This document shows positions 1 through 64,000 of a stretch of DNA of 64,000 bases, one piece after another. The first letter of the stretch is position 1. Every line of letters starts with the position of its first letter. The notes below the pieces were generated by a model. It had not been told where the DNA came from, did no database searches, and saw only the letters and a program-made list of their open reading frames with translations. The translations under genes were made by a program, and so were the position numbers. Source of the DNA: an uncultured Thermoplasmata archaeon (GTDB taxonomy: Archaea > Thermoplasmatota > Thermoplasmata > Lutacidiplasmatales > UBA184); contig CAWISZ010000004.1 of the NCBI GenBank assembly GCA_963838955.1, positions 401,979-465,978 of the forward strand, given 5' to 3'.

Positions 1-1
1 G

Positions 2-1510
2 ATCGCCGAGTCGATGTACCAGGACACGGCCTACGTCGACCCGGAGCGTCACTCCCTCGTCCACTTCAAGCGCGGCTACTTCTTCGAGTTCTTCAGCGAT
101 CCGCCGTTCTCCCACGCGGTCTGCGGGGAGCACACGCTCAAGGGGCTCCAGGGGACGTACATCGACGCCGAGGACGGCCGCCTCGAGGGCCGGACGGTGG
201 CCCACGGCGCCGCGGACAGCGTCATGCAATGGAACGTCCCGGCCGACGGAGCCGAGGGCACGACGATCCGTCTGTTCGTTTCGGTCGGTCAGAGCCTCGC
301 GGCCGTGCACCAGACGCGTCAATACGTGGCCAAAGGGGGCGCGGCACGGTTCGAACGCGAGAGCGAGCAGTTCTGGGAGACCTGGGCGCATCGGAGGCTG
401 CCCCAGGCCCCGGTGGAACTGATGGGCAAGGTCGCCGACGTCTACCGCGCGAGCGTGCTCGTGATGCGCCACGTCGCCGGCGCGAACGGCTCGATCATCG
501 CCTCGCCCGACACGCGCAGCCTCGTAGCCTGGGGCGACACCTACAACTTCTGCTGGTGGCGCGACGGCGGATACGTGTCGAAGGCGATGGATGAGGCCGG
601 GCTCTACGAGAACGCCCAGCGCTTCCTCAAATTCGCCCAGAAGTGCCAGGACCCGGACGGTTCGTTCTACCACCGCCACTTCCCCGACGGAGCGATCGGC
701 AGCACCTGGCACCCCCCGCCGTTCCTCCAGATCGACCAGACGGCCACGGTCGTCTCGGCGGTCTGGCACCATTTCAAGCGGGGCGCCGACCCGGAGATCC
801 TCCTCGAACTGTGGCCGATGGTGAAGGGCGCGGCGAACTTCCTGACCCACTTCCGCGATCCCGAGACGCGCCTCCCCGCCGCCTCCTACGATCTCTGGGA
901 GGAGCGGCGGGGGATCCACACCTACTCGACGGCGGCGGTCGGCCACGCGCTCGAACGGGCCGCCCGGATCGCGGAAGAGATCGGCAAGGAGCCGAGCGTC
1001 TGGCGGGACGCCGGCCTCGAGATCCGCGAGGCGGCGCTCGAGCACCTCTGGGACTCCGACCGGCAGTGCTTCCTGCGCTCGCTCGATCCCCGGGACGAAC
1101 GCATGGATTCCTCCCTCCTCCTCGCCCTGAAGCTCGGGCTCGTGCCGTGGAGCGATCCGCGCGCCCGCGACGCGGTCGACGCGGTCGAGGCACGGCTCTG
1201 GTCCCCACGGTTCGGCGGCGTCGCCCGCTACGAGGGGGACACGTACTACGGCGCGGAGAATCCGTGGATCATCTGCACGCTCTGGCTCGCCGAGGCCCGG
1301 CTGCGCCTCGGGGACCGGGATCGCTGCCGGAAGCTCATCGAGTGGGCGGCGGAGCACGCCACCCCCACGCAGATGCTCCCCGAGCAGGTCGACGCGGCGA
1401 CCGGCGAGCCGAAATCCGCCACTCCGCTCACCTGGTCCCACTCCACGTTCGTCGACGTGATCCACAAGTACCAAGAGCCCGAGGAGCGCCGCGCGCTGCT
1501 CGACGAGTGA
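2..1510 (+). CDS. Glycoside hydrolase family 15 (glucoamylase/trehalase-like), 5' partial
   Basis: Frame is open from window position 2. Contains GH15 motifs WWRDGGYV and LWEERRGIHTYS. (alpha/alpha)6 barrel family. Confidence 0.8.
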   Translation: MAESMYQDTAYVDPERHSLVHFKRGYFFEFFSDPPFSHAVCGEHTLKGLQGTYIDAEDGRLEGRTVAHGAADSVMQWNVPADGAEGTTIRLFVSVGQSLAAVHQTRQYVAKGGAARFERESEQFWETWAHRRLPQAPVELMGKVADVYRASVLVMRHVAGANGSIIASPDTRSLVAWGDTYNFCWWRDGGYVSKAMDEAGLYENAQRFLKFAQKCQDPDGSFYHRHFPDGAIGSTWHPPPFLQIDQTATVVSAVWHHFKRGADPEILLELWPMVKGAANFLTHFRDPETRLPAASYDLWEERRGIHTYSTAAVGHALERAARIAEEIGKEPSVWRDAGLEIREAALEHLWDSDRQCFLRSLDPRDERMDSSLLLALKLGLVPWSDPRARDAVDAVEARLWSPRFGGVARYEGDTYYGAENPWIICTLWLAEARLRLGDRDRCRKLIEWAAEHATPTQMLPEQVDAATGEPKSATPLTWSHSTFVDVIHKYQEPEERRALLDE

Positions 1511-1546
1511 TCGACCCGGGCGGCGGGGCCGCGCGTCCGGGGAGCC

Positions 1547-2500
1547 TCAGGACCGACCTTGGGTCGAGGCGATCTGTCCGGAGCGGGAATCCACGCCGAT
1601 CAGCTTCATGTACGCGTCCTCGAGGGTCAGGGTGGCCCCCGCGAAGGAGCGGACCGGGCCGAGCTCGACACATTTGCGCAGGATCGCGACCCGGGTCTCG
1701 TCGCGGCCGTCGTACGTGATGCGGAAGCGCCTCGGCTCGATCATGTCCACGCCGCCGGCGAGCCCCGAGAGCGCGACGAACCGCTCCGCGGGAACCGGTC
1801 GGGCGAACTCCACGTCGACCTCGGTCTCGGCATACATCGAGGAGATCGCGGCGACGGTCTCGTTGAGGAGGATCTTGCCCTGGTTGATGAAGACCGCGCG
1901 ATCGCAGATCTCCGTGACCTCGCTGAGAAGATGCGAGCTCATCAGGATCAGGCGCTCCTTCTTCAGCTGCAATAGGATGTTGCGGATCGCGATGCGCTCC
2001 GCCGGATCGAGCCCGCTCGTCGGCTCGTCCAGGATGATGATCGCCGGATCGCTCAGGAGCGAAGCCGCGATCACGACCCGCTGACGCTGGCCCTTCGACA
2101 GCTTTCCCGACTTCCGCTCCAGCGGAGGCAGGTCGAGCTCCGTCGTGAGCTCTCGGACCCGCGCATGCGTCTCGGCCCGGCTCATGCCGCGCAGGTCCCC
2201 GACCATCTCGAGCGCGGCGGTCGAGCTCTGCCACGGGTACGGTTCGGGCGACTCGATCACGGTCCCGACGTCCCACAGGGCCCGCTTCGGGTCGACGTGT
2301 ACGTCGATGTCGTTGATGAAGGCGTTGCCGCCGGTCGGGTTCGCGAGATGGCTCATCATCTTCAGCGTGGTCGTCTTCCCCGCTCCGTTCGGGCCGAGAT
2401 AGCCGATCGCGCCGTTCCCCTCGAACTTGAACGAGACGTCGCTCAAGGCGAAGAACGAGCCGTACTGCTTCGTCAGATGACGGGCTTCCAAACTCGGCAT
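1547..2500 (-). CDS. ABC transporter ATP-binding protein
   Basis: Walker A GPNGAGKTT, ABC signature LSKGQRQR, Walker B ILDEPTSGLD. Confidence 0.9.
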   Translation of the reverse strand: MPSLEARHLTKQYGSFFALSDVSFKFEGNGAIGYLGPNGAGKTTTLKMMSHLANPTGGNAFINDIDVHVDPKRALWDVGTVIESPEPYPWQSSTAALEMVGDLRGMSRAETHARVRELTTELDLPPLERKSGKLSKGQRQRVVIAASLLSDPAIIILDEPTSGLDPAERIAIRNILLQLKKERLILMSSHLLSEVTEICDRAVFINQGKILLNETVAAISSMYAETEVDVEFARPVPAERFVALSGLAGGVDMIEPRRFRITYDGRDETRVAILRKCVELGPVRSFAGATLTLEDAYMKLIGVDSRSGQIASTQGRS

Positions 2501-2509
2501 GGCTCCTCT

Positions 2510-3307
2510 TCACGTCTCCTGGTGATCGTAGAGCACGAGCGCGATGGCGAGGAATATCACCGTGTACAGGGCCATGATGATCGTCGATTGCCACACCGCC
2601 GGAGAGCCCGCGGAAAGGCCGTACTCGACCGAAGTGGGGATCACGAGGGCCGCGTACAGGATCGACCAGAGGACGTACTGCGAGCCGACCAGGGCCCCGA
2701 TCAGGGCGTCGACGATCATGAACACGACCAGGAGGATGAGGATGGTCACGACGAGCCCGATCGCGGGGCTCTTCGACACCGAGCTCAGACAGAACGCGAA
2801 GGCGAGGATCCCGAGGAGGAGCAACAGCTCGAGGAGGTAGGAGAGGCCGAGGTTGAACCAGGGAACCGCGGCGAACGAATAGAAGTAGATCCCCCCGAAG
2901 AGCGCGAACGCGTAGAAGATCGACAGGAGCAAGACGCTGACGAGGAACGCGGCGGCGAACCGGCCTCCGAGGAGGACGCGGCGCTTGACGGGCAACGCGA
3001 GCGTAAAGTACCCGCTCTTCGTTCCGAAGTCGGTCGAGATGGCGTCCCCGCCGAAGAACGCAGCGGTCACGATCGATAGGAAGCTTGCGAAGCCGAGCAG
3101 GCCGGCGATGTAGCCCGTCGTGGTGGTCCCGAATGCCCCGTGCACGAACACGCCGCCCTTGATCACGAAGGCGATCGTGATCCCGCCCCCGATGGCGAGG
3201 ATGATGGCGAGGATGATCCAGAAGCGGGAGGTCTGCACGTATCCCGCGAGCTGGGTGCGAACCGCGACCTTGAACTGCGAACTGTCGGAGACGATCGATC
3301 GGGCCAT
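2510..3307 (-). CDS. ABC-2 type transporter permease
   Basis: Six hydrophobic TM segments. Lies immediately upstream of the ABC ATPase, 9-bp gap. Confidence 0.75.
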   Translation of the reverse strand: MARSIVSDSSQFKVAVRTQLAGYVQTSRFWIILAIILAIGGGITIAFVIKGGVFVHGAFGTTTTGYIAGLLGFASFLSIVTAAFFGGDAISTDFGTKSGYFTLALPVKRRVLLGGRFAAAFLVSVLLLSIFYAFALFGGIYFYSFAAVPWFNLGLSYLLELLLLLGILAFAFCLSSVSKSPAIGLVVTILILLVVFMIVDALIGALVGSQYVLWSILYAALVIPTSVEYGLSAGSPAVWQSTIIMALYTVIFLAIALVLYDHQET

Positions 3308-3371
3308 CGCGGCGTATCGAAATCGATACTGTATATGAACCTTGGTCCCAACGGGGCGCCGGCGCGTCGGA

Positions 3372-4373
3372 CTAGAGCAGCCGGTACTCCCGGCGACGTG
3401 AATCTCCGAGGGAGACCGACTCCTCCACGAGCCCCTGCTTGCGCAACGACTCGAGCGCGCTCTGCACCGTTCGGCGCGGGAGTCGGGAGAGCTGCACGAG
3501 CTCGCTCTGGTCGGTCCCGCGGTACGTCTCGAGCAGGTAGTACAGGAATTTCGCCGCGGGAGCCCCGTCGACCTTCTTCCCCGTACGAATGCCCCCCAAC
3601 GATTCGCCTCGCAGGCCGAGCCGCTCGGAGGCGAGCGGCGCCACCGACGTCAGTGCGATGTTCCCCAGGTTCACGTCAGAGCCGAGGCGGCGCAGCAGCT
3701 GGACCTGCTGGCTCTCCATCGGGGCCTCGATGATGAGTTCGTCTAGCGGGTGCGCGGACAGGATGGCCCGGACCCAGTCCCACTTGATCGCCCCCTCCCC
3801 GTCGTAGATCCCCACCGAGCGGCCCGCCTCCCGGCTCTCGACGACGACCTGGCGAGGCTGCTGGGTCCGGGCCCAGCCGATCTGATCGAGGGTCTCCTTG
3901 AGCGAAAGCTGCTGCTGGAGGTCCTTCTTACCGACCTCGATGTAGACATCGAGCCCCCGTCGCTTCCCCTCGGCGGTGAGGCGTTCCATCTGGTCTCGGG
4001 AAAGATCGAGGATCCCGTTGGAGACCTCCAGGATGTCGAACCCAAGCTCCCGGGCCTCGCCGATCATCTCGAAGGCCCGATTGTGGCTGACCGCGTACTC
4101 CAGCAGCGTTCCACCCGTGGAGACCTCGATGCCTCGGTCGTGGTACAGGCCGATGCGCGCTCGCACCTTGTCCCGGGGGATGAGGAGCGGCAGCCCCCAA
4201 CCGATCTTCGCCACGTCGATGTACGGGGCAAGTTCATCGAGCTCGGAGGCGCGCAGGCCGTGAAGCCGGTCGAGTACGTGGGTGATCCCTTTCGTTCGGG
4301 GACGCTCGACCCGAGGCAATTCCGCCGGAAAGAACTTCCCGGATACCTTCGCTCGAACCGTCTTTGCCATCAA
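3372..4373 (-). CDS. Phosphosulfolactate synthase (ComA)-like domain fused to a C-terminal winged-helix DNA-binding domain
   Basis: N-terminal 250 aa match ComA family motifs PYIDVAKIGWG, GGTLLEYA, EVGKK, ESREAGRSVGIYD and EAPMESQQVQLLRRLGSDVNLGNIA. C-terminal 70 aa (LYYLLETYRGTDQSELVQLSRLPRRTVQSALESLRKQGLV) are MarR/PadR-like wHTH. Confidence 0.75.
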   Translation of the reverse strand: MMAKTVRAKVSGKFFPAELPRVERPRTKGITHVLDRLHGLRASELDELAPYIDVAKIGWGLPLLIPRDKVRARIGLYHDRGIEVSTGGTLLEYAVSHNRAFEMIGEARELGFDILEVSNGILDLSRDQMERLTAEGKRRGLDVYIEVGKKDLQQQLSLKETLDQIGWARTQQPRQVVVESREAGRSVGIYDGEGAIKWDWVRAILSAHPLDELIIEAPMESQQVQLLRRLGSDVNLGNIALTSVAPLASERLGLRGESLGGIRTGKKVDGAPAAKFLYYLLETYRGTDQSELVQLSRLPRRTVQSALESLRKQGLVEESVSLGDSRRREYRLL

Positions 4374-4853
4374 ACTCCCCGATTAGGCGCAGTATGCGCC
4401 GACGCCCACTTCCTCCGCGGGTATAGCCTCTCCGGCGAGATCGACCGAGATTCGCAGCTCGCGCAACGGGCGCCTCCAGGGCATACCGAGCAATCGTTCC
4501 GTCCCCGTCTCGACCAAGTCCGTCCGCCGGGACCACTGCCGAAGTTGACACGAGAAGCGCGCACAGTGCGACGACCCAGCCGCGGGCGAAGGCGGCGGCC
4601 CGTCCGCCTCCTTCGATGGGAGAGGGCGGAGCGAGGAGCGTTCGATGCGAGCCTCCCGTCTGAAGCGGGCTCCTGCGGCGAAGGGAAGTCTCGCAAGCTC
4701 CCGCCTCTCCGTCATGAGGTCGATCGCGACTCTATCTCCTCGATTTCAGGAGCTCATCGGACCCCTCCGTCCGTACGAACGCTCTAGGGAACCGCGCACT
4801 CCTCATCTAGGGTTGCGCCGGCCGCGCCGAACAATGCGGGCCGAACGGCAAGG

Positions 4854-4861
4854 CTAATAAT
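4854..4861 (+). promoter_or_regulatory. TATA-like box about 25 nt upstream of the leaderless vapB start, inside an AT-rich near-palindromic motif
   Basis: taataata lies in an AT-rich island of a 65% GC genome. ACATATG / CATGTATA near-palindrome overlaps it. Confidence 0.4.
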
Positions 4862-4881
4862 ACATATGAACATGTATATTC

Positions 4882-5088
4882 ATGCCTTCGCAAAACATCG
4901 CCGTGCAGAAGGGCGTGTACGATGCCCTGCGAAAGGAGAAACGCGGAGAGGAGAGTTTCACGGAGTTGTTCCGCCGCTTGCTCGACGAGCGGGGCGCCCT
5001 CGAGGAGATCCTCGGGAGCTGGGGGAAGACGTCGGCGGCCGCCGACCGGGCCGCCCTCCACCGCCTGCGGGAGGGAGGTCGGTCGTGA
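4882..5088 (+). CDS. VapB-like antitoxin (small DNA-binding protein)
   Basis: 68 aa. Begins MPSQNIAVQKGVYDALRKEKRGEESFTELFRRLL, typical of archaeal VapB/COG1753. Stop overlaps the GTG start of the downstream PIN gene. Confidence 0.6.
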   Translation: MPSQNIAVQKGVYDALRKEKRGEESFTELFRRLLDERGALEEILGSWGKTSAAADRAALHRLREGGRS

Positions 5089-5474
5089 AAGCCCTCGACA
5101 CGCCCGTCCTTCTCGCGCTCCTCCAGGGAGCTCCCACGGCGAAAGCGCTCCTGAAGTCGCTCTCGGGGGAGGAGCTCGCGACGACGGAGGCCAATATGCT
5201 CGAGCTCTCGGCGCTGGCGGCCCGCAGCGACTCCAGAACCTCGCGCATCCGGGCCCTCGAACGGCTTCGCCGGCGCCTAACGGTGCTTCCGATCGATCCG
5301 CAGGCGGTTGTCGAGGTCACCGGCCGACGGTCGGGCGACCGAGCGGGCAGTATGCTCGTATGGGCGATGTACGGCGCCCTCCAGACGCGTGGCTGCGCAG
5401 AACTGATCACCGACACGAGAGGCACACTCCCCGGCGGTCGCTGGCGGTTCAAGGTCCGTCGTGTTCGATTATAG
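5085..5474 (+). CDS. VapC PIN-domain toxin
   Basis: GTG start overlaps the antitoxin stop (GTGA). N-terminus VKALDTPVLLALL carries the conserved Asp of PIN domains. About 129 aa. Confidence 0.6.
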   Translation: MKALDTPVLLALLQGAPTAKALLKSLSGEELATTEANMLELSALAARSDSRTSRIRALERLRRRLTVLPIDPQAVVEVTGRRSGDRAGSMLVWAMYGALQTRGCAELITDTRGTLPGGRWRFKVRRVRL

Positions 5475-6256
5475 ATAACTGACAATCGACTGTTACGTAT
5501 GTACAGAGTCTTCGACTTGTTTACTAGGCGACGCACGGACCGGCCTGCTAAGGAAGATCGCATTACGAGGCCGTACACGGGTTTTCGGATCCAGAGGAGG
5601 GCTGGAGGGCTCCCTAGACTCCTTTACATGGATTCCGCTGTATACCATATTCAGTAATGTATAAAGCGTAATAATAGTTCCTAATCATCCGATATAGGGG
5701 GCAGGCAACCGGAGGGATCGCCGTACCTGAGTGCATTCTCTGACGGAGCGGCGTATAACAGGAGTTATACAAACCCCCAAGGGATTCGTTCCACCCCAGC
5801 CAGACTCTCGAAGACACGAGTGGATCTCCACTTGGGGCCGAAGCCCGCTGCCAGCGAACGAATCGTCCCTGCCGGAATCCCGAACCCCGCAGCCGACATG
5901 CGTCGGGGTCTCGGGTTCGCGAAGGCTCCATTTCAGCGACCGATCGTGGATGAGCGTGATTACCGTACGTAGGAATCGTTACTTACGTTTCTCAAGCCGC
6001 AGGTATCGCTACGGTCTGAGTCCAGTTCGGACCGCCCGAACCGAGGATCGCATCCACCGCGTAGGGAGGCATGCGATCGATCGGCCGGGGCCGGACGGGC
6101 AGTCTACGCCAGTGGGGGTGGTGCAGTACTACATATGTATACATATATGTATGGAATGCCTCCATCGCAGCCGTTCCCACCGCACGGTGTCGCTCGGAAG
6201 GGTGCGTGTGGACGCCTCGGAGCGCCCGCCGGTGCGGAAGGTGCCCCGGAACCCGT

Positions 6257-7585
6257 CTACGGGGGCGGGGAGGCAGTTCGGGGACGGCCGCCTCCGCCCA
6301 GCGGGGTCGGAGTCCGGTACGCGCTCACGTACAACCACACCACGGTAACCGCGAGGATGACACCGAACAGCATCCCCGCGTTGGTAAGGCCGATCGTTTC
6401 GGATGCTTCGGCGACGCCGATGGTCGGGACCGCGAGTGCGAGGTAGCCGGCGCTGTAGAACCCGGCCAGGATCTCCCCGCGTTTGTCCTCCGGGGAGACT
6501 CGATCGATGAGGGTAACACTCCCCATGAACGTGAGGCCGATCGACACGCCCACTCCCGCGCTCACGAGGAGGAGCAACGACCATGAGGTCAGCGGAAGGA
6601 TCACCACGAGGGCGACGAGCGCGACGAGCAAGAGCGGGAATCCCACGAGGAGCGCCCGTCGATCCCGGATCTGAGACGTTCCCAGCTGGGTGGCCGCCGC
6701 CGTTCCGAACATGAGGGCGACGACGACGCCCGCGGCGAGCGGGCTCGAGATGTCGAGTTCGCTCCGCAGGTAGGAGGGGATGAGCGCTGCGAAGAGGCCG
6801 TAGATCGAGTAGCACGCGGCGATTCCGCCGGCAGCGACCCAGAACCAGCGCCGGAGCGCAGGGGGGACCGAGATGCGTTGGATCCGCACCTTGAGATGGA
6901 GTCCGACGGCCGCTGCAGTCTCGGGAGTGACGTAGACCGCGCATAGGCCGATGACGCTCGCGAGCACCGGCAACAGGTAGACGAGATCCGTGGGGTAGGT
7001 GGCGTACTCCACGAGGAACCCGCTCAGCGCCACGCCGATCGCGAATCCGCCGAAGTTGGCCGCGACCGCGACGCGAGCGACGTGATGCTGGTCTCGGTAC
7101 GGCTCGAGATCGCTCATCGCCGCCGTGGCCACGGAGGTGGTCACCCCCACGGCCATCCCCGAGACGATCCGTGCGAGAGCGAGCCATGCGACCCCCGGAG
7201 CGAACGCGAAGATCGCAGCGCCGAGCGCCGTGAAGATCATCCCCAGGTACAGCATCTTCTTCCGGCCCACACGCTCGGCTTGGGGGGCCACGAAGAACAG
7301 TGTCAGGAGCACTCCGGCCGTGTAAGCTCCGAAGACGAGCCCGAGAGTTCCAGAGGAGAATTGGAACTGTTGCTGGTACAGGGGGTAGAGCGGGGTCGGG
7401 ATTGCGGCCGCGAACGCCGTGACCGCGAGAACGTACGCCGTCCAACGGAACGCACCGCGGGGGCCCCGGATCATGAACGAGCGCAACCCGTCCGAGCCGG
7501 CAGGCGCGTTTGCCGCGCTCACGACCGTGGTCCTGGGTGGTGGAGGCATACCCGGGAGGGGACGCTGTCGGTCACGGGGCCCCAA
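6257..7585 (-). CDS. MFS transporter
   Basis: 442 aa with 12 predicted TM helices and MFS-like loops. The true start may be the internal Met (MIRGPRG). Confidence 0.8.
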   Translation of the reverse strand: MGPRDRQRPLPGMPPPPRTTVVSAANAPAGSDGLRSFMIRGPRGAFRWTAYVLAVTAFAAAIPTPLYPLYQQQFQFSSGTLGLVFGAYTAGVLLTLFFVAPQAERVGRKKMLYLGMIFTALGAAIFAFAPGVAWLALARIVSGMAVGVTTSVATAAMSDLEPYRDQHHVARVAVAANFGGFAIGVALSGFLVEYATYPTDLVYLLPVLASVIGLCAVYVTPETAAAVGLHLKVRIQRISVPPALRRWFWVAAGGIAACYSIYGLFAALIPSYLRSELDISSPLAAGVVVALMFGTAAATQLGTSQIRDRRALLVGFPLLLVALVALVVILPLTSWSLLLLVSAGVGVSIGLTFMGSVTLIDRVSPEDKRGEILAGFYSAGYLALAVPTIGVAEASETIGLTNAGMLFGVILAVTVVWLYVSAYRTPTPLGGGGRPRTASPPP

Positions 7586-7621
7586 ATCCGAGCGGACTTA
7601 TTCAGTATCGGGCCGCCCGGT

Positions 7622-9048
7622 TTAGACCCCGATCAGTGCCGGTTCGGAGGAGCGACCCTGGCTCGATGCCGCGGGCCATAGCAGGACCGCGCCGATCACG
7701 CAGAGGACCCCCGAAGTGGCGAAGGCGAGGACCGGCGTGAAGTACGTCCACAGGGCGCCGACGAGCAAGGATCCCAACAGGATCGTAGCCCCTGCACCGT
7801 TCCGAGACGACCGAAAGCCCGGCCGGCGAGTTGCGGGGAGACGTTCCGGGCGACCCAGGCAGCCTCGGCGACCCCCTGGATGCCCACCTGGACACCCGCG
7901 ACCACGAACGCGAGGACTCCGATGAGGAGTCCTCCGCCGACCACGAGGAAGAGATCGACCAGTGCGAATAGGACGAAGGACAGCGCTACAAGCCCGAGCC
8001 CGGGAGAACGGTCCGACAGGTGCCCGGCCGGGTACGATACGATCGTGTAGAGGACGTTGTAGAGGAGGTAGAGGAGGAGCGCGGTGATCGTGATGGCAGC
8101 GACCGATCCGCCCGTGGCCGGCAGTAGGTTCTCCCCCACCCGCAAAAGCGCGAGGAGGATGCTGAAGTACCCCAGCCCGAACACGGCCTCGGCGAGCAGG
8201 AACCACCGGAACGATCGGGGGAGCTGGGCGGGCGCTCGGGGGGCGGGCGTCGTGGGCTCGACCGCGGCCTGCTTGCGGTCCCGGACGATGAACAGCACGA
8301 TGATCACGGCGACGGCGCTCGGGATGATGCTCACGAGAAAGATCGTGCGAAAGGCCGGCGTCGGGTCCGCGCCGGGCCCGTAGGCGTAGGTGGCCAGGAC
8401 CGCCACGGCGACCACCGTGCCGATGATCGCGCCGGCGGAATCCAGGGCCTGCTCCAGGCCGAACGTGCGGCCCTGACGGCCGGGAGGCGAGGCGTTGGCG
8501 AGCATGGCGCCCTTGATCGGCTGGCGCGTCCCGCGTCCCAACCAGGCGCTGACGCGTAGCAGGAGAACCTGAGGCCAGGCCGTAGTGAGCGCGATCAGGC
8601 CGTGCGCCGCGCCGGTGATCGCGTAGCCGATCGCGGCCTTGCCCTTCCGGTCGCGTCCTCGAGTCCAGCGATCGCCCGAGACCGTCGACATCACGCTCTG
8701 GCCAAACTGCGCGGCTCCGTCCACCAGGCCGACGATGAAAGGGGATGCCGCGAGCGAGAACGCCAGGAAGAAGGGCAGGATCGGGAGGACCATCTCGTAT
8801 CCCCAGTCGGCGAACAGGCTGGTGAACGAGATCGCCCACACATCCCCTGGAATCGGTTCTCGAGGACCCGCCGCGCTGGCCTCCACGGTATCCGGGATGC
8901 GGATCCGAGGAAGCTCTTCCGTGCTCACGGCCGGCTGGGGGACCGAAATCGAGGGCAGGTATTGAACGTATGGAGGCGCGGCTCGTCGCAGATGCGCGCC
9001 CGGTGGCGGAGCAGGCCGAGCGCGATGGCTATATTCACTCACCGGCAT
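7622..9048 (-). pseudogene. MFS transporter interrupted by an apparent -1 frameshift near 7797-7806
   Basis: The N-terminal 415 aa are in one frame (ORF 7696..9048). The C-terminal TM segment (NGAGATILLGSLLVGALWTYFTPVLAFATSGVLCVIGAVLL) continues in the adjacent frame (ORF 7622..8839). Inserting one base gives ...GRLGNGAGAT... Confidence 0.55.
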
Positions 9049-9092
9049 CGGATGGTCGGAGCTGCCGGGCCTAGGTCCGGTGGACCCGCACG

Positions 9093-10043
9093 ATGAAGAC
9101 GGAAGCCAAGAAAGTCTGGATGGACGGCACGCTCGTCGACTTCGCGGACGCCAAGTCCCACGTGCTCGGCCACTCGCTCCATTACGGGGTGGCGGTCTTC
9201 GAAGGGATCCGCGCGTACCCGACCGCCCGCGGTACGGCGATCTTCCGCCTCAAGGAGCACGTGGAGCGGTTCCTCGCCTCCGCTCGTTTCTACTTCCTAC
9301 CCGTGCCGTACAGCGCCGCGGAGATCGAGCGCGCGATCATCGAGACGACCGCCGCGAACGACATCGCCCCCGCCTACATCCGCCCCCTGATCTACCGAGG
9401 CGAGCCGGGCCTCGGCGTGAAGAACTTGACCGGCAAGGTCTCGCTCACGATCGGGGTGATCCCGGCGACCAAGTACCTCGGTGCCACCTCCAACGAGGGC
9501 GTGAAGACGAAGATCTCCCCGTTCCGCAAGCCCCGCTCGGACGCCATCCCATCGTGGGCCAAAGCGGCGGGCAACTACCTCAACAGCTACCTCGCGGGGA
9601 TCGACGCGCTGAAGGAGGGCTACGAGGAGGCCATCCTCCTCGACGCCCTCGGCCACCTCGCCGAGGGGACGGGCGAGAACATCTTTCTCGTGCGGAACCG
9701 CACGCTGTACACCCCCGGTCCGGAGTCGGACATCCTCATGGGAGTCACGCGCGACTCCGTCATTCGAATCGCCCGAGATCTCGACTACGAGGTCGTGGAG
9801 AAGCCTCTGTCGGTCAACGAGCTCTTCTCCGCCGACGAGGCGTTCTTCTCGGGAACGTACGCCGAGATCGCCCCGATCCGCTCGGTGGGACAGTACGTCA
9901 TCGGCACCGGAAAGGTCGGTCCCGTGACCCGGGACATCTCCGAGGTCTACTACCGGACGGTGAAGGGCGAGGAGAAGAAGTACGCCGACTGGCTCACGCT
10001 CGTTCCGAAGCTGACGACCCCGACCGTCCGACCTCGAGCGTAA
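9093..10043 (+). CDS. ilvE: Branched-chain amino acid aminotransferase
   Basis: Class IV aminotransferase motifs. 316 aa with full-length similarity to the IlvE family. Confidence 0.9.
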   Translation: MKTEAKKVWMDGTLVDFADAKSHVLGHSLHYGVAVFEGIRAYPTARGTAIFRLKEHVERFLASARFYFLPVPYSAAEIERAIIETTAANDIAPAYIRPLIYRGEPGLGVKNLTGKVSLTIGVIPATKYLGATSNEGVKTKISPFRKPRSDAIPSWAKAAGNYLNSYLAGIDALKEGYEEAILLDALGHLAEGTGENIFLVRNRTLYTPGPESDILMGVTRDSVIRIARDLDYEVVEKPLSVNELFSADEAFFSGTYAEIAPIRSVGQYVIGTGKVGPVTRDISEVYYRTVKGEEKKYADWLTLVPKLTTPTVRPRA

Positions 10044-10069
10044 CGCGCTCGGACGTGCGAGCGGAGCCG

Positions 10070-10414
10070 ATGCCGTTCCCCCCCTCCGTGCGCTCGCTCA
10101 CGAAGACCGAGCTCGCCGGGATCGATGTCTACGTCCACGACGACGGACGGACCCAGATCTTGTTCATGGAGCTCGGGAAGGACCGGGCCGAGGTCGTCGT
10201 GCCGACGCACACCCACGATGTCGAGTGGGGGATCGTGGTGGAGGGACGAATCGAGATGACGATCGATGGCCGGACCGAGTCCCACCCCGCGGGGGCCACG
10301 CACCTCATCCCGGCCCGGGTGCCCCACAGCTTCCGGTTCACGCCGGGGACATCGAGCGTCCACTACTTCATCGAGAAGCGGGTCGCTCTTCCGGCAGCGT
10401 CGCCGCGTCCCTGA
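10070..10414 (+). CDS. Cupin domain protein
   Basis: 114 aa. Two-His cupin motifs HTHDVEWGIVVEG and HLIPARVPH. Confidence 0.6.
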   Translation: MPFPPSVRSLTKTELAGIDVYVHDDGRTQILFMELGKDRAEVVVPTHTHDVEWGIVVEGRIEMTIDGRTESHPAGATHLIPARVPHSFRFTPGTSSVHYFIEKRVALPAASPRP

Positions 10415-10423
10415 CGGGACGAG

Positions 10424-10804
10424 CTACGCCTTGGGGATCCCTGCGCAGTGGCCGACGCGGACCGAAGGGTCCGGACGCCAGACGAGCTCGATCCGGATCC
10501 CATCGGGTCCCCGCAAGTAGAGCGAGCGCGAGTCCTCGCGCTCTTTTTCGCCCATGATCACGACGCGAGAGCGCTGCACTCGGCTCTTGAGCCCCGTCCA
10601 CTCGCTGACGCGCAACGCGAGGTGATCGACGCCGCCGACAGTCTCTTTGTCCTTGGCGTCGTGGAGCCCGAGCACTTGGTCCCCGAACATGAGGTAGGTG
10701 TGGTCCTCGCCGTCGCCGAGGAGGTCCATGCCCATCTGCTCCACGAAGAACCGCCGAGCCTTCTCCCGATTCTTGACCCGAATGTCGATGTGGTCGAAGC
10801 CCAT
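10424..10804 (-). CDS. VOC family protein (glyoxalase/bleomycin resistance/dioxygenase fold)
   Basis: 126 aa. Begins MGFDHIDIRV. Matches the paired beta-alpha-beta-beta-beta module pattern. Confidence 0.7.
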   Translation of the reverse strand: MGFDHIDIRVKNREKARRFFVEQMGMDLLGDGEDHTYLMFGDQVLGLHDAKDKETVGGVDHLALRVSEWTGLKSRVQRSRVVIMGEKEREDSRSLYLRGPDGIRIELVWRPDPSVRVGHCAGIPKA

Positions 10805-10941
10805 CAACCCAAATTCGCGTAGATGAGTCCTCGGTGGCATCGATCTCTCCGTCCCGACCGAGGACGGGGTGGTATTTGGGACCTCTGCCGGCGCTGGATC
10901 GGGGCCGAGGACGGCCCGCCGCCCCGGAATGTGGGTCGCCT

Positions 10942-13900
10942 TCACCCCGGAGGCGGCGGACGTCGGCGTGTGAGCACGATCCCGGCGACTATCGCGATCG
11001 CGATCACCACCCCGGCGAGCGCGAGGACCTCGATGATCCACAGCGGGTAGGACGACGACCCAGAACCCGGCGCCGAGAACTGGATCTGCAGGCTCACGTT
11101 CGATCCGCTGACCCGAACCGAGCCGGAGGGCGGAGCGACCCGGTACATCGCGGTCGTACCAGCCGTGAAGAGGTAGGTGCCGTTCGTTGCGAGGAACGCG
11201 ATGCGGGTGCTGTTGGAGGTATAGTTCGCTCCACCTGTGATGTTCACGAACCATAAGGTGCCGGTCGCCAGCCCGGCGGCCTCGAACGAGACCGAGTACT
11301 CCACGAGAGAGAAGGTGATGTTGACCGGGATGGAATCGTTCGCCACCGTCACGACGCCCGTTCCCGGTTGCGGTGCCCACTCGGTCAACGAGGAGCGCAC
11401 GCCGTAGGTGTACCTCCCGTTCGTGACGTGGAGCGTGATCTGGGGGAGCGTCGTGGTGACGTTCTGTCCGCTCCCGAGGAAGACGATCCACTCGATCCCT
11501 CCGGGTAAGCCGGTCTCGGAGAACACGACCGACCCCGGGAGAGCTTGGAAGGGGATCGGGACCGCCCGGGAAGCTCCGTCGATCGTGACGGTCCCGTTCG
11601 ACTGGAACGGTGCCCAGAGCGGATCCGGCGTCGAGACGTTGTACTCGAACGTGCCCGACGGCAACGGCACGCTGATCGTCGACGTAGTGGAAGAGTAGCT
11701 TTGCCCGTGGCTGATGTTCACGAACCATAGGGTCCCGGCCGGCAGACCGACCGCCGTGAAATTCGCGATGTACTGCACCGCCGGCTCGTAGGAGAGCACC
11801 CCTTGGATCGAGTTGCCCGGGGAGAGGCCCAGGGTCCAGTTGCCCGGGGAACCGCTCGTCCAGTCGAGATTCTCGGCGTCCTCGCCCGTCTGATCGATCG
11901 ACGAGTAGAACGAGCGCGTGCTGGCGGTCTCGAACGTCGTGCTCCCATACGGCTGGACCCGGGCCTCCATCGAGCCGGCCGTGGGGGCGACGAACTGCCC
12001 GAGGCCTCCGGTCGGTCCGCCGACGAGGCCGAACTGCGGCGAGAGGCCCCCGGGAAGGGGGTTTCCCGGATACGGTCCGTTCTCGCGCTCCGTGCCCTGC
12101 CAGGAGTAGTTGTACCACAGGCTCCCGATGATGTACGACGCGCCCGGCACCGGCAAGGAGAGCTCCTGCGAGCCCACGAAGTACTGAATGCTCTGGTTGT
12201 TGAAGCCGACGCCGGGATCGAGCACCGTCCGAAGATCGAACGTCGCCGGTAACGACACCACGTGACCGACGAGCGGGTAGTTGTACTCGTAGATCACGAG
12301 TGTGTAGTACAGGCCGTAGAACGGGTAGGCGACCCAACCGGTGTAATTCATCGCCCAGCCGCTCGCCGTCCAGTTGATGTAGATCACGTTCTGGACCCAG
12401 TAGATCGGCGCGCCGAGACTGTTCGCAATGAAGAAGTTCTGCTGGATCGAGGCGTTGAAGAACGACAGGCTTCCCTGCGAGGTGACCCCGAGGCCGTCGA
12501 GCGTGAAGTTGTTCTCGACGCCCGAAAGCCGTCCGTTCACCCCGGCGGAGGCGACCGGGAGGAAGTACATCGTGTAGTTGTACGCGTCGAGCGACCCCCA
12601 CCCGGTGACGAGGTCGTAGCCCGGGCCGGCGGCGTAGTAGTGGTTCGAGCCGTTGACCGTGTCCGAGAGCGGGAGCGTGGGCAGGGGGGAGGTGTACAGC
12701 GAGCCGTTCACGTACCCGATCGTCGGCGTGGTCACGAGGGGCGCGTACTGCGCGTCGGCGAGCTGGTAGAGCTTCGGTTGGAGGAATCCGAGCCACGGAT
12801 CGTGTTGCGCGCCGAGGGCGTGATCGATCTCCGCGATCACGCCGGCCTCGACCGGGCACGCGACGCTGGTCCCGATCCCCTCGCCGTAGAGCATGCCGAT
12901 CGACGAGGCGTTCGTCGCGTTGTACCGGTAGCCGACGTAGGTGATGGTCAGTAACACGTGGGTCGCGATCGCGGCGATATCCGGGACCCCCCGGCCGAGG
13001 CCGCCGATCCGGGCGTTCGCGGAGCTCGACAGCTGCCAGGACGGTTCCGCATAGAACGGACTGATCCCGCTCGTCGTCCCCGTCTGTTCTGCCGGGACGT
13101 TCCACACCGTGCTCGAGTTGAGCTGCAGCGTGAGCGCGTTCAGGGTGATTGCCGTGCCCCCGACCGCCACGACCCCGTAGGTGTCGGTCGCGAGCGAGGA
13201 GGGGAACGTCGTGTTCACGTCCGGGGGGTTGCCAACCTGCCAGGGACTGTTCGGATAGTCCCCCGAGTCTCCCGAGGATGCGAGGACCGTGATGCCGCGC
13301 GCCGTGGCCTCCTCGACGTACTGGTTCCACTCGGGGTGGACCGCATCGAGATCGCCCCAGGAGTTGGAGATCACCGAGACGTGCGCGAGCGCCGGGTAGC
13401 TCGCGTTCGGGTTCAGGATGAACGCAAAGGCGGCGTCGAGCTCGGGATACGTCGGGGTGGTTCCGTACACGTCGAACACCGTAGCTCCCGGGGCGAGCGA
13501 GCCGGCCATCTCCATGTCGATCGTGTTCTCGGTGTTCGCTCCCGTCGTATCGGTACGAGGCGAGCGGGCCGGAGGGCGAGGCGCCCCCGACCGGAACGGG
13601 GATGGCGACGGCGTGCGGCTGACCCGGCGGCGAGGTCTGGTTGAAGTACGCGGCGATGTCCGACGGCACGAAGGCGCCGACCGGCTGCCCCGGGCTCAGT
13701 TCCCCGTACGGGGTGCTGATGGGGGTCGAGCCGTTGTAATACCCCTGCCACAGGATCGTGGCGATCACCGCATCGGTGGGATACCCCTCCTCGAGGAAGA
13801 GCGACTGCTCGTCGTACGCGACTTGGAGGTCGGGGCCGTACTGGTACTGGGAACCCTGGATCTCGGCGGGGGAAAGGTAGCCGAAAGGGCTGGCCGCTCG

Positions 13901-14647
13901 AACGGCCGGAGGGGGAGGCGGCGAGGCCATCATCGGGACCACGCCCGAGCCGGACGAACTGGACGCTACGGCGAACGAGCTGAGACCCACCACCGCCGAC
14001 ACGGCCGGCGCGAGCTCTGCCGGAAGCTCGACCGCGGTGGCTGGAGCGTAGTAGGCTCGTCCGTGGAAGCTCCACTCGCCGATCGTCGTGCCGAACATGC
14101 GGTCGGCCGCGGAGGGCGACGCATCGAAGGAGATCGTCACTCGGTCGGCGTAGGTCCGCACGTCGTGGGCTCCGAGAGCCTCGAAGTACGCGACCGCGCC
14201 CGAGTACGTCGCTTGCGAGGGCGCAAATGCGTCGTCAAACTGGCTCGCCGTAAGATAGTGCTGGTACTCGGGAGAGGATGGATCGCTCAGGGCGACCAGC
14301 AGACGGGCGAGCTCGCTCGCGTTGGAGTCGCCGAGGGTGACGAGGATGGGGAGCGTGGCCGGGAGCGTCCCTCCGGTCGGCACCGCACCGGCGAGGCCGT
14401 ATCCTGCCTCCGAGTACGCCGCCGGGACGTAGGACTCGTTGACCAGCGCCGCGACCGACGGAAGCGCCGCGACCGATCCGTTCCCGACGGTCATCGCCGT
14501 GATCCCGCGACCCCCCACCGCGCCGGCAGCGAGCGGGCACGTGAGGAGCACCGCGATCGCGATCGCCGGCCAGATCCGTCGGAGCCGCGCCGGGGCCGGC
14601 CGCGGGCCGGGCGCGAGGGACCGGTGCATCGGAGGACGTACTAACAC
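10942..14647 (-). CDS. Secreted S53 (sedolisin/kumamolisin-like) serine-carboxyl peptidase with signal peptide, propeptide, C-terminal Ig-like repeats and TM anchor; apparent +1 frameshift near 13552
   Basis: Signal peptide and pro-domain read in one frame from 14647 to about 13560. The catalytic region reads in the adjacent frame (TDTTGANTENTIDMEMAGS, SNSWG, SSGDSGD, GTSVACP). C-terminal repeats GLPxGTxWxV precede a TM helix and RRRPPPP tail. Confidence 0.6.
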
Positions 14648-14678
14648 GCACCGTGCTTAAGCCATCCCGAACGGGCTG

Positions 14679-15827
14679 TCACGCCCGTTCGCGGGGAGCT
14701 TTCCAGATCCGTCGTGCCGCCACGAGATGCAGTACTTCGGAGGGACCGTGCGCGATCGGACCGCTGCGGACGTCGCGCCAGCGTTGCCCGTGGGCAAGGG
14801 TCTCCGAGTATCCCCGCCCTCCGTGGAATTGGATCGCATGATCGATCGTTCGGAGCGCGATGTCGGTGCTCATCCATTTCGCCAGCGCCGCCTCGGCGTC
14901 TACCCGCTCGCCGGCCTCGAAGCGCTCGAGCGCGCGCACGGCGTATAGGTACGCCGCCTCCGCCTGAGCCCCGTCCTCCACGAGGGGGAAGGAGACGGCC
15001 TCGTTGCGAGCGAGCGGGCCCCCGAACACGTTCCGTTCATCGGCGTAGCGCACCGTCTCCTCCCAGGAGGCACGTGCCACCCCGAGGTAGATCGCCGCGA
15101 GGAGCGCCCGCTCCCGGGTGAGCTCCGAGCGGACGTACTCGAAGGCGTGGCCCTCCTCGCCGATCCGCATCGAGGCGGGGACCCGGACCGCCTCGTAGGC
15201 GATCGTTCCGCGACGCATCCAGCGCTCTCCGAGATCGGGAATCACGCTCCGATGGATTCCCGCGAGGTCCTGGGGGACCACGAGGGCCGTCAGGCCCGAC
15301 TCGTCGCCGACTCTCCCGTAGACGATCGCGGCATCCGCGTCCTGGGCGAATGCGGCCTCGCTCTTCGTCCCGTGGAGCACGTAGTCCCTTCCGCTGCGCT
15401 CGAAGCGCATCCCCATGGCACCCGCGTCCGCGCCGGCCCCGGGTTCGGTGAGCTGGTTGGCGATCAGCACCTCGCCGCGAACGAGCGGGAGGAAGTATCG
15501 GTCGACGAGCTCTCGCGCACCGTGCTCGGCGATGATGCTGGAGAATTCGGGCTGCAGGGAAAGCTTGGCGAACGTGGTCCCGCCCCGGTACGCGAGATGG
15601 AACAGCGCGGCCGCGACCCGCGGTAGCGGCAGACCGCGTCCCCCCAGGGACGGTGCGACGTGGAGCCCGAGGAGCCGCGCCTCTCCGAGCGCACGGAACT
15701 CGGCCCGCGGAAACTCCGGGGTCCGGTCGAGCTCGCGATAGCGCGTTGCGAGGTGGAGCCGCTCGGCGATCTGGGCGATCTCCTGCGCGAGCGGCTCGGA
15801 CGGCAGCGCGGGAAGTTCGACGGTCAT
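14679..15827 (-). CDS. Acyl-CoA dehydrogenase
   Basis: 382 aa from the internal Met MTVELPALPSE. ACAD N-terminal, middle and C-terminal domains are present. Start overlaps the upstream gene stop (ATGA). Confidence 0.85.
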   Translation of the reverse strand: MTVELPALPSEPLAQEIAQIAERLHLATRYRELDRTPEFPRAEFRALGEARLLGLHVAPSLGGRGLPLPRVAAALFHLAYRGGTTFAKLSLQPEFSSIIAEHGARELVDRYFLPLVRGEVLIANQLTEPGAGADAGAMGMRFERSGRDYVLHGTKSEAAFAQDADAAIVYGRVGDESGLTALVVPQDLAGIHRSVIPDLGERWMRRGTIAYEAVRVPASMRIGEEGHAFEYVRSELTRERALLAAIYLGVARASWEETVRYADERNVFGGPLARNEAVSFPLVEDGAQAEAAYLYAVRALERFEAGERVDAEAALAKWMSTDIALRTIDHAIQFHGGRGYSETLAHGQRWRDVRSGPIAHGPSEVLHLVAARRIWKAPRERA

Positions 15828-17137
15828 CGGCTCGCCCGCTTCGGCGTGCGTCGCATCGCCCCGGTCCGGCGCGGAGGCTCGGCCCCGACGATGCCCGCGC
15901 GCACGAGCCCGCGCACCCGGAACTTCGAGTAGCCGAGCCCGCGCACGAGGATCCGCTCGTTGTCCTGGCCCAGCCACGGTGCTCCCCGCCAGACCGCTCC
16001 CGGGGTGTCGCTGAACTTCGGCGCGATCCCGGACCCACGGACGGGCCCCGCGATGGGATCTTCCCAGTCGAGCAGCATCCCCCGGGCCCGGAAGTGGGGA
16101 TCCTGGGCGATGTCGGCGATATCGTACACTCGGGTCACCGCGATATCGTGGCGTCGGCCCAGCGCCTCGAGCTGGGCGCGCGTCCTCGTTCGGCAGAACC
16201 TCGCGATCGCTCGATCGACGGGGCTTCGGTGGGCCGTCCGGTAGCTCGTGTCATCGTACTTGGGATCGGTGAATCCGATCATCCGCTTGAGCCGGAGGTA
16301 CGCATCGGTGTTCGGAGCCGCGACGACGACCCACCCGTCTCTCGCTCGCTGGACGTCGTACGGATGCAGGCGGGCGTGCGCCGAGCCGTGCCGGCCTCGG
16401 ACCACCCCGCGCGCAAAATAGTCGAGCGCGAGGTTTTCCAAGAGCGTGAAGGCGATCTCGTACTGGGCGACGTCGATCGATTGGCCCCGCCCGGTGCGCT
16501 GGGCCTGGATGTAGCCCATCAGGGCGGCACCGGCCGCCCCGAGGCCCGTCAGGGTGTCGTTGAGGGCGGTCCCCGCGCGCATCGGCGGCGCCGGGTCGGG
16601 CTCCCCCTGGAGGGAGAGGTAGCCGCTGAAGGCTTGGGCGGTGAGGTCGTATGACGGGGCCCCGACGCGCTCCGGGTCGCCCGTCCGGCCGAACCCCGAG
16701 ACGTGGACGATCGTCAGGCGCGGATTGACCCGGTGAACCGTCCGATCCGAGAGCCGAAGCTTGTCGTACGTGCCGGGCCGGGAGGACTCGATCCAGATGT
16801 CCGCGCGACGGAGGAGATCGAGAAAGACCCGGCGACCGGCCGGTCGGCGTAGGTCGAGACCCAGGGAGAGCTTGTTGCGGGCGTACTGCACCCACGACTC
16901 GGAGATCTGCTCCTCGGGCGGTCGACCCGGCGGGATCATCGGGACGAGCGTACGCGTGGGGTCGGAGTACGGGAAGTGGAAGGGCGGCCCCTCGACATGG
17001 ATCACCTCGGCGCCGAACTCTCCGAGATGCGTCGATGCCCAGGGTCCGGCGACGAAGCGGGCGGAGTCGAGCACCCGGATCCCCGCGAGGGGCCCATAGG
17101 CCGGGACGAGCGGACGCGCGCGAAGGCTACGACCCAT
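15824..17137 (-). CDS. CoA-transferase family III (CaiB/BaiF-like)
   Basis: 437 aa with full-length family III CoA-transferase similarity. Translationally coupled to the acyl-CoA dehydrogenase. Confidence 0.85.
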   Translation of the reverse strand: MGRSLRARPLVPAYGPLAGIRVLDSARFVAGPWASTHLGEFGAEVIHVEGPPFHFPYSDPTRTLVPMIPPGRPPEEQISESWVQYARNKLSLGLDLRRPAGRRVFLDLLRRADIWIESSRPGTYDKLRLSDRTVHRVNPRLTIVHVSGFGRTGDPERVGAPSYDLTAQAFSGYLSLQGEPDPAPPMRAGTALNDTLTGLGAAGAALMGYIQAQRTGRGQSIDVAQYEIAFTLLENLALDYFARGVVRGRHGSAHARLHPYDVQRARDGWVVVAAPNTDAYLRLKRMIGFTDPKYDDTSYRTAHRSPVDRAIARFCRTRTRAQLEALGRRHDIAVTRVYDIADIAQDPHFRARGMLLDWEDPIAGPVRGSGIAPKFSDTPGAVWRGAPWLGQDNERILVRGLGYSKFRVRGLVRAGIVGAEPPRRTGAMRRTPKRASR

Positions 17138-17225
17138 GGCCTCCGTGTCGGCACCGATTCCTTAACATGCGAGGTTCACCACGGAACCCTGCCGACCAAA
17201 TACCACCCGCCGGCTTCCTGCGCCG

Positions 17226-17966
17226 ATGAGCGAGGCGCCCTGGGTCCGGTTCGAGGGAGAGCGTTTCCGAGATGAGCTGACCAAGTTCAAGATGGAGAAC
17301 CACCCGTTCCATACCCACCCGTTCTTCTCCGCCGTCGAGAAGGGCGAGGCCCCGAGATCGCTCGTCCAGGCGTGGGTCCAGCAGTTCTACCCGTGGCTCG
17401 CGAGCGTGCCGATCGCGATGGCGGAGCGGTTCGCCCGGGTCGGCTGGGAACCGGCGAACGATCGGTTCCGGCGGATGGTGCTCGATCAGCTGGTCGAGGA
17501 GGCGGGAGATCCGAAGGGCCACGAGCCCGGGCACCCGGAGCTCTGGCTGCGGTTCTGCGAGGGCATGGGGGTCCCGCGCGCGAAGGTCCAGGCCGCACCC
17601 CTCCTTCCGAGCACGATGGTGGCGATCGACGATTTCCTCTACACGAATCGGGAGAACCCGTTCTACGTCTCCGCGGCGGGCTCCTCCGAGCCCCCCAACG
17701 TCGATCTCTGCGCCCGCCTGCTTCCCGCGTTCCGCTCGCACTACGGCGTGAAGGAGAACCACCTCGAGTACGATCGCCTCCACGTCACGGCCGACGTGGA
17801 GCACAGCCGGTGGGTCGGCGAGATCGTCGCCGCCTTCGCGAACACTCCTGAGGTCCGCCGCCAGATGTGGGACCAGATGCTCCGCGGGTTCTCGCTCCAC
17901 GCCCTCCTCGTGGACGGCGTCGTCGCGCAGGCGTCGGCGAAGGGCCCGGCCCAACGCGCGACGTAG
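17226..17966 (+). CDS. TenA/PqqC-like (heme-oxygenase-like fold) iron-containing redox enzyme family protein
   Basis: 246 aa all-helical protein. Pattern resembles the PqqC/TenA family. Confidence 0.5.
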   Translation: MSEAPWVRFEGERFRDELTKFKMENHPFHTHPFFSAVEKGEAPRSLVQAWVQQFYPWLASVPIAMAERFARVGWEPANDRFRRMVLDQLVEEAGDPKGHEPGHPELWLRFCEGMGVPRAKVQAAPLLPSTMVAIDDFLYTNRENPFYVSAAGSSEPPNVDLCARLLPAFRSHYGVKENHLEYDRLHVTADVEHSRWVGEIVAAFANTPEVRRQMWDQMLRGFSLHALLVDGVVAQASAKGPAQRAT

Positions 17967-17996
17967 GGCGGCTCCGTCCTACCGGACCTCGCGACG

Positions 17997-18800
17997 ATGC
18001 CGCCCTCCCGAGCCTCGCCGGCGATCTGGGTACAGCTGACCCAAGCGCTCGTGGCGCGGGAACTCGTCGACACCTTCGGCCTGCCGGCCCGACGGGCCGC
18101 CGAACTCCTCGGACTCGCCCCGTCGGCGATCTCCCAGTACCTGTCGGGCAAACGGCTGCGCGGTCCACTCGCCCACGCGAGCACGCACGAAGAGGTCCGC
18201 CGCATCGCGCGCGTCGTGGCCCAGCGTCTCGTCGCGGCCGACCACCCGACCGATATCGCCCCGGGCCTCCTGCTCGAGGCGGCCCGGGAACTATCGTCCG
18301 CGGGCCGGCCGGCACGGGCGATCCCGCCCGCCGCAGCGGGCGAAGGAGCACCGGCGCATCCGGCGAACCGAGAGTTCGCGCGATTCCTCCGCGCACGCAT
18401 CACGCTCGAACAGACGGCCGTCGCGGACTGCATGCGTCTCGCCCAGAAATCGCGCGATGAACTGACGCGTGCGATCTTCCGACAGGTCGCCTCCGACAGC
18501 CTGCGCCATGCGGAGATCGTGGCGTCGATCGCGTCGTACCTGGAGCGCGGGATGCATCGCACGGTCGCTACGGGCATCACCCGAACCGATGTGGAGCGGC
18601 TCATCGCCAAGGAGCACGAGGCCGAATCGAAGACGGCGCCCGGCCTTGCGACCGAGCTCGGAGGAGTCCTCGCCCTCCTGTGGGAAAGCATGGAGGCCGA
18701 CGAGCGCAAGCACGAAGTTCTCCTGGCGCGGCTGCTCCAGACCGGGCTGCCACCGCCGACGACGGGACCCTCCGCGAGGCGCTCGGCGCGACGCCGCTGA
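17997..18800 (+). CDS. HTH-domain protein of unknown function
   Basis: N-terminal HTH (RRAAELLGLAPSAISQYLSGKR) followed by a helical domain. No confident family assignment. Confidence 0.45.
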   Translation: MPPSRASPAIWVQLTQALVARELVDTFGLPARRAAELLGLAPSAISQYLSGKRLRGPLAHASTHEEVRRIARVVAQRLVAADHPTDIAPGLLLEAARELSSAGRPARAIPPAAAGEGAPAHPANREFARFLRARITLEQTAVADCMRLAQKSRDELTRAIFRQVASDSLRHAEIVASIASYLERGMHRTVATGITRTDVERLIAKEHEAESKTAPGLATELGGVLALLWESMEADERKHEVLLARLLQTGLPPPTTGPSARRSARRR

Positions 18801-18844
18801 GCCCCGACACGGGAGCCCGAGAGGACGGTCCCGCCGCCGGTCCG

Positions 18845-19909
18845 CTACGGGCGGATCCGCTCGAGCGAGAGGAAGCGGACCTCGCCGTTCGCTCGGACCG
18901 CGGCGAGCAGGAACTCTTTGCGGACGCCCTGCGCCACCCGGACACCGCCGGAGATCTCGGGCCAGGAGGAGACGTGCTGGTCGCGGACCGCGCGCAGGAG
19001 GTACCGCGCATGCGAGTGCTCCGGGCTGCGTGGGTAGGCCCGGAAGTGCGCGCCGTACTTGAAGCCGGTTTTGACGACGAGGCCGCGCCCCCGCAACGCC
19101 GTGTACGCCGCGAGCCGTTCGGCGAAGTGCGGATCGAGCCGACGCGCGCGCCGGTGCAGACGGTCCTCGGAGACCGCACGACGGCTGGCCCCATCGCGTA
19201 CCAGGATCTGGCCGCTGTCGGCGAGGTACGCCGCCTCGATCAGGCTGAGCTCGAGCCGGTCCCCCAGCTTGCTTCCGTAGGCGAGGGAGCGCCCGAGCTC
19301 GTCCACGGCCCGCTCGTCGAACACGACGACCCGATCGTGGGAGAGCCACGCTTGCGCCGGCGTGCCGAGCCGGTGCGCGGGAAGCGCCCCGCGGGGCGAG
19401 GGACGGCGCACTCGGTAGTACGTCAGGTCCGACTCCTCATCGACGACCCCGAGGAGGAGCGTCTTCTTCGCGCTCGAGGCTCGCTCCGCGAGCTCGAACA
19501 GGTGGGCGAGATCGAACGGAGCGCGCTCGCTGATCGCTTCGATCCAGAATCGGGACGGCGTCTTGTTCAACACCCCGCCGCGGGGAAGGACTGTGAAGGC
19601 GACCGGAGGCGGGCTCGCGCGGACCACGTAGCCCCGCTGGCGGAGGTCCCGGTAGACCAGATAGCGGACCCCGAAGACCGGATCGTGGCGCGCGGAGCGT
19701 CGGAACACCTCGGGCCACGGAAGAGGTCGCGAGCGCGCGTCCACCCCCACCAGTCGCCCCATCTCGGCGAGGTAGACGCTGTCGTAGCGATCGAGCCCGA
19801 GGCCTCCGTTGGAGTCCGGAGTTCCGAAGTAGCCGCGTCCGTAGGTGGCGCTCGCTTCCGCGGGGTCCGAGATCCGGATCGTGCCGTCGGCCGCCACCCG
19901 GCCCGTCAC
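18845..19909 (-). CDS. endA: tRNA-splicing endonuclease, duplicated-domain form
   Basis: 354 aa. C-terminal catalytic motif VVKTGFKYGAHFRAY (G-x-K-Y-G-x-x-F-R-x-Y). The length indicates two tandem EndA-like units. Start overlaps the pyrE stop. Confidence 0.8.
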   Translation of the reverse strand: MTGRVAADGTIRISDPAEASATYGRGYFGTPDSNGGLGLDRYDSVYLAEMGRLVGVDARSRPLPWPEVFRRSARHDPVFGVRYLVYRDLRQRGYVVRASPPPVAFTVLPRGGVLNKTPSRFWIEAISERAPFDLAHLFELAERASSAKKTLLLGVVDEESDLTYYRVRRPSPRGALPAHRLGTPAQAWLSHDRVVVFDERAVDELGRSLAYGSKLGDRLELSLIEAAYLADSGQILVRDGASRRAVSEDRLHRRARRLDPHFAERLAAYTALRGRGLVVKTGFKYGAHFRAYPRSPEHSHARYLLRAVRDQHVSSWPEISGGVRVAQGVRKEFLLAAVRANGEVRFLSLERIRP

Positions 19910-20451
19910 ACAGAGGCTCCCCGCAGTTCCGAGAGGGTCGTCAACGCTTCGAGGCGGACCCCGAGCTCGGCGAGTCGCTCCCGGGCTCCCTCCTCGCGCT
20001 CCACGACCACGATAGCCCGATCCACGAACGCGCCGGCCGCGCGGAGGATCTCGATCGACTGGACGAGGCTACCTCCCGTCGTCGCGGTGTCCTCGATGAG
20101 GAGAACGCGTGCGCCGCGGGGAACCTCTCCTTCGAAGCGCTGGCGGGTGCCGTGCTCCTTCGCGGCCTTGCGGAGGACGATCATCGGGAGGCCGAGCCGC
20201 AGGGACGTCGCGACGACGAGCGGCACCGCGCCGAGCTCCATACCGGCGAGTCGCTGCTCGCCGGCGACCCGCGCCGCCAGCGCCCGGGCGAGGAGGTCGA
20301 GGCGCGCCGGATCGGTCCACGCCTTCTTCACGTCGATATAGACGTCGGACTTTCGTCCCGACGTGAGGGTGAAGTCGCCGAAGCGGACGGCGCCCGCCTC
20401 GAGCAGGACGCGCCGCACCTCTTCGGCCGGCGGTGCTTGATCGTCCGTCAC
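19906..20451 (-). CDS. pyrE: Orotate phosphoribosyltransferase
   Basis: PRTase motif VLLIEDTATTGGS and RFGDFTLTSGRKSDVYID. GTG start overlaps the CarS stop. The ORF track's upstream ATG would overlap CarS by about 100 nt. Confidence 0.75.
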   Translation of the reverse strand: MTDDQAPPAEEVRRVLLEAGAVRFGDFTLTSGRKSDVYIDVKKAWTDPARLDLLARALAARVAGEQRLAGMELGAVPLVVATSLRLGLPMIVLRKAAKEHGTRQRFEGEVPRGARVLLIEDTATTGGSLVQSIEILRAAGAFVDRAIVVVEREEGARERLAELGVRLEALTTLSELRGASV

Positions 20452-21038
20452 CAGGGCACCTTCTTTAGACCGGCGTGGTAGCCGATCCAGTTGAACAGCG
20501 CGTGCAGCCCCAGCGTCAGTATGACGAGCCATATGACCGCTTCCCAGTTCCCAAACACGGCCCAGAAGAGCCCCGTGTTGAACGCGAATCCGAGGCCGAT
20601 CGGGACGAGCACGAACGGGAACTGATCGAGAAAGAGCGTGCGAGCGCCGCTCGGGCGGTCCATGCGCCGCTTGATGAACGATCCAATCGCATCGCCCGTC
20701 ATGGCGCCGTAGGCAATCATGACCGCGAGCGGGATCGCGGCGAGGACACTGGGGGCCAGCACGGGCACGACGGCCCAGTTCGGAGGAGCGAGCAAGATCA
20801 GCCACGCCTCGAGCACTCCGACCGCGCTGCCGACCGCGCCGCCGACCAGGAATCCCGACCAAGTCTTCGACGGTCCGAACAGGCGTCGACCGTCCCGCGG
20901 CCAGACGCGGCCGAAATCCATGGGGGGCCCGGCTCCCCGCGGCAGCGTCGCGGTCGCATTCGCCACGAACGCCGGGAGAAGCACCCATACGACCGCTCCC
21001 CCGGCTCCGAGGAAGTCGTTGAGGAAGTTGGAGTCCAC
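20448..21038 (-). CDS. carS: CDP-archaeol synthase (CarS, DUF46 family)
   Basis: Five-TM protein with KTWSGF motif and N-terminal LLPAFVANA. Start assigned to an in-frame GTG; the upstream Arg-rich extension is rejected. Confidence 0.65.
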   Translation of the reverse strand: MDSNFLNDFLGAGGAVVWVLLPAFVANATATLPRGAGPPMDFGRVWPRDGRRLFGPSKTWSGFLVGGAVGSAVGVLEAWLILLAPPNWAVVPVLAPSVLAAIPLAVMIAYGAMTGDAIGSFIKRRMDRPSGARTLFLDQFPFVLVPIGLGFAFNTGLFWAVFGNWEAVIWLVILTLGLHALFNWIGYHAGLKKVPW

Positions 21039-21051
21039 GGTTCCCGCCTCG

Positions 21052-22680
21052 CTAGCGGGCCCGCAGGTAGCGGTAGAGCACTTCGCTGATCGCGCCGATG
21101 AGGCGGGGCTCCGCGCTCTCCTCGGCCTCGTGGATGTGGGCCTCGCGATCCATGCTGCCGAAGACGAGCGCCGGGATCGGTTCGCCCGCGCCCGTCTTGA
21201 GGTCCCGGAACGCACTCGCGTCCGTGCCCCCGTACTCCCCGAAGATCCCCTCGACCCCCAGAACTTCGTGAAGCAGCCGCTCGAGGCGGACGGCGGCCGG
21301 ATGGGTCGGCGGAAGCGAATAGCCCGGTCGGCAGCGGCTAGGTGGCGCGACGATCTGGGCCGAGGGGGCATGGCGCGCGGTCCACCCGCGGATCTCTCCG
21401 AGCGCCGCGGTCAAGCCATCGGTCAGATCCATCTCCGGAGGAAGCCGAAGGTCGACGGTGAACGACGCGGGAGCGGAAGTGGACAGGTCGACGAGCTCCT
21501 GCTTTCCGGCCCTGTCGAGCAGATGGAGCGTCGCCGGAACCGGATTGCGGGCGCGATGCGGATAGCCCCCGTGGCCGCTCTCACCGATGAGCGCGAGGCC
21601 GAGCGTCCCGTCTGGTATCGGTACGGAACTGGCCCCGACGGGCTCGAGGCGGAAGCCGGGAGGAAGCAGCGGGGAGAGCGCGGCGGCGAGCTCGGCGCGC
21701 TTCGGTGCGGGGCCATCGAAGATGAGGGTCACCGACTGGGGAATCTGGTTCGCCGCGTCGCTCTCGGCATGCACCTGGACGAGCGAGACACGATTTCCGT
21801 CACGGGCGGCGGGTCCGAAGTCGATCCGGGTGACGGTGGCGCGACCCGTGATGATCGGTTCGGGGGCCTGGTGGTCCGGCCAGTCGGGCGACGCGAGCGT
21901 GGAGCGCCACTCCCGCGCGAGGGCGTGCAGGCCGACCAGGGCTTCGCCGTAGGAGAGCGTCTCGCCCAGCGGCCTCGGTCGGTCGAACGTCGCGTCGAGG
22001 AAGGCCACCCCGGAGGACCCCGCCGTCGCGTGCGGGCTCCCATCCGGGATCAGCACCACATCCGCCGAAAGGATCCGCTCCTCGCTTCCGGCCGGGAGGT
22101 GCTCGTCGTGCTCCTTGATCGCCTCGATGCCGCCCTCGCCTCCGGTCTCTTCGTCGCAGCAGGCGAGCAAGCGAACGTTGGTCGGGAGGTCCGGCTGATC
22201 CACGAGGCGCTTCATCGCCAGCAGCGAGGCCAGGACGCCGCTGCCGAGATCGTCGTTCGAGCCGCGTCCATAGATCCGCCCGTTTCCGCGCGCGGTCAGG
22301 GTGAACGGAGGGCTCTTCCAGCGGGCGCGTTGCTCGTGCGGCACCGGGACCACGTCGTAGTGGGCGAGGATGAGCGCGGTCCGGCGCGCTCCCGCATCGA
22401 GGTCGATGATGACGTTGGGCCGTGGCTGGCCGTGGAAGTCGGTCGCGAGATCACCGGCGACGAGGGGGTCGTAGATCCGGGTGGCGAGCCCGAAGTCTCG
22501 TGCCGCCCGCGCGATGCGCTCCGACGCGCGCAGGTAGTTCGGCTTCTCCCACCGACCTCGTGCCGGGTCCTCCAGGTTCGTCGGTGCGATCGAGACGAGG
22601 TTGCTGAGTAGGCGGAGCCCCTCCGGGTCGCCGATCGCACGGCTCACCGACTCCGGAATCTCCCCCGCATCGTCGGCCAT
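21052..22680 (-). CDS. M20 family metallopeptidase (ArgE/DapE/CPG2-like)
   Basis: 542 aa. Has the M20 catalytic and dimerisation domain pattern and conserved metal-binding His/Asp/Glu context. Confidence 0.75.
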   Translation of the reverse strand: MADDAGEIPESVSRAIGDPEGLRLLSNLVSIAPTNLEDPARGRWEKPNYLRASERIARAARDFGLATRIYDPLVAGDLATDFHGQPRPNVIIDLDAGARRTALILAHYDVVPVPHEQRARWKSPPFTLTARGNGRIYGRGSNDDLGSGVLASLLAMKRLVDQPDLPTNVRLLACCDEETGGEGGIEAIKEHDEHLPAGSEERILSADVVLIPDGSPHATAGSSGVAFLDATFDRPRPLGETLSYGEALVGLHALAREWRSTLASPDWPDHQAPEPIITGRATVTRIDFGPAARDGNRVSLVQVHAESDAANQIPQSVTLIFDGPAPKRAELAAALSPLLPPGFRLEPVGASSVPIPDGTLGLALIGESGHGGYPHRARNPVPATLHLLDRAGKQELVDLSTSAPASFTVDLRLPPEMDLTDGLTAALGEIRGWTARHAPSAQIVAPPSRCRPGYSLPPTHPAAVRLERLLHEVLGVEGIFGEYGGTDASAFRDLKTGAGEPIPALVFGSMDREAHIHEAEESAEPRLIGAISEVLYRYLRAR

Positions 22681-22693
22681 GGTTCGTTCCGAT

Positions 22694-24520
22694 CTAGGGG
22701 GCCGCGATCAGCACGACCAGCGAGCTCGCAAGGAGCAGCAGAAACGTGGTCAGTAGCGCGTTCCCCAGGACCGAAACCGTGTCCCCGATGGAGGTCAAAA
22801 GCCGTGCGGTGTAGCCCGGACCGAGCGCCAGGACGTCCGGGACCTCCTTGGTTCCGCGCCGGATCTCTACCGGTCCGAGATTCCCGATCGCCTCGCGCGC
22901 CACCGCGACCGCATCGCGAGCGATGGACGCCCCCGAGTATCGCTCTCCGACGGGGTTGGTCGAGCCGTCGGATTCGTGGACCACGTGGTTGTCGGTCGTC
23001 ATGACCTCGGCGACGTCGACCACGCTCTCGAGCGCCCGGACGATCGGCTCGCGCAGGCCGGCGTTGAGGTTGTTTCCGTCGATCAATAGGTAGGCCGAGG
23101 TCGACCCCGCGGCCCGAATGACGAGCGTGCGCAGGCCTTGGGAGGCGAGCCCCTGGTGCGGAAGATCGTAGTCGGTCCGTGCGGCCACCCCGATCTCGAT
23201 CGGTCCGGCGCGCGCCGCGGCGACGGCCGCCCGCACCGCGGCCTTCGCGTCGGTGACGAGCTTTTCGGCCGTCGTGGTGCCGTACTGAACATCGCCCTGG
23301 TCCACGACGTAGGAGTTGTGCGCGTCGATGAGCGCGACCATCGGGCCTCCCTCGGCGTAGATCTCCCGGACGATCCGGTCGGCGATCGACAGCGAGATGT
23401 CGTCGGTCGGTGCCGGGGCCTGGGAGACGACGACGAGCGCGACATCCCCCAGAAGCTGGGCGCGAGCGAAGCTGCCCGGATACGGAGCGACGAGCGGGCT
23501 CGCCATGGAGGTCGACGCGGGGGCCATCTCCGTAAACAGTGCACGGCAGGCGTCGCCCACCTTCGCGACCTCGGCCTCGGAGGGAAGATCGAGGTCGTGG
23601 TCGCACGGGGTGTGCGGAACGAACGCGATACCGGCTTCGGGGCCGAGGCGTTCCGTGAGCTTCCTTGGAAGATCGCTCGCGCCGAGCGCTCCGAACGGTC
23701 CGGGGTGGACGGTCGGGAGCGCGATGGTCGCACGAGCCCGACCTCCCGCGAAGAAGCCGATGAGGCTGACGCGCAGGTTCATCGGCATGGCGCTTTTCAG
23801 AAAGAACTCCTCGAGCTTCTGGGTGGCCACGGGGTCGCGACGGTTGACGTGGTCGAGCAGCGGCCGCATCATCGCGAGGCCCGAGCTATCGAACTCCTTG
23901 CGCAGCGGGCGGTCTACCGCGCGCAGGAAGAGCAGGACGCAGACGAACGCGACGACGAGGTAGACGATGGCGGACAATGCGATCACGGCGGTCGCGGGCG
24001 GGAAGAGGATCGATGCGAGGACGAGCGCGAGGATCGGCTGAAGCAGCGATACCGGGAGCGATCGAGCCTGGTTCGGGCTCGAGAGCCCGTAGAGGCTCAT
24101 GTGTCGGAACCAAAGTGCGGGCCCCTGGACCATGAAGACCAGCGCGATGATGGGGATCCCGAGCGACGGCGCGAGGAGCTGCGCTCCTCGACCGACGAGG
24201 GCGAACGGGAGCTCGAGCGCGAGCGTCATCACGACGAGGAAGAGACTCCGCGGGAGCTCGATGCGTCCCCCGAGAGCGGCCGCAAGCGGAGTGGTGCCGA
24301 AGGCGGCGATCAACGCCGGAACTAGAAATGCGAGGGTGACCAGCTCGAGATAGGAGAGAAGCGATGCACCGGGGAGCGCGAGGATCGCCGCGAGCGCGAA
24401 CGATAGGACGAAGATGAGCCCGACCGCCGTAAGCGGGCTCGGCGCCCGGAGGAAGAGGTGGGAGGCGCTGTGGGGCTTGGTGCCCGGCGTCTCCCCCGGC
24501 GCGGGATTCTCAGCGGCCAC
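22694..24520 (-). CDS. Large polytopic membrane protein, archaeal conserved (possibly DUF2070-like), function unknown
   Basis: About 10 TM helices followed by a roughly 300-aa soluble C-terminal domain. The track ORF extends to 24850, but that part overlaps GGGPS and is Arg-rich shadow sequence. Start placed at the in-frame GTG at 24520. Confidence 0.45.
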   Translation of the reverse strand: MAAENPAPGETPGTKPHSASHLFLRAPSPLTAVGLIFVLSFALAAILALPGASLLSYLELVTLAFLVPALIAAFGTTPLAAALGGRIELPRSLFLVVMTLALELPFALVGRGAQLLAPSLGIPIIALVFMVQGPALWFRHMSLYGLSSPNQARSLPVSLLQPILALVLASILFPPATAVIALSAIVYLVVAFVCVLLFLRAVDRPLRKEFDSSGLAMMRPLLDHVNRRDPVATQKLEEFFLKSAMPMNLRVSLIGFFAGGRARATIALPTVHPGPFGALGASDLPRKLTERLGPEAGIAFVPHTPCDHDLDLPSEAEVAKVGDACRALFTEMAPASTSMASPLVAPYPGSFARAQLLGDVALVVVSQAPAPTDDISLSIADRIVREIYAEGGPMVALIDAHNSYVVDQGDVQYGTTTAEKLVTDAKAAVRAAVAAARAGPIEIGVAARTDYDLPHQGLASQGLRTLVIRAAGSTSAYLLIDGNNLNAGLREPIVRALESVVDVAEVMTTDNHVVHESDGSTNPVGERYSGASIARDAVAVAREAIGNLGPVEIRRGTKEVPDVLALGPGYTARLLTSIGDTVSVLGNALLTTFLLLLASSLVVLIAAP

Positions 24521-25277
24521 GGGCGCGCCCGACCTCCGCCAGTATCTCCCGGAACTCGCGCGAAAGACCCTCCGTTTCCGTGATCGTGCCGGTGACGAGC
24601 GCCTGGGCACCGGCATCCAAGAGGATCCGGGCCTCGGCGCCGCTCCGAATGCCGCCGCCGACGATGAGAGGCACGGAGAGGACCGATCGAACGGCGCGCA
24701 CCATCGCGGCCGGAACCGGGGCGGGCGCTCCCGAGCCGGCCTCGAGGTACACCCAGCGCATCCCAAGATACTCCGCCGCGAGGGCGTAGCCCTGAGCGCC
24801 GGCGAGATCCTCTCGGGCCACGACGTCCGCTTCTCCGACCTCTCCGACACGCATCCCGGGGGCGATGACGAGGTAGCCCATCGCGATGGGTTCGATCCCG
24901 AGAGCCTTCACTGCGAGAGCGGCCCGGGCGTGGGTGCGGATGACGAGGTCGAGGTTGCGCGAATTGAGCAGGCTCATGAAGAAGATCGCGTGCGCCGCCG
25001 GGGAGAGCGAACCGGGGCCCTCGGGGAAAATGATCGTGGGGGCCTCCACGGCGGCGCGGACCGCCCGCGCCACCGCATCCATCCGGTCCCGAGAGATCCC
25101 GGTCGATCCTCCGAGCATGATGGCATCGGAACCGAGCCCGACCGCTTCCCGGGCAACCTCCGCCGCTCGTTCCGGGCCCGAGCGATCCGGGTCGATGAGG
25201 GTCAGGTGGATCGGACCGGCCGCCACCCGCTCGGCCAGACTCCGCTCGACCGGTCCGACAGCGGGAGGAGGCGTCAC
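24510..25277 (-). CDS. Geranylgeranylglyceryl phosphate synthase (PcrB family)
   Basis: Motifs HLTLIDPD, MLGGS, IFPEGPGSLSP, VYLEAGSGA and LIVGGGIRS. GTG start overlaps the stop of the upstream UbiA gene (GTGA). 255 aa. Confidence 0.8.
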   Translation of the reverse strand: MTPPPAVGPVERSLAERVAAGPIHLTLIDPDRSGPERAAEVAREAVGLGSDAIMLGGSTGISRDRMDAVARAVRAAVEAPTIIFPEGPGSLSPAAHAIFFMSLLNSRNLDLVIRTHARAALAVKALGIEPIAMGYLVIAPGMRVGEVGEADVVAREDLAGAQGYALAAEYLGMRWVYLEAGSGAPAPVPAAMVRAVRSVLSVPLIVGGGIRSGAEARILLDAGAQALVTGTITETEGLSREFREILAEVGRARGR

Positions 25278-26122
25278 CGGAAGGCCACCGCCAGGAAGGC
25301 GCACAGGGCGACCGTCATCGCGACCTTGCTCATCGTTTGCTCCCAGTGGAGGCGCGTCGGGAGGTAGGCGACGGATACCACGAAGATCGCATCGGCCACG
25401 AGGACCAGCCCGAGGTAGATAATCCCGGCGACACTCCCGAGAGGGAGGAACCACAGGAACGGCACCGCGCTCGCGGCGATCGCAACCCCGACCGAGGCTC
25501 GGGCGACGCCTCCGGAGACGGAAAGGCCGTGGGTCTGGGGCAACGTTCGACGATCGACATCGCCGCGGACATCCTCCATGTCCTTGATCACCTCACGACT
25601 GAGCGTGGCGAAGAATGCCATCGCCGCGAACGGGACCATCACGAGCGGAGCACCGGCGGCGGCGCCCCCGTACAGGAAGACGAGCCCGGTCAGCAGGGCC
25701 ACCACGAGGTTTCCGACGAACCCGCGCGCCTTGAACCGGTACTGGTACGCCAGCAGCGCGCCGGCCGCGATCGCGAGGATCACCCCGACCGCCGGGTACG
25801 TGGGGATGATCGGGACTACGACGATCACTCCCGCCACGAAGAGTCCCGCGGTCAGCGCCCGGGCCTGGGAGAGCGAGATCGTGCCCTGGACGAGTGGACG
25901 GTCCGGGTGGTTCGTCCGATCGGTCTCGACGTCGAAGAGGTCGTTGAGGACGTTTCCCGCCGCGGTGACGCACGCGGTGGAGACCGCGGCGAGCACGACC
26001 GCGATCCAGAACGAGGAAGATACTCCCAGCCCCATTCCGGCGGCCGCCAGGCCGCCCACGAGGACGCCGACGAACGAGACGAGCAGGTTCCCTGCCCGGA
26101 CGAGCCGCAGCCAGGGGTTCAC
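25274..26122 (-). CDS. UbiA-family prenyltransferase, digeranylgeranylglyceryl phosphate synthase-like
   Basis: 282 aa, 8-9 TM. NVLNDLFDVETD aspartate-rich motif. Tandem with the GGGPS gene. Confidence 0.8.
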   Translation of the reverse strand: MNPWLRLVRAGNLLVSFVGVLVGGLAAAGMGLGVSSSFWIAVVLAAVSTACVTAAGNVLNDLFDVETDRTNHPDRPLVQGTISLSQARALTAGLFVAGVIVVVPIIPTYPAVGVILAIAAGALLAYQYRFKARGFVGNLVVALLTGLVFLYGGAAAGAPLVMVPFAAMAFFATLSREVIKDMEDVRGDVDRRTLPQTHGLSVSGGVARASVGVAIAASAVPFLWFLPLGSVAGIIYLGLVLVADAIFVVSVAYLPTRLHWEQTMSKVAMTVALCAFLAVAFR

Positions 26123-26286
26123 GCCCCGGTGGGCACCGGTGGCGGCATAATCGTATCGCTCCTTGGCGATGAGCCATCTGGGGAGCCTCTCGATCCCGCC
26201 CTCGGGAGAGGCGCCGGGGGGTCGCGTCCCCCCGGGCCCCCGGCCGTTCTGCTCGTTATAAGCGCGGGAGCGTCGAGAGCTTTCGC

Positions 26287-27603
26287 ATGCCGTCGAATCG
26301 GGTTCCGCGACCGCGCGTTCGCCGCTTCCGTCTGCGCAACGGCCTCGAGGTTCTCCTCGCCCCGAATCCTGCCAGTCCCACGGCGAGCGTATGGGTCTGG
26401 TACCGCGTGGGGTCCAAGAACGAGCATCCGGGGATCACGGGCGGCGCCCACTGGCTCGAACACATGCTCTTCCAAGGGACCCCGAAGTATGCGAAGGGGG
26501 AGATCGATCGCGCAATCCTGAACGTCGGGGGTCTGCTGAACGCATTCACCGATCTCGACTACACGGCCTACTTCTCTACCGTGCCCCGAGAGCATCTGGA
26601 CATCCCGATCGACATCGAGGCCGACCGGATGACGCGAGCCCTGCTCATGCCCAAGGAGGTGGACCGGGAACGGACCGTCGTCCTCTCAGAGAGAGAAGGG
26701 AACGAGAACTGGCCGGAGTTCCGGGTCGAGGAGGAGCTCTACGAGCTCGCCTTCCGCCGCCACCCGTACCGGTGGGACGCCCTCGGGTACCGGACCGACA
26801 TCGAGCACATGGGCGCCGGGGACCTACGCGATTACTACCGTCGATTCTACGGGACCCGCAACGCGGTGCTGGTGGTGACTGGAGGCTTCGATCCTCGAAC
26901 GGTGGAAGGCGATGTTCGCCGGCGATTCTCCCCGCTGCCCGCGGGCGGGGCCGATCCTACCGTACGGGAGATCGAACCTCCGGCCCGCGGGGAGCGACGC
27001 TCGACCCTCTCCGGGCCGGGGACGACTCCCCTCATTGCGATCGCGTACCGATCGCCCGCTATCGATGAGGCGAGCACACCCGCGACGATGCTGATCGATG
27101 TCCTCCTGGGTGGGGAGACCCGCATGTTCTCCGCCGGCAGTCGCTCCCGTTCGGGGGAACACCCCGGGTCTCGCCTCTATCGGTCCCTCGTCGACCCCGG
27201 GCTCGCCGTCCGCGCGACGAGCGAGTGGCGCGCGCGGGTCCACCCCGGACTGTTCACCGTTTACGCCCAAGCCTCGCCCGGCGTGTCCCTCGACCGCATC
27301 GAAGCGGCGATCGATGGCGCGCTCGATGGTCTCACGCGCGAGGGTCCCACGGCCGCGGAGCTCAACGAGGCGCGGACCAAGGTCCGGCGCGGCGCGGCTC
27401 TCGCCTACGAGGGAGCGACGCGGGCGGGCTACCGGCTCGGCTACTTCGCGTCGATCCGGCCGCCCGGGTTCGAGGATCGGCTCTACCGAGCGATCCTGGG
27501 GACGCCGGCGTCGAGGATCCGCGAGACCGCGCGGGGCCTCTTCTCCAAGGATCGGCGTGTGGTCGTCCGCTACGAGCCGATCGGAGGTGCGAACGATGAC
27601 TGA
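26287..27603 (+). CDS. M16 family zinc peptidase (insulinase-like), catalytic subunit
   Basis: HWLEHMLFQGT inverted zinc motif (HxxEH). 438 aa. Confidence 0.85.
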   Translation: MPSNRVPRPRVRRFRLRNGLEVLLAPNPASPTASVWVWYRVGSKNEHPGITGGAHWLEHMLFQGTPKYAKGEIDRAILNVGGLLNAFTDLDYTAYFSTVPREHLDIPIDIEADRMTRALLMPKEVDRERTVVLSEREGNENWPEFRVEEELYELAFRRHPYRWDALGYRTDIEHMGAGDLRDYYRRFYGTRNAVLVVTGGFDPRTVEGDVRRRFSPLPAGGADPTVREIEPPARGERRSTLSGPGTTPLIAIAYRSPAIDEASTPATMLIDVLLGGETRMFSAGSRSRSGEHPGSRLYRSLVDPGLAVRATSEWRARVHPGLFTVYAQASPGVSLDRIEAAIDGALDGLTREGPTAAELNEARTKVRRGAALAYEGATRAGYRLGYFASIRPPGFEDRLYRAILGTPASRIRETARGLFSKDRRVVVRYEPIGGANDD

Positions 27604-28870
27604 GCGGGCGAACCCGCTCCGGATGGAGTACGGGACGCACGACGCCGGGCTCCGGCTCCTCCGACAGTCTCCTCCAGCGGGCGCGGCCAGCGCGTCGATC
27701 ACGTACGTGGGACCCGCGGGCTACGGATTCGATCCGCCGGGCGGAGAAGGGATCGCCCGGATGGTCGCCCGCCTCGCGACCAGCGCGGCGGGGCCGTTCG
27801 GCCGGGTCGCGCTCGCGCGCGAACTCGACCGAGCCGGCGCGACCCTGACGGCCCAGATCGCTCCGGAATCGGCGGAGATCACGATCTGGGGCCCGGCGAC
27901 GGACTGGGAATCGCTCCTCGAGCTCCTCTCCCACGCCATTCTCCGCCCGCGGTTCGACGAGGAGGACATCGAGCGGGTCCAGCGCCAGCTGCGGGAGAGC
28001 CAGCTTCGGGAACTGACACAGCCGGACCACCGCGCCGAACGGGAGCTCCTCCGAACCATCTTTCCCGGGGGTCACCCGTACCGGGAGACCGGATGGGGAA
28101 GCGCCCGCTCGGTCGGGCGGATCGATCGACGCCGACTCGTCCGTTTCCATCGCGAGCATTACACCGCCGACGGAGGCATGCTGGTCGCCACGGTCCCAGC
28201 CGCGTTGAAGCGGTTGGAACGGGCGTGCGCGCAGCGCTTGGGCCACTTCGCGCGGGCGAGGGCACCGAGCCCCCTCCGGCCTCGCCCCGTACCCGGCCGT
28301 CGCGTGATCCGGGAAATCGAGATGCCCGGAAGGTCCCAGACGGAGGTCCACACTGGAGGACCATCGATCGCCCGCCGAGAGGAGCTGTTCCCGGCGGCGT
28401 TCCTCGCCAACGAGGTGCTCGGCGGACGGCCTCTCCTGTCGCGTCTGTTCCAGAAGATCCGCGAGCGGGCCGGCCTCGCCTACCATGCGTCGAGCGATCT
28501 GGAAGCGATGCGCCTCGGCGGGTACTGGACGGCGCAGGCCGGTACGAACCCGGAGAACGCGCGTCGGGTCGAGAAGCTTCTGATCGGGGAGGTCGACCGG
28601 ATGCAGGAGGAACTCGTTCGCCCGCGGGAGCTCGACCAGATCCGCGAGAGCGCCATCGGTGAAATGGCGCTGTCCTTGGAGACTACGTCGACGGCGCACG
28701 AGCTCGCCATCGACCTCGCCTACCACGATCTGCCGCCGGACTACTGGCTCCGATGGCCCTCCACCTTGCGCGCCGTGCGTCCTCCTTCCATCCGGGATGC
28801 CGCGGCCGTCGCGATCGATGGGCGGCGGGCCGCTACGGTCCTGGCGGGGCCCTTGAAGAGGGGAACCTAG
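27596..28870 (+). CDS. M16 family peptidase, second (non-catalytic-like) subunit
   Basis: Peptidase M16 fold without HxxEH. ATG overlaps the upstream stop (ATGACTGA). Confidence 0.75.
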   Translation: MTERANPLRMEYGTHDAGLRLLRQSPPAGAASASITYVGPAGYGFDPPGGEGIARMVARLATSAAGPFGRVALARELDRAGATLTAQIAPESAEITIWGPATDWESLLELLSHAILRPRFDEEDIERVQRQLRESQLRELTQPDHRAERELLRTIFPGGHPYRETGWGSARSVGRIDRRRLVRFHREHYTADGGMLVATVPAALKRLERACAQRLGHFARARAPSPLRPRPVPGRRVIREIEMPGRSQTEVHTGGPSIARREELFPAAFLANEVLGGRPLLSRLFQKIRERAGLAYHASSDLEAMRLGGYWTAQAGTNPENARRVEKLLIGEVDRMQEELVRPRELDQIRESAIGEMALSLETTSTAHELAIDLAYHDLPPDYWLRWPSTLRAVRPPSIRDAAAVAIDGRRAATVLAGPLKRGT

Positions 28871-29713
28871 AGGCTCCTCGATCCTCCGGCCCCACCTCGG
28901 CAAGCCGGCTCTCGGCTCCGGAATCCGCGAGCCGGCGGCCGACCCCAGTCCATAGAGAGCTCTCGGCGTCTTCGGCTCGTGCGAACAGAATCCCTTCGGC
29001 CTCGGCGGTGTACACGTAAGCGCTCTGAGCGATCTCACGATCGGCTACCGCGAGCGCGTGGCGGGAGAGCATGTGCCCGAACGCCCAGCGTCGCTTCAGA
29101 GCGAGATCCGTGAAGTGCGGCGCGTAGTGGCCGCCACCCACTCCCAGTGCGACGTGGTCGTCGTCCGCGGCGACGAGCTCGGAGAGCGTCCGCGCGAGCA
29201 GGCGCACCCGGTCCGGGGGCGGTTCCTCGAGCTCGGCGAGTCCGATCTCGGCAAAGAACGCGGGCAGTTCGAGCGCCGGCCCGTGGTGGGTCGCCTCGAA
29301 GGTCACGGGGACGCCGAGCGTCTTCGCTCCCTCGGCGAGCGAGCGTAACGCCGCGGTCATGAGCCGGGGGAGGTCGGGACGAGCCGGTGAGGCTCGCCGC
29401 CGACCTCGTTCGACGCGCCAACGTTGCCGAGGGGGTGGACCGTCAGCGCTGCGACGCCGCGCTCGCTCCGATGGATCGACGGGAAGACCAAAACGGGCCG
29501 GCGAGCCGCTAGTTCGGGAGGGAGGAGCCGGTCCAGATGCTCGTCGTGGATGTGCCACCCGGGCCGCCGGAGGAGATGCACCCCGGGAGCCAGGATGCGG
29601 ATCGGACTCCCCTCCACGTGCCAGTTGGTGGCCGCTGGAGTCCCCCACTGCCCCGCAACGGCCGTGGCGACCGGATCCATCTCGGATGCGATCACGATGT
29701 ACTCGGGACCCAC
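28833..29713 (-). CDS. dtdA: D-aminoacyl-tRNA deacylase, archaeal type (DtdA), with -1 frameshift at a C5/G5 homopolymer (29366-29370)
   Basis: N-terminal half (EYIVIASEMDP...ALTVHPLGNVG...GGEPHRL) is in the frame of ORF 29357..29926. C-terminal half (LMTAALRSLAEG...FEATHHGP...GVGGGHYAP) is in the frame of ORF 28833..29738. Adding one C to the run restores ...LVPTSPRLMTAAL... Confidence 0.6.
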
Positions 29714-29964
29714 GACCCTGCGGAGAGATCTCCCCCACTTACCCCCTCCGGGCGAGCGCCGACGCAGAGGGCATCGTATCGTGCATCTCGCTCGACCGCC
29801 GCAACGGTGCACGCTCGCGCCCGTGATCGGGGCCTTCGACCCTCCCCCCGATCTGGGACCTGCGGTACTTGCGCTCCGCATCCTTTCCGTCGGATCGGGC
29901 GATCGCAAGCCCGTCGGCGCCGTCAAGGGTTATTCCGACTGCCGGTCTAGATGGTGCCGAGACG

Positions 29965-32900
29965 ATGAGCGCCCTTGGCAGAGACGTAGTCCCGCGATCG
30001 ATCCCCTGGCAGGCTGCGGCCCTGGCCGGGTTGGCGGCGGTAGTACTGCTGAGTAGTCTCTTGGCCCCGGTGGCGTCGTCGGTCGACCGGCCTGCCTCTC
30101 CTCTCCCCCCACACGCCGCGAGAGATTCACCGAACCCGCCCGTATCATCGTCTCCCGTCGCTGGGAATACCGGTCCGCACCCGGGAACCTTGGACATCTA
30201 CGAGGTCGCGCCCGGCGGTGGGAAGTCGGAGGATCCGTCGGTCGCCTACGATACGCTAAGTTACGAGCCGATTCTCAACGTCTATCAGACCCTCGTGGCA
30301 TACAACGGGTCGAGCACCACCAACTTCGTGCCCGAGCTCGCCACCTGCGTTCCGGGCTCGGCCCAGTGCACGACGCTCTATGGTTCGTCGCTCATCACGA
30401 ACAATCCCACTACGAGCCTCCCGCAGTACTTCACCTTCGTACTGGACTCCTCCGCCCAGTTCTATGACCCGAGCACGGGCGCCCGCTGGGGTGTCTACCC
30501 CTCGGACGTCATGTTCACCCTGTCCCGGACGATGAGCTTCTCGGAGCTCCCGGGCGTGGGAACCCAGAACGGATGGATCCAGACCCAGGCCCTCGTCCCG
30601 TTCGGCAACTACGCGTATGACGGCGGGATCCACTACCCGTACAACAACACTCCAGGCAATGTCCTCAGCTCGATGCTGGTCAACGACTCAACGTACTGCC
30701 CCGCAGCGGCTATGGCCCAGAACGGATGCATCACCTTTGACGCGGCCGGGAGCGGGACGGACTGGCCCTTCTTCCTCGAGCTCGTGGCGGACCCGCTCGG
30801 ATCGGGCATCGAGCCGTGCGGATGGTTCACCTACGTGGGCGCGGGTGTCCCCGGCTTCGCGGGAACCACGGCGGTGAATGGGGACGGGCCGTGCCTGCTT
30901 CCGGGCGGCGCGACCAGCACGAACTCCACCGCGTTCCAGAACTACGTGGCGACGGTCGACCCAACCTCGTGGGACTCGCTCCAGCTCCTCGCGGCGAGCA
31001 GCCCTCTGAACCCCCAGCCCGCAGTGAAGGAGAGCATGGTCGGATCGGGCCCGTACTACCTCGAGACGATCGACAACGCCATCGGGTACGTGCTGAAGGC
31101 CAACCCGGCCTACGAGGCGCCGACGGGATGCGCGAGCCAGCCTGGCTGCCAGCCCCTCCCCGGTGACTACCAGGGAACAGTCAATGTCTTCTGGGAGGAG
31201 ACGGACCAGCAGGGGATCGCGAACTACCGGGCCGGCCAGGCCGACCTTGGGGGGATCCAGCTCCCGGCCCACGTCTCGACGTTGCAGGGGCTCGTGGCAA
31301 ATGGGACGATCGATCTGACCTACATCCCCACCCTCTCGATCTTCTTCATGCCCTATAACCTGAACTTCAACGTCAGTCTTGCAAACTTCTGGCCCGGCGG
31401 CACGACGAACGTTCCGGGGGACTTCTTCAGCCAGATCGGCCTGCGCCAGTTCATCACCAACGCCTACCCGTACGCGTCGATCAACTCGAGCCTTCTCCAG
31501 GCGGGTAACATCTCCACGGGCTTCGGCTACGGTGGCGCGATTCCGAAGTACCTCGGGGACTACTACGCCTACAACATCACCTGGCCCCAGAGCAACCCCA
31601 GCACAAACCCGAACGCCACGGGTGGGGCGGCGTGGTGGTGGTCTCAAGCGAACAATGCGAGCTCTCCGTACTACGACGCCGAACTCGCGGCGTGCACCGC
31701 CGTGAACCCGTGCACCTTCGCGATTATCGGGACGCTGGGCTCAACCTTCATTACTAGTGCAATCCCGCTCCTCATAGCAGAGATTGAATCTCTCACCGGT
31801 GACCGGCTTCAGCCGTACCTCGCCACTCTGGGGTTCGGATACTGCGGCTACCCCTGCAGCCCCGGACCCGGTGGAGACACTCTCTGGAACCTCGGGTGGG
31901 CTCCGGACTACCCCGACCCGAGCGATTACACGGCGCCGATGTACCAACCTACCGAGACGGTCTCTTCAGCGTTTAGCTACACCGTTGCGGACTCGGTACC
32001 TCAGGAGTTGAGTCTCCCACAATTCAACTCACCCTCCTGTGCGTTCGCCTCGAATTATAGCAACCCCACCGATGCGTGGGCAGCGCTCGTCCACTACCAC
32101 GGCCTCCCAGAACTCCCCGACGCCTGCCAAGGAGTCGCCTTCAACATTACGAGTTACTGGTACCAACTCGCCGCGACACTCTCCATCGGGCCCCAGCGGA
32201 CGCTCGATTATCAGATGGCCAACCAGCTCGACTACCTGCTCGCGCTTTACATCTGGAACTTCCAGGACCAAATCCCTGAGACCTACGCTCCGTGGATCAA
32301 CGGTGCGACGCTGAACGCGAACCCCATGATCGGAGGCGGCGGCGACAACCCATGGTACACGCTCGGGTACTCCTCGAGCACGAACACGGTGACGTTCACG
32401 GAGAGCGGGATGCCGCCGGCGGCCGGCGGTGGGGTAGCCTTCAACGGAGGTGGGCTGACGCCGTTCGGTGCGGGCGGCACCCTGAGGTTCGGCGGTCTAG
32501 TGAATGGGAGCTACAACTACACGATCAGCGCGGCCACGGGCTACTACCGGTTGGTGTCGTCGAATCCTAGCTCGCCGGTGACGGTGAGCGGTTCGGGTGT
32601 GACGGTATCGGTGGTGTTCGAAGCGATCTACACCGTGACGGTCACGGAGCTCGGCATGCCGCCGACGGCCGGGGGCGGGGTCGAGTTCAATGGAAGCGGC
32701 CTGACGCCGTTCGCGCGCAACGTCGACGGGATCGGCACCGTGACCTTCAGCAATCTGACCAACGGGAGTTACAGCTACACGATTGGCGCTGGGACGGGCT
32801 ACCAGGTAGTGTCATCGACTCCGAACTCGCCGGTGGTGGTGAATGGGATAGACGCGACGGTATTGGTGGAGTTCGAAGCGGTTTTCTCGGTGACGTTCAC

Positions 32901-33348
32901 CCAGACGGGAATACCCAACGGCACGATCTGGACAGTCGAGGTAACGCGGACGTCGACGACGCCGCTGGCCGCGGCGTCGGGGGGAATAAGCTGGGTTGCG
33001 ACCTCAATAGCGCCGACGACACCCGACTACCTCGCGCCCGCGAACATGAGCTGGTCTGCGAACTCGACGGGGCCGACGGCTCTCTTTCAGCTCCCTAATG
33101 GGACGTATTCGTACGTGATCACGGCGTCCGGGTATCCCACCACGACCGGAACGTTCGCGGTCAATGGGCAGGCACAGCCGGTGCCTGTGACGGTCTCATC
33201 GAACTCCTCCGGGCTCGCCTGGTGGGTCTGCGCACTCATCGGGGTCGTGATCGCAGCGATAGTGATTGGTGCAGTGATTGCCGTGATGCGACGCAGTCGG
33301 CCGCCTAAGGGTTCTCCGTCGCCTCCTTCGCTGACGCCGCCCTCGTAA
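29965..33348 (+). CDS. Surface-anchored protein: family-5 solute-binding-protein-like N-terminal domain, tandem Ig-like repeats and C-terminal TM anchor
   Basis: Signal/TM at the N-terminus. SBP5-like region (DIYEVAPGGGKSEDPSVAYDTLSYEPILNVYQTLVAYNGSSTT). At least three roughly 80-aa repeats (VTFTESGMPPAAGGGVAFNG..NGSYNYTISAATGY). TM helix with RRSRPPK tail. No adjacent ABC permease or ATPase. Confidence 0.6.
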   Translation: MSALGRDVVPRSIPWQAAALAGLAAVVLLSSLLAPVASSVDRPASPLPPHAARDSPNPPVSSSPVAGNTGPHPGTLDIYEVAPGGGKSEDPSVAYDTLSYEPILNVYQTLVAYNGSSTTNFVPELATCVPGSAQCTTLYGSSLITNNPTTSLPQYFTFVLDSSAQFYDPSTGARWGVYPSDVMFTLSRTMSFSELPGVGTQNGWIQTQALVPFGNYAYDGGIHYPYNNTPGNVLSSMLVNDSTYCPAAAMAQNGCITFDAAGSGTDWPFFLELVADPLGSGIEPCGWFTYVGAGVPGFAGTTAVNGDGPCLLPGGATSTNSTAFQNYVATVDPTSWDSLQLLAASSPLNPQPAVKESMVGSGPYYLETIDNAIGYVLKANPAYEAPTGCASQPGCQPLPGDYQGTVNVFWEETDQQGIANYRAGQADLGGIQLPAHVSTLQGLVANGTIDLTYIPTLSIFFMPYNLNFNVSLANFWPGGTTNVPGDFFSQIGLRQFITNAYPYASINSSLLQAGNISTGFGYGGAIPKYLGDYYAYNITWPQSNPSTNPNATGGAAWWWSQANNASSPYYDAELAACTAVNPCTFAIIGTLGSTFITSAIPLLIAEIESLTGDRLQPYLATLGFGYCGYPCSPGPGGDTLWNLGWAPDYPDPSDYTAPMYQPTETVSSAFSYTVADSVPQELSLPQFNSPSCAFASNYSNPTDAWAALVHYHGLPELPDACQGVAFNITSYWYQLAATLSIGPQRTLDYQMANQLDYLLALYIWNFQDQIPETYAPWINGATLNANPMIGGGGDNPWYTLGYSSSTNTVTFTESGMPPAAGGGVAFNGGGLTPFGAGGTLRFGGLVNGSYNYTISAATGYYRLVSSNPSSPVTVSGSGVTVSVVFEAIYTVTVTELGMPPTAGGGVEFNGSGLTPFARNVDGIGTVTFSNLTNGSYSYTIGAGTGYQVVSSTPNSPVVVNGIDATVLVEFEAVFSVTFTQTGIPNGTIWTVEVTRTSTTPLAAASGGISWVATSIAPTTPDYLAPANMSWSANSTGPTALFQLPNGTYSYVITASGYPTTTGTFAVNGQAQPVPVTVSSNSSGLAWWVCALIGVVIAAIVIGAVIAVMRRSRPPKGSPSPPSLTPPS

Positions 33349-33391
33349 CCTGGAGGCGGGTCGCCCAAAATGGTCGGTTAAGCTCAGGGCC

Positions 33392-34201
33392 CTACCGCGC
33401 TCCGACTAGGACGCGAAAGTTATGTTCCTGCCAGACCACCCGAGTCTCGGTGAACCCGGCGTCACGCAACATCCTCTCCTGACGCTCCAACGATACCGGG
33501 ATCTTCGGACCTGTCATCCTTCGCGGCGGTATCGGACCGGGCAGCCGTACCTGGCGCTCTCGCAGGGAAGGTTGCATGGAGGGTTCGCGTTCTACCTCCC
33601 GCCACCACTTCGCCCAGCTCACTTTGAACGATTGCACGCTCGTCTTCTGCCTCTCCTTCGTCCGATGTCCTTCGACCTTCTTCGTCCCGCCGCCAATCCG
33701 TTCGGGTGATCTGCGGGAGGGCAGGTAGTCGCCATTGACAAGAAGTCCGCCGGGGCGCAGGAGTCGCCCAAGATTTCGGTAGAGGTGCCCGATCTCGTCC
33801 GCTTCGAGCCAGTGCAACGCCAACGACGAGACGACTGCATCGACGCGGCGAAGGGGGAGTTTGGAGGACCAGTGCTCCTCTCGGATGTCGGTCAGAACCC
33901 AAGTGATCCGTCTCCGGAACCGATACAGCGCCTCGGCCCCGATCTGGAGAAGGACCGGATCCGTGTCCACCGCGATGACTGCAGACTTCGGAAAGTGGCG
34001 CAGAATTCGGACGGTCAGCGGTCCGGGCCCCGTTCCGAGTTCGACCACCCGGAAGGGTCCGTGGAAGTGAGCAGCCAGAACCTCGAGTATCGCTTCCGTC
34101 CGCTTGGCGCGGGTCGGGTCGATTGTTTCGAAGAACATGGGGTCCCACCTCTTGAGGAGGCCCTGGCATAGGCGTGTAGTTCCCGCACGCTCGTTCGTCA
34201 T
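33392..34201 (-). CDS. Class I SAM-dependent methyltransferase
   Basis: Motif I VVELGTGPGPLT and Rossmann MTase pattern. Confidence 0.7.
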   Translation of the reverse strand: MTNERAGTTRLCQGLLKRWDPMFFETIDPTRAKRTEAILEVLAAHFHGPFRVVELGTGPGPLTVRILRHFPKSAVIAVDTDPVLLQIGAEALYRFRRRITWVLTDIREEHWSSKLPLRRVDAVVSSLALHWLEADEIGHLYRNLGRLLRPGGLLVNGDYLPSRRSPERIGGGTKKVEGHRTKERQKTSVQSFKVSWAKWWREVEREPSMQPSLRERQVRLPGPIPPRRMTGPKIPVSLERQERMLRDAGFTETRVVWQEHNFRVLVGAR

Positions 34202-34245
34202 GTCGCGCTCATCGCGGTCACATCATCGAACGCGCGTGTCCCACT

Positions 34246-34677
34246 TCAAGGTCGTGGCTTGAACGCCATCAGCTCGATCCACACACCGTCGGGATCCGCC
34301 ACGTACGCCGCTCGCCCATTGGACAACGGACGCGGGGGTATCAAAATGGAAGTGTCATATGGGCGAACCTTCACCTTCCCTCCGACCCGGCGAAGTCGGC
34401 GGACCCACGCGTCCACATCGTCAACCCAGAAACCAAAATGGTCCATCTCTGAGCCCTTTCGGTACGTCTCGTAGACCGAGCTCCCCCTGCGGAACTGGTT
34501 GAGTTCAATCGTGAAGCGACCTCTCGGATGCTCTAGCTGAGCGGCCTCGCCAATCGGGGTTCGCATTCGAATCGTCTGCCGAAAACCGAGAGCCTTGTAG
34601 AACCGTATCGAACGGTCCAAGCTCCGGACCCGCAAGCCGGTATAGAGCGGTCGCACCGCTTTTCGTGGACCTGGCAC
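34246..34677 (-). CDS. VOC family protein (glyoxalase-like)
   Basis: 143 aa with the paired beta-alpha-beta-beta-beta pattern. Second VOC paralog in the window. Confidence 0.55.
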   Translation of the reverse strand: MPGPRKAVRPLYTGLRVRSLDRSIRFYKALGFRQTIRMRTPIGEAAQLEHPRGRFTIELNQFRRGSSVYETYRKGSEMDHFGFWVDDVDAWVRRLRRVGGKVKVRPYDTSILIPPRPLSNGRAAYVADPDGVWIELMAFKPRP

Positions 34678-34796
34678 GGGAACCCGATTGCGGCTGCATC
34701 CGTTTAATCGTTCGGTCGTGGTCCGGGCAGCTCTCGCGTTATCCCGCGCGTTGATCGCGGTCCGCTCATCGGTCGCGCTTCACCCTCCCCCCGGAG

Positions 34797-35402
34797 TCAG
34801 TAGAACTCCCATCGGCTAAGGGAGGTGGAGACACCGAGCAACATCTGAATCCGCGACGGTACCAGCTCACCGTGCATCTCGCGGGAAACGAGGACGCACA
34901 TGCGAGTGCTCCCCTCAACCAAGGTGTACGGCCCCGTCGGCTGTTCCGCGACCATGATGGGACAACCATTCATTCTCGATAGATCGAACGTCGAACGAAG
35001 GTGCGGATAGTACGAGGACTTCCAGATGCGGGGCGTCGCCCCGTTGTCGAGCGCCGAGGCCAGCTCTCTGAGACGCCGGGTGGGTGCCATATCGGTGAAG
35101 ATGCGGAGGTTCATGACCCGCACTTCGCCCCATGACGCCGAACGGAGATCGCCGAGGAACCACTCCGTACCCAGATCCATCAGGGGCTGAACGATTGATG
35201 ACCGAGTTGACAGGACGGCAACTCGAAGAGCTTGCCAATCCTCATTCGTAAGTGTGTCGCGCTGGTCGGTGAGGACACGATCCTTGAGCGCGAGCGAAAT
35301 TGTTGGCTGGTCATGCCTCGGACCCCCCTCGGGGATCTCAAACTCGGCCCGCGCAAAATTCCAGAACAGATCTCGCTCTGAGCCTCTCTTGAGTGATATC
35401 AT
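34797..35402 (-). CDS. Hypothetical protein
   Basis: 201-aa ORF with normal codon usage and no recognisable motifs. Confidence 0.35.
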   Translation of the reverse strand: MISLKRGSERDLFWNFARAEFEIPEGGPRHDQPTISLALKDRVLTDQRDTLTNEDWQALRVAVLSTRSSIVQPLMDLGTEWFLGDLRSASWGEVRVMNLRIFTDMAPTRRLRELASALDNGATPRIWKSSYYPHLRSTFDLSRMNGCPIMVAEQPTGPYTLVEGSTRMCVLVSREMHGELVPSRIQMLLGVSTSLSRWEFY

Positions 35403-35582
35403 CCGGCAACTCCGATCTAGGCGCAGTAGAATAGCAGTGCGTTCCGTGACGTGGGACTTCGTAGGCGTCCTGTCGAACCCCTCCGTAAGAGCTGGGTTCC
35501 GGGTCGAGGGAAGCGGAAGCCCGGCGTCGTCTCATGCCCGACGGCCCGCGCGCTAATTGCGCTCCTCTCACCGACCGCGCGC

Positions 35583-36948
35583 TCAGGGTGATTGCTTCGT
35601 GCGACTCTGAGGTGGCACGGAACTTCTCCGACGGCGCCCCAGCAGGTCCACGATTGCGGGGCCAAGCGTGTCTCTCCAGCACAGGTAGTCGTGACCCCCG
35701 GCAAACTCGTGATACGCCACTCGATGCCCTTTCGCTTGCAACACGTCGCGCAGGTGGCGATTCGAGGCTGAGTATGCTCGGGGTCTCGCGGGTTCTCCCG
35801 CTGCTGGTCTCAAGGGTACCCGCCTCCAAGTAGAATCGGACGCCCGAGCGAGGAGAAACGGCGTACTCCCTGGCGAGGAGGCCCGGCTCCTCCTTCGCGG
35901 GGGACCACCAGAACGCGCCGGACTGAGAGAGTACGTTGCCGAACTGGCTGGGACACTGTAACGCCGCATAGGCCGCCGCGAGTCCGCCTAAGCTGGACCC
36001 GACCAGCACCGTCCGGGCCGTGGCGAACGACCTCCCCAGTCGGCGCTCGACCCACGGGCGCAACTCTCCTTCGAGGAATCGAACGAACGAATCGTTGCAG
36101 GTGAGCTCCCGGCTGCGATCCGGATGCGACAGGCTGTCGATCAGGACCGCGTAGGTCGGGCCGATCCGGTTCTGGCTCTGCAACCGATCCAAGATTGCCG
36201 GGGTTGGCACCAGGGTGAGGTAGGCCAGCCCATCGAACACTATGAGCAAGTTCGATGCAACGGATGCCGGCTGCGGACTACCTCGGGGCCTATAGATCCA
36301 GATTCGACGCGTGTTCCTTAACGTCGGACTCCGGAAGCGATGCAGCTCGACTCGGCTGAACGCGGCGGGTACCTCTCTGCCGAGCGAGGCCGCCGGTCGC
36401 GCCTTTGGGAGGCTCAGCACCGATCCAACTATCTCCTTGTCCTTCGGATCCTCCGGGTCGGCAGGGAAGACGAACGTTAGCGGGTTGAGAGGGTCTCTCT
36501 TCCACCGTAGCGAATACTTCAGCCAGTCGATGGGCCGCGTCAGTCTCCTTGGTGGGGGCGTGTCGACGAAGAAGTAGACCGTTCGAACGTCGGCGCCAAC
36601 ATGGTGGGACCTGTACCAAATGTCCGTGCCAGCCAATCGCTCCAGTCGCCCTCGGTCCCAATCGAAGTCATCGAGGACACTGAGAACGGCTGCATCGCAG
36701 TCCCGGGAAGAGCGCCAGAGGAAGGTCACTCGGCGGTGCTCTAGGTCTCCCGGGGCGGACTCAATCAGCGGCGTACCCAAGGCTTGTCGATGAGACCAGA
36801 AACGGCGCACCGACGCCCTGGTACCGCCTCGGATCCGACGTAGCACGGGGCTTTCGACCGCTAGCTTCATTGGTATCCCTTCTTTGAAGGTCCGTAGCCC
36901 TATAACGCGGTAGGAACGGCGTGTGGCCGGGAGTATCGTCTCGGTCAA
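35583..36948 (-). CDS. Enterochelin-esterase (Fes)-like esterase, apparent frameshift near 35800-35812
   Basis: N-terminal Fes Ig-like domain (RVTFLWRSS...GTDIWY) and alpha/beta hydrolase (VLVGSSLGGLAAAY) are in the frame of ORF 35338..36948. C-terminal NRHLRDVLQAKGHRVAYHEFAGGHDYLCWR is in the frame of ORF 35583..35969. Confidence 0.55.
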
Positions 36949-37040
36949 TCCAGAGCGCGCTCATCGTGGTCACACCATCGAACGCGCGCGTCAGCGAGAC
37001 ATGATAAGAACCGCCGGGTGTCAGTTCCGCCGGTATTCCG

Positions 37041-37865
37041 ATGGCAAGAGTCGGCTGGGACGCCCTAGCGAAGTGGCGGGACTACCGGATGGGGGAGGGA
37101 GGCGACCTCTGGCACCGGGCGCTGATCGACCCCACGCTACTGGCTGTGCTCGGGTCGGTCCGGGGTCGTTGTGTCCTGGACGTCGCCTGTGGAAATGGCT
37201 ACCTGACCCGTCGTTTCCGACGCCAAGGAGCGACCCGCGCGATAGGCGTCGATGCGTCGCCCGCCTCGATCCGACTGGCCCGCCGGCGAGAAGCCGCCCG
37301 GCCCTCAGGGGCCGAGTTCATTCACGGGGATGCCGCTCGACTGACCCAGCTCGAGGCCGGGACATTCGATCGAATCGTTGCCAACATGGCGTTCATGGAT
37401 ATCCGCGACGCGGCCGCCACGATCCGAGAGATGGGGCGCCTCCTCGCGCCCGGCGGTCGCCTTGTTTTCTCGATCAACCACCCCTGCTTTGAAATCGACG
37501 AAAGGTCCGCGTGGCTGATTGAGCGGCCTCCCTACCTCGAAATCATCTCCCGAAAGGTTGAGAAGTACCGAAGCGAACGCCCCGTCCGCGTGGCTTGGAA
37601 GATCTCTGACACCGAGACGGCGTACACCATCTCCTACCACCGCACGCTGGCGACGTACTCTCGATACCTGCGGGATGCTGGGCTCGTCATCCTGCGGATG
37701 GAGGAGCCGGCGCCGAAGCCCGAGCTCATTCAGAAGAGCACGCAGGGTCGACTCATCGCCGAGATCCCGCTTCACCTCGTCGTGGAGGCTGCCCCATGGG
37801 ACAGCCGCCCCGGCCGGGTTGGACTGCGGACGAGGGGCACGCCGAGGTCATCCATCAACGCGTGA
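37041..37865 (+). CDS. Class I SAM-dependent methyltransferase
   Basis: Motif I VLDVACGNGYLT. 274 aa. Confidence 0.7.
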   Translation: MARVGWDALAKWRDYRMGEGGDLWHRALIDPTLLAVLGSVRGRCVLDVACGNGYLTRRFRRQGATRAIGVDASPASIRLARRREAARPSGAEFIHGDAARLTQLEAGTFDRIVANMAFMDIRDAAATIREMGRLLAPGGRLVFSINHPCFEIDERSAWLIERPPYLEIISRKVEKYRSERPVRVAWKISDTETAYTISYHRTLATYSRYLRDAGLVILRMEEPAPKPELIQKSTQGRLIAEIPLHLVVEAAPWDSRPGRVGLRTRGTPRSSINA

Positions 37866-37996
37866 TCGAGCCCGCGCCCGATACCGGTCCGTAATCCATT
37901 CGCGTCGCGAGGTTCACCTCGCGCGCTCCTCGCGTTCGGTCATCGAACGCCTGCGCCTTCCATCAACGGGTGCTTTGTGGAAGGCGAGCCCTCCCA

Positions 37997-39073
37997 TCAC
38001 GCCTTGTGGCCGGTCATTAGCAGGGTCCCGCTGGCCCCTCGGAAGAGCGGCAGGGCCTCCTCAGGTACCTTCGCGGTTCGGGCATACGTCTCGAGGTCGG
38101 GCTCATCGACCTTGACCTCTACGAAGCCCGCCTGCCGACCGATCTGTTCGAACTCCGCCTTATCGAAGAACCGGATCCGGGACGCGAACGGCTCGGGTGC
38201 CGCGGGCGTCCCTTTGAGAGCGGCGGTGGCGCCGAAGACGGCGAGTCTCCCACCCGGACGCAGCGCCCGCCGGATCTCCTTCAAGGCAGCAACCGGATCC
38301 GGCAGGAACCCGATCACCCCGGTCGTGACGGCGCACGTGAAGGTATCGTCGGGGACAGGAAGATGGGACGCCTCGCCGTTGAGCACCGTGAGCGTGCCGG
38401 TGGCCACGGCCTCTCGGTTCTGATCGATAGTTAGTCGGACCATCTCGGGGCTGTGGTCGACAGCCGTGGCGTGACAGCCGCTCTCGAGAGCCTTACGCAT
38501 GAACGCCCCACCCCCACATCCGACCTCCAAGAGATTGTCTTCGGACTTGAGGGCGATGCGATCTAGGATCAGGAGGAAGTTGGGCCAGTGGAAGGTCGGA
38601 TTCGCGTGCGTCTCCCGAGCCCATGGACCGGTGGGGCGGCGAACCCGACGGTCGGTCAGCCAGTCACCGAGCCCTTCGGGAGAGATCGCATAGAAGAGGG
38701 AGGCCAGCACGCTGCTGCCGAACCAGGCGGCCAAATCCGCCCCCTCGTCGGCAAAAGGACCGCCACACCCTCGAACTTCGAAAGTGATCTGTGTCCCATC
38801 GGAGATTGCCTCGAACCGGAGCTCGACCGACGCTTTGTCGTCTTGCTTCCCTGTCGCGGGTCGCCAATCGAGAGCGAACCTCCGTCCCGGCTCCCAGGCG
38901 GTAATCCTTCCCACCTCCTCTCCACGCTGAACCACCCGGCCGTGGGGTCCGGGCTCCAGCGATAATCCTCCTCGCGAAAGCGCATCGCGCAGGTCGGCAA
39001 GGACCTCCTCGAATGCCAGCAAGGGGGCGAGGGAGACGTCCAGTGTCGTGGTCATCGACCGCAATTCGCTCAC
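37997..39073 (-). CDS. SRPBCC-like N-terminal domain fused to class I SAM-dependent methyltransferase
   Basis: C-terminal MTase motif LLEVGCGGGAFM. N-terminal 150 aa have an Aha1/polyketide-cyclase-like pattern. Confidence 0.55.
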   Translation of the reverse strand: MSELRSMTTTLDVSLAPLLAFEEVLADLRDALSRGGLSLEPGPHGRVVQRGEEVGRITAWEPGRRFALDWRPATGKQDDKASVELRFEAISDGTQITFEVRGCGGPFADEGADLAAWFGSSVLASLFYAISPEGLGDWLTDRRVRRPTGPWARETHANPTFHWPNFLLILDRIALKSEDNLLEVGCGGGAFMRKALESGCHATAVDHSPEMVRLTIDQNREAVATGTLTVLNGEASHLPVPDDTFTCAVTTGVIGFLPDPVAALKEIRRALRPGGRLAVFGATAALKGTPAAPEPFASRIRFFDKAEFEQIGRQAGFVEVKVDEPDLETYARTAKVPEEALPLFRGASGTLLMTGHKA

Positions 39074-39169
39074 GACCCCGACCTCATTCGTTGGGAACGA
39101 GGAGGCTCCTGATTACTTGGGCCCGTCCGGAAACCCGTCAGTTTCGAGCGACTCCGGCGGGGTAGAGGA

Positions 39170-39637
39170 TCATGCACCGCGTGCAACGGATTCATGTCGG
39201 ACGGGAAAGTTCACCGAGGCGGCGATGAAGCACATCCGGTGAGCGTCATCGTGCAGGGTCTCAGCTCGAGCCGCGTCAGCAGCAGCGATCGTCACCCTCG
39301 GCCGCAAGACGACCTCCGTGAATCGACCGCTTCCGTCGGGGCCGAGTTCCATCGTCCCCTCACTGTCATCAGTGTAACCCGTGACGACAATGCCTGCGAT
39401 CGCACACAGATGGAGGTACCACAGCATGTGGCAGGCCGATAGGGACGCGACCAACAGCTCCTCCGGGCTCCAGCGAGAAGGGCTTCCACGAAAGGTGGGA
39501 TCCGACGAGCCGAGGAGATCGGGCTTGCCGGGGGCAGAAATCACGTGTTCGCGCCCGTACGCGTCGTACCTGCCGGTTCCGCTCCCCTGGTCGCCCGTCC
39601 ACTCCACACGTGTTCGATAGATGTGCACCTTCGCCAT
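39170..39637 (-). CDS. OsmC/Ohr family peroxiredoxin-like protein
   Basis: 155 aa. Conserved Cys pair in SLSACHMLWYL and MCFIAA context. Confidence 0.75.
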   Translation of the reverse strand: MAKVHIYRTRVEWTGDQGSGTGRYDAYGREHVISAPGKPDLLGSSDPTFRGSPSRWSPEELLVASLSACHMLWYLHLCAIAGIVVTGYTDDSEGTMELGPDGSGRFTEVVLRPRVTIAAADAARAETLHDDAHRMCFIAASVNFPVRHESVARGA

Positions 39638-39712
39638 GGCACTCCCTGGAGTTCGAGATGCGCCGTGGGAATATCGCGCTGACGGGAAACGGTCCGTTTC
39701 GGGCTGGGGGGA

Positions 39713-39818
39713 TGGTGCTCCCGGCGGGAGTTTCCCCGCCCGGCGGTGAGCCGAGCGGATTTGAACCCGCGTCAGGGGCTCGAGAGGCCCCTATCCTTGA
39801 CCACTAGACTACGGGAGC
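39713..39818 (-). tRNA. tRNA-Glu(CUC) with a 30-nt non-canonical intron in the T-arm (intron about 39727..39756), encoded CCA
   Basis: Minus strand reads GCTCCCG-TA-GTCT-AGTGGTCAA-GGAT-A-GGGGC-CTCTCGA-GCCCC-TGAC-GCGGG-TTCAAAT-CC[30 nt]CGC-CGGGAGC-A-CCA. The 7-bp acceptor stem is perfect. The anticodon arm has a 5-bp stem and anticodon CTC. The T-stem GCGGG/CCCGC forms only once the 30-nt insert is removed. Confidence 0.7.
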
Positions 39819-39893
39819 GCCCGAGCCCGTGTTACGGGGCCGGCTCCTTGAGCCTTTCGACCGAATCGGCCCGTTCAGGATCTGCTCAGGAGC

Positions 39894-40844
39894 TCAGTCC
39901 TGCTCGGGCGAGACAGGGATGCACTGCGGGGCGTACCACCCAGCCCCCGAGAAGAGAGGCACGAATCCCATCGAGCGGTATAGATGCTGCGCGCGCGCGT
40001 TCCCATCGGTCACATTAAGTCGCAGGGGCGGAGCGGACCGGGTTCTCAGCGAGGCCAGAGTGGTCGCGATGAGCGCGGCGGCGATCCCTTGGCCCCGTTG
40101 GGCCGGGTCCACCATGACGTCGGCGAGGAGCGGATGGCCCTCCATCATCACGAGCACGGTGGCTCCCACGATCCGCCCCTCTCGCACCGCGACGAGCGAG
40201 TCCTCCGGGAGGAACGGGCCCCATTCGCCGCCGAGGAGCTTTTCCATCCCGCGCTCCGAGTCCCGCCCCGGATCCGGATCCTCCATGAACAAGTACCGGT
40301 CGAAGCGGCCAGCGTACGCAATGCGGTGCAAGGCTGCGAGTTCCGCGACATCCTCTAGGCGGATCGGCCGGCTCGCCGTTCCCTCCTTCAGCGCAGCGGA
40401 GGGAAGGGGTGATCCCTGCGGGAACTCCATCTCGGTCCGAGAGAATCGGCGGAACCCGAGCGGCTCCATCATCTCGACTTGTTGCGCCGGTTCGAGTCCG
40501 AGGAGATCTCCCGTAGAGAACGCGATGGGACCGTCCTTCGGAGATTCGGCGATCAGCCTTCGGAGGAACTCGCGGTACGCGGCCGGAGACCGCTCACCGG
40601 GACGGAGGTACAGAACGCCGACCCGGCGCGCGGGCAGCGGCATCCGGCTCCACGTCGCTACCCCGGCGAGCTCGGTCCCCTCGATCGCGAGCACGCCCAC
40701 GCTTTCACCGGTGTCGAGCGTTTGACGCAATCGGGCGATCCACTCCTCCGCAGGGAACCGTCCGCCGGCGATCTCCTGCAGGGCCCGGCGGCATAGCTGC
40801 CAGCCTTCGTCCGGCCGCTGGGAGAGCGGGATCGTCTCGAGCAT
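39894..40844 (-). CDS. GNAT family N-acetyltransferase (two GNAT-like halves)
   Basis: Acetyl-CoA binding motif QRGQGIAAALI. 316 aa. Confidence 0.65.
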   Translation of the reverse strand: MLETIPLSQRPDEGWQLCRRALQEIAGGRFPAEEWIARLRQTLDTGESVGVLAIEGTELAGVATWSRMPLPARRVGVLYLRPGERSPAAYREFLRRLIAESPKDGPIAFSTGDLLGLEPAQQVEMMEPLGFRRFSRTEMEFPQGSPLPSAALKEGTASRPIRLEDVAELAALHRIAYAGRFDRYLFMEDPDPGRDSERGMEKLLGGEWGPFLPEDSLVAVREGRIVGATVLVMMEGHPLLADVMVDPAQRGQGIAAALIATTLASLRTRSAPPLRLNVTDGNARAQHLYRSMGFVPLFSGAGWYAPQCIPVSPEQD

Positions 40845-40914
40845 CCCGGCGGCCCAGCCTCCGCCCCCGATTAAACCACTCTCGGGCCGAGCCCGAGCTT
40901 GGCGAAGCCCCTAA

Positions 40915-41391
40915 GTGCGCGCTCGAGCTTCGTTCGGGCAGATGACTCCGCCGGTCAAGGCCCGCAGCGGGCACATCCTCCTCGATCCCAAACGCAGCTA
41001 CCAGGACCTCGTCCGGGTCTTCCCCGATATCTACAAGAAGGTCGTCGAGGCGAACCGCCCGTTCGCGAAGGAGGGCGAGACGATCCTGCCGGACGTCCTC
41101 TTGGAGGAGAACCTGCGGGACCTGCGCGCCGACCGCAAACCCGTCGGGTACAACCGGATCGATGCGTTCGGACTGAGGCTGATCTTCCCGATGGCGGACG
41201 ACCGTCGGGTCGAGTTCTACTTCACCAAGGCGCTGCGGGGGCAGGATATCGTCCACGTCACCGAGCAGGTGTCGGCGATGCTCCGCCGCCGGGGCATCAA
41301 GCACACGGTCGAATACGACCGATTGCCCCTCGGGCCCCCGCGGGGCCCACCGGGGATCATACTGGCCGGCGCCCAGCTCAGTTCGGGCTGA
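40915..41391 (+). CDS. Conserved hypothetical protein
   Basis: 158-aa ORF divergent from aIF5A. No family assigned. Confidence 0.4.
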   Translation: MRARASFGQMTPPVKARSGHILLDPKRSYQDLVRVFPDIYKKVVEANRPFAKEGETILPDVLLEENLRDLRADRKPVGYNRIDAFGLRLIFPMADDRRVEFYFTKALRGQDIVHVTEQVSAMLRRRGIKHTVEYDRLPLGPPRGPPGIILAGAQLSSG

Positions 41392-41398
41392 ACCCGCC

Positions 41399-41785
41399 TT
41401 ACGAACGCGTGATCTTCCGGCGGCCGAGCGCCTCGAGGTACTGGATCTCAGACCCGGGTTGGAGCTGGCCCTTCGTCTCCGCATCGAGGGCCATCGAGAA
41501 CGTCGCGTAGGTCTCCATGTCCATCAGCTGGACCTCCGTGTCCGTCAGGGACAGCACTTGGGCCTGGTGCTTGCCGATCATCGGGATCTGGACCTTGTGC
41601 TTGACGGGGTGAACCACGCTGCGCTTCGCTCCATCGAAGATGCCCACCGCGTCGATCCGAGATTTCGCTTCCCCATGCTTTCCCGGTTTGGAGGTCTGGA
41701 TGCTGAGGATCCGGCATGGCTCATCGTCGATGATCATGTACCGGCCTTCCTTGAGCTCGCGAACCTCCGCCTGCGTCCACGCCAT
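41399..41785 (-). CDS. Translation initiation factor 5A (aIF-5A)
   Basis: Hypusine-site motif [10 protein letters not shown]. 128 aa. Confidence 0.9.
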
Positions 41786-41986
41786 GGATGCGTCCCCCGG
41801 GGGCGGAGCAGGACGAGGGCGGGATAAATCTTGCCCCGGCGCTGGTCGTCCGCCTGCGGAAGGGAGGGAGGCCGAACGCGGCGCGGCGTCCCGGTCGAGC
41901 CCACCGATCCCGCGCGCATCCGAGTCCGTCGCCTCCGAGATTCTAGGTAAGTTTATCAGGTCTCGTTTTCTTACTTAGAACGAGAG

Positions 41987-42415
41987 ATGACGGCGCGCGA
42001 TATGGCCCATTGCTACCGATGCGGATACGTCTGGGTACCGCGTCGATCCCGCATCCGGATCTGCGCTCGGTGCAAATCCCCGTACTACTGGTTCCCCAAG
42101 ATTCGGATCCCGACGCTCGGCTCGGGCCTAGGGGTCGACGAGATTATCGGGGAGCACCGGAGCGAGGTGCTCCGACTCGCCCGGATCTACGGAGCCCAGA
42201 ACGTCCGGGTCTTCGGTTCCGCTGCCCGGAAGGAGGCGACGCCCACCAGCGATGTCGACATTCTGGTCGATCCGATCCGGCCGGATCGCTACCGTCCGAT
42301 CGATCTCGCGCTGGCCCTGCGCAAGACGCTCGGACGGCCGGTAGATCTGGTTACCGAACGATCGCTCCACTGGCTCGTTCAACCGAGAGTGGTCGCGGAG
42401 GCCGTTCCTCTGTGA
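41987..42415 (+). CDS. Minimal nucleotidyltransferase (MNT) antitoxin with N-terminal zinc-ribbon
   Basis: CYRCGY...CARCKSPYY is a four-Cys ribbon. NTase motif VFGSAARKEATPTSDVDILVD. Confidence 0.65.
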   Translation: MTARDMAHCYRCGYVWVPRRSRIRICARCKSPYYWFPKIRIPTLGSGLGVDEIIGEHRSEVLRLARIYGAQNVRVFGSAARKEATPTSDVDILVDPIRPDRYRPIDLALALRKTLGRPVDLVTERSLHWLVQPRVVAEAVPL

Positions 42416-42768
42416 CGGATGCGGCGGACCGGAGCGAGGTCTATCTGGCTCGGGCCATCGAGCACCTTCGCAAGGGACTCCGGTACGCCGAACGAGGCCG
42501 ACGGGTCTACTTCGACCCGCGGAATCCGGACACGTACCTGCTCGTGGAGAGCGAATTACGCAAGGCGTTCGAGTCGTTGAACCGCCTCGGGCGGGCCTTC
42601 TGGAAGGCGAATCCCATGATTCCCCGCGACCGAATCGGAGAGATCCGTCAGCTGTTGACTCACGATTACACCGATGTCGATCCGACGCTCCTCTGGGGAA
42701 TCGTTGCCCAAGAAGCTCGTCCTCTCTTGCGTCGGCTCGCCCGTGCGAAGACTCCGAAGTCGGGCTAG
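42412..42768 (+). CDS. HEPN-domain toxin (HepT/DUF86)
   Basis: R-x4-H-x-Y motif RQLLTHDY. GTG start overlaps the MNT stop (GTGA). Confidence 0.65.
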   Translation: MTDAADRSEVYLARAIEHLRKGLRYAERGRRVYFDPRNPDTYLLVESELRKAFESLNRLGRAFWKANPMIPRDRIGEIRQLLTHDYTDVDPTLLWGIVAQEARPLLRRLARAKTPKSG

Positions 42769-42884
42769 CAGAACGAACCGGATGGGCTCGTCGATGTCTC
42801 GAGATCGCGTCCTCCAGCCCGAGGCGGTTGGCAGGGCAACAGCATAACTAGGGGGACCCCCTCGGCTGAGCGGGAGCAGGGACC

Positions 42885-43040
42885 ATGGTCGCGGGAACCT
42901 CGTGGGCGTTGGGGCTGCTGATCGTCGCCGCCATCGTCCTGGTCATTGTCGTGGTCATCAAATTCTTCTGGCTTCTCATTGTGGTGGGCGGGTTGCTCCT
43001 CATTGCCTATCTTTTCTATTCCGGGATACTCAACTTCTAA
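42885..43040 (+). CDS. Small hydrophobic protein (51 aa, two TM segments)
   Basis: ATG..TAA ORF below the track threshold. Sequence MVAGTSWALGLLIVAAIVLVIVVVIKFFWLLIVVGGLLLIAYLFYSGILNF. Confidence 0.3.
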   Translation: MVAGTSWALGLLIVAAIVLVIVVVIKFFWLLIVVGGLLLIAYLFYSGILNF

Positions 43041-43210
43041 CGGCCGGCCGTCGGTCCCTCGGGAGCCCCGCGGCGGCGTCTCCCCGGAGCCGCTCGTGCC
43101 GTGGCGACCGACGGTCCATGCCGGCGAGCCGCGTCCCAGGGTGCGGCCAATCCCCAAGGGAGTTCCCGGGATCGCGGCCCAGCGTGTACTTCGCACCGAG
43201 GCGGTCGCGA

Positions 43211-43375
43211 TCAGGTCGTGACGACGACCCGGCCGCCCGGTCCGAAGGCGTACCAGAGAAGGACTACCGCCAGGATCAGGATGATGAGTGCGAACGGTCC
43301 TAGGATGAAGAGGAGCACAAGCGCGAGGAGGATGAGTAGGAGAGCGCCGACTAGACTGATCCGGTGGACTGCCAT
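43211..43375 (-). CDS. Small hydrophobic protein (54 aa, two TM segments)
   Basis: Internal Met of ORF 43211..43540. Sequence MAVHRISLVGALLLILLALVLLFILGPFALIILILAVVLLWYAFGPGGRVVVTT. Convergent with the other small TM gene. Confidence 0.3.
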   Translation of the reverse strand: MAVHRISLVGALLLILLALVLLFILGPFALIILILAVVLLWYAFGPGGRVVVTT

Positions 43376-43609
43376 GATCGAATCACCGTCAGGTAGGAGA
43401 TAAGTGTCTCCTTGATTGGAGTTTAGCAGCCCCGCTGCGATCGTGAAGGAGCGAACGCGTCCGGCGGCCTCCTCCCGTCGCTCGATGAGGGCCGCGGCGT
43501 GCTCGATGTAGGTGAGACGGACATGCGGCGGGACCCCCACGCTTCCGGCAAGGACGTGAACCCGCGGGCCAGGGTTGTTTTCAGACTGTTAAATAAATCT
43601 TGACGAGAG

Positions 43610-43617
43610 TATAAATA
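43610..43617 (+). promoter_or_regulatory. TATA box (tataaata) about 24 nt upstream of the GTG start of the RHH regulator gene
   Basis: Consensus archaeal TATA element in a 70-bp AT-rich island. Implies a leaderless transcript. Confidence 0.5.
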
Positions 43618-43640
43618 TAGGTTTAACATCGTTAAACGCC

Positions 43641-44036
43641 GTGCGAACTGACCGGCCCCCGACGAAAGCGTCCTGTTTCCTCGGCGTGCGTCTGACCGAG
43701 GAAGAGGAGACGCTCCTCGAGAACTTCCGTCGATCGCGCGAGTTTGCGAACCGTTCCGAAGCGGTCCGCGCCCTCGTGCGCGGATCGTCGGAGCATCGGG
43801 AATTCGCCTTCGAGCTACCTGCCACCCTGCAGGCCGAGGTCGAGGCGCTCGTCGAAGATGGAGTTCTGAAGAGCCTCGAGAGTGCGATCGACACGCTCGT
43901 CACTCTCGGCATCTCAGAACTCGGGCGGACCCACGAGCGCGTCGTCCAACTCCGCGCGCACGCGCGGAACGAGGCGACACGGCGTGAGAGCCGGCGGCGG
44001 GCGGATCGCGAGGGTCGGGGTCTCCTCGGGCGCTAG
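43641..44036 (+). CDS. Ribbon-helix-helix (CopG/NikR-like) transcriptional regulator
   Basis: N-terminal RHH FLGVRLTEEEETLLENFRRSREFANRSEAVRALV. GTG start. Confidence 0.5.
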   Translation: MRTDRPPTKASCFLGVRLTEEEETLLENFRRSREFANRSEAVRALVRGSSEHREFAFELPATLQAEVEALVEDGVLKSLESAIDTLVTLGISELGRTHERVVQLRAHARNEATRRESRRRADREGRGLLGR

Positions 44037-44225
44037 GTCTCGAAAACAGGGTGTTGCAACCATGGAACCGTTGGGAATCGCCTGGAGCGAACGAAGTGGA
44101 TTCATCTGCCGGCTGTGCCGTCAGGACGCCAAGCATAATGAGGTCCTCCGAATCTCATACTGCCTGGTACACGGGCTCAGCTCCCCGCTCGACGAGCTGC
44201 CCTGGCGACCGGAGGCACGAGCGAT

Positions 44226-44777
44226 ACGCGGCTCTACACTCGCACCGGGGATCACGGCGAGACCGGTCTCGTCGGTGGGACGCGCGTAGCGAAGGACTCG
44301 CTCCGAATCGAGGCCTACGGCACCTTCGACGAGCTCGCGGCGTGCCTCGGCGTAGTCGAGACGGCGCTCCCCGACGCGCTGTCGAGCGTCCGGACGCTCC
44401 TTCGACGCCTCGAACACGAGCTCTTCCTCGCGGAGAGCGAGCTCGCCACGCCCTCGGGTAAGACCCCACCCGCGGGCCGCATCGAAGCGCGCCACGTTCG
44501 CCGGCTCGAAGCGGATATCGATCAGCACTCCGAGGCGGTCCAATCGCTTCGCACCTTCGTGCTCCCGACGGGATCGCCGGCGGCGGCCTACCTGCACTGG
44601 GCCCGAGCTCTCGCACGCCGCGGAGAGCGGGAACTTTGGCGGCTGCACCGGATCGAACCCCAGCGTCCGGAGCTGCTCGCGTGGTCGAACCGTCTAGGTG
44701 ATCTCTTCTTCGCCCTCGCTCTCAGCGCGAACCTCGCCCTCGGCATCACCGAGATCGCACCGGATTATACGGCGTAA
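44226..44777 (+). CDS. PduO-type ATP:cob(I)alamin adenosyltransferase; no canonical start codon found upstream of the conserved N-terminus
   Basis: Frame is open from the stop at 44139-44141. Encodes LYTRTGDHGETGL...EAYGTFDELAA...LFFALALSAN. No ATG/GTG/TTG lies between that stop and the YTRTGD motif. Confidence 0.55.
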   Translation, partial: TRLYTRTGDHGETGLVGGTRVAKDSLRIEAYGTFDELAACLGVVETALPDALSSVRTLLRRLEHELFLAESELATPSGKTPPAGRIEARHVRRLEADIDQHSEAVQSLRTFVLPTGSPAAAYLHWARALARRGERELWRLHRIEPQRPELLAWSNRLGDLFFALALSANLALGITEIAPDYTA

Positions 44778-44799
44778 GGGACGAGCGGAGGACCAGCCG

Positions 44800-45996
44800 A
44801 TGGAGGTCGGAGTCGTCGGTCAACCGAACGTCGGCAAGTCGACGTTCTTCAATGCGCTCACGCTGCTCGACGTCCCGATGGCGCCGTTCCCGTTCACGAC
44901 CATCGCACCCAACCGGGGAGTCGCGGCCGTCCGGTCCCCCTGTCCTCATACCGAGAAAGGCGCTCCGTGCACCCCGGGCAACGCGAAGTGCGTGGACGGG
45001 ACCCGATGGATCCCCGTCAACCTGGTCGATGTGCCCGGACTGGTCCCCGGGGCGCACGAGGGTCGCGGTCTCGGCCACCGGTTCCTGGACGATCTTCGCG
45101 CCGCCGATGGGTTCCTGCAAGTGGTCGACCTGTCGGGCTCGACGGATGCAGAGGGGGTGATCGATAACACCGGCCATCACAACCCCGCCGAGGAAGTCGA
45201 GTGGCTCCAGGAGGAGCTAGTTGCCTGGTGCGCCGAGGTCCTCTCGAGGGAGTTCGGGCGGCAGGCGCGCCACATCGAGATGGAAGGCCTCAAGACCGAG
45301 GAGTTCCTCGCGCAACGCCTCGCCGGGCTCTCGATCACGCCCGCGGCGATCTCCGCGGCCCTGCGCGTGGTCCCGATCGACCGCGACCACCCCTCGAAAT
45401 GGACGGCCGCGGACCGCACCGAGCTCGCGCGGGAGCTCCTCCGTGTCGCGAAACCCCGAGAGATCGTGGCGAACAAGTGCGATCGCGCCCAGATCGCTCA
45501 GCGAGATCGCCTTGCCGAGGAGGTCCGTCCCATACCCGTCATCGCGACGACGGCCGATCAGGAACTCACGCTGCGGCGGGCCGCCCGGGCGGGCCTCGTC
45601 CAGTACCGCCCCGGGGACGCCGCGTTCAGCCTCACCGATCCGGACCGTCTCTCCGCGGCCCAGCGCAAGGCGTTGGACGGGATCGCGCAGACGATGAAGC
45701 GTTGGGGATCGACCGGGGTCCAGCTCGCGCTCGAATCGATGATCTTCGAGCGCCTGCACCGGATCGTGGTCTATCCGGTCGAGGACGAAACGCACTGGAC
45801 GGACTCTCGGGGCCGCCTCCTCCCGGACGCGTTCCTGCTTCCCGCGGGCACCACGGCCCGGGCGATGGCCTACCGCGTGCACACCGACCTCGGTGAGAAT
45901 TTCATCCGTGCGATCGATGCGCGAACCCATCGGGCGCTGGCCGCGGAGCATCCGATCGAGCCGAACAGCGTGGTTCGGATCGTGGCCCGAAGGTAG
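44800..45996 (+). CDS. Obg-like ATPase/GTPase (YchF/OLA1 family) with C-terminal TGS domain
   Basis: G1 VGQPNVGKST, G3 DVPGLV, C-terminal TGS. Start at the Met of MEVGVVG. Confidence 0.75.
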   Translation: MEVGVVGQPNVGKSTFFNALTLLDVPMAPFPFTTIAPNRGVAAVRSPCPHTEKGAPCTPGNAKCVDGTRWIPVNLVDVPGLVPGAHEGRGLGHRFLDDLRAADGFLQVVDLSGSTDAEGVIDNTGHHNPAEEVEWLQEELVAWCAEVLSREFGRQARHIEMEGLKTEEFLAQRLAGLSITPAAISAALRVVPIDRDHPSKWTAADRTELARELLRVAKPREIVANKCDRAQIAQRDRLAEEVRPIPVIATTADQELTLRRAARAGLVQYRPGDAAFSLTDPDRLSAAQRKALDGIAQTMKRWGSTGVQLALESMIFERLHRIVVYPVEDETHWTDSRGRLLPDAFLLPAGTTARAMAYRVHTDLGENFIRAIDARTHRALAAEHPIEPNSVVRIVARR

Positions 45997-46011
45997 CGGC
46001 CCCGGGAGGGC

Positions 46012-47007
46012 TCACCCAGGCGTGGGCTGGGAGTCGGTCGATTCGATCAGTTCGGCCCCCATCGGCGCGGGCCGAACCACGAAGGCGAGGCCTCCGGCCC
46101 GGGCCAGGCGGCGCAATAGCTCCACTTCTCGACCGGCCCGGGGGAGGATCACGATCGAGCCGCCCGCACCGGCCCCCGTCAACTTCGAACCGTCGGCGAC
46201 GGGAGCCGCGGCCTCGAGAAGCGCCTCGATCCGAGGATGCGAGACTCCGGCCTGCCGCAGCAACTCCTGGTTCTGGGTCATGAGGGAAGCCACTCCGGCG
46301 CGATCCTCGGCTTCGAGCGCATGGATCCCTTCCGTGGCAACGCGGACGAACTCGGCGAGGAGCTCTTGGCCCCCCGGCTCGTCGAGCCGTCGGTTCACCG
46401 CGCGCACCGCCTCGGCGGTGGAGCGGGGCACGCCGGTGTAGGCCACGACCCACGTCCACCCCGGATCGGGCGCTCGCCGGACCGTCCACGTCTGCCCGTC
46501 CTGGGCCAGGCTCCACAAGGTCGTGCCCGTTCCACCGTTCATGGTCACGTAGCCGCCGGCAACACAGGCAGAGGTGTCCCCGGGACTCCCGACCCCCTGG
46601 GCTCCCCGTTCGACGGCGAAGCTGCGTTGGGCGAGGTCGGCGCGCGAGATGCCTCCCGATGCCGCTCCCATCGCCGCGACCGTGGCCGCCACGAACGCCG
46701 CGGAAGAACCGAGGCCCGCGGCTCTCGGGATCCGGGAGACCGCGCGCAGCGCGACCGGACGCGTCTCCTTCCAGCACTGCTCCACGGCGGCGCGGAAGTA
46801 CGGGTTGTGTTCGAGCCCCGACGCGTCGGCATTCAGGGTGAAGGTGGGTGCGTCGCGGATGAGGACCTGAGTGGTCAGGTCGATCGCCAATAGGAGTTCC
46901 GGGGCGCCGCGCACCACCGCGTGCTCCCCGAAGAGGATGCACTTTCCAGGCGCCCGGCTCGAGAGCGGCAGCGAGCGGGCCGGGATCTCGGAGGAGAATG
47001 CCGTCAT
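46012..47007 (-). CDS. Mevalonate kinase (GHMP kinase)
   Basis: APGKCILFGEHAVVRG and GLGSSAA GHMP motifs. 331 aa from the internal Met. Start overlaps the upstream gene stop. Confidence 0.8.
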   Translation of the reverse strand: MTAFSSEIPARSLPLSSRAPGKCILFGEHAVVRGAPELLLAIDLTTQVLIRDAPTFTLNADASGLEHNPYFRAAVEQCWKETRPVALRAVSRIPRAAGLGSSAAFVAATVAAMGAASGGISRADLAQRSFAVERGAQGVGSPGDTSACVAGGYVTMNGGTGTTLWSLAQDGQTWTVRRAPDPGWTWVVAYTGVPRSTAEAVRAVNRRLDEPGGQELLAEFVRVATEGIHALEAEDRAGVASLMTQNQELLRQAGVSHPRIEALLEAAAPVADGSKLTGAGAGGSIVILPRAGREVELLRRLARAGGLAFVVRPAPMGAELIESTDSQPTPG

Positions 47008-47519
47008 CCTCGGACCCTCCGCGCGGGGAGCACCTGCTTCCCGCGAGCGCTCGGAACGATGCGATGCTTCGCTCCCCGGAAGGTCCAGGGGGCGGGCGCG
47101 CCGAGCACCCGATAGAGCGCGATCGCGAGCGCCGCGACCTCGCTGTGCGGTTGGTGCCCGACCGCCACGTTGTACGAGGCAAGGTGGTAGAGCTGGGGCG
47201 GGACCTTCGCGCCTCCCACGACGATCAGCACTCGGGCATGGCGGCGGATGCGCGGGGCCGCACGATCGATCGGAATCCCGTACATCGTGAGGTGTACGAT
47301 CGCGCCGTCCCACGCTCGCACGAACTCCCGCCAGTGCTCCACGCCTTCGACCGCGAACGGGCCTCCCCATCGATCGGCCACCCCGGCGAGACGGGCCGAG
47401 AGCTCGGGGTCGGGAGGATGAAGGTACATCCGGGTAGCGCCGAACGCACGGGCGGTCAAGGCCACGTGGGTCGTGAGGCGCGGATCGCGACCGGCCCGAT
47501 GGCCGACGCGCAGGACCGA
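47004..47519 (-). CDS. tRNA ribose 2'-O-methyltransferase aTrm56 (SPOUT)
   Basis: VLRVGHRAGRDPRLTTHVALTARAFGA matches the aTrm56 N-terminus. Start is uncertain; the track ORF extends to 47579. Confidence 0.65.
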   Translation of the reverse strand, partial: SVLRVGHRAGRDPRLTTHVALTARAFGATRMYLHPPDPELSARLAGVADRWGGPFAVEGVEHWREFVRAWDGAIVHLTMYGIPIDRAAPRIRRHARVLIVVGGAKVPPQLYHLASYNVAVGHQPHSEVAALAIALYRVLGAPAPWTFRGAKHRIVPSARGKQVLPARRVRG

Positions 47520-47535
47520 AACGTCCGGCCGGGGC

Positions 47536-48060
47536 TCACGCTTCGGGCGCCGGCTGGAACCGCTCGATGCGGTGGCCACGGTACTCCAACTTGATGGATC
47601 GCTTCACGATCGCCTTCAGGCGGATCGGGCTCATGCTCAGCTCCTCCGCGATATCCGAGAAGAAGCGGCCCTGCTCGCCCACGGCCTGGTACAGTCGATC
47701 CTCGATCTTCGCGTACTCCTTCGGGCTCATGGACGCGATCGAGAGGATCTCGCTGATCTCCGCGAGCGGTGTGGTGGTGTTGATGTTCACGGTCGAGTAG
47801 TAGAAGTGGTAGCTCTTGTCCGGCTGACGCCGGCCCTCGCGAGCCACCCAGCGCGTGTCGATCAGCTTCAGCTTCTCGAAGAACACGAGCGCCTGGGAGC
47901 CGTCCGGGCCGAACTCGGAAGCGATGTCCTGGGCCGTCAGCCAGCTCTCGCCGAGCCGCTGCACGAGCTTGAGCTTCAGCGGCGAATCTACGGCGCGCAG
48001 GATCGGGACGAGGTCGGAGATGTCGTTGACGACCTTGATGCGGTGCATCGCTCCGGACAT
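47536..48060 (-). CDS. Winged-helix (ArsR/TrmB-like) protein of unknown function
   Basis: wHTH LKLVQRLGESWLTAQDIASEFG. 174 aa. Confidence 0.45.
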   Translation of the reverse strand: MSGAMHRIKVVNDISDLVPILRAVDSPLKLKLVQRLGESWLTAQDIASEFGPDGSQALVFFEKLKLIDTRWVAREGRRQPDKSYHFYYSTVNINTTTPLAEISEILSIASMSPKEYAKIEDRLYQAVGEQGRFFSDIAEELSMSPIRLKAIVKRSIKLEYRGHRIERFQPAPEA

Positions 48061-48069
48061 GGTGCCTCC

Positions 48070-48252
48070 TTACGCTCCCCGTGCGTCCTTCTCGGTGGCT
48101 ACGGTAAGCATTCGCCGGTATTTCCCCCAGCGGTCCCCCGGGCTGAACCGAGCCGGATGCGGGGTGCGCGTGGGGGCGTGGCATGAAGGACAGGTCTCGT
48201 GAAAGGTGTACCTCTGGCAGCTGCGGCAGACCCACAGGATCGATTCGGTCAT
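48070..48252 (-). CDS. nop10: H/ACA ribonucleoprotein subunit Nop10
   Basis: 60 aa. Zinc ribbon CRSC...CPSC. Overlaps the aIF2-alpha stop by 4 nt. Confidence 0.85.
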   Translation of the reverse strand: MTESILWVCRSCQRYTFHETCPSCHAPTRTPHPARFSPGDRWGKYRRMLTVATEKDARGA

Positions 48253-49025
48253 GCGCGGGTGAACGTCCCCTGGCCACCGGCCTTCGTGATCGATGCGATC
48301 GCGGCTTCGGTCGCCCGCTTCATCGTCTCCTCGGCTTGCTTGTACTGCCCGGCCGAGACTCGGATGCGGTAGCGCGGGGCGCCTACGTACTGGATCGTGA
48401 TCGACTGCGGATCGGTTTTCTCGGCGAGCATCAGCGCGGCCCTCACATGCTCCACGCCGTCCGCGGAGAGGTCCCGGACCTCTAGGGTCCCCGAGATCTC
48501 CACGTGCGGCGGTACGATGTTGTCGCGTGCCACCTTGAGGAAGGCGGCGACCCAGGGGGCTTTCTCGTGGTCCTTCTGGATCTGCTTCGGATCGGCCGAG
48601 GCGACCTCGAAGGCGGCGTAGAGCGAACCGTACCGCTCCACGAGTGAGCTCGCGAAGAGCGCGTGCGTCGCGTCCGGCTCGATCTTGAGGGCGGCGGCGA
48701 CCTGATCGATCAGGCGCATCGCGCGCTGCTCGTTCTTCCATTGCTGGACCTTTTCGCGGCGTTGGTGGTCGTTGATTCGCTTGAGCGAGAGATCGACCTG
48801 GCCCTTCGCGGTATCGACCCGCAGGACCCGGGCGACGATCTTCTGGCCCTCGCGAATGTGGTCCCGGATGTACTTGACCCAGCCGGGCGCGACCTCGGAG
48901 AGATGGATGAACGCCTCCCGCTTCGCGAACTCGTCCAGCGAGACCACCGCTCCGAAGTTCCGGATCTCCTTGACGGTCGCGATGACGATGTCCCCTTCTT
49001 CGGGGAACTCGGGGCGCAGCGGCAT
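48249..49025 (-). CDS. Translation initiation factor 2 alpha subunit (aIF-2 alpha)
   Basis: S1 domain GDIVIATVKEIRNFGAVVSL and full-length aIF2a similarity. Internal Met chosen (258 aa). Confidence 0.9.
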   Translation of the reverse strand: MPLRPEFPEEGDIVIATVKEIRNFGAVVSLDEFAKREAFIHLSEVAPGWVKYIRDHIREGQKIVARVLRVDTAKGQVDLSLKRINDHQRREKVQQWKNEQRAMRLIDQVAAALKIEPDATHALFASSLVERYGSLYAAFEVASADPKQIQKDHEKAPWVAAFLKVARDNIVPPHVEISGTLEVRDLSADGVEHVRAALMLAEKTDPQSITIQYVGAPRYRIRVSAGQYKQAEETMKRATEAAIASITKAGGQGTFTRA

Positions 49026-49036
49026 CGGCCGCAGAC

Positions 49037-49225
49037 CTACGCCTGGCCCGCGGGTCGGATGAGTTCGCCCCGCAGCTGGGCTCGGCCACCGGTCGGCGTA
49101 GCGAGCAGGGCCCCGCAGACGAGACAGTTGACGGTCGTCGCGGGTCGGCTGAAGATCGTCTGCTCCCCCGTGCAGTCCGGGCACTTCACGACCCAGAACG
49201 GTGCCGGTGGGTGATCGACCGGCAT
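49037..49225 (-). CDS. rps27e: 30S ribosomal protein S27e
   Basis: C4 zinc finger VKCPDCTGEQ...CLVCG. 62 aa. Confidence 0.85.
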   Translation of the reverse strand: MPVDHPPAPFWVVKCPDCTGEQTIFSRPATTVNCLVCGALLATPTGGRAQLRGELIRPAGQA

Positions 49226-49227
49226 GT

Positions 49228-49512
49228 CTAGGAGTGCTCCACGAGCTCTAGAGTCCCGGCTCGCCAGCTGGGGGGTTGGACGATGTACTTGCACTTCTTG
49301 CATCGGTACTTCAAGTTCACCCGGCGGACGGCTTTGGCGCGTCCCTCGGGCTTCGGACGCGGGAAGCCTCCGTATCCGCTCGTCGCCCGGCGGAATCGGC
49401 GCTGCCCCCACTTCATTTCGGAGGCGGGGCGCTTCCTTCCCTTCTCGACCTCGTGGTCCGTGTGCACCTTGCACCGCGGGCAGTACGTCGAGACGACTTT
49501 TGGATAGTGCAT
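49228..49512 (-). CDS. rpl44e: 50S ribosomal protein L44e
   Basis: CPRCKVHTDH...CKKCKY zinc ribbon. 94 aa. Confidence 0.85.
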   Translation of the reverse strand: MHYPKVVSTYCPRCKVHTDHEVEKGRKRPASEMKWGQRRFRRATSGYGGFPRPKPEGRAKAVRRVNLKYRCKKCKYIVQPPSWRAGTLELVEHS

Positions 49513-49692
49513 ATAGGGCGGCGGCGAGCCTTGGAGGCTATTTAGGCGTAGCCCCGCGTCTCGGCGGAGGCGCAGGGTTCACCCCTCGCGGATCGCGAGG
49601 GGTGGTCATCATTCCAAAAACCCTCGATTCCGCGAGGGGCGGCGGGGTCCGGAGCGAGGGGCCGGCGTCGGGTCGCCGTGCGGTGCGGCACC

Positions 49693-49700
49693 ATTTATAT
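49693..49700 (+). promoter_or_regulatory. TATA box (atttatat) about 23 nt upstream of the antitoxin ATG
   Basis: AT-rich element in a GC-rich divergent intergenic region. Confidence 0.45.
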
Positions 49701-49722
49701 CATCCTCACCATTGTGGTAATT

Positions 49723-49962
49723 ATGGCGACGCCGGATCAGCTGACGAGCATCCCCGTGCATCGGTCGACGTTGAAGGCGCTTCGAGGGGCTAAAATGGCG
49801 GACCAGACGTGGGACGACTTTCTGCTCGCTCTCGCGGACGACTACATATCCCCGACGATGAAGGCGGATCTCGACCGGCGACTTCGAACCGAACGAATCG
49901 TGCGCGGCGCGGAGATGAAGGCCGAGTTTGAGCAGTGGAGGCGAGAGCGTGGCCGGTCCTAG
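49723..49962 (+). CDS. Putative antitoxin (small DNA-binding protein) of RelE/ParE-type TA pair
   Basis: 79 aa from the Met of MATPDQLTSIPVHRSTLKALRG. Upstream of, and overlapping, the RelE-like gene. Confidence 0.45.
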   Translation: MATPDQLTSIPVHRSTLKALRGAKMADQTWDDFLLALADDYISPTMKADLDRRLRTERIVRGAEMKAEFEQWRRERGRS

Positions 49963-50269
49963 ACCGGCAGATGACTGGCCCGATTTCACCTTCAGCGCCC
50001 GACTTCAGTTCTGGGCATTGCCCGCAGAGGTCATCGAGGCGTTCGTTGCGGTCTTCCCTGAATTCACCCGCGCACCGCGTCGCCCGTCGGCGACCGTGGA
50101 TATCCTACCGCTCCGAAACGATCGCTCTCGATGGCGCCTGAAGGTGGCCGGCTACCGAGCGCTGTACCGGATTCGTCACGGCCGACCCCTCATCGAGAAG
50201 ATCGTCCCACGCAGCGCCCGGACGTACCGGGAATTCGCGGAGTACGCACGACACTTCCCGGCCGAATAG
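49949..50269 (+). CDS. RelE/ParE family toxin
   Basis: C-terminal WRLKVAGYRALYRIRHGRPLIEKIVPRSARTY matches the RelE/ParE core. The GTG start (or the ATG at 49928) overlaps the antitoxin end. Confidence 0.6.
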   Translation: MAGPRPADDWPDFTFSARLQFWALPAEVIEAFVAVFPEFTRAPRRPSATVDILPLRNDRSRWRLKVAGYRALYRIRHGRPLIEKIVPRSARTYREFAEYARHFPAE

Positions 50270-50425
50270 CGGCGAGAAGGCGAGCCCCCGGGCGCCCCAT
50301 GCGCTCGCCCGAGGCTCCACGGAGCCGGGCGACCTCCGGATGGAGGTTTTCTATCGGCGGATCGAGGGGCGCGTGCTAAGCCTTTATGTAGGGGTGCCTG
50401 CTCCGCCGCCGCACCGGATTCACCG

Positions 50426-51063
50426 ATGGCAGATCGCAGTTCCCTCGAGGTCGTCACGGAGGCGCTCCAGAAGGCGCCGGAACGTAAGTTTCCCGAGTCC
50501 GTAGAGCTCTCGATCAACCTCAAGGACCTCGACCTCGCGATCCCTAAGAATCGCCTGGAGGACGACATCCCTCTTCCCGGCGGGCGCGGCAAGCCGGTCA
50601 AGGTCGCTCTGTTCGGCACCCCGGAAATGTGCCAGAAGGTCCGCGGGGTCGCCGACAAGATCATTCCGTCCACCGAGCTCGACGACTTCATGAAGGACGC
50701 CAAAGGGGCGAAGCGGACGGTCGATGACATTGACTTCTTCCTCGCCGAAGCGCCCCTGATGCCGACGATCGGTAAGCGCCTCGGAGTGGTGCTCGGTCCG
50801 CGCGGCAAGATGCCCCGGCCCGTGCCGCCCGGCAGCGATCCCACCAATCTGATCAAGGCGCTCCAACGCTCGGTCCGGGTCCGCTCGAAGGGCAACCGCA
50901 CCTTCCACGCCGCCGTCGGCTCCCGCAGCATGCCGCCGGAACAGATCGCTCAGAACGTCGACGCACTATTGACCCGGTCGTCGGCAAGCTCGAACGCGGT
51001 CGGACGAACATCGAATCGGTCTACGTGAAGACCACCATGGGGCCGGCCGTTCGGCTCTGGTAG
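50426..51063 (+). CDS. rpl1: 50S ribosomal protein L1, with apparent single-base frameshift near 50973-50976
   Basis: L1 motifs are in frame through ...NVDALLTR. The conserved C-terminus [28 protein letters not shown] is in the adjacent frame ending 51061-51063. Confidence 0.8.
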
Positions 51064-51071
51064 GAAGGAAG

Positions 51072-51932
51072 ATGCCCGGCAGGAAGACCCTCCGTCCCGA
51101 AAAGACCGCACGCGTCGAGGCGATGCGCGCCACCGTCGTCCACGGCAAGGTCACGGCTCTCGTCGGGCTCCGAGGCGTCCCGGCATCCGCTCTCCAGTCC
51201 ATGCGCCAGGAGCTGCGCAACCGCGGTCACCCGATCCTGGTCGCTCCGAACAGCACCATCCGGCACGCGATCGAACGCGCGGTCGAGACCCGCCCATCGC
51301 TCCAGCCTCTTATGGCCCAGGTCGAGGATCAGACCGCCGTCCTCTCCGCCGAAGGGAATCCCTTCGCTCTCTTTGCCGAGTTCGCGGCCACGCGCTCACC
51401 GACCCCCGCGCGCGGGGGCGAGTCCGCTCCGGCCGACATTGTCGTGCCCGCCGGGACCACGAGCTTCAAGCCCGGCCCGATCGTGGGCGAGCTCCAGCAC
51501 GCCGGTTTCCCCGCGGCGATCGAGAAGGGCAAGGTCGTCCTGAAGAGGGATACGCTCATCGTCAAGGAGGGCGCCCCGATCTCCCGCGAGGTCGCGGGCC
51601 TCCTGACCCGGATGGACATCTTCCCGCTCGAGGTCGGGCTCGATCTCCGTGCGCTCGTCGACGGGGACACGTTCTACCCGCACGACGCGCTCGCGATCGA
51701 TCTCGATGCGCTGCGGGCCTCGCTGGTGCGCTCGGCCCGCGCCGCGCTCGGCCTCGCGGTCGAGATCGCCTACCCGACCGAAGCGTCGATGCCGATCCTC
51801 CTCGCGCGCGCTCACCGCTCGGCCCTCGGCCTCGCCGTGGCGGGTGGGTACATCACGAAGGAGACCATCCCCGCGCTGTTCGCCCGCGCCATGCGCGAGG
51901 CGGCGGCGATTCAACACCTGACAGGCAAGTAG
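51072..51932 (+). CDS. rpl10: 50S ribosomal protein L10 (acidic ribosomal protein P0)
   Basis: 286 aa with full-length P0 pattern. Confidence 0.85.
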   Translation: MPGRKTLRPEKTARVEAMRATVVHGKVTALVGLRGVPASALQSMRQELRNRGHPILVAPNSTIRHAIERAVETRPSLQPLMAQVEDQTAVLSAEGNPFALFAEFAATRSPTPARGGESAPADIVVPAGTTSFKPGPIVGELQHAGFPAAIEKGKVVLKRDTLIVKEGAPISREVAGLLTRMDIFPLEVGLDLRALVDGDTFYPHDALAIDLDALRASLVRSARAALGLAVEIAYPTEASMPILLARAHRSALGLAVAGGYITKETIPALFARAMREAAAIQHLTGK

Positions 51933-51962
51933 GGAATCCCCGAAACCAATCGTACGGAGAGT

Positions 51963-52283
51963 GTGAACATGGAGTATGTGTATGGTGCGCTGCTGCTCAA
52001 CGCCGCCGGAAAGCCGATCGATGAGAAGGGTCTGACGGAGGTCCTCCGCGCGGCGGGCGTCTCGTCCGACGCGGCCCGGCTCAAGGCGCTGCTCGCCTCC
52101 CTCGAGGGGGTCAACGTCACCGAGATTCTCGCGAAGGCCGAGACGTTCGCCGCCCCGGCCGCGGCCCCCGCCGCCCCGGAGAAGAAGGACGGCAAGGGCG
52201 GGAAGAAGGAAGAGGAAAAGAAGGAAGAGAAGGGCGTCTCCGAGGAAGAGGCGGCCGAGGGTCTCTCCGCCCTCTTCGGCTGA
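51963..52283 (+). CDS. rpl12: 50S ribosomal protein P1 (L12e)
   Basis: Ala/Glu/Lys-rich tail ending [19 protein letters not shown]. Confidence 0.85.
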
Positions 52284-52368
52284 ACCAAGTAACGGAAAGC
52301 GCACGGCTTAAGACCCGGGTTCGGGTCGCTCCGGCGGAGACCCCCACGGGGGTGCTCCGCCTCGAGTC

Positions 52369-53775
52369 ATGCCGGCGCACGAATTCTGCGGCGTCGTTGG
52401 AGTCTCCCTCCAGGGCAAGCCGGCGGCGCCGCAACTGTTCCGAGGGCTCCGGGCCCTCCAGCATCGAGGGCAGGAGTCGGCGGGGATCGCCACGACCTCC
52501 CATGGAGTGCTCCACCTGCGCAAGGGCATGGGCCTCGTCCACGAGATCTTCACCGAGGAGCTCGTCGACGCGTTGCGCGGACCGACCGGGATCGGCCACA
52601 CTCGATACTCGACGACCGGGACCAGCGATCTGGAGAACGCCCAGCCGCTGGTCGTAAAGCTCCGGGGCGAGGACGCCGCGATCGCGCACAACGGCGACCT
52701 CGTCAACTTCGAGCGGATCCGCCGCCGCCTCCAGGCCCAGGGCGTGGAGCTGATGGGTTCGGCGGACAGCGAGACGATGGCGCAGATGATCGCCATCGAG
52801 TTCGGTCGCACCCGCGATCTAGAGCCTGCGATCCGGCGCGCCTGCGCCGAGCTCGTCGGTGGGTACGCGGTGGTCCTGATCGTGGGGAACCGCATCGCGG
52901 CGTTCCGCGACCCGTTGGGGATCCGCCCCCTCGTCCTGGGGTCCCTCGAAGGGGGCGTAGCGGTCGCGAGCGAGTCGGTCGCGATCGAGCTGATGGGAGG
53001 TCGGACGATCCGGGACGTCGCACCCGGCGAGATCCTGATCCTCGAGCACGGAGAGATCGCGCACACCACCAAGATCCCCGGGACGGGCGAGCGCGCCCAC
53101 TGTATGTTCGAGTGGGTCTACTTCTCGAGGCCAGACTCGGTCGCCGAGGGCCGACCGGTCTACGACGTTCGTCACCGGATCGGTCAGCAGCTCGCGCGCG
53201 AGGCGCCGGTCGATGCGGATGTGGTCGTCCCGGTCCCGGACTCGGCTCGCCCCCAGGCCCTCGGGTTCTCCGAAGCCACGGGGATCCCGTACGCCGAGGC
53301 GCTGATCAAGAACCGATTCGTAGAGCGCACGTTCATCCTCCCCGACCAGAAGCGCCGGGAGCAAGAGGTCCGCGTCAAGCTCCACCCGGTCCCGGGGCTC
53401 CTGAAGGGTCGCCGCGTCGTTCTCATCGACGATTCGATCGTGCGCGGAACCACGCTCCGCGAGATCATCGGAATGGTCCGGACGGCCGGCGCCGCCCGGG
53501 TCGACGTCCGGATCGGCTGCCCACCGATCCGCGCGCCCTGCTACTTCGGGGTCGACATGAAGGTGCGCAAGGATCTCGTAGCGGCGGACCGCACCGAGGA
53601 AGAGGTCGCAGGCGTGGTCGGGGCGGACAGCGTCCACTACCTCTCGATCCCCGGGCTCGTAGAGGCGATCGGAATCAAGCAGGAGAACCTTTGCCTCGGC
53701 TGCCTCACCGGACGCTACCCGGTCGAGGTCCCGCAGGAGCGTCACCGCTACCAAAAATCGCTGGCGGAGTTCTAG
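52369..53775 (+). CDS. purF: Amidophosphoribosyltransferase
   Basis: Ntn Cys in MPAHEF-CGVVGV (short propeptide). PRTase motif VVLIDDSIVRGTT. C-terminal Fe-S Cys cluster. Confidence 0.9.
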   Translation: MPAHEFCGVVGVSLQGKPAAPQLFRGLRALQHRGQESAGIATTSHGVLHLRKGMGLVHEIFTEELVDALRGPTGIGHTRYSTTGTSDLENAQPLVVKLRGEDAAIAHNGDLVNFERIRRRLQAQGVELMGSADSETMAQMIAIEFGRTRDLEPAIRRACAELVGGYAVVLIVGNRIAAFRDPLGIRPLVLGSLEGGVAVASESVAIELMGGRTIRDVAPGEILILEHGEIAHTTKIPGTGERAHCMFEWVYFSRPDSVAEGRPVYDVRHRIGQQLAREAPVDADVVVPVPDSARPQALGFSEATGIPYAEALIKNRFVERTFILPDQKRREQEVRVKLHPVPGLLKGRRVVLIDDSIVRGTTLREIIGMVRTAGAARVDVRIGCPPIRAPCYFGVDMKVRKDLVAADRTEEEVAGVVGADSVHYLSIPGLVEAIGIKQENLCLGCLTGRYPVEVPQERHRYQKSLAEF

Positions 53776-53778
53776 GGT

Positions 53779-54693
53779 GTGGCCGGCGCGGTCCTTGTAG
53801 CCCGGGGCCGGTTCGTCTACCTCGTACAGCCGCCTCCGTCCCGCCTCCTCGCGATCCCGATCGCCGATGACCTTTCCGTCGCCGCCCGCCGCCTCACGAG
53901 GGGAGCTCCGACCGAACTGCCGCGCGCGATGGTCGACGCGATCCGGGCCCTGGGGCCCGGGCCCCTCGCCGTCGACCCTCCGATGCTGGCCGGACCGGCG
54001 GCCGAGCTCGGGATCCCGACGGTCCGGCTCGCAACGGCCGAGGTGCGTCGTGCACGCGAAGCGCTCCCCCCTCTCGAGCCGCTCGAGGAGCGCCTCTTGA
54101 TCCTCGCCATCGGGCAGGCCGCCCTCGATGAGGCGATGCGCTCGCCTTTGGAGATGCTCGTTTCCCTGACCCGAGAGGAAGAGCGACTCGAACGGGCCCT
54201 CCGCAGGGAAGGGAACGCCGCCGAGCAGTTCGTCTCCGTCTCCGATTCACCCCTTGCGGCGTATGCCGAGCAATGGAGCCAGTTCCGAAAGACCTTCGAA
54301 CGCCACCACTCCGAGCTCGAAGGCCGGGTCCGGGTCCTCGTCCGCGAGATCGCGCCGAACCTCTCGGCGGTCGTCGGCGCCAAGGTCGCCGCGCGCCTGA
54401 TCGCGCTGGCGGGCGGGCTCGAGCCCCTCGCGCGCGGAGATTCCGCGCGTCTGCAGCTGCTCGGATCGCGCCGGCGACCCTCCCGGGATCGTGGGCCTCG
54501 GTTCGGAGTGATCCGCATCGCGGACCGGATGTCGGATGTACCGGACGACCGACGCGGCGCGTATGCCCGCAGTCTCGCCGCCCTCGCGGTGACAGCTGCC
54601 CGTGCGGACGCGTTCACCCGTTCCGACATCAGCGCAAAGCTCCTAGCGCGTAGGGACCGGCGGGTCGAGACCCTGCGTCGGAGGCGGCCATGA
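53779..54693 (+). CDS. Nop5/Nop56 family box C/D snoRNP protein
   Basis: Nop domain LSAVVGAKVAARLIALAGGLEPLARGDSARLQLLG. Followed by fibrillarin with an ATGA overlap. Confidence 0.8.
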   Translation: MAGAVLVARGRFVYLVQPPPSRLLAIPIADDLSVAARRLTRGAPTELPRAMVDAIRALGPGPLAVDPPMLAGPAAELGIPTVRLATAEVRRAREALPPLEPLEERLLILAIGQAALDEAMRSPLEMLVSLTREEERLERALRREGNAAEQFVSVSDSPLAAYAEQWSQFRKTFERHHSELEGRVRVLVREIAPNLSAVVGAKVAARLIALAGGLEPLARGDSARLQLLGSRRRPSRDRGPRFGVIRIADRMSDVPDDRRGAYARSLAALAVTAARADAFTRSDISAKLLARRDRRVETLRRRRP

Positions 54694-55448
54694 GGCGTCC
54701 GACCCCGCTCCAGCAGTCGGAGCGCAATCCTCGCCTCGTGGAGCAGCGCTCCGAGGACCGAACGAGCTGGTTCACCGAGACCGTGGGTCACGAGCCTCCC
54801 GTCGCTCGGGAACGCTGGTTCGTCCGGGGGGGCCGGACGTATCGATCCTGGGATCCGGGCCGAAGCAAGCTCGCGGGAGCGGTCGTCCACGATTGGCGGG
54901 GCGATCTTCCCGAGCCCGGCGAACGGTGGCTCTACCTCGGAGCGGCCACCGGCACGACCGTCTCGCATGTCGCGGACCTCGTCGGACCGGAAGGCCGGGT
55001 CTACGCCATCGAGTCGAGCTTGAGACCGTTCGGCCGTCTGCTCTCCTTCGCCGCGCGGTGGCCAAACGTGCTGCCGATCCTCGCGGATGCGAGAACGCCC
55101 GAGCGCTACTCCGCGTTCGTGCCGCTCGTCGACGGGGTCTACTCCGACCTCGCCCAGGCGGACCAGATCGAGATCGCGCTCGCCAACGCGCGCCGATACC
55201 TTCGCGGATCGGGAAAGTTCCTACTCGCGCTGAAGACCTCGAGCATGGGGCGGGAGTCGAGCGCGGTCGAGCACCTTGCGCTCGCCACGGAAACGTTGGG
55301 TCGATCGTTCGATCTCGATCGCTCCGTGCACCTTGCGCCGCACCACCGTGCTCACTACTTCCTCGGCGGTCGGCCGCGTCGCAGCCTCTTCGAGGCGCCG
55401 GGCGGCCCTACGTCCCCACCTGGGTCCCGCGCGCGACGATCACGGTGA
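54690..55448 (+). CDS. flpA: Fibrillarin-like rRNA/tRNA 2'-O-methyltransferase
   Basis: RSWDPGRSKLAG, YLGAATGTTVSHVADLVGPEGRVYAIE and HHRAHYF motifs. Confidence 0.85.
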   Translation: MRRPTPLQQSERNPRLVEQRSEDRTSWFTETVGHEPPVARERWFVRGGRTYRSWDPGRSKLAGAVVHDWRGDLPEPGERWLYLGAATGTTVSHVADLVGPEGRVYAIESSLRPFGRLLSFAARWPNVLPILADARTPERYSAFVPLVDGVYSDLAQADQIEIALANARRYLRGSGKFLLALKTSSMGRESSAVEHLALATETLGRSFDLDRSVHLAPHHRAHYFLGGRPRRSLFEAPGGPTSPPGSRARRSR

Positions 55449-56526
55449 CCACGTCCTCGTCCTTGAGGGCGTGGGTCCGGCCGACCGTCTGCCCGGGGAA
55501 TCGAGCGCTCGGGCCCCAGATCTGAGCCGCGCGGAACGTTCGCTGAAGGTCCCCCGGGAGCCGCCGCAACAGATCGCTGATCGTGCTGCCGGTGCGAAGG
55601 ATCACCGGATCCTCTCGGTCCGGAGGTCGGCCGGGCGGTTTGACGTAGATCCGGACGAACCGGAGGGCCCGCCCGAGCTTCTCGACCAGTTCGTCCAGTC
55701 CGACCCGATTCTTCGCGGAGACGAAGATCGGCTCGAACGCGGCGAGATCGGCCCGCAGCTTCTTGCGATCCGCCTCGTTCAGCGTATCGGCCTTGTTCAC
55801 CCCGAGGATCGCCGGGATGTAGACGCGGTTACCCGCCAGGACATCGATCAGCTGATCGGCGGTGGCGTCCTCGCGGAGGACGATCTGACCGTTGTGCATC
55901 CCGAACTCTCGTGCAATCTCGGCCGCGAGACCCCCCCCGAGATGCGTCAGTTTCACCGTGCTTGCGATCGTGAGCCCACCGCGGTCACGCGCGGTGACGA
56001 CGATCTTCGGTGGTCGGGTATTGAGCCGGACACCGCTCGACTCGAGCTCCGTGATCAACGCCCGCAGGTTGGTGTGCTCCGGATCGACGAGAAATAGGAC
56101 GAGGTCCGTGGAGCGAACCACCGACAAGACCTCGCGGCCGCGCCCGCGCCCCGTGGAAGCTCCCGGGACGAGCCCGGGCATATCGAGGATCTGGATCGAC
56201 GCGCCGGACCAGCGCAGCATGCCGGGGATGATCGACACCGTCGTGAAATCGTAGGCCGCCGCGACGCTCTCGGCCGAGGTGAGGGAAGTCAGAAGCGTGG
56301 ACTTCCCGACGGAAGGGTATCCGACGAGACCCACGGTGGCGTGCCCGCTCTTACGGACGGAGTACCCCGGGCCGGCGCCCTTGCCCTTCGCCCGCGCCTC
56401 TCGCTCGAGCCGCAGCACCGCGATCTTCGCTCGCAGCCGGCCGATGTGGCGCTGGGTCGCCTTGTTGTACTGGGTCTTCCGGATCTCGTCCTCGACCGCG
56501 GTGATCTGCTCCTCGATCGATGACAT
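55408..56526 (-). CDS. DRG/Obg family GTP-binding protein with TGS domain
   Basis: G1 GYPSVGKST, G3 DMPGLV, NKAD, C-terminal TGS. Start at the internal Met MSSIEEQ. Confidence 0.8.
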   Translation of the reverse strand: MSSIEEQITAVEDEIRKTQYNKATQRHIGRLRAKIAVLRLEREARAKGKGAGPGYSVRKSGHATVGLVGYPSVGKSTLLTSLTSAESVAAAYDFTTVSIIPGMLRWSGASIQILDMPGLVPGASTGRGRGREVLSVVRSTDLVLFLVDPEHTNLRALITELESSGVRLNTRPPKIVVTARDRGGLTIASTVKLTHLGGGLAAEIAREFGMHNGQIVLREDATADQLIDVLAGNRVYIPAILGVNKADTLNEADRKKLRADLAAFEPIFVSAKNRVGLDELVEKLGRALRFVRIYVKPPGRPPDREDPVILRTGSTISDLLRRLPGDLQRTFRAAQIWGPSARFPGQTVGRTHALKDEDVVTVIVARGTQVGT

Positions 56527-56866
56527 CGCCGCGCGCCCGTTCCCTTCGACCGGTGGGACTCGACACCGTACTTGAGTCCTCCGAGGGCGCTCAGATTTCA
56601 CCGTTCGTGGGTGCCCGAAGAGGGGGGAAGCGCCCGGAGGAGTTCCTCTCCATGCCACCGGAGACAGCGGGGCCGTCGTGGCGGTATCGCTCTCCGGGTT
56701 CTCAGCCGGGGATGATTCCCACGATGTCAAGGCCCGATTCGACGGTCCCAGGCGACCGTTCCCTCCGGGTCCGGCCGGGTCTCCTCGACCGGCCCCGGGA
56801 CATCCGCCTACCTCGGCTCCACCGAACCGTTATCTATCGTCCTCGGGTCTCATCGGTGGAGCGCAC

Positions 56867-57646
56867 ATGGACGACGTGGTGATTCTACCGACCGAGAAGG
56901 TCGCGCTGCGCGACCCGATCCTCGTCGAAGGACTTCCCGGCGTCGGAAACGTGGGCAAGCTCGCCTCGGACTACCTCCGGGATCAGTTGAAGGCGAAGCC
57001 GCTCGCGACCGTGTTTTCCCGCTTCTTTCCGCCCCAGGTCTACGTCAACGAAGAGGGGATCATCCGGCTCGTCTCCAACGAGCTATCCTACTATCGCAGT
57101 CCCAAGGGCGCCCGGGACATAATCATCCTCGGCGGAGACTACCAGGGCATCAGCCCGGAGGGCCAGTACGAGATCACGCACCGCATCCTGGAGTTCGTTC
57201 ACGGGCTCGGCGTCCGGGACCTCTACACGCTCGCCGGCTTCGCCCAAGGCCACGTGGTCGAGAAGCCCCGCGTGCTGGGCGCCGCGACGAGCCCGGCCCG
57301 CGTCGAGGCGATGAAGAAGCTCGGCGTGGTGTTCTCTCGCAACGACCCTGGCGGAGGGCTCATCGGTGCGAGCGGACTCTTCCTCGGGCTCGGCCGCCTC
57401 TTCCAGATGGAGGGCGTCTGCCTCATGGGAGAGACATCCGGCTACTTCGTGGACCCTCGGGGCGCCCAAGCCGTGCTCAAGGTCCTTTCCCGAGCGATCG
57501 ATGTCGAGGTGGACTTCCAGGATCTCGAGTCGAAGGCCAAGGAGATCGACCGGATCGCCCAGCGGATTCACGAGACGGAGAAGGGAGCGGCCGAGCCGAC
57601 CCCCGGCCCGGGCCCCGCGCGCGAGGACCTCGGCTACATCGGCTGA
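56867..57646 (+). CDS. Proteasome assembly chaperone (PAC2/PbaA family)
   Basis: 259 aa. Begins MDDVVILPTEK. Pattern ILVEGLPGVGNVGKLA is typical of PAC2 family proteins. Confidence 0.6.
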   Translation: MDDVVILPTEKVALRDPILVEGLPGVGNVGKLASDYLRDQLKAKPLATVFSRFFPPQVYVNEEGIIRLVSNELSYYRSPKGARDIIILGGDYQGISPEGQYEITHRILEFVHGLGVRDLYTLAGFAQGHVVEKPRVLGAATSPARVEAMKKLGVVFSRNDPGGGLIGASGLFLGLGRLFQMEGVCLMGETSGYFVDPRGAQAVLKVLSRAIDVEVDFQDLESKAKEIDRIAQRIHETEKGAAEPTPGPGPAREDLGYIG

Positions 57647-57667
57647 CATCGCTCGCTTCGGTCGTCC

Positions 57668-58819
57668 ATGCCGGCGCCCTCCTCGGCGAGCGTGGAAGAG
57701 GACGAGAACTCCGAAGAGCGCACGCGAGAACGTGCGGTCGTCGAGCGTCTCGGCACTGGCGTGGAGCCGGACGGGTTCGTCCCGTTCGATCGCTTCATGG
57801 AGATCGCGCTCTACGCTCCCGGGATCGGGTACTACACGGGACCACGCAGTCCGCTCGGACCCTCGGGCGATTTCTACACCGCCCCCCACGTCCATCCGTT
57901 CTTCTCGCAGGCGCTGGCACAGCGGGTGCGGGAGGTCCGCGATCGAATCCCGGACGGGATCCCCTTCCGCGTCGTGGAATTGGGGCCGGGAGACGGCACG
58001 CTCGCCGCCGGAGTTGTCGAGGAGCTTGGCCGTGAGCCGAACGGCGGCCGCCGGTATTCCTACGTACTCGTCGAACGCCCGGAATCCCTCCGAGGGGCCG
58101 CGCTCGAACTCGCGCGGACGGCGGGGGTCCGCGCGGGTCTTCCCGTCTCGATCGGCGAGTCCCTCGGAGACGCGGGACCGTTCGTCGGTGTCGTGATCGC
58201 GCACGAGGTAATGGACGCGCAGCCGGTGCGGCGCCTGGTCTATCGGAACACCGACTGGCGCGAGCTCGGCGTCCGCCGCGTGGGGGAGCGCCTGGTCGCG
58301 GCGGAGTCCGACGCGTCTCGGCCGCTTCCTCGAGATCCCCCGACCAACCCCGCGGAGGGCGAGGTCTGGGAGAGCGCGATCGGAAGGACCGCCATCCTTC
58401 GGGCGATCTCCGACCACCTCGCGGGCGGCGTCGCGATCCTCATCGATTACGGCATGAGCGGCCCGGAGCTGCGGTCCGCCCACCCCACCGGAACCCTGGC
58501 GGCGATCCGTCGCCACCGCCCCGTGGATGAGCCGTGGTCGCATCCGGGTCGCGCGGATCTGAGCTGCTTCGTCGATTTCACTCGCGTGCGTTCCGAGGCC
58601 GCCCGGTTCGGTCTGCGGGAGCTGGCGTACACCTCCCAGGCCGAGGCTCTCGGTCGATGGGGGTTCCAGGACCTGCTGCGGCGAGCCCTGGAAACCGCAC
58701 CCTCCTCCGAGGCCCGGGTCAGGGTCCAGCTCGCGGCAAAGAGCCTGTTGTTCGGGTTCGAACGGTTCCAGGTCCTCGAACTCGCGCCCTCGCGGGACGC
58801 GGGGTTCGAAACTAGGTGA
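57668..58819 (+). CDS. Class I SAM-dependent methyltransferase, MidA/NDUFAF7-like (DUF185)
   Basis: FVPFDRFMEIALYAPGIGYY, GDFYTAPHVHPFFSQALA and ELGPGDGTLA resemble the NDUFAF7 family. Confidence 0.55.
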   Translation: MPAPSSASVEEDENSEERTRERAVVERLGTGVEPDGFVPFDRFMEIALYAPGIGYYTGPRSPLGPSGDFYTAPHVHPFFSQALAQRVREVRDRIPDGIPFRVVELGPGDGTLAAGVVEELGREPNGGRRYSYVLVERPESLRGAALELARTAGVRAGLPVSIGESLGDAGPFVGVVIAHEVMDAQPVRRLVYRNTDWRELGVRRVGERLVAAESDASRPLPRDPPTNPAEGEVWESAIGRTAILRAISDHLAGGVAILIDYGMSGPELRSAHPTGTLAAIRRHRPVDEPWSHPGRADLSCFVDFTRVRSEAARFGLRELAYTSQAEALGRWGFQDLLRRALETAPSSEARVRVQLAAKSLLFGFERFQVLELAPSRDAGFETR

Positions 58820-59486
58820 CGGTCTTGGACGGACCCGCCGCGACCCGCTCGGCGATCCGTGCGTCGATCAGGAGCTGGGCCGCCTCTCCCGGCAGCGAGA
58901 GCACGTCTTCGCGTCGCAGCTCGACCGTCTCCGAACCGACGGTGATCGGGCGACCGTCCTTGACGATCCGAACGTAGACGAGAGGCGGGGAGGCGCCGGC
59001 CGGCGCACGACCCCGCGACGGTTGGACCGCGGCGGTCGCGCCCTGCTCGGGCACCCCGGTCACCGAGACCGGTACCGCCTCTGGGTGCTCCGCCGGATGG
59101 CTCGGGACGAGATATGGGGCGACCGCGTGCCGATGAGAGGCGAGCGTGGAAACGAGGCGGTCCATGAGTTCGCGCTCCTCGGGCAGGGTGTTAGGAATGT
59201 CCCGGGGGCCTCCTACGCTGGCGTGGAGGGCGCTTCCGACCAGTTTAGCCATCCGTCCCTCTACGATGTCCCGGGAGAGGCTGCTGGCCCTCTGGTAGGT
59301 CTGTCGAGCGAGCTCACCCTTGCGGTCCGAGGGGTTCTCCCGTAGCTCGGCCTCGTAGGAGCGGCGCAGCTCGGCGAGATAGCTCGCCGTGACCGAGTAG
59401 AAGTTGTGGGGAAGCTTGGCCAGCCCCCCGCGGGAGGCATTCTCGTTCCTTCGCCACTCTAGAAGTTGGCCGTACTGGTCGGGCAT
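58812..59486 (-). CDS. GINS complex subunit (Gins15/Gins51-like)
   Basis: A-domain LLEWRRNE...LAKLPHNFYSVTASYLAELRR and B-domain VYVRIVKDGRPITVGSETVELRREDVLSLPGEAAQLLI. Confidence 0.5.
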   Translation of the reverse strand: MPDQYGQLLEWRRNENASRGGLAKLPHNFYSVTASYLAELRRSYEAELRENPSDRKGELARQTYQRASSLSRDIVEGRMAKLVGSALHASVGGPRDIPNTLPEERELMDRLVSTLASHRHAVAPYLVPSHPAEHPEAVPVSVTGVPEQGATAAVQPSRGRAPAGASPPLVYVRIVKDGRPITVGSETVELRREDVLSLPGEAAQLLIDARIAERVAAGPSKTVT

Positions 59487-59527
59487 CGCCGTGGGAACCC
59501 TCCGATGAGGGACCGAGGCTATAGGAG

Positions 59528-60013
59528 TTGCGGCGTCTACGGCCGGAGCGACCGATGCACGGGGGGGAGGACTCCGACCAGGTCTTCGAGGAATTCCTCG
59601 AGCTGTGGCGCCGTCTCTACCGGGCGAACCGCGATGACGCCGCCGTGGTCCTCGTGGAGGGGGAACGCGATCGCCGGGCCCTGGCCCGTCTCGGCCTGGA
59701 GGGGGTTATCGAGCTCGTTCATCGCGGGAGGACCCTCGCCGAAACCTCCCAGCAGCTCGTCCAGCGCCACCGGACGGTCATCCTGCTTACCGACTGGGAT
59801 CCGGAAGGGGGGAACCTCGCCCGCCGCCTCCGGGCCCTCCTGCAGGTCGGGGGAGTCACGCTCGACCTCGAGTATCGGCGGCGTCTCGCCCGGATCCTGC
59901 GCGGGGAGGTCGTGCATGTGGAGGGACTTTACGGATGGGCCCGGCGGATGGCCGAGCGCCGGGGGGCCACGATCGCCGAGACCTTGGAGCGGCTACACGC
60001 GGACGCGGCCTAG
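59528..60013 (+). CDS. Small Toprim-domain protein
   Basis: Toprim acidic motifs VLVEGERD and ILLTDWDPEG. The TAG stop lies inside the left copy of the IS target-site duplication. Confidence 0.55.
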   Translation: MRRLRPERPMHGGEDSDQVFEEFLELWRRLYRANRDDAAVVLVEGERDRRALARLGLEGVIELVHRGRTLAETSQQLVQRHRTVILLTDWDPEGGNLARRLRALLQVGGVTLDLEYRRRLARILRGEVVHVEGLYGWARRMAERRGATIAETLERLHADAA

Positions 60014-60014
60014 G
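60009..60014. repeat. Target-site duplication CCTAGG (left copy)
   Basis: Identical 6-mer at 61042-61047. Both copies directly abut the TGT...ACA ends of the IS element. Confidence 0.7.
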
Positions 60015-61041
60015 TGTAGTGTAGCAAGACATCCTGCCGCCTGAATTGTCAACACATATTGCCGCCCCCGGGAGGGGTGGCTTTGGTCAAAGAGGACGTT
60101 CGTCTCCGACTACAGGCGGTCAAACAGCATCTCGAGAAGGGGATCCGGTCCCGAGACATCTGCAAGCTCTTCGGGATCTCGGAGAGGACTCTGAGGTACT
60201 GGTGTCGAAACTACCGAGAGGAAGGCGTCGAGGGGCTACGGGACGAGTCGCGCCGTCCTCGCCGTAGCCCCAGGCGGATCCACGGTAACCTCGCGAATCG
60301 CATCCTCCAACTGAGGCGGAATCATCCGGCTTGGGGCGCTCTCCGCATCCATGCCCTCCTCACGCGGAGAGGCGTTCGGGTGAGTTCGAGCACGGTCCAC
60401 CGCCTCCTGAAGAGACACGGCTTCCTGGTTCGGATCGTCAAGAAGCCCAAGCCGTTCAAGCGATTCCAGCGACACCACGTCGACTCCCTCTGGCAGGTGG
60501 ATGTCTACGAGTTCCGTATCGCAGGGGTCAGGGGGAAGGTCTACGTCCACACGATCCTGGACGACCGCTCCCGCTTCCTGGTGATGGCACGGGCCTATCG
60601 GAGGGAGCGAACGCGAGAGGCGACCAACAACCTCTGGTGGGCGTTCAAGAGCGGGAGAACACCCAGGGCGATCTACGTCGACAACGGGAGCTGCTTCATC
60701 TCGGGTGAGTTCCGGCGATTCTGCCAGGAGCACCACATTCAGGTGATCTACGGGAGGCCGTACAACCCTCGGGGCCGAGGGAAGCTCGAGAGGTTCCACG
60801 GGATCCTGACCCAGGAGCTCGTCGGTCGGGTGAACTTCCGCTCTCTCGGAGACTTCCGGCGCCACCTGTACCACTGGAGACGGAAATACAATCGGAGCCG
60901 CATCCACGGAGGGATCGGCTGGAAGACGCCCGCTGAGGTCTACAATGACCGAAAGTTGATGAGCCGGGTCCGGATCAGGAGGCTCTGAGGGCGGCAATAT
61001 CTCCTGACAAGTCCAGCGGCAACATGTCCTGACACACTACA
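60015..61041 (+). mobile_element. IS481-family insertion sequence (1027 bp) with about 53-bp imperfect terminal inverted repeats
   Basis: Ends are TGTAGTG...CACTACA. The IRs match at about 41 of 53 positions. Single transposase ORF with HTH and DDE (rve) domain. The 6-bp TSD fits the NCTAGN target preference of IS481. Confidence 0.75.
60059..60988 (+). CDS. IS481-family DDE transposase (integrase core domain)
   Basis: N-terminal HTH. rve-fold residues around WQVDVYEF, IYVDNGSCFIS and KLERFHG. Confidence 0.8.
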   Translation: MPPPGGVALVKEDVRLRLQAVKQHLEKGIRSRDICKLFGISERTLRYWCRNYREEGVEGLRDESRRPRRSPRRIHGNLANRILQLRRNHPAWGALRIHALLTRRGVRVSSSTVHRLLKRHGFLVRIVKKPKPFKRFQRHHVDSLWQVDVYEFRIAGVRGKVYVHTILDDRSRFLVMARAYRRERTREATNNLWWAFKSGRTPRAIYVDNGSCFISGEFRRFCQEHHIQVIYGRPYNPRGRGKLERFHGILTQELVGRVNFRSLGDFRRHLYHWRRKYNRSRIHGGIGWKTPAEVYNDRKLMSRVRIRRL

Positions 61042-61047
61042 CCTAGG
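61042..61047. repeat. Target-site duplication CCTAGG (right copy); contains the rpl15e stop codon
   Basis: Direct repeat of 60009-60014. The minus-strand TAG of rpl15e is 61043-61045. Confidence 0.7.
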
Positions 61048-61657
61048 GAATCACTTTGGTCTGGGTTCGGCGGGTTTCCCGGCGGTTGCGCGTGCGCGAC
61101 GGGCGCATGCGTTCCGCACCCTTGCCCTTCCAGCGGAGCCCGCGGGTCTCGCGGCCGGCGCTGGTCAGACCGCGGTAGACCCGGCCCTTCTGAGTGGAAG
61201 CCGACATCCACTCGGTCTTCGGGTCGGCGATGACCGACGGGTGATGGACATCCACGAGGATGACTTCGAAGAACTTCTCCTTTCCATCCTCCCCGACCCA
61301 GTACGAGTTCAGAACTTCCAGGTTCGGGTAGTGCTTCTGCGCGCGCTCCTCGGCGATGCGCTTCAGGCTCTTCGCGAGAGTCATCCGAAGGATACCCTTG
61401 CGTTTCGGACGTCGCCCAGCGATGATCGCCCGGTGGCGCTGGCCGCCCCGGCGGACGCGCACGCGGACGACAATGAATCCTTCCTTCGCCCGATATCCGA
61501 CGGCGCGTGCCCGATCCAACCGGACAGGGTGCTCCACGCGCGTGACGGTGTTCTCGCGCCGCCAGGTCAACAGGCGCTCGTGACGAAGGGCCGCCCCCTC
61601 GTCGCCCAGGGTAGCCCGGAACGAGCGACCCATATAGCTGTACGCCGACTCCGTCAT
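61043..61657 (-). CDS. rpl15e: 50S ribosomal protein L15e
   Basis: MTESAYSYMGRSF... with full-length L15e similarity from the internal Met. TATA-like element (rc of 61693-61701) about 35 nt upstream. Confidence 0.85.
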   Translation of the reverse strand: MTESAYSYMGRSFRATLGDEGAALRHERLLTWRRENTVTRVEHPVRLDRARAVGYRAKEGFIVVRVRVRRGGQRHRAIIAGRRPKRKGILRMTLAKSLKRIAEERAQKHYPNLEVLNSYWVGEDGKEKFFEVILVDVHHPSVIADPKTEWMSASTQKGRVYRGLTSAGRETRGLRWKGKGAERMRPSRTRNRRETRRTQTKVIP

Positions 61658-61958
61658 GATGGAAGCGCGCGGCCCACCCGCGCCCCGACTATAAAGGTGC
61701 CGTCCCCGGGGGTCGGCCCATCGATCACCGTCACGTAGAGGTGGGTCGAATCGTCCCCGATCACACTGAGTCGGAGACCCGCTCCGCACGGCGCGGTAAG
61801 GTCCGTTCGGCCAGAGACATCGAGGCGAGTGCCACGCAATGATGCAGGCCTGAACCGGCTGGGCTTTTGCCTGAGAGGGTCTGACGCGAGACCCTCTCCG
61901 GCGTTGGGAAAGGGTTCGGGCAGCTCGTCCTCGGACGAGCGCGTTACAAGCGGTCGGT

Positions 61959-64000
61959 TCAGGTTACCGCCAGCAGCACGAGCTGACTCACGTAGGTCAC
62001 ATCCACCGTGCCGCTCGATGGGGAGATCGAGCTTCCCGGGGCGCTCGCAGTGTACGAGTACGATCCCGGACTGACGTAGAACAGCACGAAGGAGCCGGTG
62101 GCGGCCGTCTGCGTGACACCGTCAATCGTCACCGAGTACGATGCCCCGCTGGGGCCCCCGTACGCCAAGAAGACGATGGCGGTCGGAGGGCACGGCAAGT
62201 AGTCACCGCCCGTCGCAATGTAGCCGTACTCGTCGTAGGGGATCGCGGTTCCGGGGAAATAGTCGCCCCAGTAGTTCCCGCCCACCCACGGGAGCCCGAC
62301 GATGCTGCCCGAGAGGGAGTACCCGTTAACGATGCTGGCCTGGTCCGCCGGCACATAGCTCGGGAGGTTCCAGTTCTCGGCATTGAGCTGCGGGGACCCG
62401 TAGAAGAGATTGACGTTCTGCGAGTAGGCGGTGATCGACGTCCCGACCCAGTTGTTGTAGATCCAGTCGCCGCTCTCGAACGCCCAGATCGCGACCGGGG
62501 GTCCGTTCTGCGCACCGTCTCCCGGGTACATCGCCGGGGAAAGGACCGTGCTGTTCACGAACGTGTTACCCCAAACGACGTTGTCCGTCGGTGCGGTGGG
62601 ATCCGAGCCCGCCAGGAGGAGTGCGCTCCCCTGGCTCACGAAGGTGCTGTCCGCTACGAGATCCTGCGATCCGCCCCAGATGACCACGTTGGCGAGAGGC
62701 AGGAAGCCCGTCGGTCCGTAGTCCTCGTAGAAGAACCAGCCGGTAATCCCTTGGGCGCCCCAGATCGAAACGTGCGAAGAGTCAAAGATCTGGAACTGCA
62801 GATTGTTCGTGAACGGCAGCCCAAAGTCAGCGAGGACCGCGTCATAGCTCGACTGGTAGGTCAGTCCGAGGAGCGACGGGTTGTTGAAGCTGACGTAGGC
62901 CGTCGTATCGGCGAGCAGAACTCCCGGGAATACGATGTATAGGTAGTCGTTGAACTGCCCGAAGACCGAGTTCAAACCACCCGGGGCCTCGTTGTTCACA
63001 ATCGTATACGGGGACCCTTCGGTTCCGGAGCCTCCGGTCGAGATCGCCGCGAGCTGGCCATTGTTCCACGCGAAGAGAGGCGTGTAGACCCCTTCCGCAG
63101 AATTTGGCGTCATGGCGAAATCGAGGGTATTCTGGCCCCCAGCAGCGACAGTCGCCGTGACCTGAATCGGCGTGTAGTCGCTCATCATCGCGTTTACAGT
63201 GTACGTTCCCGGTGGGAGGACGAAATCAACGGTGCTCGCGGTTTGGGTCGGCGCCCAGGCGGCGTAGTTGGGATCGAACCCCGTTCCCGGGGTGAAGAAC
63301 ACGAACGCGTTGGACGGAGAGAGCGGGCCGGAGAACGTGGCCTGTCCTATATTTCCGCCCGGAGTCGCGCCCCATAGCGGTGCCGGGATCGAGGGGCCGA
63401 CGCCAAGCTGCACCGTTCCGGGGGAGGTGTACGTTTCAGCAATCCCTTCGGAAGTCTCCCCAGTCTCCGAGCCGACGTTCCATGCCGACGCGGGGCTCAC
63501 GTAGGAGGCGCTCGTGGCGTCCCAGTACGAGAGGCTTTCCGAGCCAGCGATTCCGTAAACCGAAGTGGTGGTCCCTCCGCCGGGCCCACCGATCATGATC
63601 TCGGCGTCATAGGGGATGAAGCCGGTCGGCGTGATCTGAGAGCCATCGACCAAGTAGGGAGCGGCGGGGACGGAGCCGATCGGCGTAGTCGAGCTGAACA
63701 GCACCGTGTCGTAGACCCCGGAGGCTTCACTCATCCCCGTACTCGCGTCGATCACGTTGTAGCCGAAGCGGACGGTTGAGTAGCCGTACCCGGTAGACGG
63801 AATGTTGGTGACGCTCGAATTCAGGTAGAGCTGGACCGTCACGGGGTAGGTGATCGCGAACGTCGGGCCGAAGTCGTAGTAGTACGCGGGGTAGACGGGA
63901 GTTCCGTTGTAGGCGTACAGAGTGCCGGGGGCGAGGTTGATGGCGGGGGACGAGAAGTTCCAAACGTTATCGAGGAACGTGATCGTTCCGGGGTAGGGGT
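61959..64000 (-). CDS. Secreted beta-helix-repeat protein (possibly thermopsin-family), 5' partial at window end
   Basis: Frame stays open to position 64000. Asn/Thr/Ser-rich with parallel beta-helix-like repeats (NNWVGTSITAYSQNVNLFYG, GNTFVNSTVL). C-terminal repeat SYSYTASAPG is shared with the S53 peptidase and the SBP-like protein. Confidence 0.45.
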   Translation of the reverse strand, partial: PYPGTITFLDNVWNFSSPAINLAPGTLYAYNGTPVYPAYYYDFGPTFAITYPVTVQLYLNSSVTNIPSTGYGYSTVRFGYNVIDASTGMSEASGVYDTVLFSSTTPIGSVPAAPYLVDGSQITPTGFIPYDAEIMIGGPGGGTTTSVYGIAGSESLSYWDATSASYVSPASAWNVGSETGETSEGIAETYTSPGTVQLGVGPSIPAPLWGATPGGNIGQATFSGPLSPSNAFVFFTPGTGFDPNYAAWAPTQTASTVDFVLPPGTYTVNAMMSDYTPIQVTATVAAGGQNTLDFAMTPNSAEGVYTPLFAWNNGQLAAISTGGSGTEGSPYTIVNNEAPGGLNSVFGQFNDYLYIVFPGVLLADTTAYVSFNNPSLLGLTYQSSYDAVLADFGLPFTNNLQFQIFDSSHVSIWGAQGITGWFFYEDYGPTGFLPLANVVIWGGSQDLVADSTFVSQGSALLLAGSDPTAPTDNVVWGNTFVNSTVLSPAMYPGDGAQNGPPVAIWAFESGDWIYNNWVGTSITAYSQNVNLFYGSPQLNAENWNLPSYVPADQASIVNGYSLSGSIVGLPWVGGNYWGDYFPGTAIPYDEYGYIATGGDYLPCPPTAIVFLAYGGPSGASYSVTIDGVTQTAATGSFVLFYVSPGSYSYTASAPGSSISPSSGTVDVTYVSQLVLLAVT

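Follow-up and report, generated by a model that had tools for sequence, protein, structure and literature searches.

Does the tRNA-Glu(CUC) gene of an uncultured Thermoplasmata archaeon contain a true intron in its T-arm, and could an ordinary archaeal tRNA splicing endonuclease (EndA) remove it? The gene, 106 nt long, lies on the minus strand (39818-39713) of a 64,000-nt stretch of genomic DNA, which is referred to here as the window. An earlier note on this DNA had proposed a 30-nt intron in the T-arm instead of the canonical position 37/38. Such an intron is indeed real and conserved, and the gene that carries it looks functional.

Anatomy and detection of the tRNA-Glu(CUC) gene

The gene was delimited from its sequence and fold. 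Its acceptor stem (GCTCCCG/CGGGAGC) is a perfect 7 bp, and the 5' strand of this stem is followed by TA, a D-arm that reads GTCT-AGTGGTCAA-GGAT, and an A. The anticodon arm is GGGGC-CTCTCGA-GCCCC, with the anticodon CTC at 39784-39782 (minus strand), and a variable region of 4 nt (TGAC) follows. The 5' strand of the T-stem, GCGGG, occupies 39770-39766 and is directly followed by the T-loop sequence TTCAAA (39765-39760). These elements constitute the 5' exon (39760..39818, minus strand; tRNA positions 1-59), which was assigned from the sequence, the fold, and the near-invariant exons of 93 listed Thermoplasmata genes, with a score of 116.5 bits for covariance model R1. The 3' strand of the T-stem, CCCGC, is met only 30 nt beyond TTCAAA. 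The 3' exon (39716..39729, minus strand), which was assigned from the sequence, the fold and relatives, thus consists of T60, CCCGC (39728-39724), CGGGAGC (39723-39717) and the discriminator A (39716). A CCA is encoded after the discriminator (39713..39715, minus strand). Among the related genes listed, CCA is found at this place in 14 of 93, and CCT is the commonest triplet (39 genes); the genome-encoded CCA is therefore probably incidental and not a conserved genomic feature.

The gene parts named in the earlier note (the 106-nt length, the acceptor stem, the discriminator A, the CCA and the anticodon arm) could all be confirmed in the sequence. The note had also stated that the T-stem pairs only if 30 nt are removed, and in folding this deletion gave a 76-nt tRNA with the standard cloverleaf. 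The predicted spliced junction joins GGGTTCAAA to TCCCGCC. The spliced sequence differs by 1 nt from that of an intron-less ortholog (locus L052), for which the Rfam tRNA model gives 65.5 bits.

Standard tools recover only a truncated version of the unspliced gene. ARAGORN reports a 67-nt tRNA-Glu(ctc) at 39745-39811, and Rfam reports a tRNA at 39747-39818 with 35.2 bits, three acceptor mismatches and one deleted T-loop base, so that the 3' end given by both is false and lies within the insert. Intron-less orthologs reach 65-68 bits on the Rfam tRNA model, versus 33-35 bits for the unspliced genes of the window and of locus L007. A permissive Rfam scan of the 64-kb window found this tRNA and no other RNA family.

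Conservation of the insert in Thermoplasmata

Species-representative genomes were scanned with a pattern that combined the D-arm and the anticodon loop, and at least 120 loci were obtained. Among the loci listed, 93 are complete genes with Thermoplasmata-type exons, that of the window included. An insert of 26-32 nt follows directly after TTCAAA in 85 of these 93 genes (window included). In all eight intron-less genes the sequence is GCGGGTTCAAATCCCGC, identical to the product predicted for ligation. All of the 85 listed inserts differ in sequence, and the exons are nearly invariant. The inserts nevertheless share one plan: a free first base, a GC-rich hairpin, the motif [G/T]G[A/G][A/G], an A plus one base, and then an invariant T. 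Different inserts at the same site in at least 85 species are far beyond chance. The earlier note had suggested an alignment with the tRNA-Glu genes of related Thermoplasmata, and by this comparison the insert is conserved in at least 84 other species.

Two alignments were used to examine the structure of the insert. In a gap-free MAFFT alignment of 28 genes with 29-nt introns (A1), 95.3% of the cells were paired and seven of the nine hairpin pairs had changed on both sides; none of 500 shuffles scored as high. When 95 genes were aligned by a covariance model built from A1 (A2), all nine hairpin pairs had changes on both sides (141 cells), and 95.8% of the cells were paired versus 34-57% when the partners were slid, again with 0 of 500 shuffles as high; these pair counts are somewhat inflated because A2 was fitted to the model structure, and A1, which gives the same picture, is the cleaner test. 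RNAalifold independently recovered the cloverleaf, the closed T-stem and the hairpin from A1.

Several related searches were negative. A tRNA-Glu(UUC) with the same D-arm had no match in the metagenomes. When the window and the retrieved loci were searched for T-loop introns with a generic home-made scan, only chance matches in GC-rich DNA were obtained. ARAGORN reported no tRNA gene besides Glu(CUC) on the Thermoplasmata loci. Two of the contigs, L055 and L075, belong to the same MAG (JOPF208) and end inside the same tRNA-Glu gene with an identical overlap; they represent an assembly break at the intron-containing tRNA and not two gene copies.

Position and register of the intron

The window sequence alone is compatible with four registers. 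Because T-C-C follows both junctions, cuts after position 59, 60, 61 or 62 would give an identical product. The relatives and the geometry of the bulge-helix-bulge (BHB) motif resolve this ambiguity. The first base of the insert is variable (T in 34, G in 27, A in 23 and C in 1 of the 85 genes listed), and the T just before CCCGC, which becomes U60, is invariant in the relatives listed. The variable first base, the invariant T and the BHB geometry together place the intron at 59/60, that is, at 39759-39730. Insertion between 59 and 60 also agrees with the intron-less orthologs, which read TTCAAAT. The earlier note had placed the insert between positions 61 and 63 (the 62/63 register, 39727-39756), and this site is corrected here to 59/60. 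In a manual test for a strict BHB, the registers 60/61, 61/62 and 62/63 gave no central helix, and only 59/60 gave one.

The 30-nt intron (39730..39759, minus strand), whose boundaries are set by the intron-less orthologs and which has like inserts in at least 85 species, reads T CCGCTCGGC TCACC GCCGGGCGG GGAA AC. Its first base is the third base of the 5' bulge, and the terminal AC (39731-39730) provides the first two bases of the 3' bulge. The hairpin has 9 bp (39758-39750 with 39744-39736) and a loop at 39749-39745. The strand GGAA (39735-39732) faces U54-A57.

The proposed BHB fold and its central helix

In the BHB layout, the exon bases -6 to -3 from the 5' cut pair with the intron bases -6 to -3 from the 3' cut, and each cut falls after the second base of a 3-nt bulge. 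A fold of this kind around both junctions, which the earlier note had named as a check, can be drawn in the 59/60 register. The BHB core (39729..39765, minus strand) was assigned manually and was checked on 85 sequences and on alignments A1 and A2. In the central helix, 39765-39762 (U54 U55 C56 A57) face 39735-39732 (G G A A) to form U-A, U-A, C-G and an A.G mismatch. The 5' bulge consists of A58 A59 U (39761-39759) and the 3' bulge of A C U60 (39731-39729), with cuts predicted to follow 39760 and 39730. The T-stem, with its 5 bp stacked on the acceptor stem, serves as the outer helix, and the inner helix is the 9-bp hairpin, which runs inward from C61-G83 to the loop UCACC.

This arrangement was retained throughout. 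In all of the 85 genes listed, each strand has a 3-nt bulge (A58 A59 N on one, A N U60 on the other), and cuts after the second base of each bulge reproduce the intron-less ortholog sequence exactly. The 3-4-3 spacing, always with four central positions, is likewise kept in all 85. Three central pairs (U-A or U.G, U-A or U.G, and C-G) are present in every sequence listed, with A or G on the intron side.

The fourth central position is the weak point. Opposite A57, the 85 species listed have U in 20, G in 64 (window included) and A in 1. The central helix is therefore fully Watson-Crick in 20 of the 85, and the number of sequences with a non-Watson-Crick fourth pair is about 64-66, depending on the alignment. 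G and U alternate at this position among close relatives in the tree of the neighbouring gene, which suggests that either state is acceptable. The first intron base and the fourth position are combined as C with G in none and as A with U in one of the 85 genes listed. This rarity of Watson-Crick partners for the first intron base fits a need to keep that base bulged.

With two U-A pairs, one C-G pair and one A.G mismatch, the central helix is weak. RNAfold replaced it with a 6x6 symmetric internal loop in the window copy, and the RNAalifold consensus has a 7x7 symmetric internal loop at this place. Relative to the minimum free energy, forcing the BHB conformer cost 0-5.3 kcal/mol (median 2.9). 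Our inference of the central helix comes from the complementarity, which is invariant, and from what is known of EndA's substrate; the thermodynamic prediction does without it.

The EndA encoded in the window

A tRNA splicing endonuclease of 354 aa is encoded at 18845..19909 (minus strand) and was assigned to the alpha'2 type by Pfam, NCBIfam and alignments. The Pfam families tRNA_int_endo_N and tRNA_int_endo match twice each within the 354 aa, indicating two tandem units, and NCBIfam models for tRNA splicing endonuclease also match the ORF. It can be aligned over both units with the alpha'2 EndA of A. fulgidus, where the catalytic Tyr, His and Lys correspond to Y246, H257 and K287. The N-terminal unit lacks the catalytic Tyr and His and has Leu and Ser/Pro instead. 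The catalytic triad Tyr-His-Lys thus exists only in the C-terminal unit, and the N-terminal unit is structural. The earlier note had described an EndA with two fused catalytic-type domains in this window; the enzyme is present with its two units, but only one of them is catalytic.

Residues 14-179 of the catalytic unit are colinear with residues 6-171 of M. jannaschii EndA, an enzyme of narrow specificity, with gaps of only one or two residues. Crenarchaeal alpha subunits have 10-18 extra residues before the shared anchor. The colinearity with the M. jannaschii enzyme indicates that a specificity loop of either the Crenarchaea type (CSL/L1) or the ARMAN type (ASL/L2) is missing. Judged from these alignments, the EndA is a standard alpha'2 enzyme, and it is presumably the one that removes the intron.

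Because archaeal EndA recognizes the BHB wherever it is located, no special enzyme is needed for a 3-4-3 motif in the T-loop. The alpha'2 class is called narrow in specificity (PMC6379350, PMC5829648), and alpha2 (alpha'2) and alpha4 EndAs have been described as needing a strict 3-4-3 motif (PMC3239211, PMC4033280). The earlier note had argued that an endonuclease of relaxed specificity is needed. Our data do not require one, as the strict 3-4-3 spacing is kept and no specificity-loop insert is present.

Locus, putative promoter and history of the intron

An ORF of 149 aa (40942-41391, plus strand) is conserved in a divergent orientation upstream of the tRNA gene in 88 loci, with a median identity of 71%. 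It matches no family in Pfam or NCBIfam, and in the standard ORF list it appears only inside longer overlapping frames. Among the 88 loci, five are intron-less, and this common neighbour indicates that the interrupted and uninterrupted genes are orthologs. In a neighbour-joining tree of the 149-aa protein, a single short protein with a midpoint root, a single clade comprises all of the 82 intron-bearing loci, and its sister clade consists of the five intron-less ones. The intron is found in every sampled member of the clade and is absent from the sister clade, a pattern that agrees with one ancient gain and retention ever after.

A promoter-like element similar to BRE/TATA, CGAAAGGCTCAAGGAG, is located at 39844..39859 (minus strand), 26-41 nt upstream of the 5' end of the tRNA. 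Upstream of the intron-bearing genes, the consensus CGAAAGGCTCAAAGAG is kept at -39 to -24, with a TA near -14. The intron-less genes have TTAAATA-type boxes in five of eight cases and an element like GGGCCAAAAGGG in the other three. The upstream motif may well act as a promoter, and it is probably the lineage-specific BRE/TATA consensus of these high-GC archaea.

The members of the intron clade include Ca. Lutacidiplasma silvani AcS3-62 (L099) as well as numerous MAGs from soil and peat. The AcS and SubAcS genomes, which have a GC content of 67-71% and were described as Lutacidiplasmatales (PMC9287336), fall in this clade. The GC content of the window is 67%. Among the loci, L007 (a SPRUCE peat MAG) is most closely related to the window, and the two share 94% identity in aIF5A. 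In intron-less species, aIF5A is not adjacent to the tRNA gene. A gene for a GNAT acetyltransferase (39894-40844, minus strand) is located between the tRNA gene and the 149-aa ORF. It occurs at this spot only in the window and in L007 (66% identity), whereas the tRNA gene and the ORF are close together in most other loci; the GNAT gene has the look of a recent insertion. The window also contains, directly past aIF5A (41399-41785, minus strand), an ORF for an NTP_transf_2 nucleotidyltransferase followed by a HepT-like ribonuclease domain (41987-42768, plus strand), an arrangement like that of MNT/HepT toxin-antitoxin pairs.

Other interrupted T-loops

The tRNA-Glu gene is not the only one in this group with a T-loop insert. 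A metagenome scan found tRNA-Ser(GCU) with inserts of 30-32 nt at 59/60 in at least ten high-GC (67-71%) soil and peat contigs, among them L141, L150, L162, L163, L170, L177, L187, L209 and L232. These inserts consist of a GC-rich hairpin with the ending GGAAAY known from the Glu genes; the A.G mismatch recurs as well. A thiolase gene adjoins each interrupted tRNA-Ser(GCU), and the named relatives of one such thiolase are in Thermoplasmata MAGs only. Homologous interrupted tRNA-Ser loci are present in the L241:5460-5590 region and in L242 (GCA_030038655.1, JASHSP010000054.1), the latter from a Thermoplasmata MAG of the JOPF series. These Thermoplasmata tRNA-Ser(GCU) loci indicate that the lineage, taken as a whole, has at least two T-loop introns, one in Glu and one in Ser.

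A metagenome scan for the 59/60 signature, from which Glu(CUC) was excluded by design, yielded 52 further tRNA genes among the 120 matches listed, mostly from low-GC sediment archaea. Low-GC sediment contigs (L127-L238; e.g. L132, L143, L146, L135, L139 and L156) have tRNA-Asp(GUC) and other genes with 27-32 nt inserts at 59/60, and several of these genes carry one or two further introns in the D-arm or the anticodon region. In DPANN archaea (Woese-, Pace- and Nanoarchaeota), tRNA-Glu(CUC) genes have introns of about 80-120 nt at the canonical position (L013, L015, L016, L021, L046, L049, L062, L068, L076, L089, L113, L117 and L118). An internal motif, for example AGATGATAAC.TC.G or GTGATGTCGCTGAGAC, is common to the DPANN introns and is reminiscent of C/D-box or K-turn elements.

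Proposed splicing and alternative explanations

We hold it to be highly probable that the tRNA-Glu(CUC) gene at this locus is functional and that an archaeal BHB intron of 30 nt interrupts it at T-loop position 59/60. Judging from the sequence, the insert is very likely to be spliced out, and the following course of transcription, helix formation, cleavage and ligation is proposed. The gene would be transcribed from the conserved BRE/TATA-like promoter, and the T-stem of the precursor would form the outer helix. U54 U55 C56 (A57) would pair with the 3'-proximal (G)GAA of the intron to form a central helix of four positions, while the remaining intron would fold into the 9-bp GC-rich hairpin as the inner helix. 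This would leave a 3-nt bulge on each strand, A58 A59 U on one and A C U60 on the other. The presumably homodimeric alpha'2 EndA (18845-19909) would then cut after A59 and after the last C of the intron, and an RtcB-type ligase would join A59 to U60, giving the T-loop UUCAAAU in a 73-nt body plus CCA.

The most serious objection concerns the enzyme. The intron may be real while the resident alpha'2 EndA is insufficient alone. On this view, in essence that of the earlier note, processing would call for a relaxed endonuclease, for another EndA paralog, or for assistance, be it from a chaperone or from the fold of the mature domain. The 64-66 sequences with a non-Watson-Crick fourth central pair and the absence of the central helix from the program-predicted folds speak for this view, as do the failure of the A. 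fulgidus alpha'2 EndA on a relaxed HBh' intron (PMC5829648) and the strict 3-4-3 requirement stated for the alpha4 and alpha2 types (PMC3239211, PMC4033280). However, both bulges and the four-position spacing are kept here, unlike in the published hBH, HBh' and BHL motifs, which lack a bulge. The alternation of G and U in close relatives suggests that both are equally workable with the same enzyme family, and the sole EndA in the 64-kb window is a standard alpha'2 enzyme without a specificity loop. We therefore regard an insufficient resident enzyme as unlikely, although it deserves some weight. The hairpin is stable and its structure is conserved, which could also be expected if the insert were retained and the mature tRNA carried a 30-nt hairpin in an enlarged T-loop. 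The T-loop/D-loop elbow is needed by every elongator tRNA, and a hairpin between 59 and 60 would break it. Moreover, EndA needs just the features conserved here, namely (K)GAA opposite UUCA, both bulges and an invariant U60, which would be useless to a retained hairpin, and the orthologs of the sister clade lack the insert; retention is thus very improbable.

It is scarcely credible that the locus is a pseudogene or a gene broken by a small insertion, even though standard gene finders give a truncated gene with a poor acceptor stem and the window has no other tRNA for comparison. The exons are invariant in the 85 species listed, while the insert changes freely with its fold kept; the promoter motif is conserved, and none of the sampled members of a large clade lacks the insert. 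These features point to purifying selection and not to decay. A remnant of site-specific integration, with a duplicated att site and a degenerate copy of the tRNA 3' end, might be suspected because GCGGGTTCAAATCCGCTCGGCTCACC loosely resembles GCGGGGAAACTCCCGCCGGGAGCACC in the window copy. The likeness is gone in the relatives, whose inserts are unrelated GC-rich hairpins, no viral contig was found that contains the tRNA 3' half with or without the insert, and the size of 26-32 nt and the BHB anatomy are unsuited to att duplication. Its probability is practically nil, and the comparative data from the inserts of relatives and from viral contigs rule it out. The preferred reading is therefore still a spliced BHB intron in a functional gene.

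Comparison with known non-canonical introns

The position 59/60 is a published intron site (PMC4090602, PMC3239211), and its processing was shown experimentally in ARMAN-2. In that organism (Ca. Micrarchaeum acidiphilum), 59/60 introns occur in pre-tRNA-Pro(GGG) and pre-tRNA-Cys(GCA); the former has a strict BHB, and the latter has a relaxed motif that is cut in vitro by the ARMAN-2 epsilon2 EndA (PMC3239211). The present intron resembles these in its insertion site, and the strict hBHBh' motif of ARMAN-2 tRNA-Pro also uses the T-stem as the outer helix. However, the epsilon2 EndA of ARMAN-2 consists of three units and has a specificity loop, and disrupted genes make up 56% of the tRNA genes in that organism. 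The system described here has a plain alpha'2 enzyme and an intron in tRNA-Glu(CUC) that is fixed across a large Thermoplasmata clade, usually with an A.G in the central helix. Together with the metagenome matches, the published sites make the 59/60 element a known and widespread one. The earlier note had called such introns rare outside lineages like the Thermoproteales; this does not hold, given ARMAN-2 and at least 52 more metagenome tRNA genes.

Introns located away from the canonical position in Crenarchaeota and Thermoproteales were reportedly described by Marck and Grosjean in 2003, Sugahara in 2008 and Fujishima in 2010. According to reviews, BHB introns occur there beyond 37/38, for example at 53/54, 56/57 and 59/60, and the BHB is transplantable (PMC4090602, PMC4033280). 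The BHB type, the position outside 37/38 and the site 59/60 itself are thus shared with the present intron. In contrast, the crenarchaeal introns are accompanied by an (alpha-beta)2 EndA with the Crenarchaea-specific loop, many relaxed motifs, multiple introns and signs of recent transposition, whereas the intron here looks old and stable at one site. The euryarchaeal 37/38 introns (A. fulgidus, 1RLV/2GJW; T. acidophilum, 2OHC) have the alpha'2 EndA, the 3-4-3 motif and the same predicted chemistry in common with this system, which differs from them in its location in the T-loop, in an exon strand that is the universally conserved UUCA, and in the A.G fourth pair of most species. M. kandleri pre-tRNA-Glu(UUC) has a D-loop intron at 20b/21 with an HBh' motif (PMC5829648). 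It is likewise a euryarchaeal tRNA-Glu intron outside the anticodon loop that is processed by an EndA without a specificity loop; however, it lacks one bulge, its enzyme is an (alpha-beta)2 EndA, and it is cleaved inefficiently in vitro, while both bulges are intact here.

Implications

The kind of element described here is well known, and the advance is incremental. In the searched literature on non-canonical tRNA introns, we found no report of T-loop introns in Thermoplasmata, and introns are unmentioned in the Lutacidiplasmatales paper and in a recent survey of Thermoplasmatota. Euryarchaea with an alpha4- or alpha2-type EndA have been described as having introns only at the canonical 37/38 position (PMC4090602), and Korarchaeum as the only alpha2 organism with non-canonical introns (PMC4033280). 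By location, the present clade is a clear counter-example to the rule that links EndA type to position 37/38; taken overall, it is a mild exception. As a joint statement, we lean somewhat towards a high-GC soil and peat clade that has fixed 59/60 introns in both Glu-CUC and Ser-GCU, mostly with A.G, and a plain alpha'2 EndA such as that in the window.

Because ARAGORN and Rfam give a truncated, low-scoring tRNA, tRNA-Glu(CUC) and probably also tRNA-Ser(GCU) may be mis-called or missed in these genomes. Mis-called tRNAs in abundant soil archaea would distort completeness checks that use the full tRNA set. With respect to evolution, this looks like a stable old intron, unlike the recent mobile introns of Thermoproteales. 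If the alpha'2 enzyme alone splices the intron, the generalization that alpha2 and alpha4 enzymes mean introns at 37/38 only would need revising, as would the view that EndA must acquire broad specificity before non-canonical introns can arise; alpha'2 enzymes would in that case be more tolerant than they are now said to be. The natural G/U variation at one position of the central helix would provide a clean test of how strict alpha'2 enzymes are.

Follow-up and report, generated by a model that had tools for sequence, protein, structure and literature searches.

At positions 60015-61041 of the DNA analysed here, a stretch of 64 kb hereafter called the window, lies a 1027-bp insertion sequence of the IS481 family, which is very probably complete and probably still active in its host, a soil/peat Thermoplasmata archaeon, and which was inserted on a hexamer, CCTAGG, shared by the stop codons of two convergent genes.

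Read directly from the sequence, the element begins with TGTAGTGT and ends with ACACTACA, i.e. it has TGT...ACA termini, and the hexamer CCTAGG, a perfect 6-bp target-site duplication, adjoins it at 60009-60014 (left copy) and 61042-61047 (right copy); the element and both copies together occupy 60009-61047. A repeat search returned 60009-60067 and 60989-61047 as the top inverted pair of the region, with 59 nt including the palindromic duplication and 81 % complementarity. The terminal inverted repeats proper, at 60015-60067 (plus strand) and 60989-61041 (minus strand), measure 53 nt and reach 79 % in a blastn comparison of the element with itself. The termini, the imperfect inverted repeats of around 53 bp and the perfect CCTAGG repeat had all been part of the original prediction, and all were confirmed to the base. 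Each end is bipartite and contains two subrepeats of 17-19 nt, which at the left end lie at 60025-60041 and 60050-60066, 25 bp apart, and resemble CA(A/G)(G/C)ACAT..TGCCGCC; the pair at the right end (60991-61009 and 61016-61034) mirrors them, and both end subrepeats can also be written as CAGGACATNTTGCCG. A degenerate 18-nt motif describing these ends had two matches in the window, one at each end of the element, compared with 0.05 expected from shuffled sequences. The hexamer CCTAGG itself occurs five times in the window, including the two duplication copies.

The transposase gene (60083-60988, plus strand) encodes 301 aa between a TTG start at 60083, where gene callers begin, and a TGA stop at 60986-60988, which is the gene's own and lies 53 bp inside the element. 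Its product is identical to the protein P0001. A GTG at 60077 provides an alternative start, and a GGGAGGGG stretch is found directly upstream of the transposase start. According to the open reading frame listing, this is the single long sense ORF of the element, uninterrupted and with no second overlapping frame. Its assignment to the IS481 family, as originally predicted, was upheld by the NCBIfam model NF033577 (transpos_IS481), which scored 262.7 bits against a cut-off of 224 and covered profile positions 2-284 of 284, the query being the 309-aa ORF from the upstream TTG at 60059, of which residues 17-295 were aligned. Pfam detected rve (76 bits), rve_3 (56 bits), the IS481 leucine zipper LZ_Tnp_IS481 (28.6 bits vs 22.2) and several HTH domains, including HTH_32. 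The predicted DDE triad, D140, D200 and E236, with 35 residues separating the last two, is invariant across 14 homologs with identities down to 44 %; most homologs are 299-310 aa long. At the level of sequence, all the hallmarks of IS481 that we examined were thus present, i.e. profile, DDE core, a single ORF in an element within the family's size range of around 1-1.3 kb, TGT inverted repeats and 6-bp duplication.

The IS3 family is related to IS481 and has a related DDE (rve) core; its members carry two overlapping ORFs (orfA and orfB) joined by -1 frameshifting and produce duplications of 3-4 bp. This kinship, together with an NCBIfam IS3 model that narrowly passed its cut-off here (162.8 vs 160 bits), is what could speak for an element of another DDE family, most plausibly IS3. 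However, the IS3 profile was matched only in part (positions 93-368 of 369) and 100 bits under the IS481 score, one continuous ORF spans the HTH and DDE parts, the element is 1027 bp long, its duplication comprises 6 bp on a CTAG core and its transposase contains the IS481 leucine-zipper domain. Both IS3-specific features are absent, i.e. there is neither a frameshifted orfA/orfB pair nor a duplication of 3-4 bp. Membership in IS3 is therefore highly improbable, and we treat the element as IS481 in what follows.

On the left, the element adjoins a gene for a Toprim-domain protein of 152 aa (59555-60013, plus strand), with an ATG at 59555 and a TAG stop at 60011-60013, inside the left duplication copy. 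The Pfam Toprim domain was found at 31 bits, NCBIfam PRK04017 stayed below its cut-off, and the protein has the exact sequence of NCBI MFZ0699908.1, a 'toprim domain-containing protein [Thermoplasmata archaeon]' from a Thermoplasmata metagenome-assembled genome (MAG). On the right lies rpl15e, encoding ribosomal protein L15e of 204 aa (61043-61657, minus strand; Pfam Ribosomal_L15e, 238 bits; NCBIfam PRK04243, 260 bits vs a cut-off of 178), whose TAG stop reads as CTA at 61043-61045 in the right copy. The left CCTAGG thus holds the stop of the Toprim gene and the right CCTAGG that of rpl15e, and both stops are intact, in agreement with the original prediction. The predicted Toprim and L15e proteins are unchanged, and both genes end as their homologs do in the two closest relatives of the locus, the Thermoplasmata MAG loci L002 and L003.

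The occupied site was not confined to one assembly. Contigs were chosen for encoding L15e or Toprim proteins identical to those of the window, and those from SRR28062071, SRR28062068, ERR12036785, SRR28011880 and GCA_049280295.1 contained one occupied junction or both at 99.9-100 % identity; these contigs showed occupied junctions only, with no empty allele among them. The contig L083 continues from rpl15e across 954 bp of the element, and L085 enters it on the Toprim side and covers 127 bp. It had been pointed out that inverted repeats and duplication failing in an independent assembly would speak against a real insertion; on the contrary, both junctions were reproduced. Four short-read contigs (L082, L084, L086 and L087) do stop 24-30 bp inside the element, showing that assemblers struggle here, and one might suspect an artefact in which a repeat wrongly bridged two contigs ending in CCTAGG. 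Yet breaks around 30 bp into the element are what would be expected of a k=31 graph at a genuine multi-copy repeat, both junctions recur at the above identities in separate runs, and L083 and L085 continue from either gene well into the element. An artefact is accordingly so improbable that it can be set aside in favour of a real insertion.

Further evidence for an insertion is given by related genomes. An L15e scan of GTDB species representatives yielded 80 loci, all from Thermoplasmata/Thermoplasmatota MAGs and many with isolate names of the soil/peat type. Wherever both genes were located (76 loci), the Toprim gene and rpl15e faced each other tail to tail, and no transposase separated them; none of the 80 loci gave a transposase match. 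The stops overlap by 11 nt in 42 of the 76 loci and by 4 nt, with a shared CTAG, in four, and are separated by a spacer of 3-57 nt in 29; the one remaining value, -136 in L076, looks like a bad partial match. In 75 of 76 loci, the stops therefore overlap or lie 3-57 nt apart.

Comparison of the locus in related genomes had been proposed as a means of finding the site before insertion, and the predicted empty site was indeed found in L002 (L15e 95 % and Toprim 80 % identical to those of the window) and L003 (93 % and 82 %, respectively). L002 reads ...GGAGCCTAGGGGATG... and L003 ...GCTCCCTAGGGGATG..., each with one CCTAGG that carries both stops, homologous to the left duplication copy and without the element, as had been claimed for the state before insertion; both are homologous to the reconstructed empty site ...GCGGCCTAGGGAATC..., also given as ...GACGCGGCCTAGGGAATCACTTTGG... 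In a blastn comparison, L002 aligned to the window in two blocks, with breaks at 60014 and 61042; its six bases 4611-4616 aligned to both CCTAGG copies of the window. Since a hexamer that aligns to both copies is the hallmark of target-site duplication, it is practically ruled out that the 1 kb represents an ancestral gene at this position, i.e. a domesticated, non-mobile, integrase-like gene native between the Toprim gene and rpl15e. Such a gene could be suspected from the contigs of the five other runs and assemblies, all of which show the occupied site, and from the lack of an empty allele among contigs encoding identical L15e or Toprim. However, the relatives lack the 1 kb, the two genes are convergent without a transposase in 76 related loci, the two closest relatives have the exact single-hexamer site, the element has inverted repeats and a perfect duplication, and an identical copy exists in a different flank. 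The reading as an insertion is therefore retained. As far as sequence comparison can tell, the only limit on its age is set by the divergence from L002 and L003, at around 79-87 % DNA identity.

The identical copy was found in L001 (SRR28061101), where all 1027 bp are 100 % identical but the flank is unrelated, supporting, at the level of sequence, the recent activity that the original prediction had suggested. There, the flank ends with ...GTGCCTAGC adjoining TGT, its terminal hexamer being CCTAGC, and the element lies 61 bp upstream of a gene start. A 130-aa protein encoded in this flank had matches only on short contigs, including L109, a relative of the flank; L109 is 86 % identical to the L001 flank, aligns up to the junction and has GCCAGG where the L001 target has GCTAGG.

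Related elements are numerous. Protein searches recovered 344 transposase homologs at E <=1e-10, with a dense set at 73-90 % identity located mostly on contigs of around 1 kb. Only two homologs carried an organism name, and both are archaeal: MGI0129364.1 (P0033), an 'IS481 family transposase [Thermoplasmata archaeon]', is 79 % identical to the window transposase, and a homolog from an Aenigmarchaeota MAG is 64 % identical. Complete related elements from metagenomes and MAGs share 77-89 % nucleotide identity with the window element, measure 1027-1029 bp by coordinates and have the same ends, and an end consensus, TGTaGTgT..CagGACAT.TtGCCG..TGAatTGTCAggA.ATaTtgCCGcCC, is conserved in ten of them.

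A target consensus of N-C-T-A-R-N emerged from 29 flank hexamers of related elements, the resolution of this logo being limited by a metagenome scan of 13 loci, several of which were truncated. Of the 29 hexamers, 28 have TA at positions 3-4, 25 have G or A at position 5 and 22 have C at position 2. This consensus, together with CCTAGG at the window element, bears out the NCTAGN-type target of the original prediction. Perfect 6-bp duplications flank the relatives in L104 (GGTAGG) and L105 (ACTAAT), and five of six positions match in L097 and L107. The duplication is clean in three elements only and near-perfect (5/6) in two, while six of 11 complete related elements have no good duplication, with one to four of six positions matching; these imperfect duplications could stem from chimeric short-read assembly or from recombination between copies.

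How the element came to lie on two stop codons can be explained as follows. The transposase would bind the bipartite ends and, going by what is known of the family, this DDE enzyme would recognise a CTAG-centred hexamer and cut it with a stagger of 6 bp, probably in a copy-and-paste mode; repair of the staggered cuts would then duplicate CCTAGG. In the ancestral state, the stops of the two convergent genes overlapped within a single hexamer, as TAG for the Toprim gene and as plus-strand CTA for rpl15e. Because the duplication includes the whole CTAG, each gene keeps its own stop and an unchanged protein, and, with stops and proteins preserved, the insertion was probably close to neutral and hence persisted. 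Displacement of a shared terminator, also put forward in the original prediction, was not corroborated: the ancestral genes overlapped by 4 nt and had no intergenic space between them, and on the plus strand from 59401 to 61864 neither T nor A occurs in runs of four or longer, so that no such T run exists on either strand.

With 46 sites in the window, CTAG is around four-fold rarer than base composition would predict (195 expected). A stop codon is present in at least seven of the 46 sites, a minimum based on crude GC3-based gene calls that miss genes such as rpl15e. Stop codons therefore account for a considerable fraction of the few targets on offer, and insertions at stop codons may be those least likely to be removed by selection.

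The idea that the element targets stop codons as such was considered and rejected, since related elements in L101, L104 and L105 were inserted in the spaces between called genes, and the copy in L001 lies upstream of a gene start. The position in the window would thus reflect a preference for CTAG combined with the survival of harmless insertions.

Horizontal acquisition was the alternative suggested for the element in the original prediction, and a recent transfer from bacteria might be read into its GC content, which is 0.61 compared with 0.67 for the remainder of the window, as well as into a published tree in which bacterial and archaeal IS481 transposases intermingle (PMC13343696). However, related elements have a GC content of around 0.62 whatever that of their flanks (0.55-0.65), and the lower GC content is therefore a property of the element. 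Moreover, the transposase gene has a GC3 of 0.81, and its host neighbours, the Toprim gene and rpl15e, have similar values (0.86 and 0.82, respectively). Metagenomes contain more than 100 relatives at 70-90 % identity, many of them at 75-90 %, and the named matches are solely the two archaeal ones, one of them from Thermoplasmata. A search of 72,556 bacterial plasmids gave 4,894 records with a match, the best of which was only 36 % identical, and annotated bacterial IS481 transposases on plasmids were 31-36 % identical to the window transposase. A recent bacterial origin is therefore very unlikely, and this part of the prediction was not supported.

A survey published in 2026 and covering 17,237 archaeal genomes found every one of the 27 annotated IS families in Thermoplasmatota, and the bacterial and archaeal clades of IS481 were intermingled in its tree (PMC13343696). 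Since IS481 had already been reported across archaea including Thermoplasmatota (PMC13343696), its presence here is no surprise. The ISEScan catalogue across GTDB archaea from that survey and the Thermoplasmata entries at NCBI concern the same family in the same phylum; in contrast to the present description, they are bulk annotations without ends, duplications, empty sites or this insertion.

PMC3053399 states, citing its ref. 33, that IS481 duplicates 6 bp at NCTAGN. The type element, IS481 of Bordetella pertussis, resembles the window element in its size of around 1 kb, its single DDE ORF, its inverted repeats and its 6-bp duplication of the NCTAGN type. For B. pertussis, target variants of the CCTAAC type have also been described (PMC3053399), in agreement with the A found at position 5 among the relatives of the window element. 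In contrast to the type element, the window element has an archaeon as host, and its ends are bipartite, around 53 bp long and made up of two subrepeats 25 bp apart.

A closer parallel to the shared stops is offered by ISRe46/TnRErm46, an IS481-family element of Rhodococcus equi whose NCTAGN repeat provides, with its TAG, the stop codon of parB; the same paper describes a DDE, probably copy-and-paste, mechanism for the family (PMC6794481). Both elements have a CTAG target, an NCTAGN repeat and a repeat TAG that serves as the stop of a host gene. They differ in that the right repeat of ISRe46 also supplies the transposase stop, whereas the window transposase ends at its own TGA, and in that ISRe46 carries resistance cargo, whereas the window element carries none. 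In addition, one palindromic hexamer here served two convergent genes at once. Archaeal IS481 elements, the NCTAGN target and stops supplied by the duplication are already published, and no new question is opened by them; the locus stands out only in that two genes shared a single palindromic hexamer.

The value of the analysis lies mostly in annotation, i.e. in the ends, the duplication, the target consensus and the empty-site control now available for an unnamed IS481-family element of a kind that is common in soil/peat Thermoplasmata metagenomes. The element also accounts for the breaks in short-read assemblies at this locus. The locus is, moreover, a tidy example of how a CTAG-targeting element can hit two stops at once and do no harm, as the duplication regenerates the stop.

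A further-reaching scenario, which we consider rather unlikely, is that soil Thermoplasmata currently harbour an active archaeal clade of IS481, with bipartite ends of 53 bp and no more than 36 % identity to the closest bacterial relatives on plasmids, and that the insertion is not silent. If so, the element would have split two genes with formerly overlapping 3' ends, read-through transcripts of the Toprim gene would enter the transposase gene in sense, and transcripts of rpl15e would run antisense to it, which could couple transposase expression to the host genes or alter their 3'-end processing.

Each terminal inverted repeat of the IS481-family element harbours two copies of the motif CAGGACATNTTGCCG, roughly 15-19 nt in length and 25 bp apart, i.e. 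at window positions 60025-60066 in the left repeat and 60991-61034 in the right one. The motif was also found at the element ends of the loci with related IS481-type elements (L088, L090-L093, L097, L101, L104 and L105), and is kept among elements with an overall identity of only 77-89%. The subrepeat pair at each element end looks like a set of putative transposase-binding sites.

Among the 11 related elements that are complete, six (L088, L090, L091, L092, L093 and L101) have no matching 6-bp duplication: their two flanking hexamers agree at one to four of the six positions, and the N-C-T-A-R-N pattern was still visible in every flank. The mismatches may stem from short reads joined chimerically across a repeat present in several copies, or from recombination between element copies. 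CTAG itself is around four-fold rarer than expected across the whole window, with 46 sites versus about 195 estimated from base composition (GC content 0.67).

The related IS481-type element of L104 lies on a MAG contig (GCA_046704665.1, JBJKRJ010000051.1) close to genes that match DDE_Tnp_1 and IS66-type transposase domains weakly, and this region (L104 70-2561) may therefore hold several insertion sequences in a small cluster.

As for the genes on either side of the element, wherever both the small Toprim gene and rpl15e were located, in 76 Thermoplasmata species representatives, the two lie next to each other in convergent orientation; the junction falls at about 4600-4660 (locus coordinates) in L002-L081 and corresponds to the hexamers 60009-60014 and 61042-61047 of the window. 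Their 3' ends overlap by 11 nt in 42 of the 76 loci, the Toprim TGA falling within the last codons of rpl15e, and by 4 nt in four, while a spacer of 3-57 nt separates them in 29; the distance of -136 in L076 is probably a bad partial match.

Archaeal terminators are usually recognized by an oligo-T signal. Since the plus strand of window 59401-61864 contains no run of at least four T or A, neither strand has a T run in this interval, and no oligo-T signal was found there near the end of the Toprim gene or rpl15e.

A large ORF adjoins rpl15e (window about 61959-63842, minus strand; 1212-3818 in L082, an independent short-read contig of the same population). It comprises 627 aa in the window listing and 868 aa as called in L082, for which the precomputed annotation gives a thermopsin peptidase domain (PF05317).
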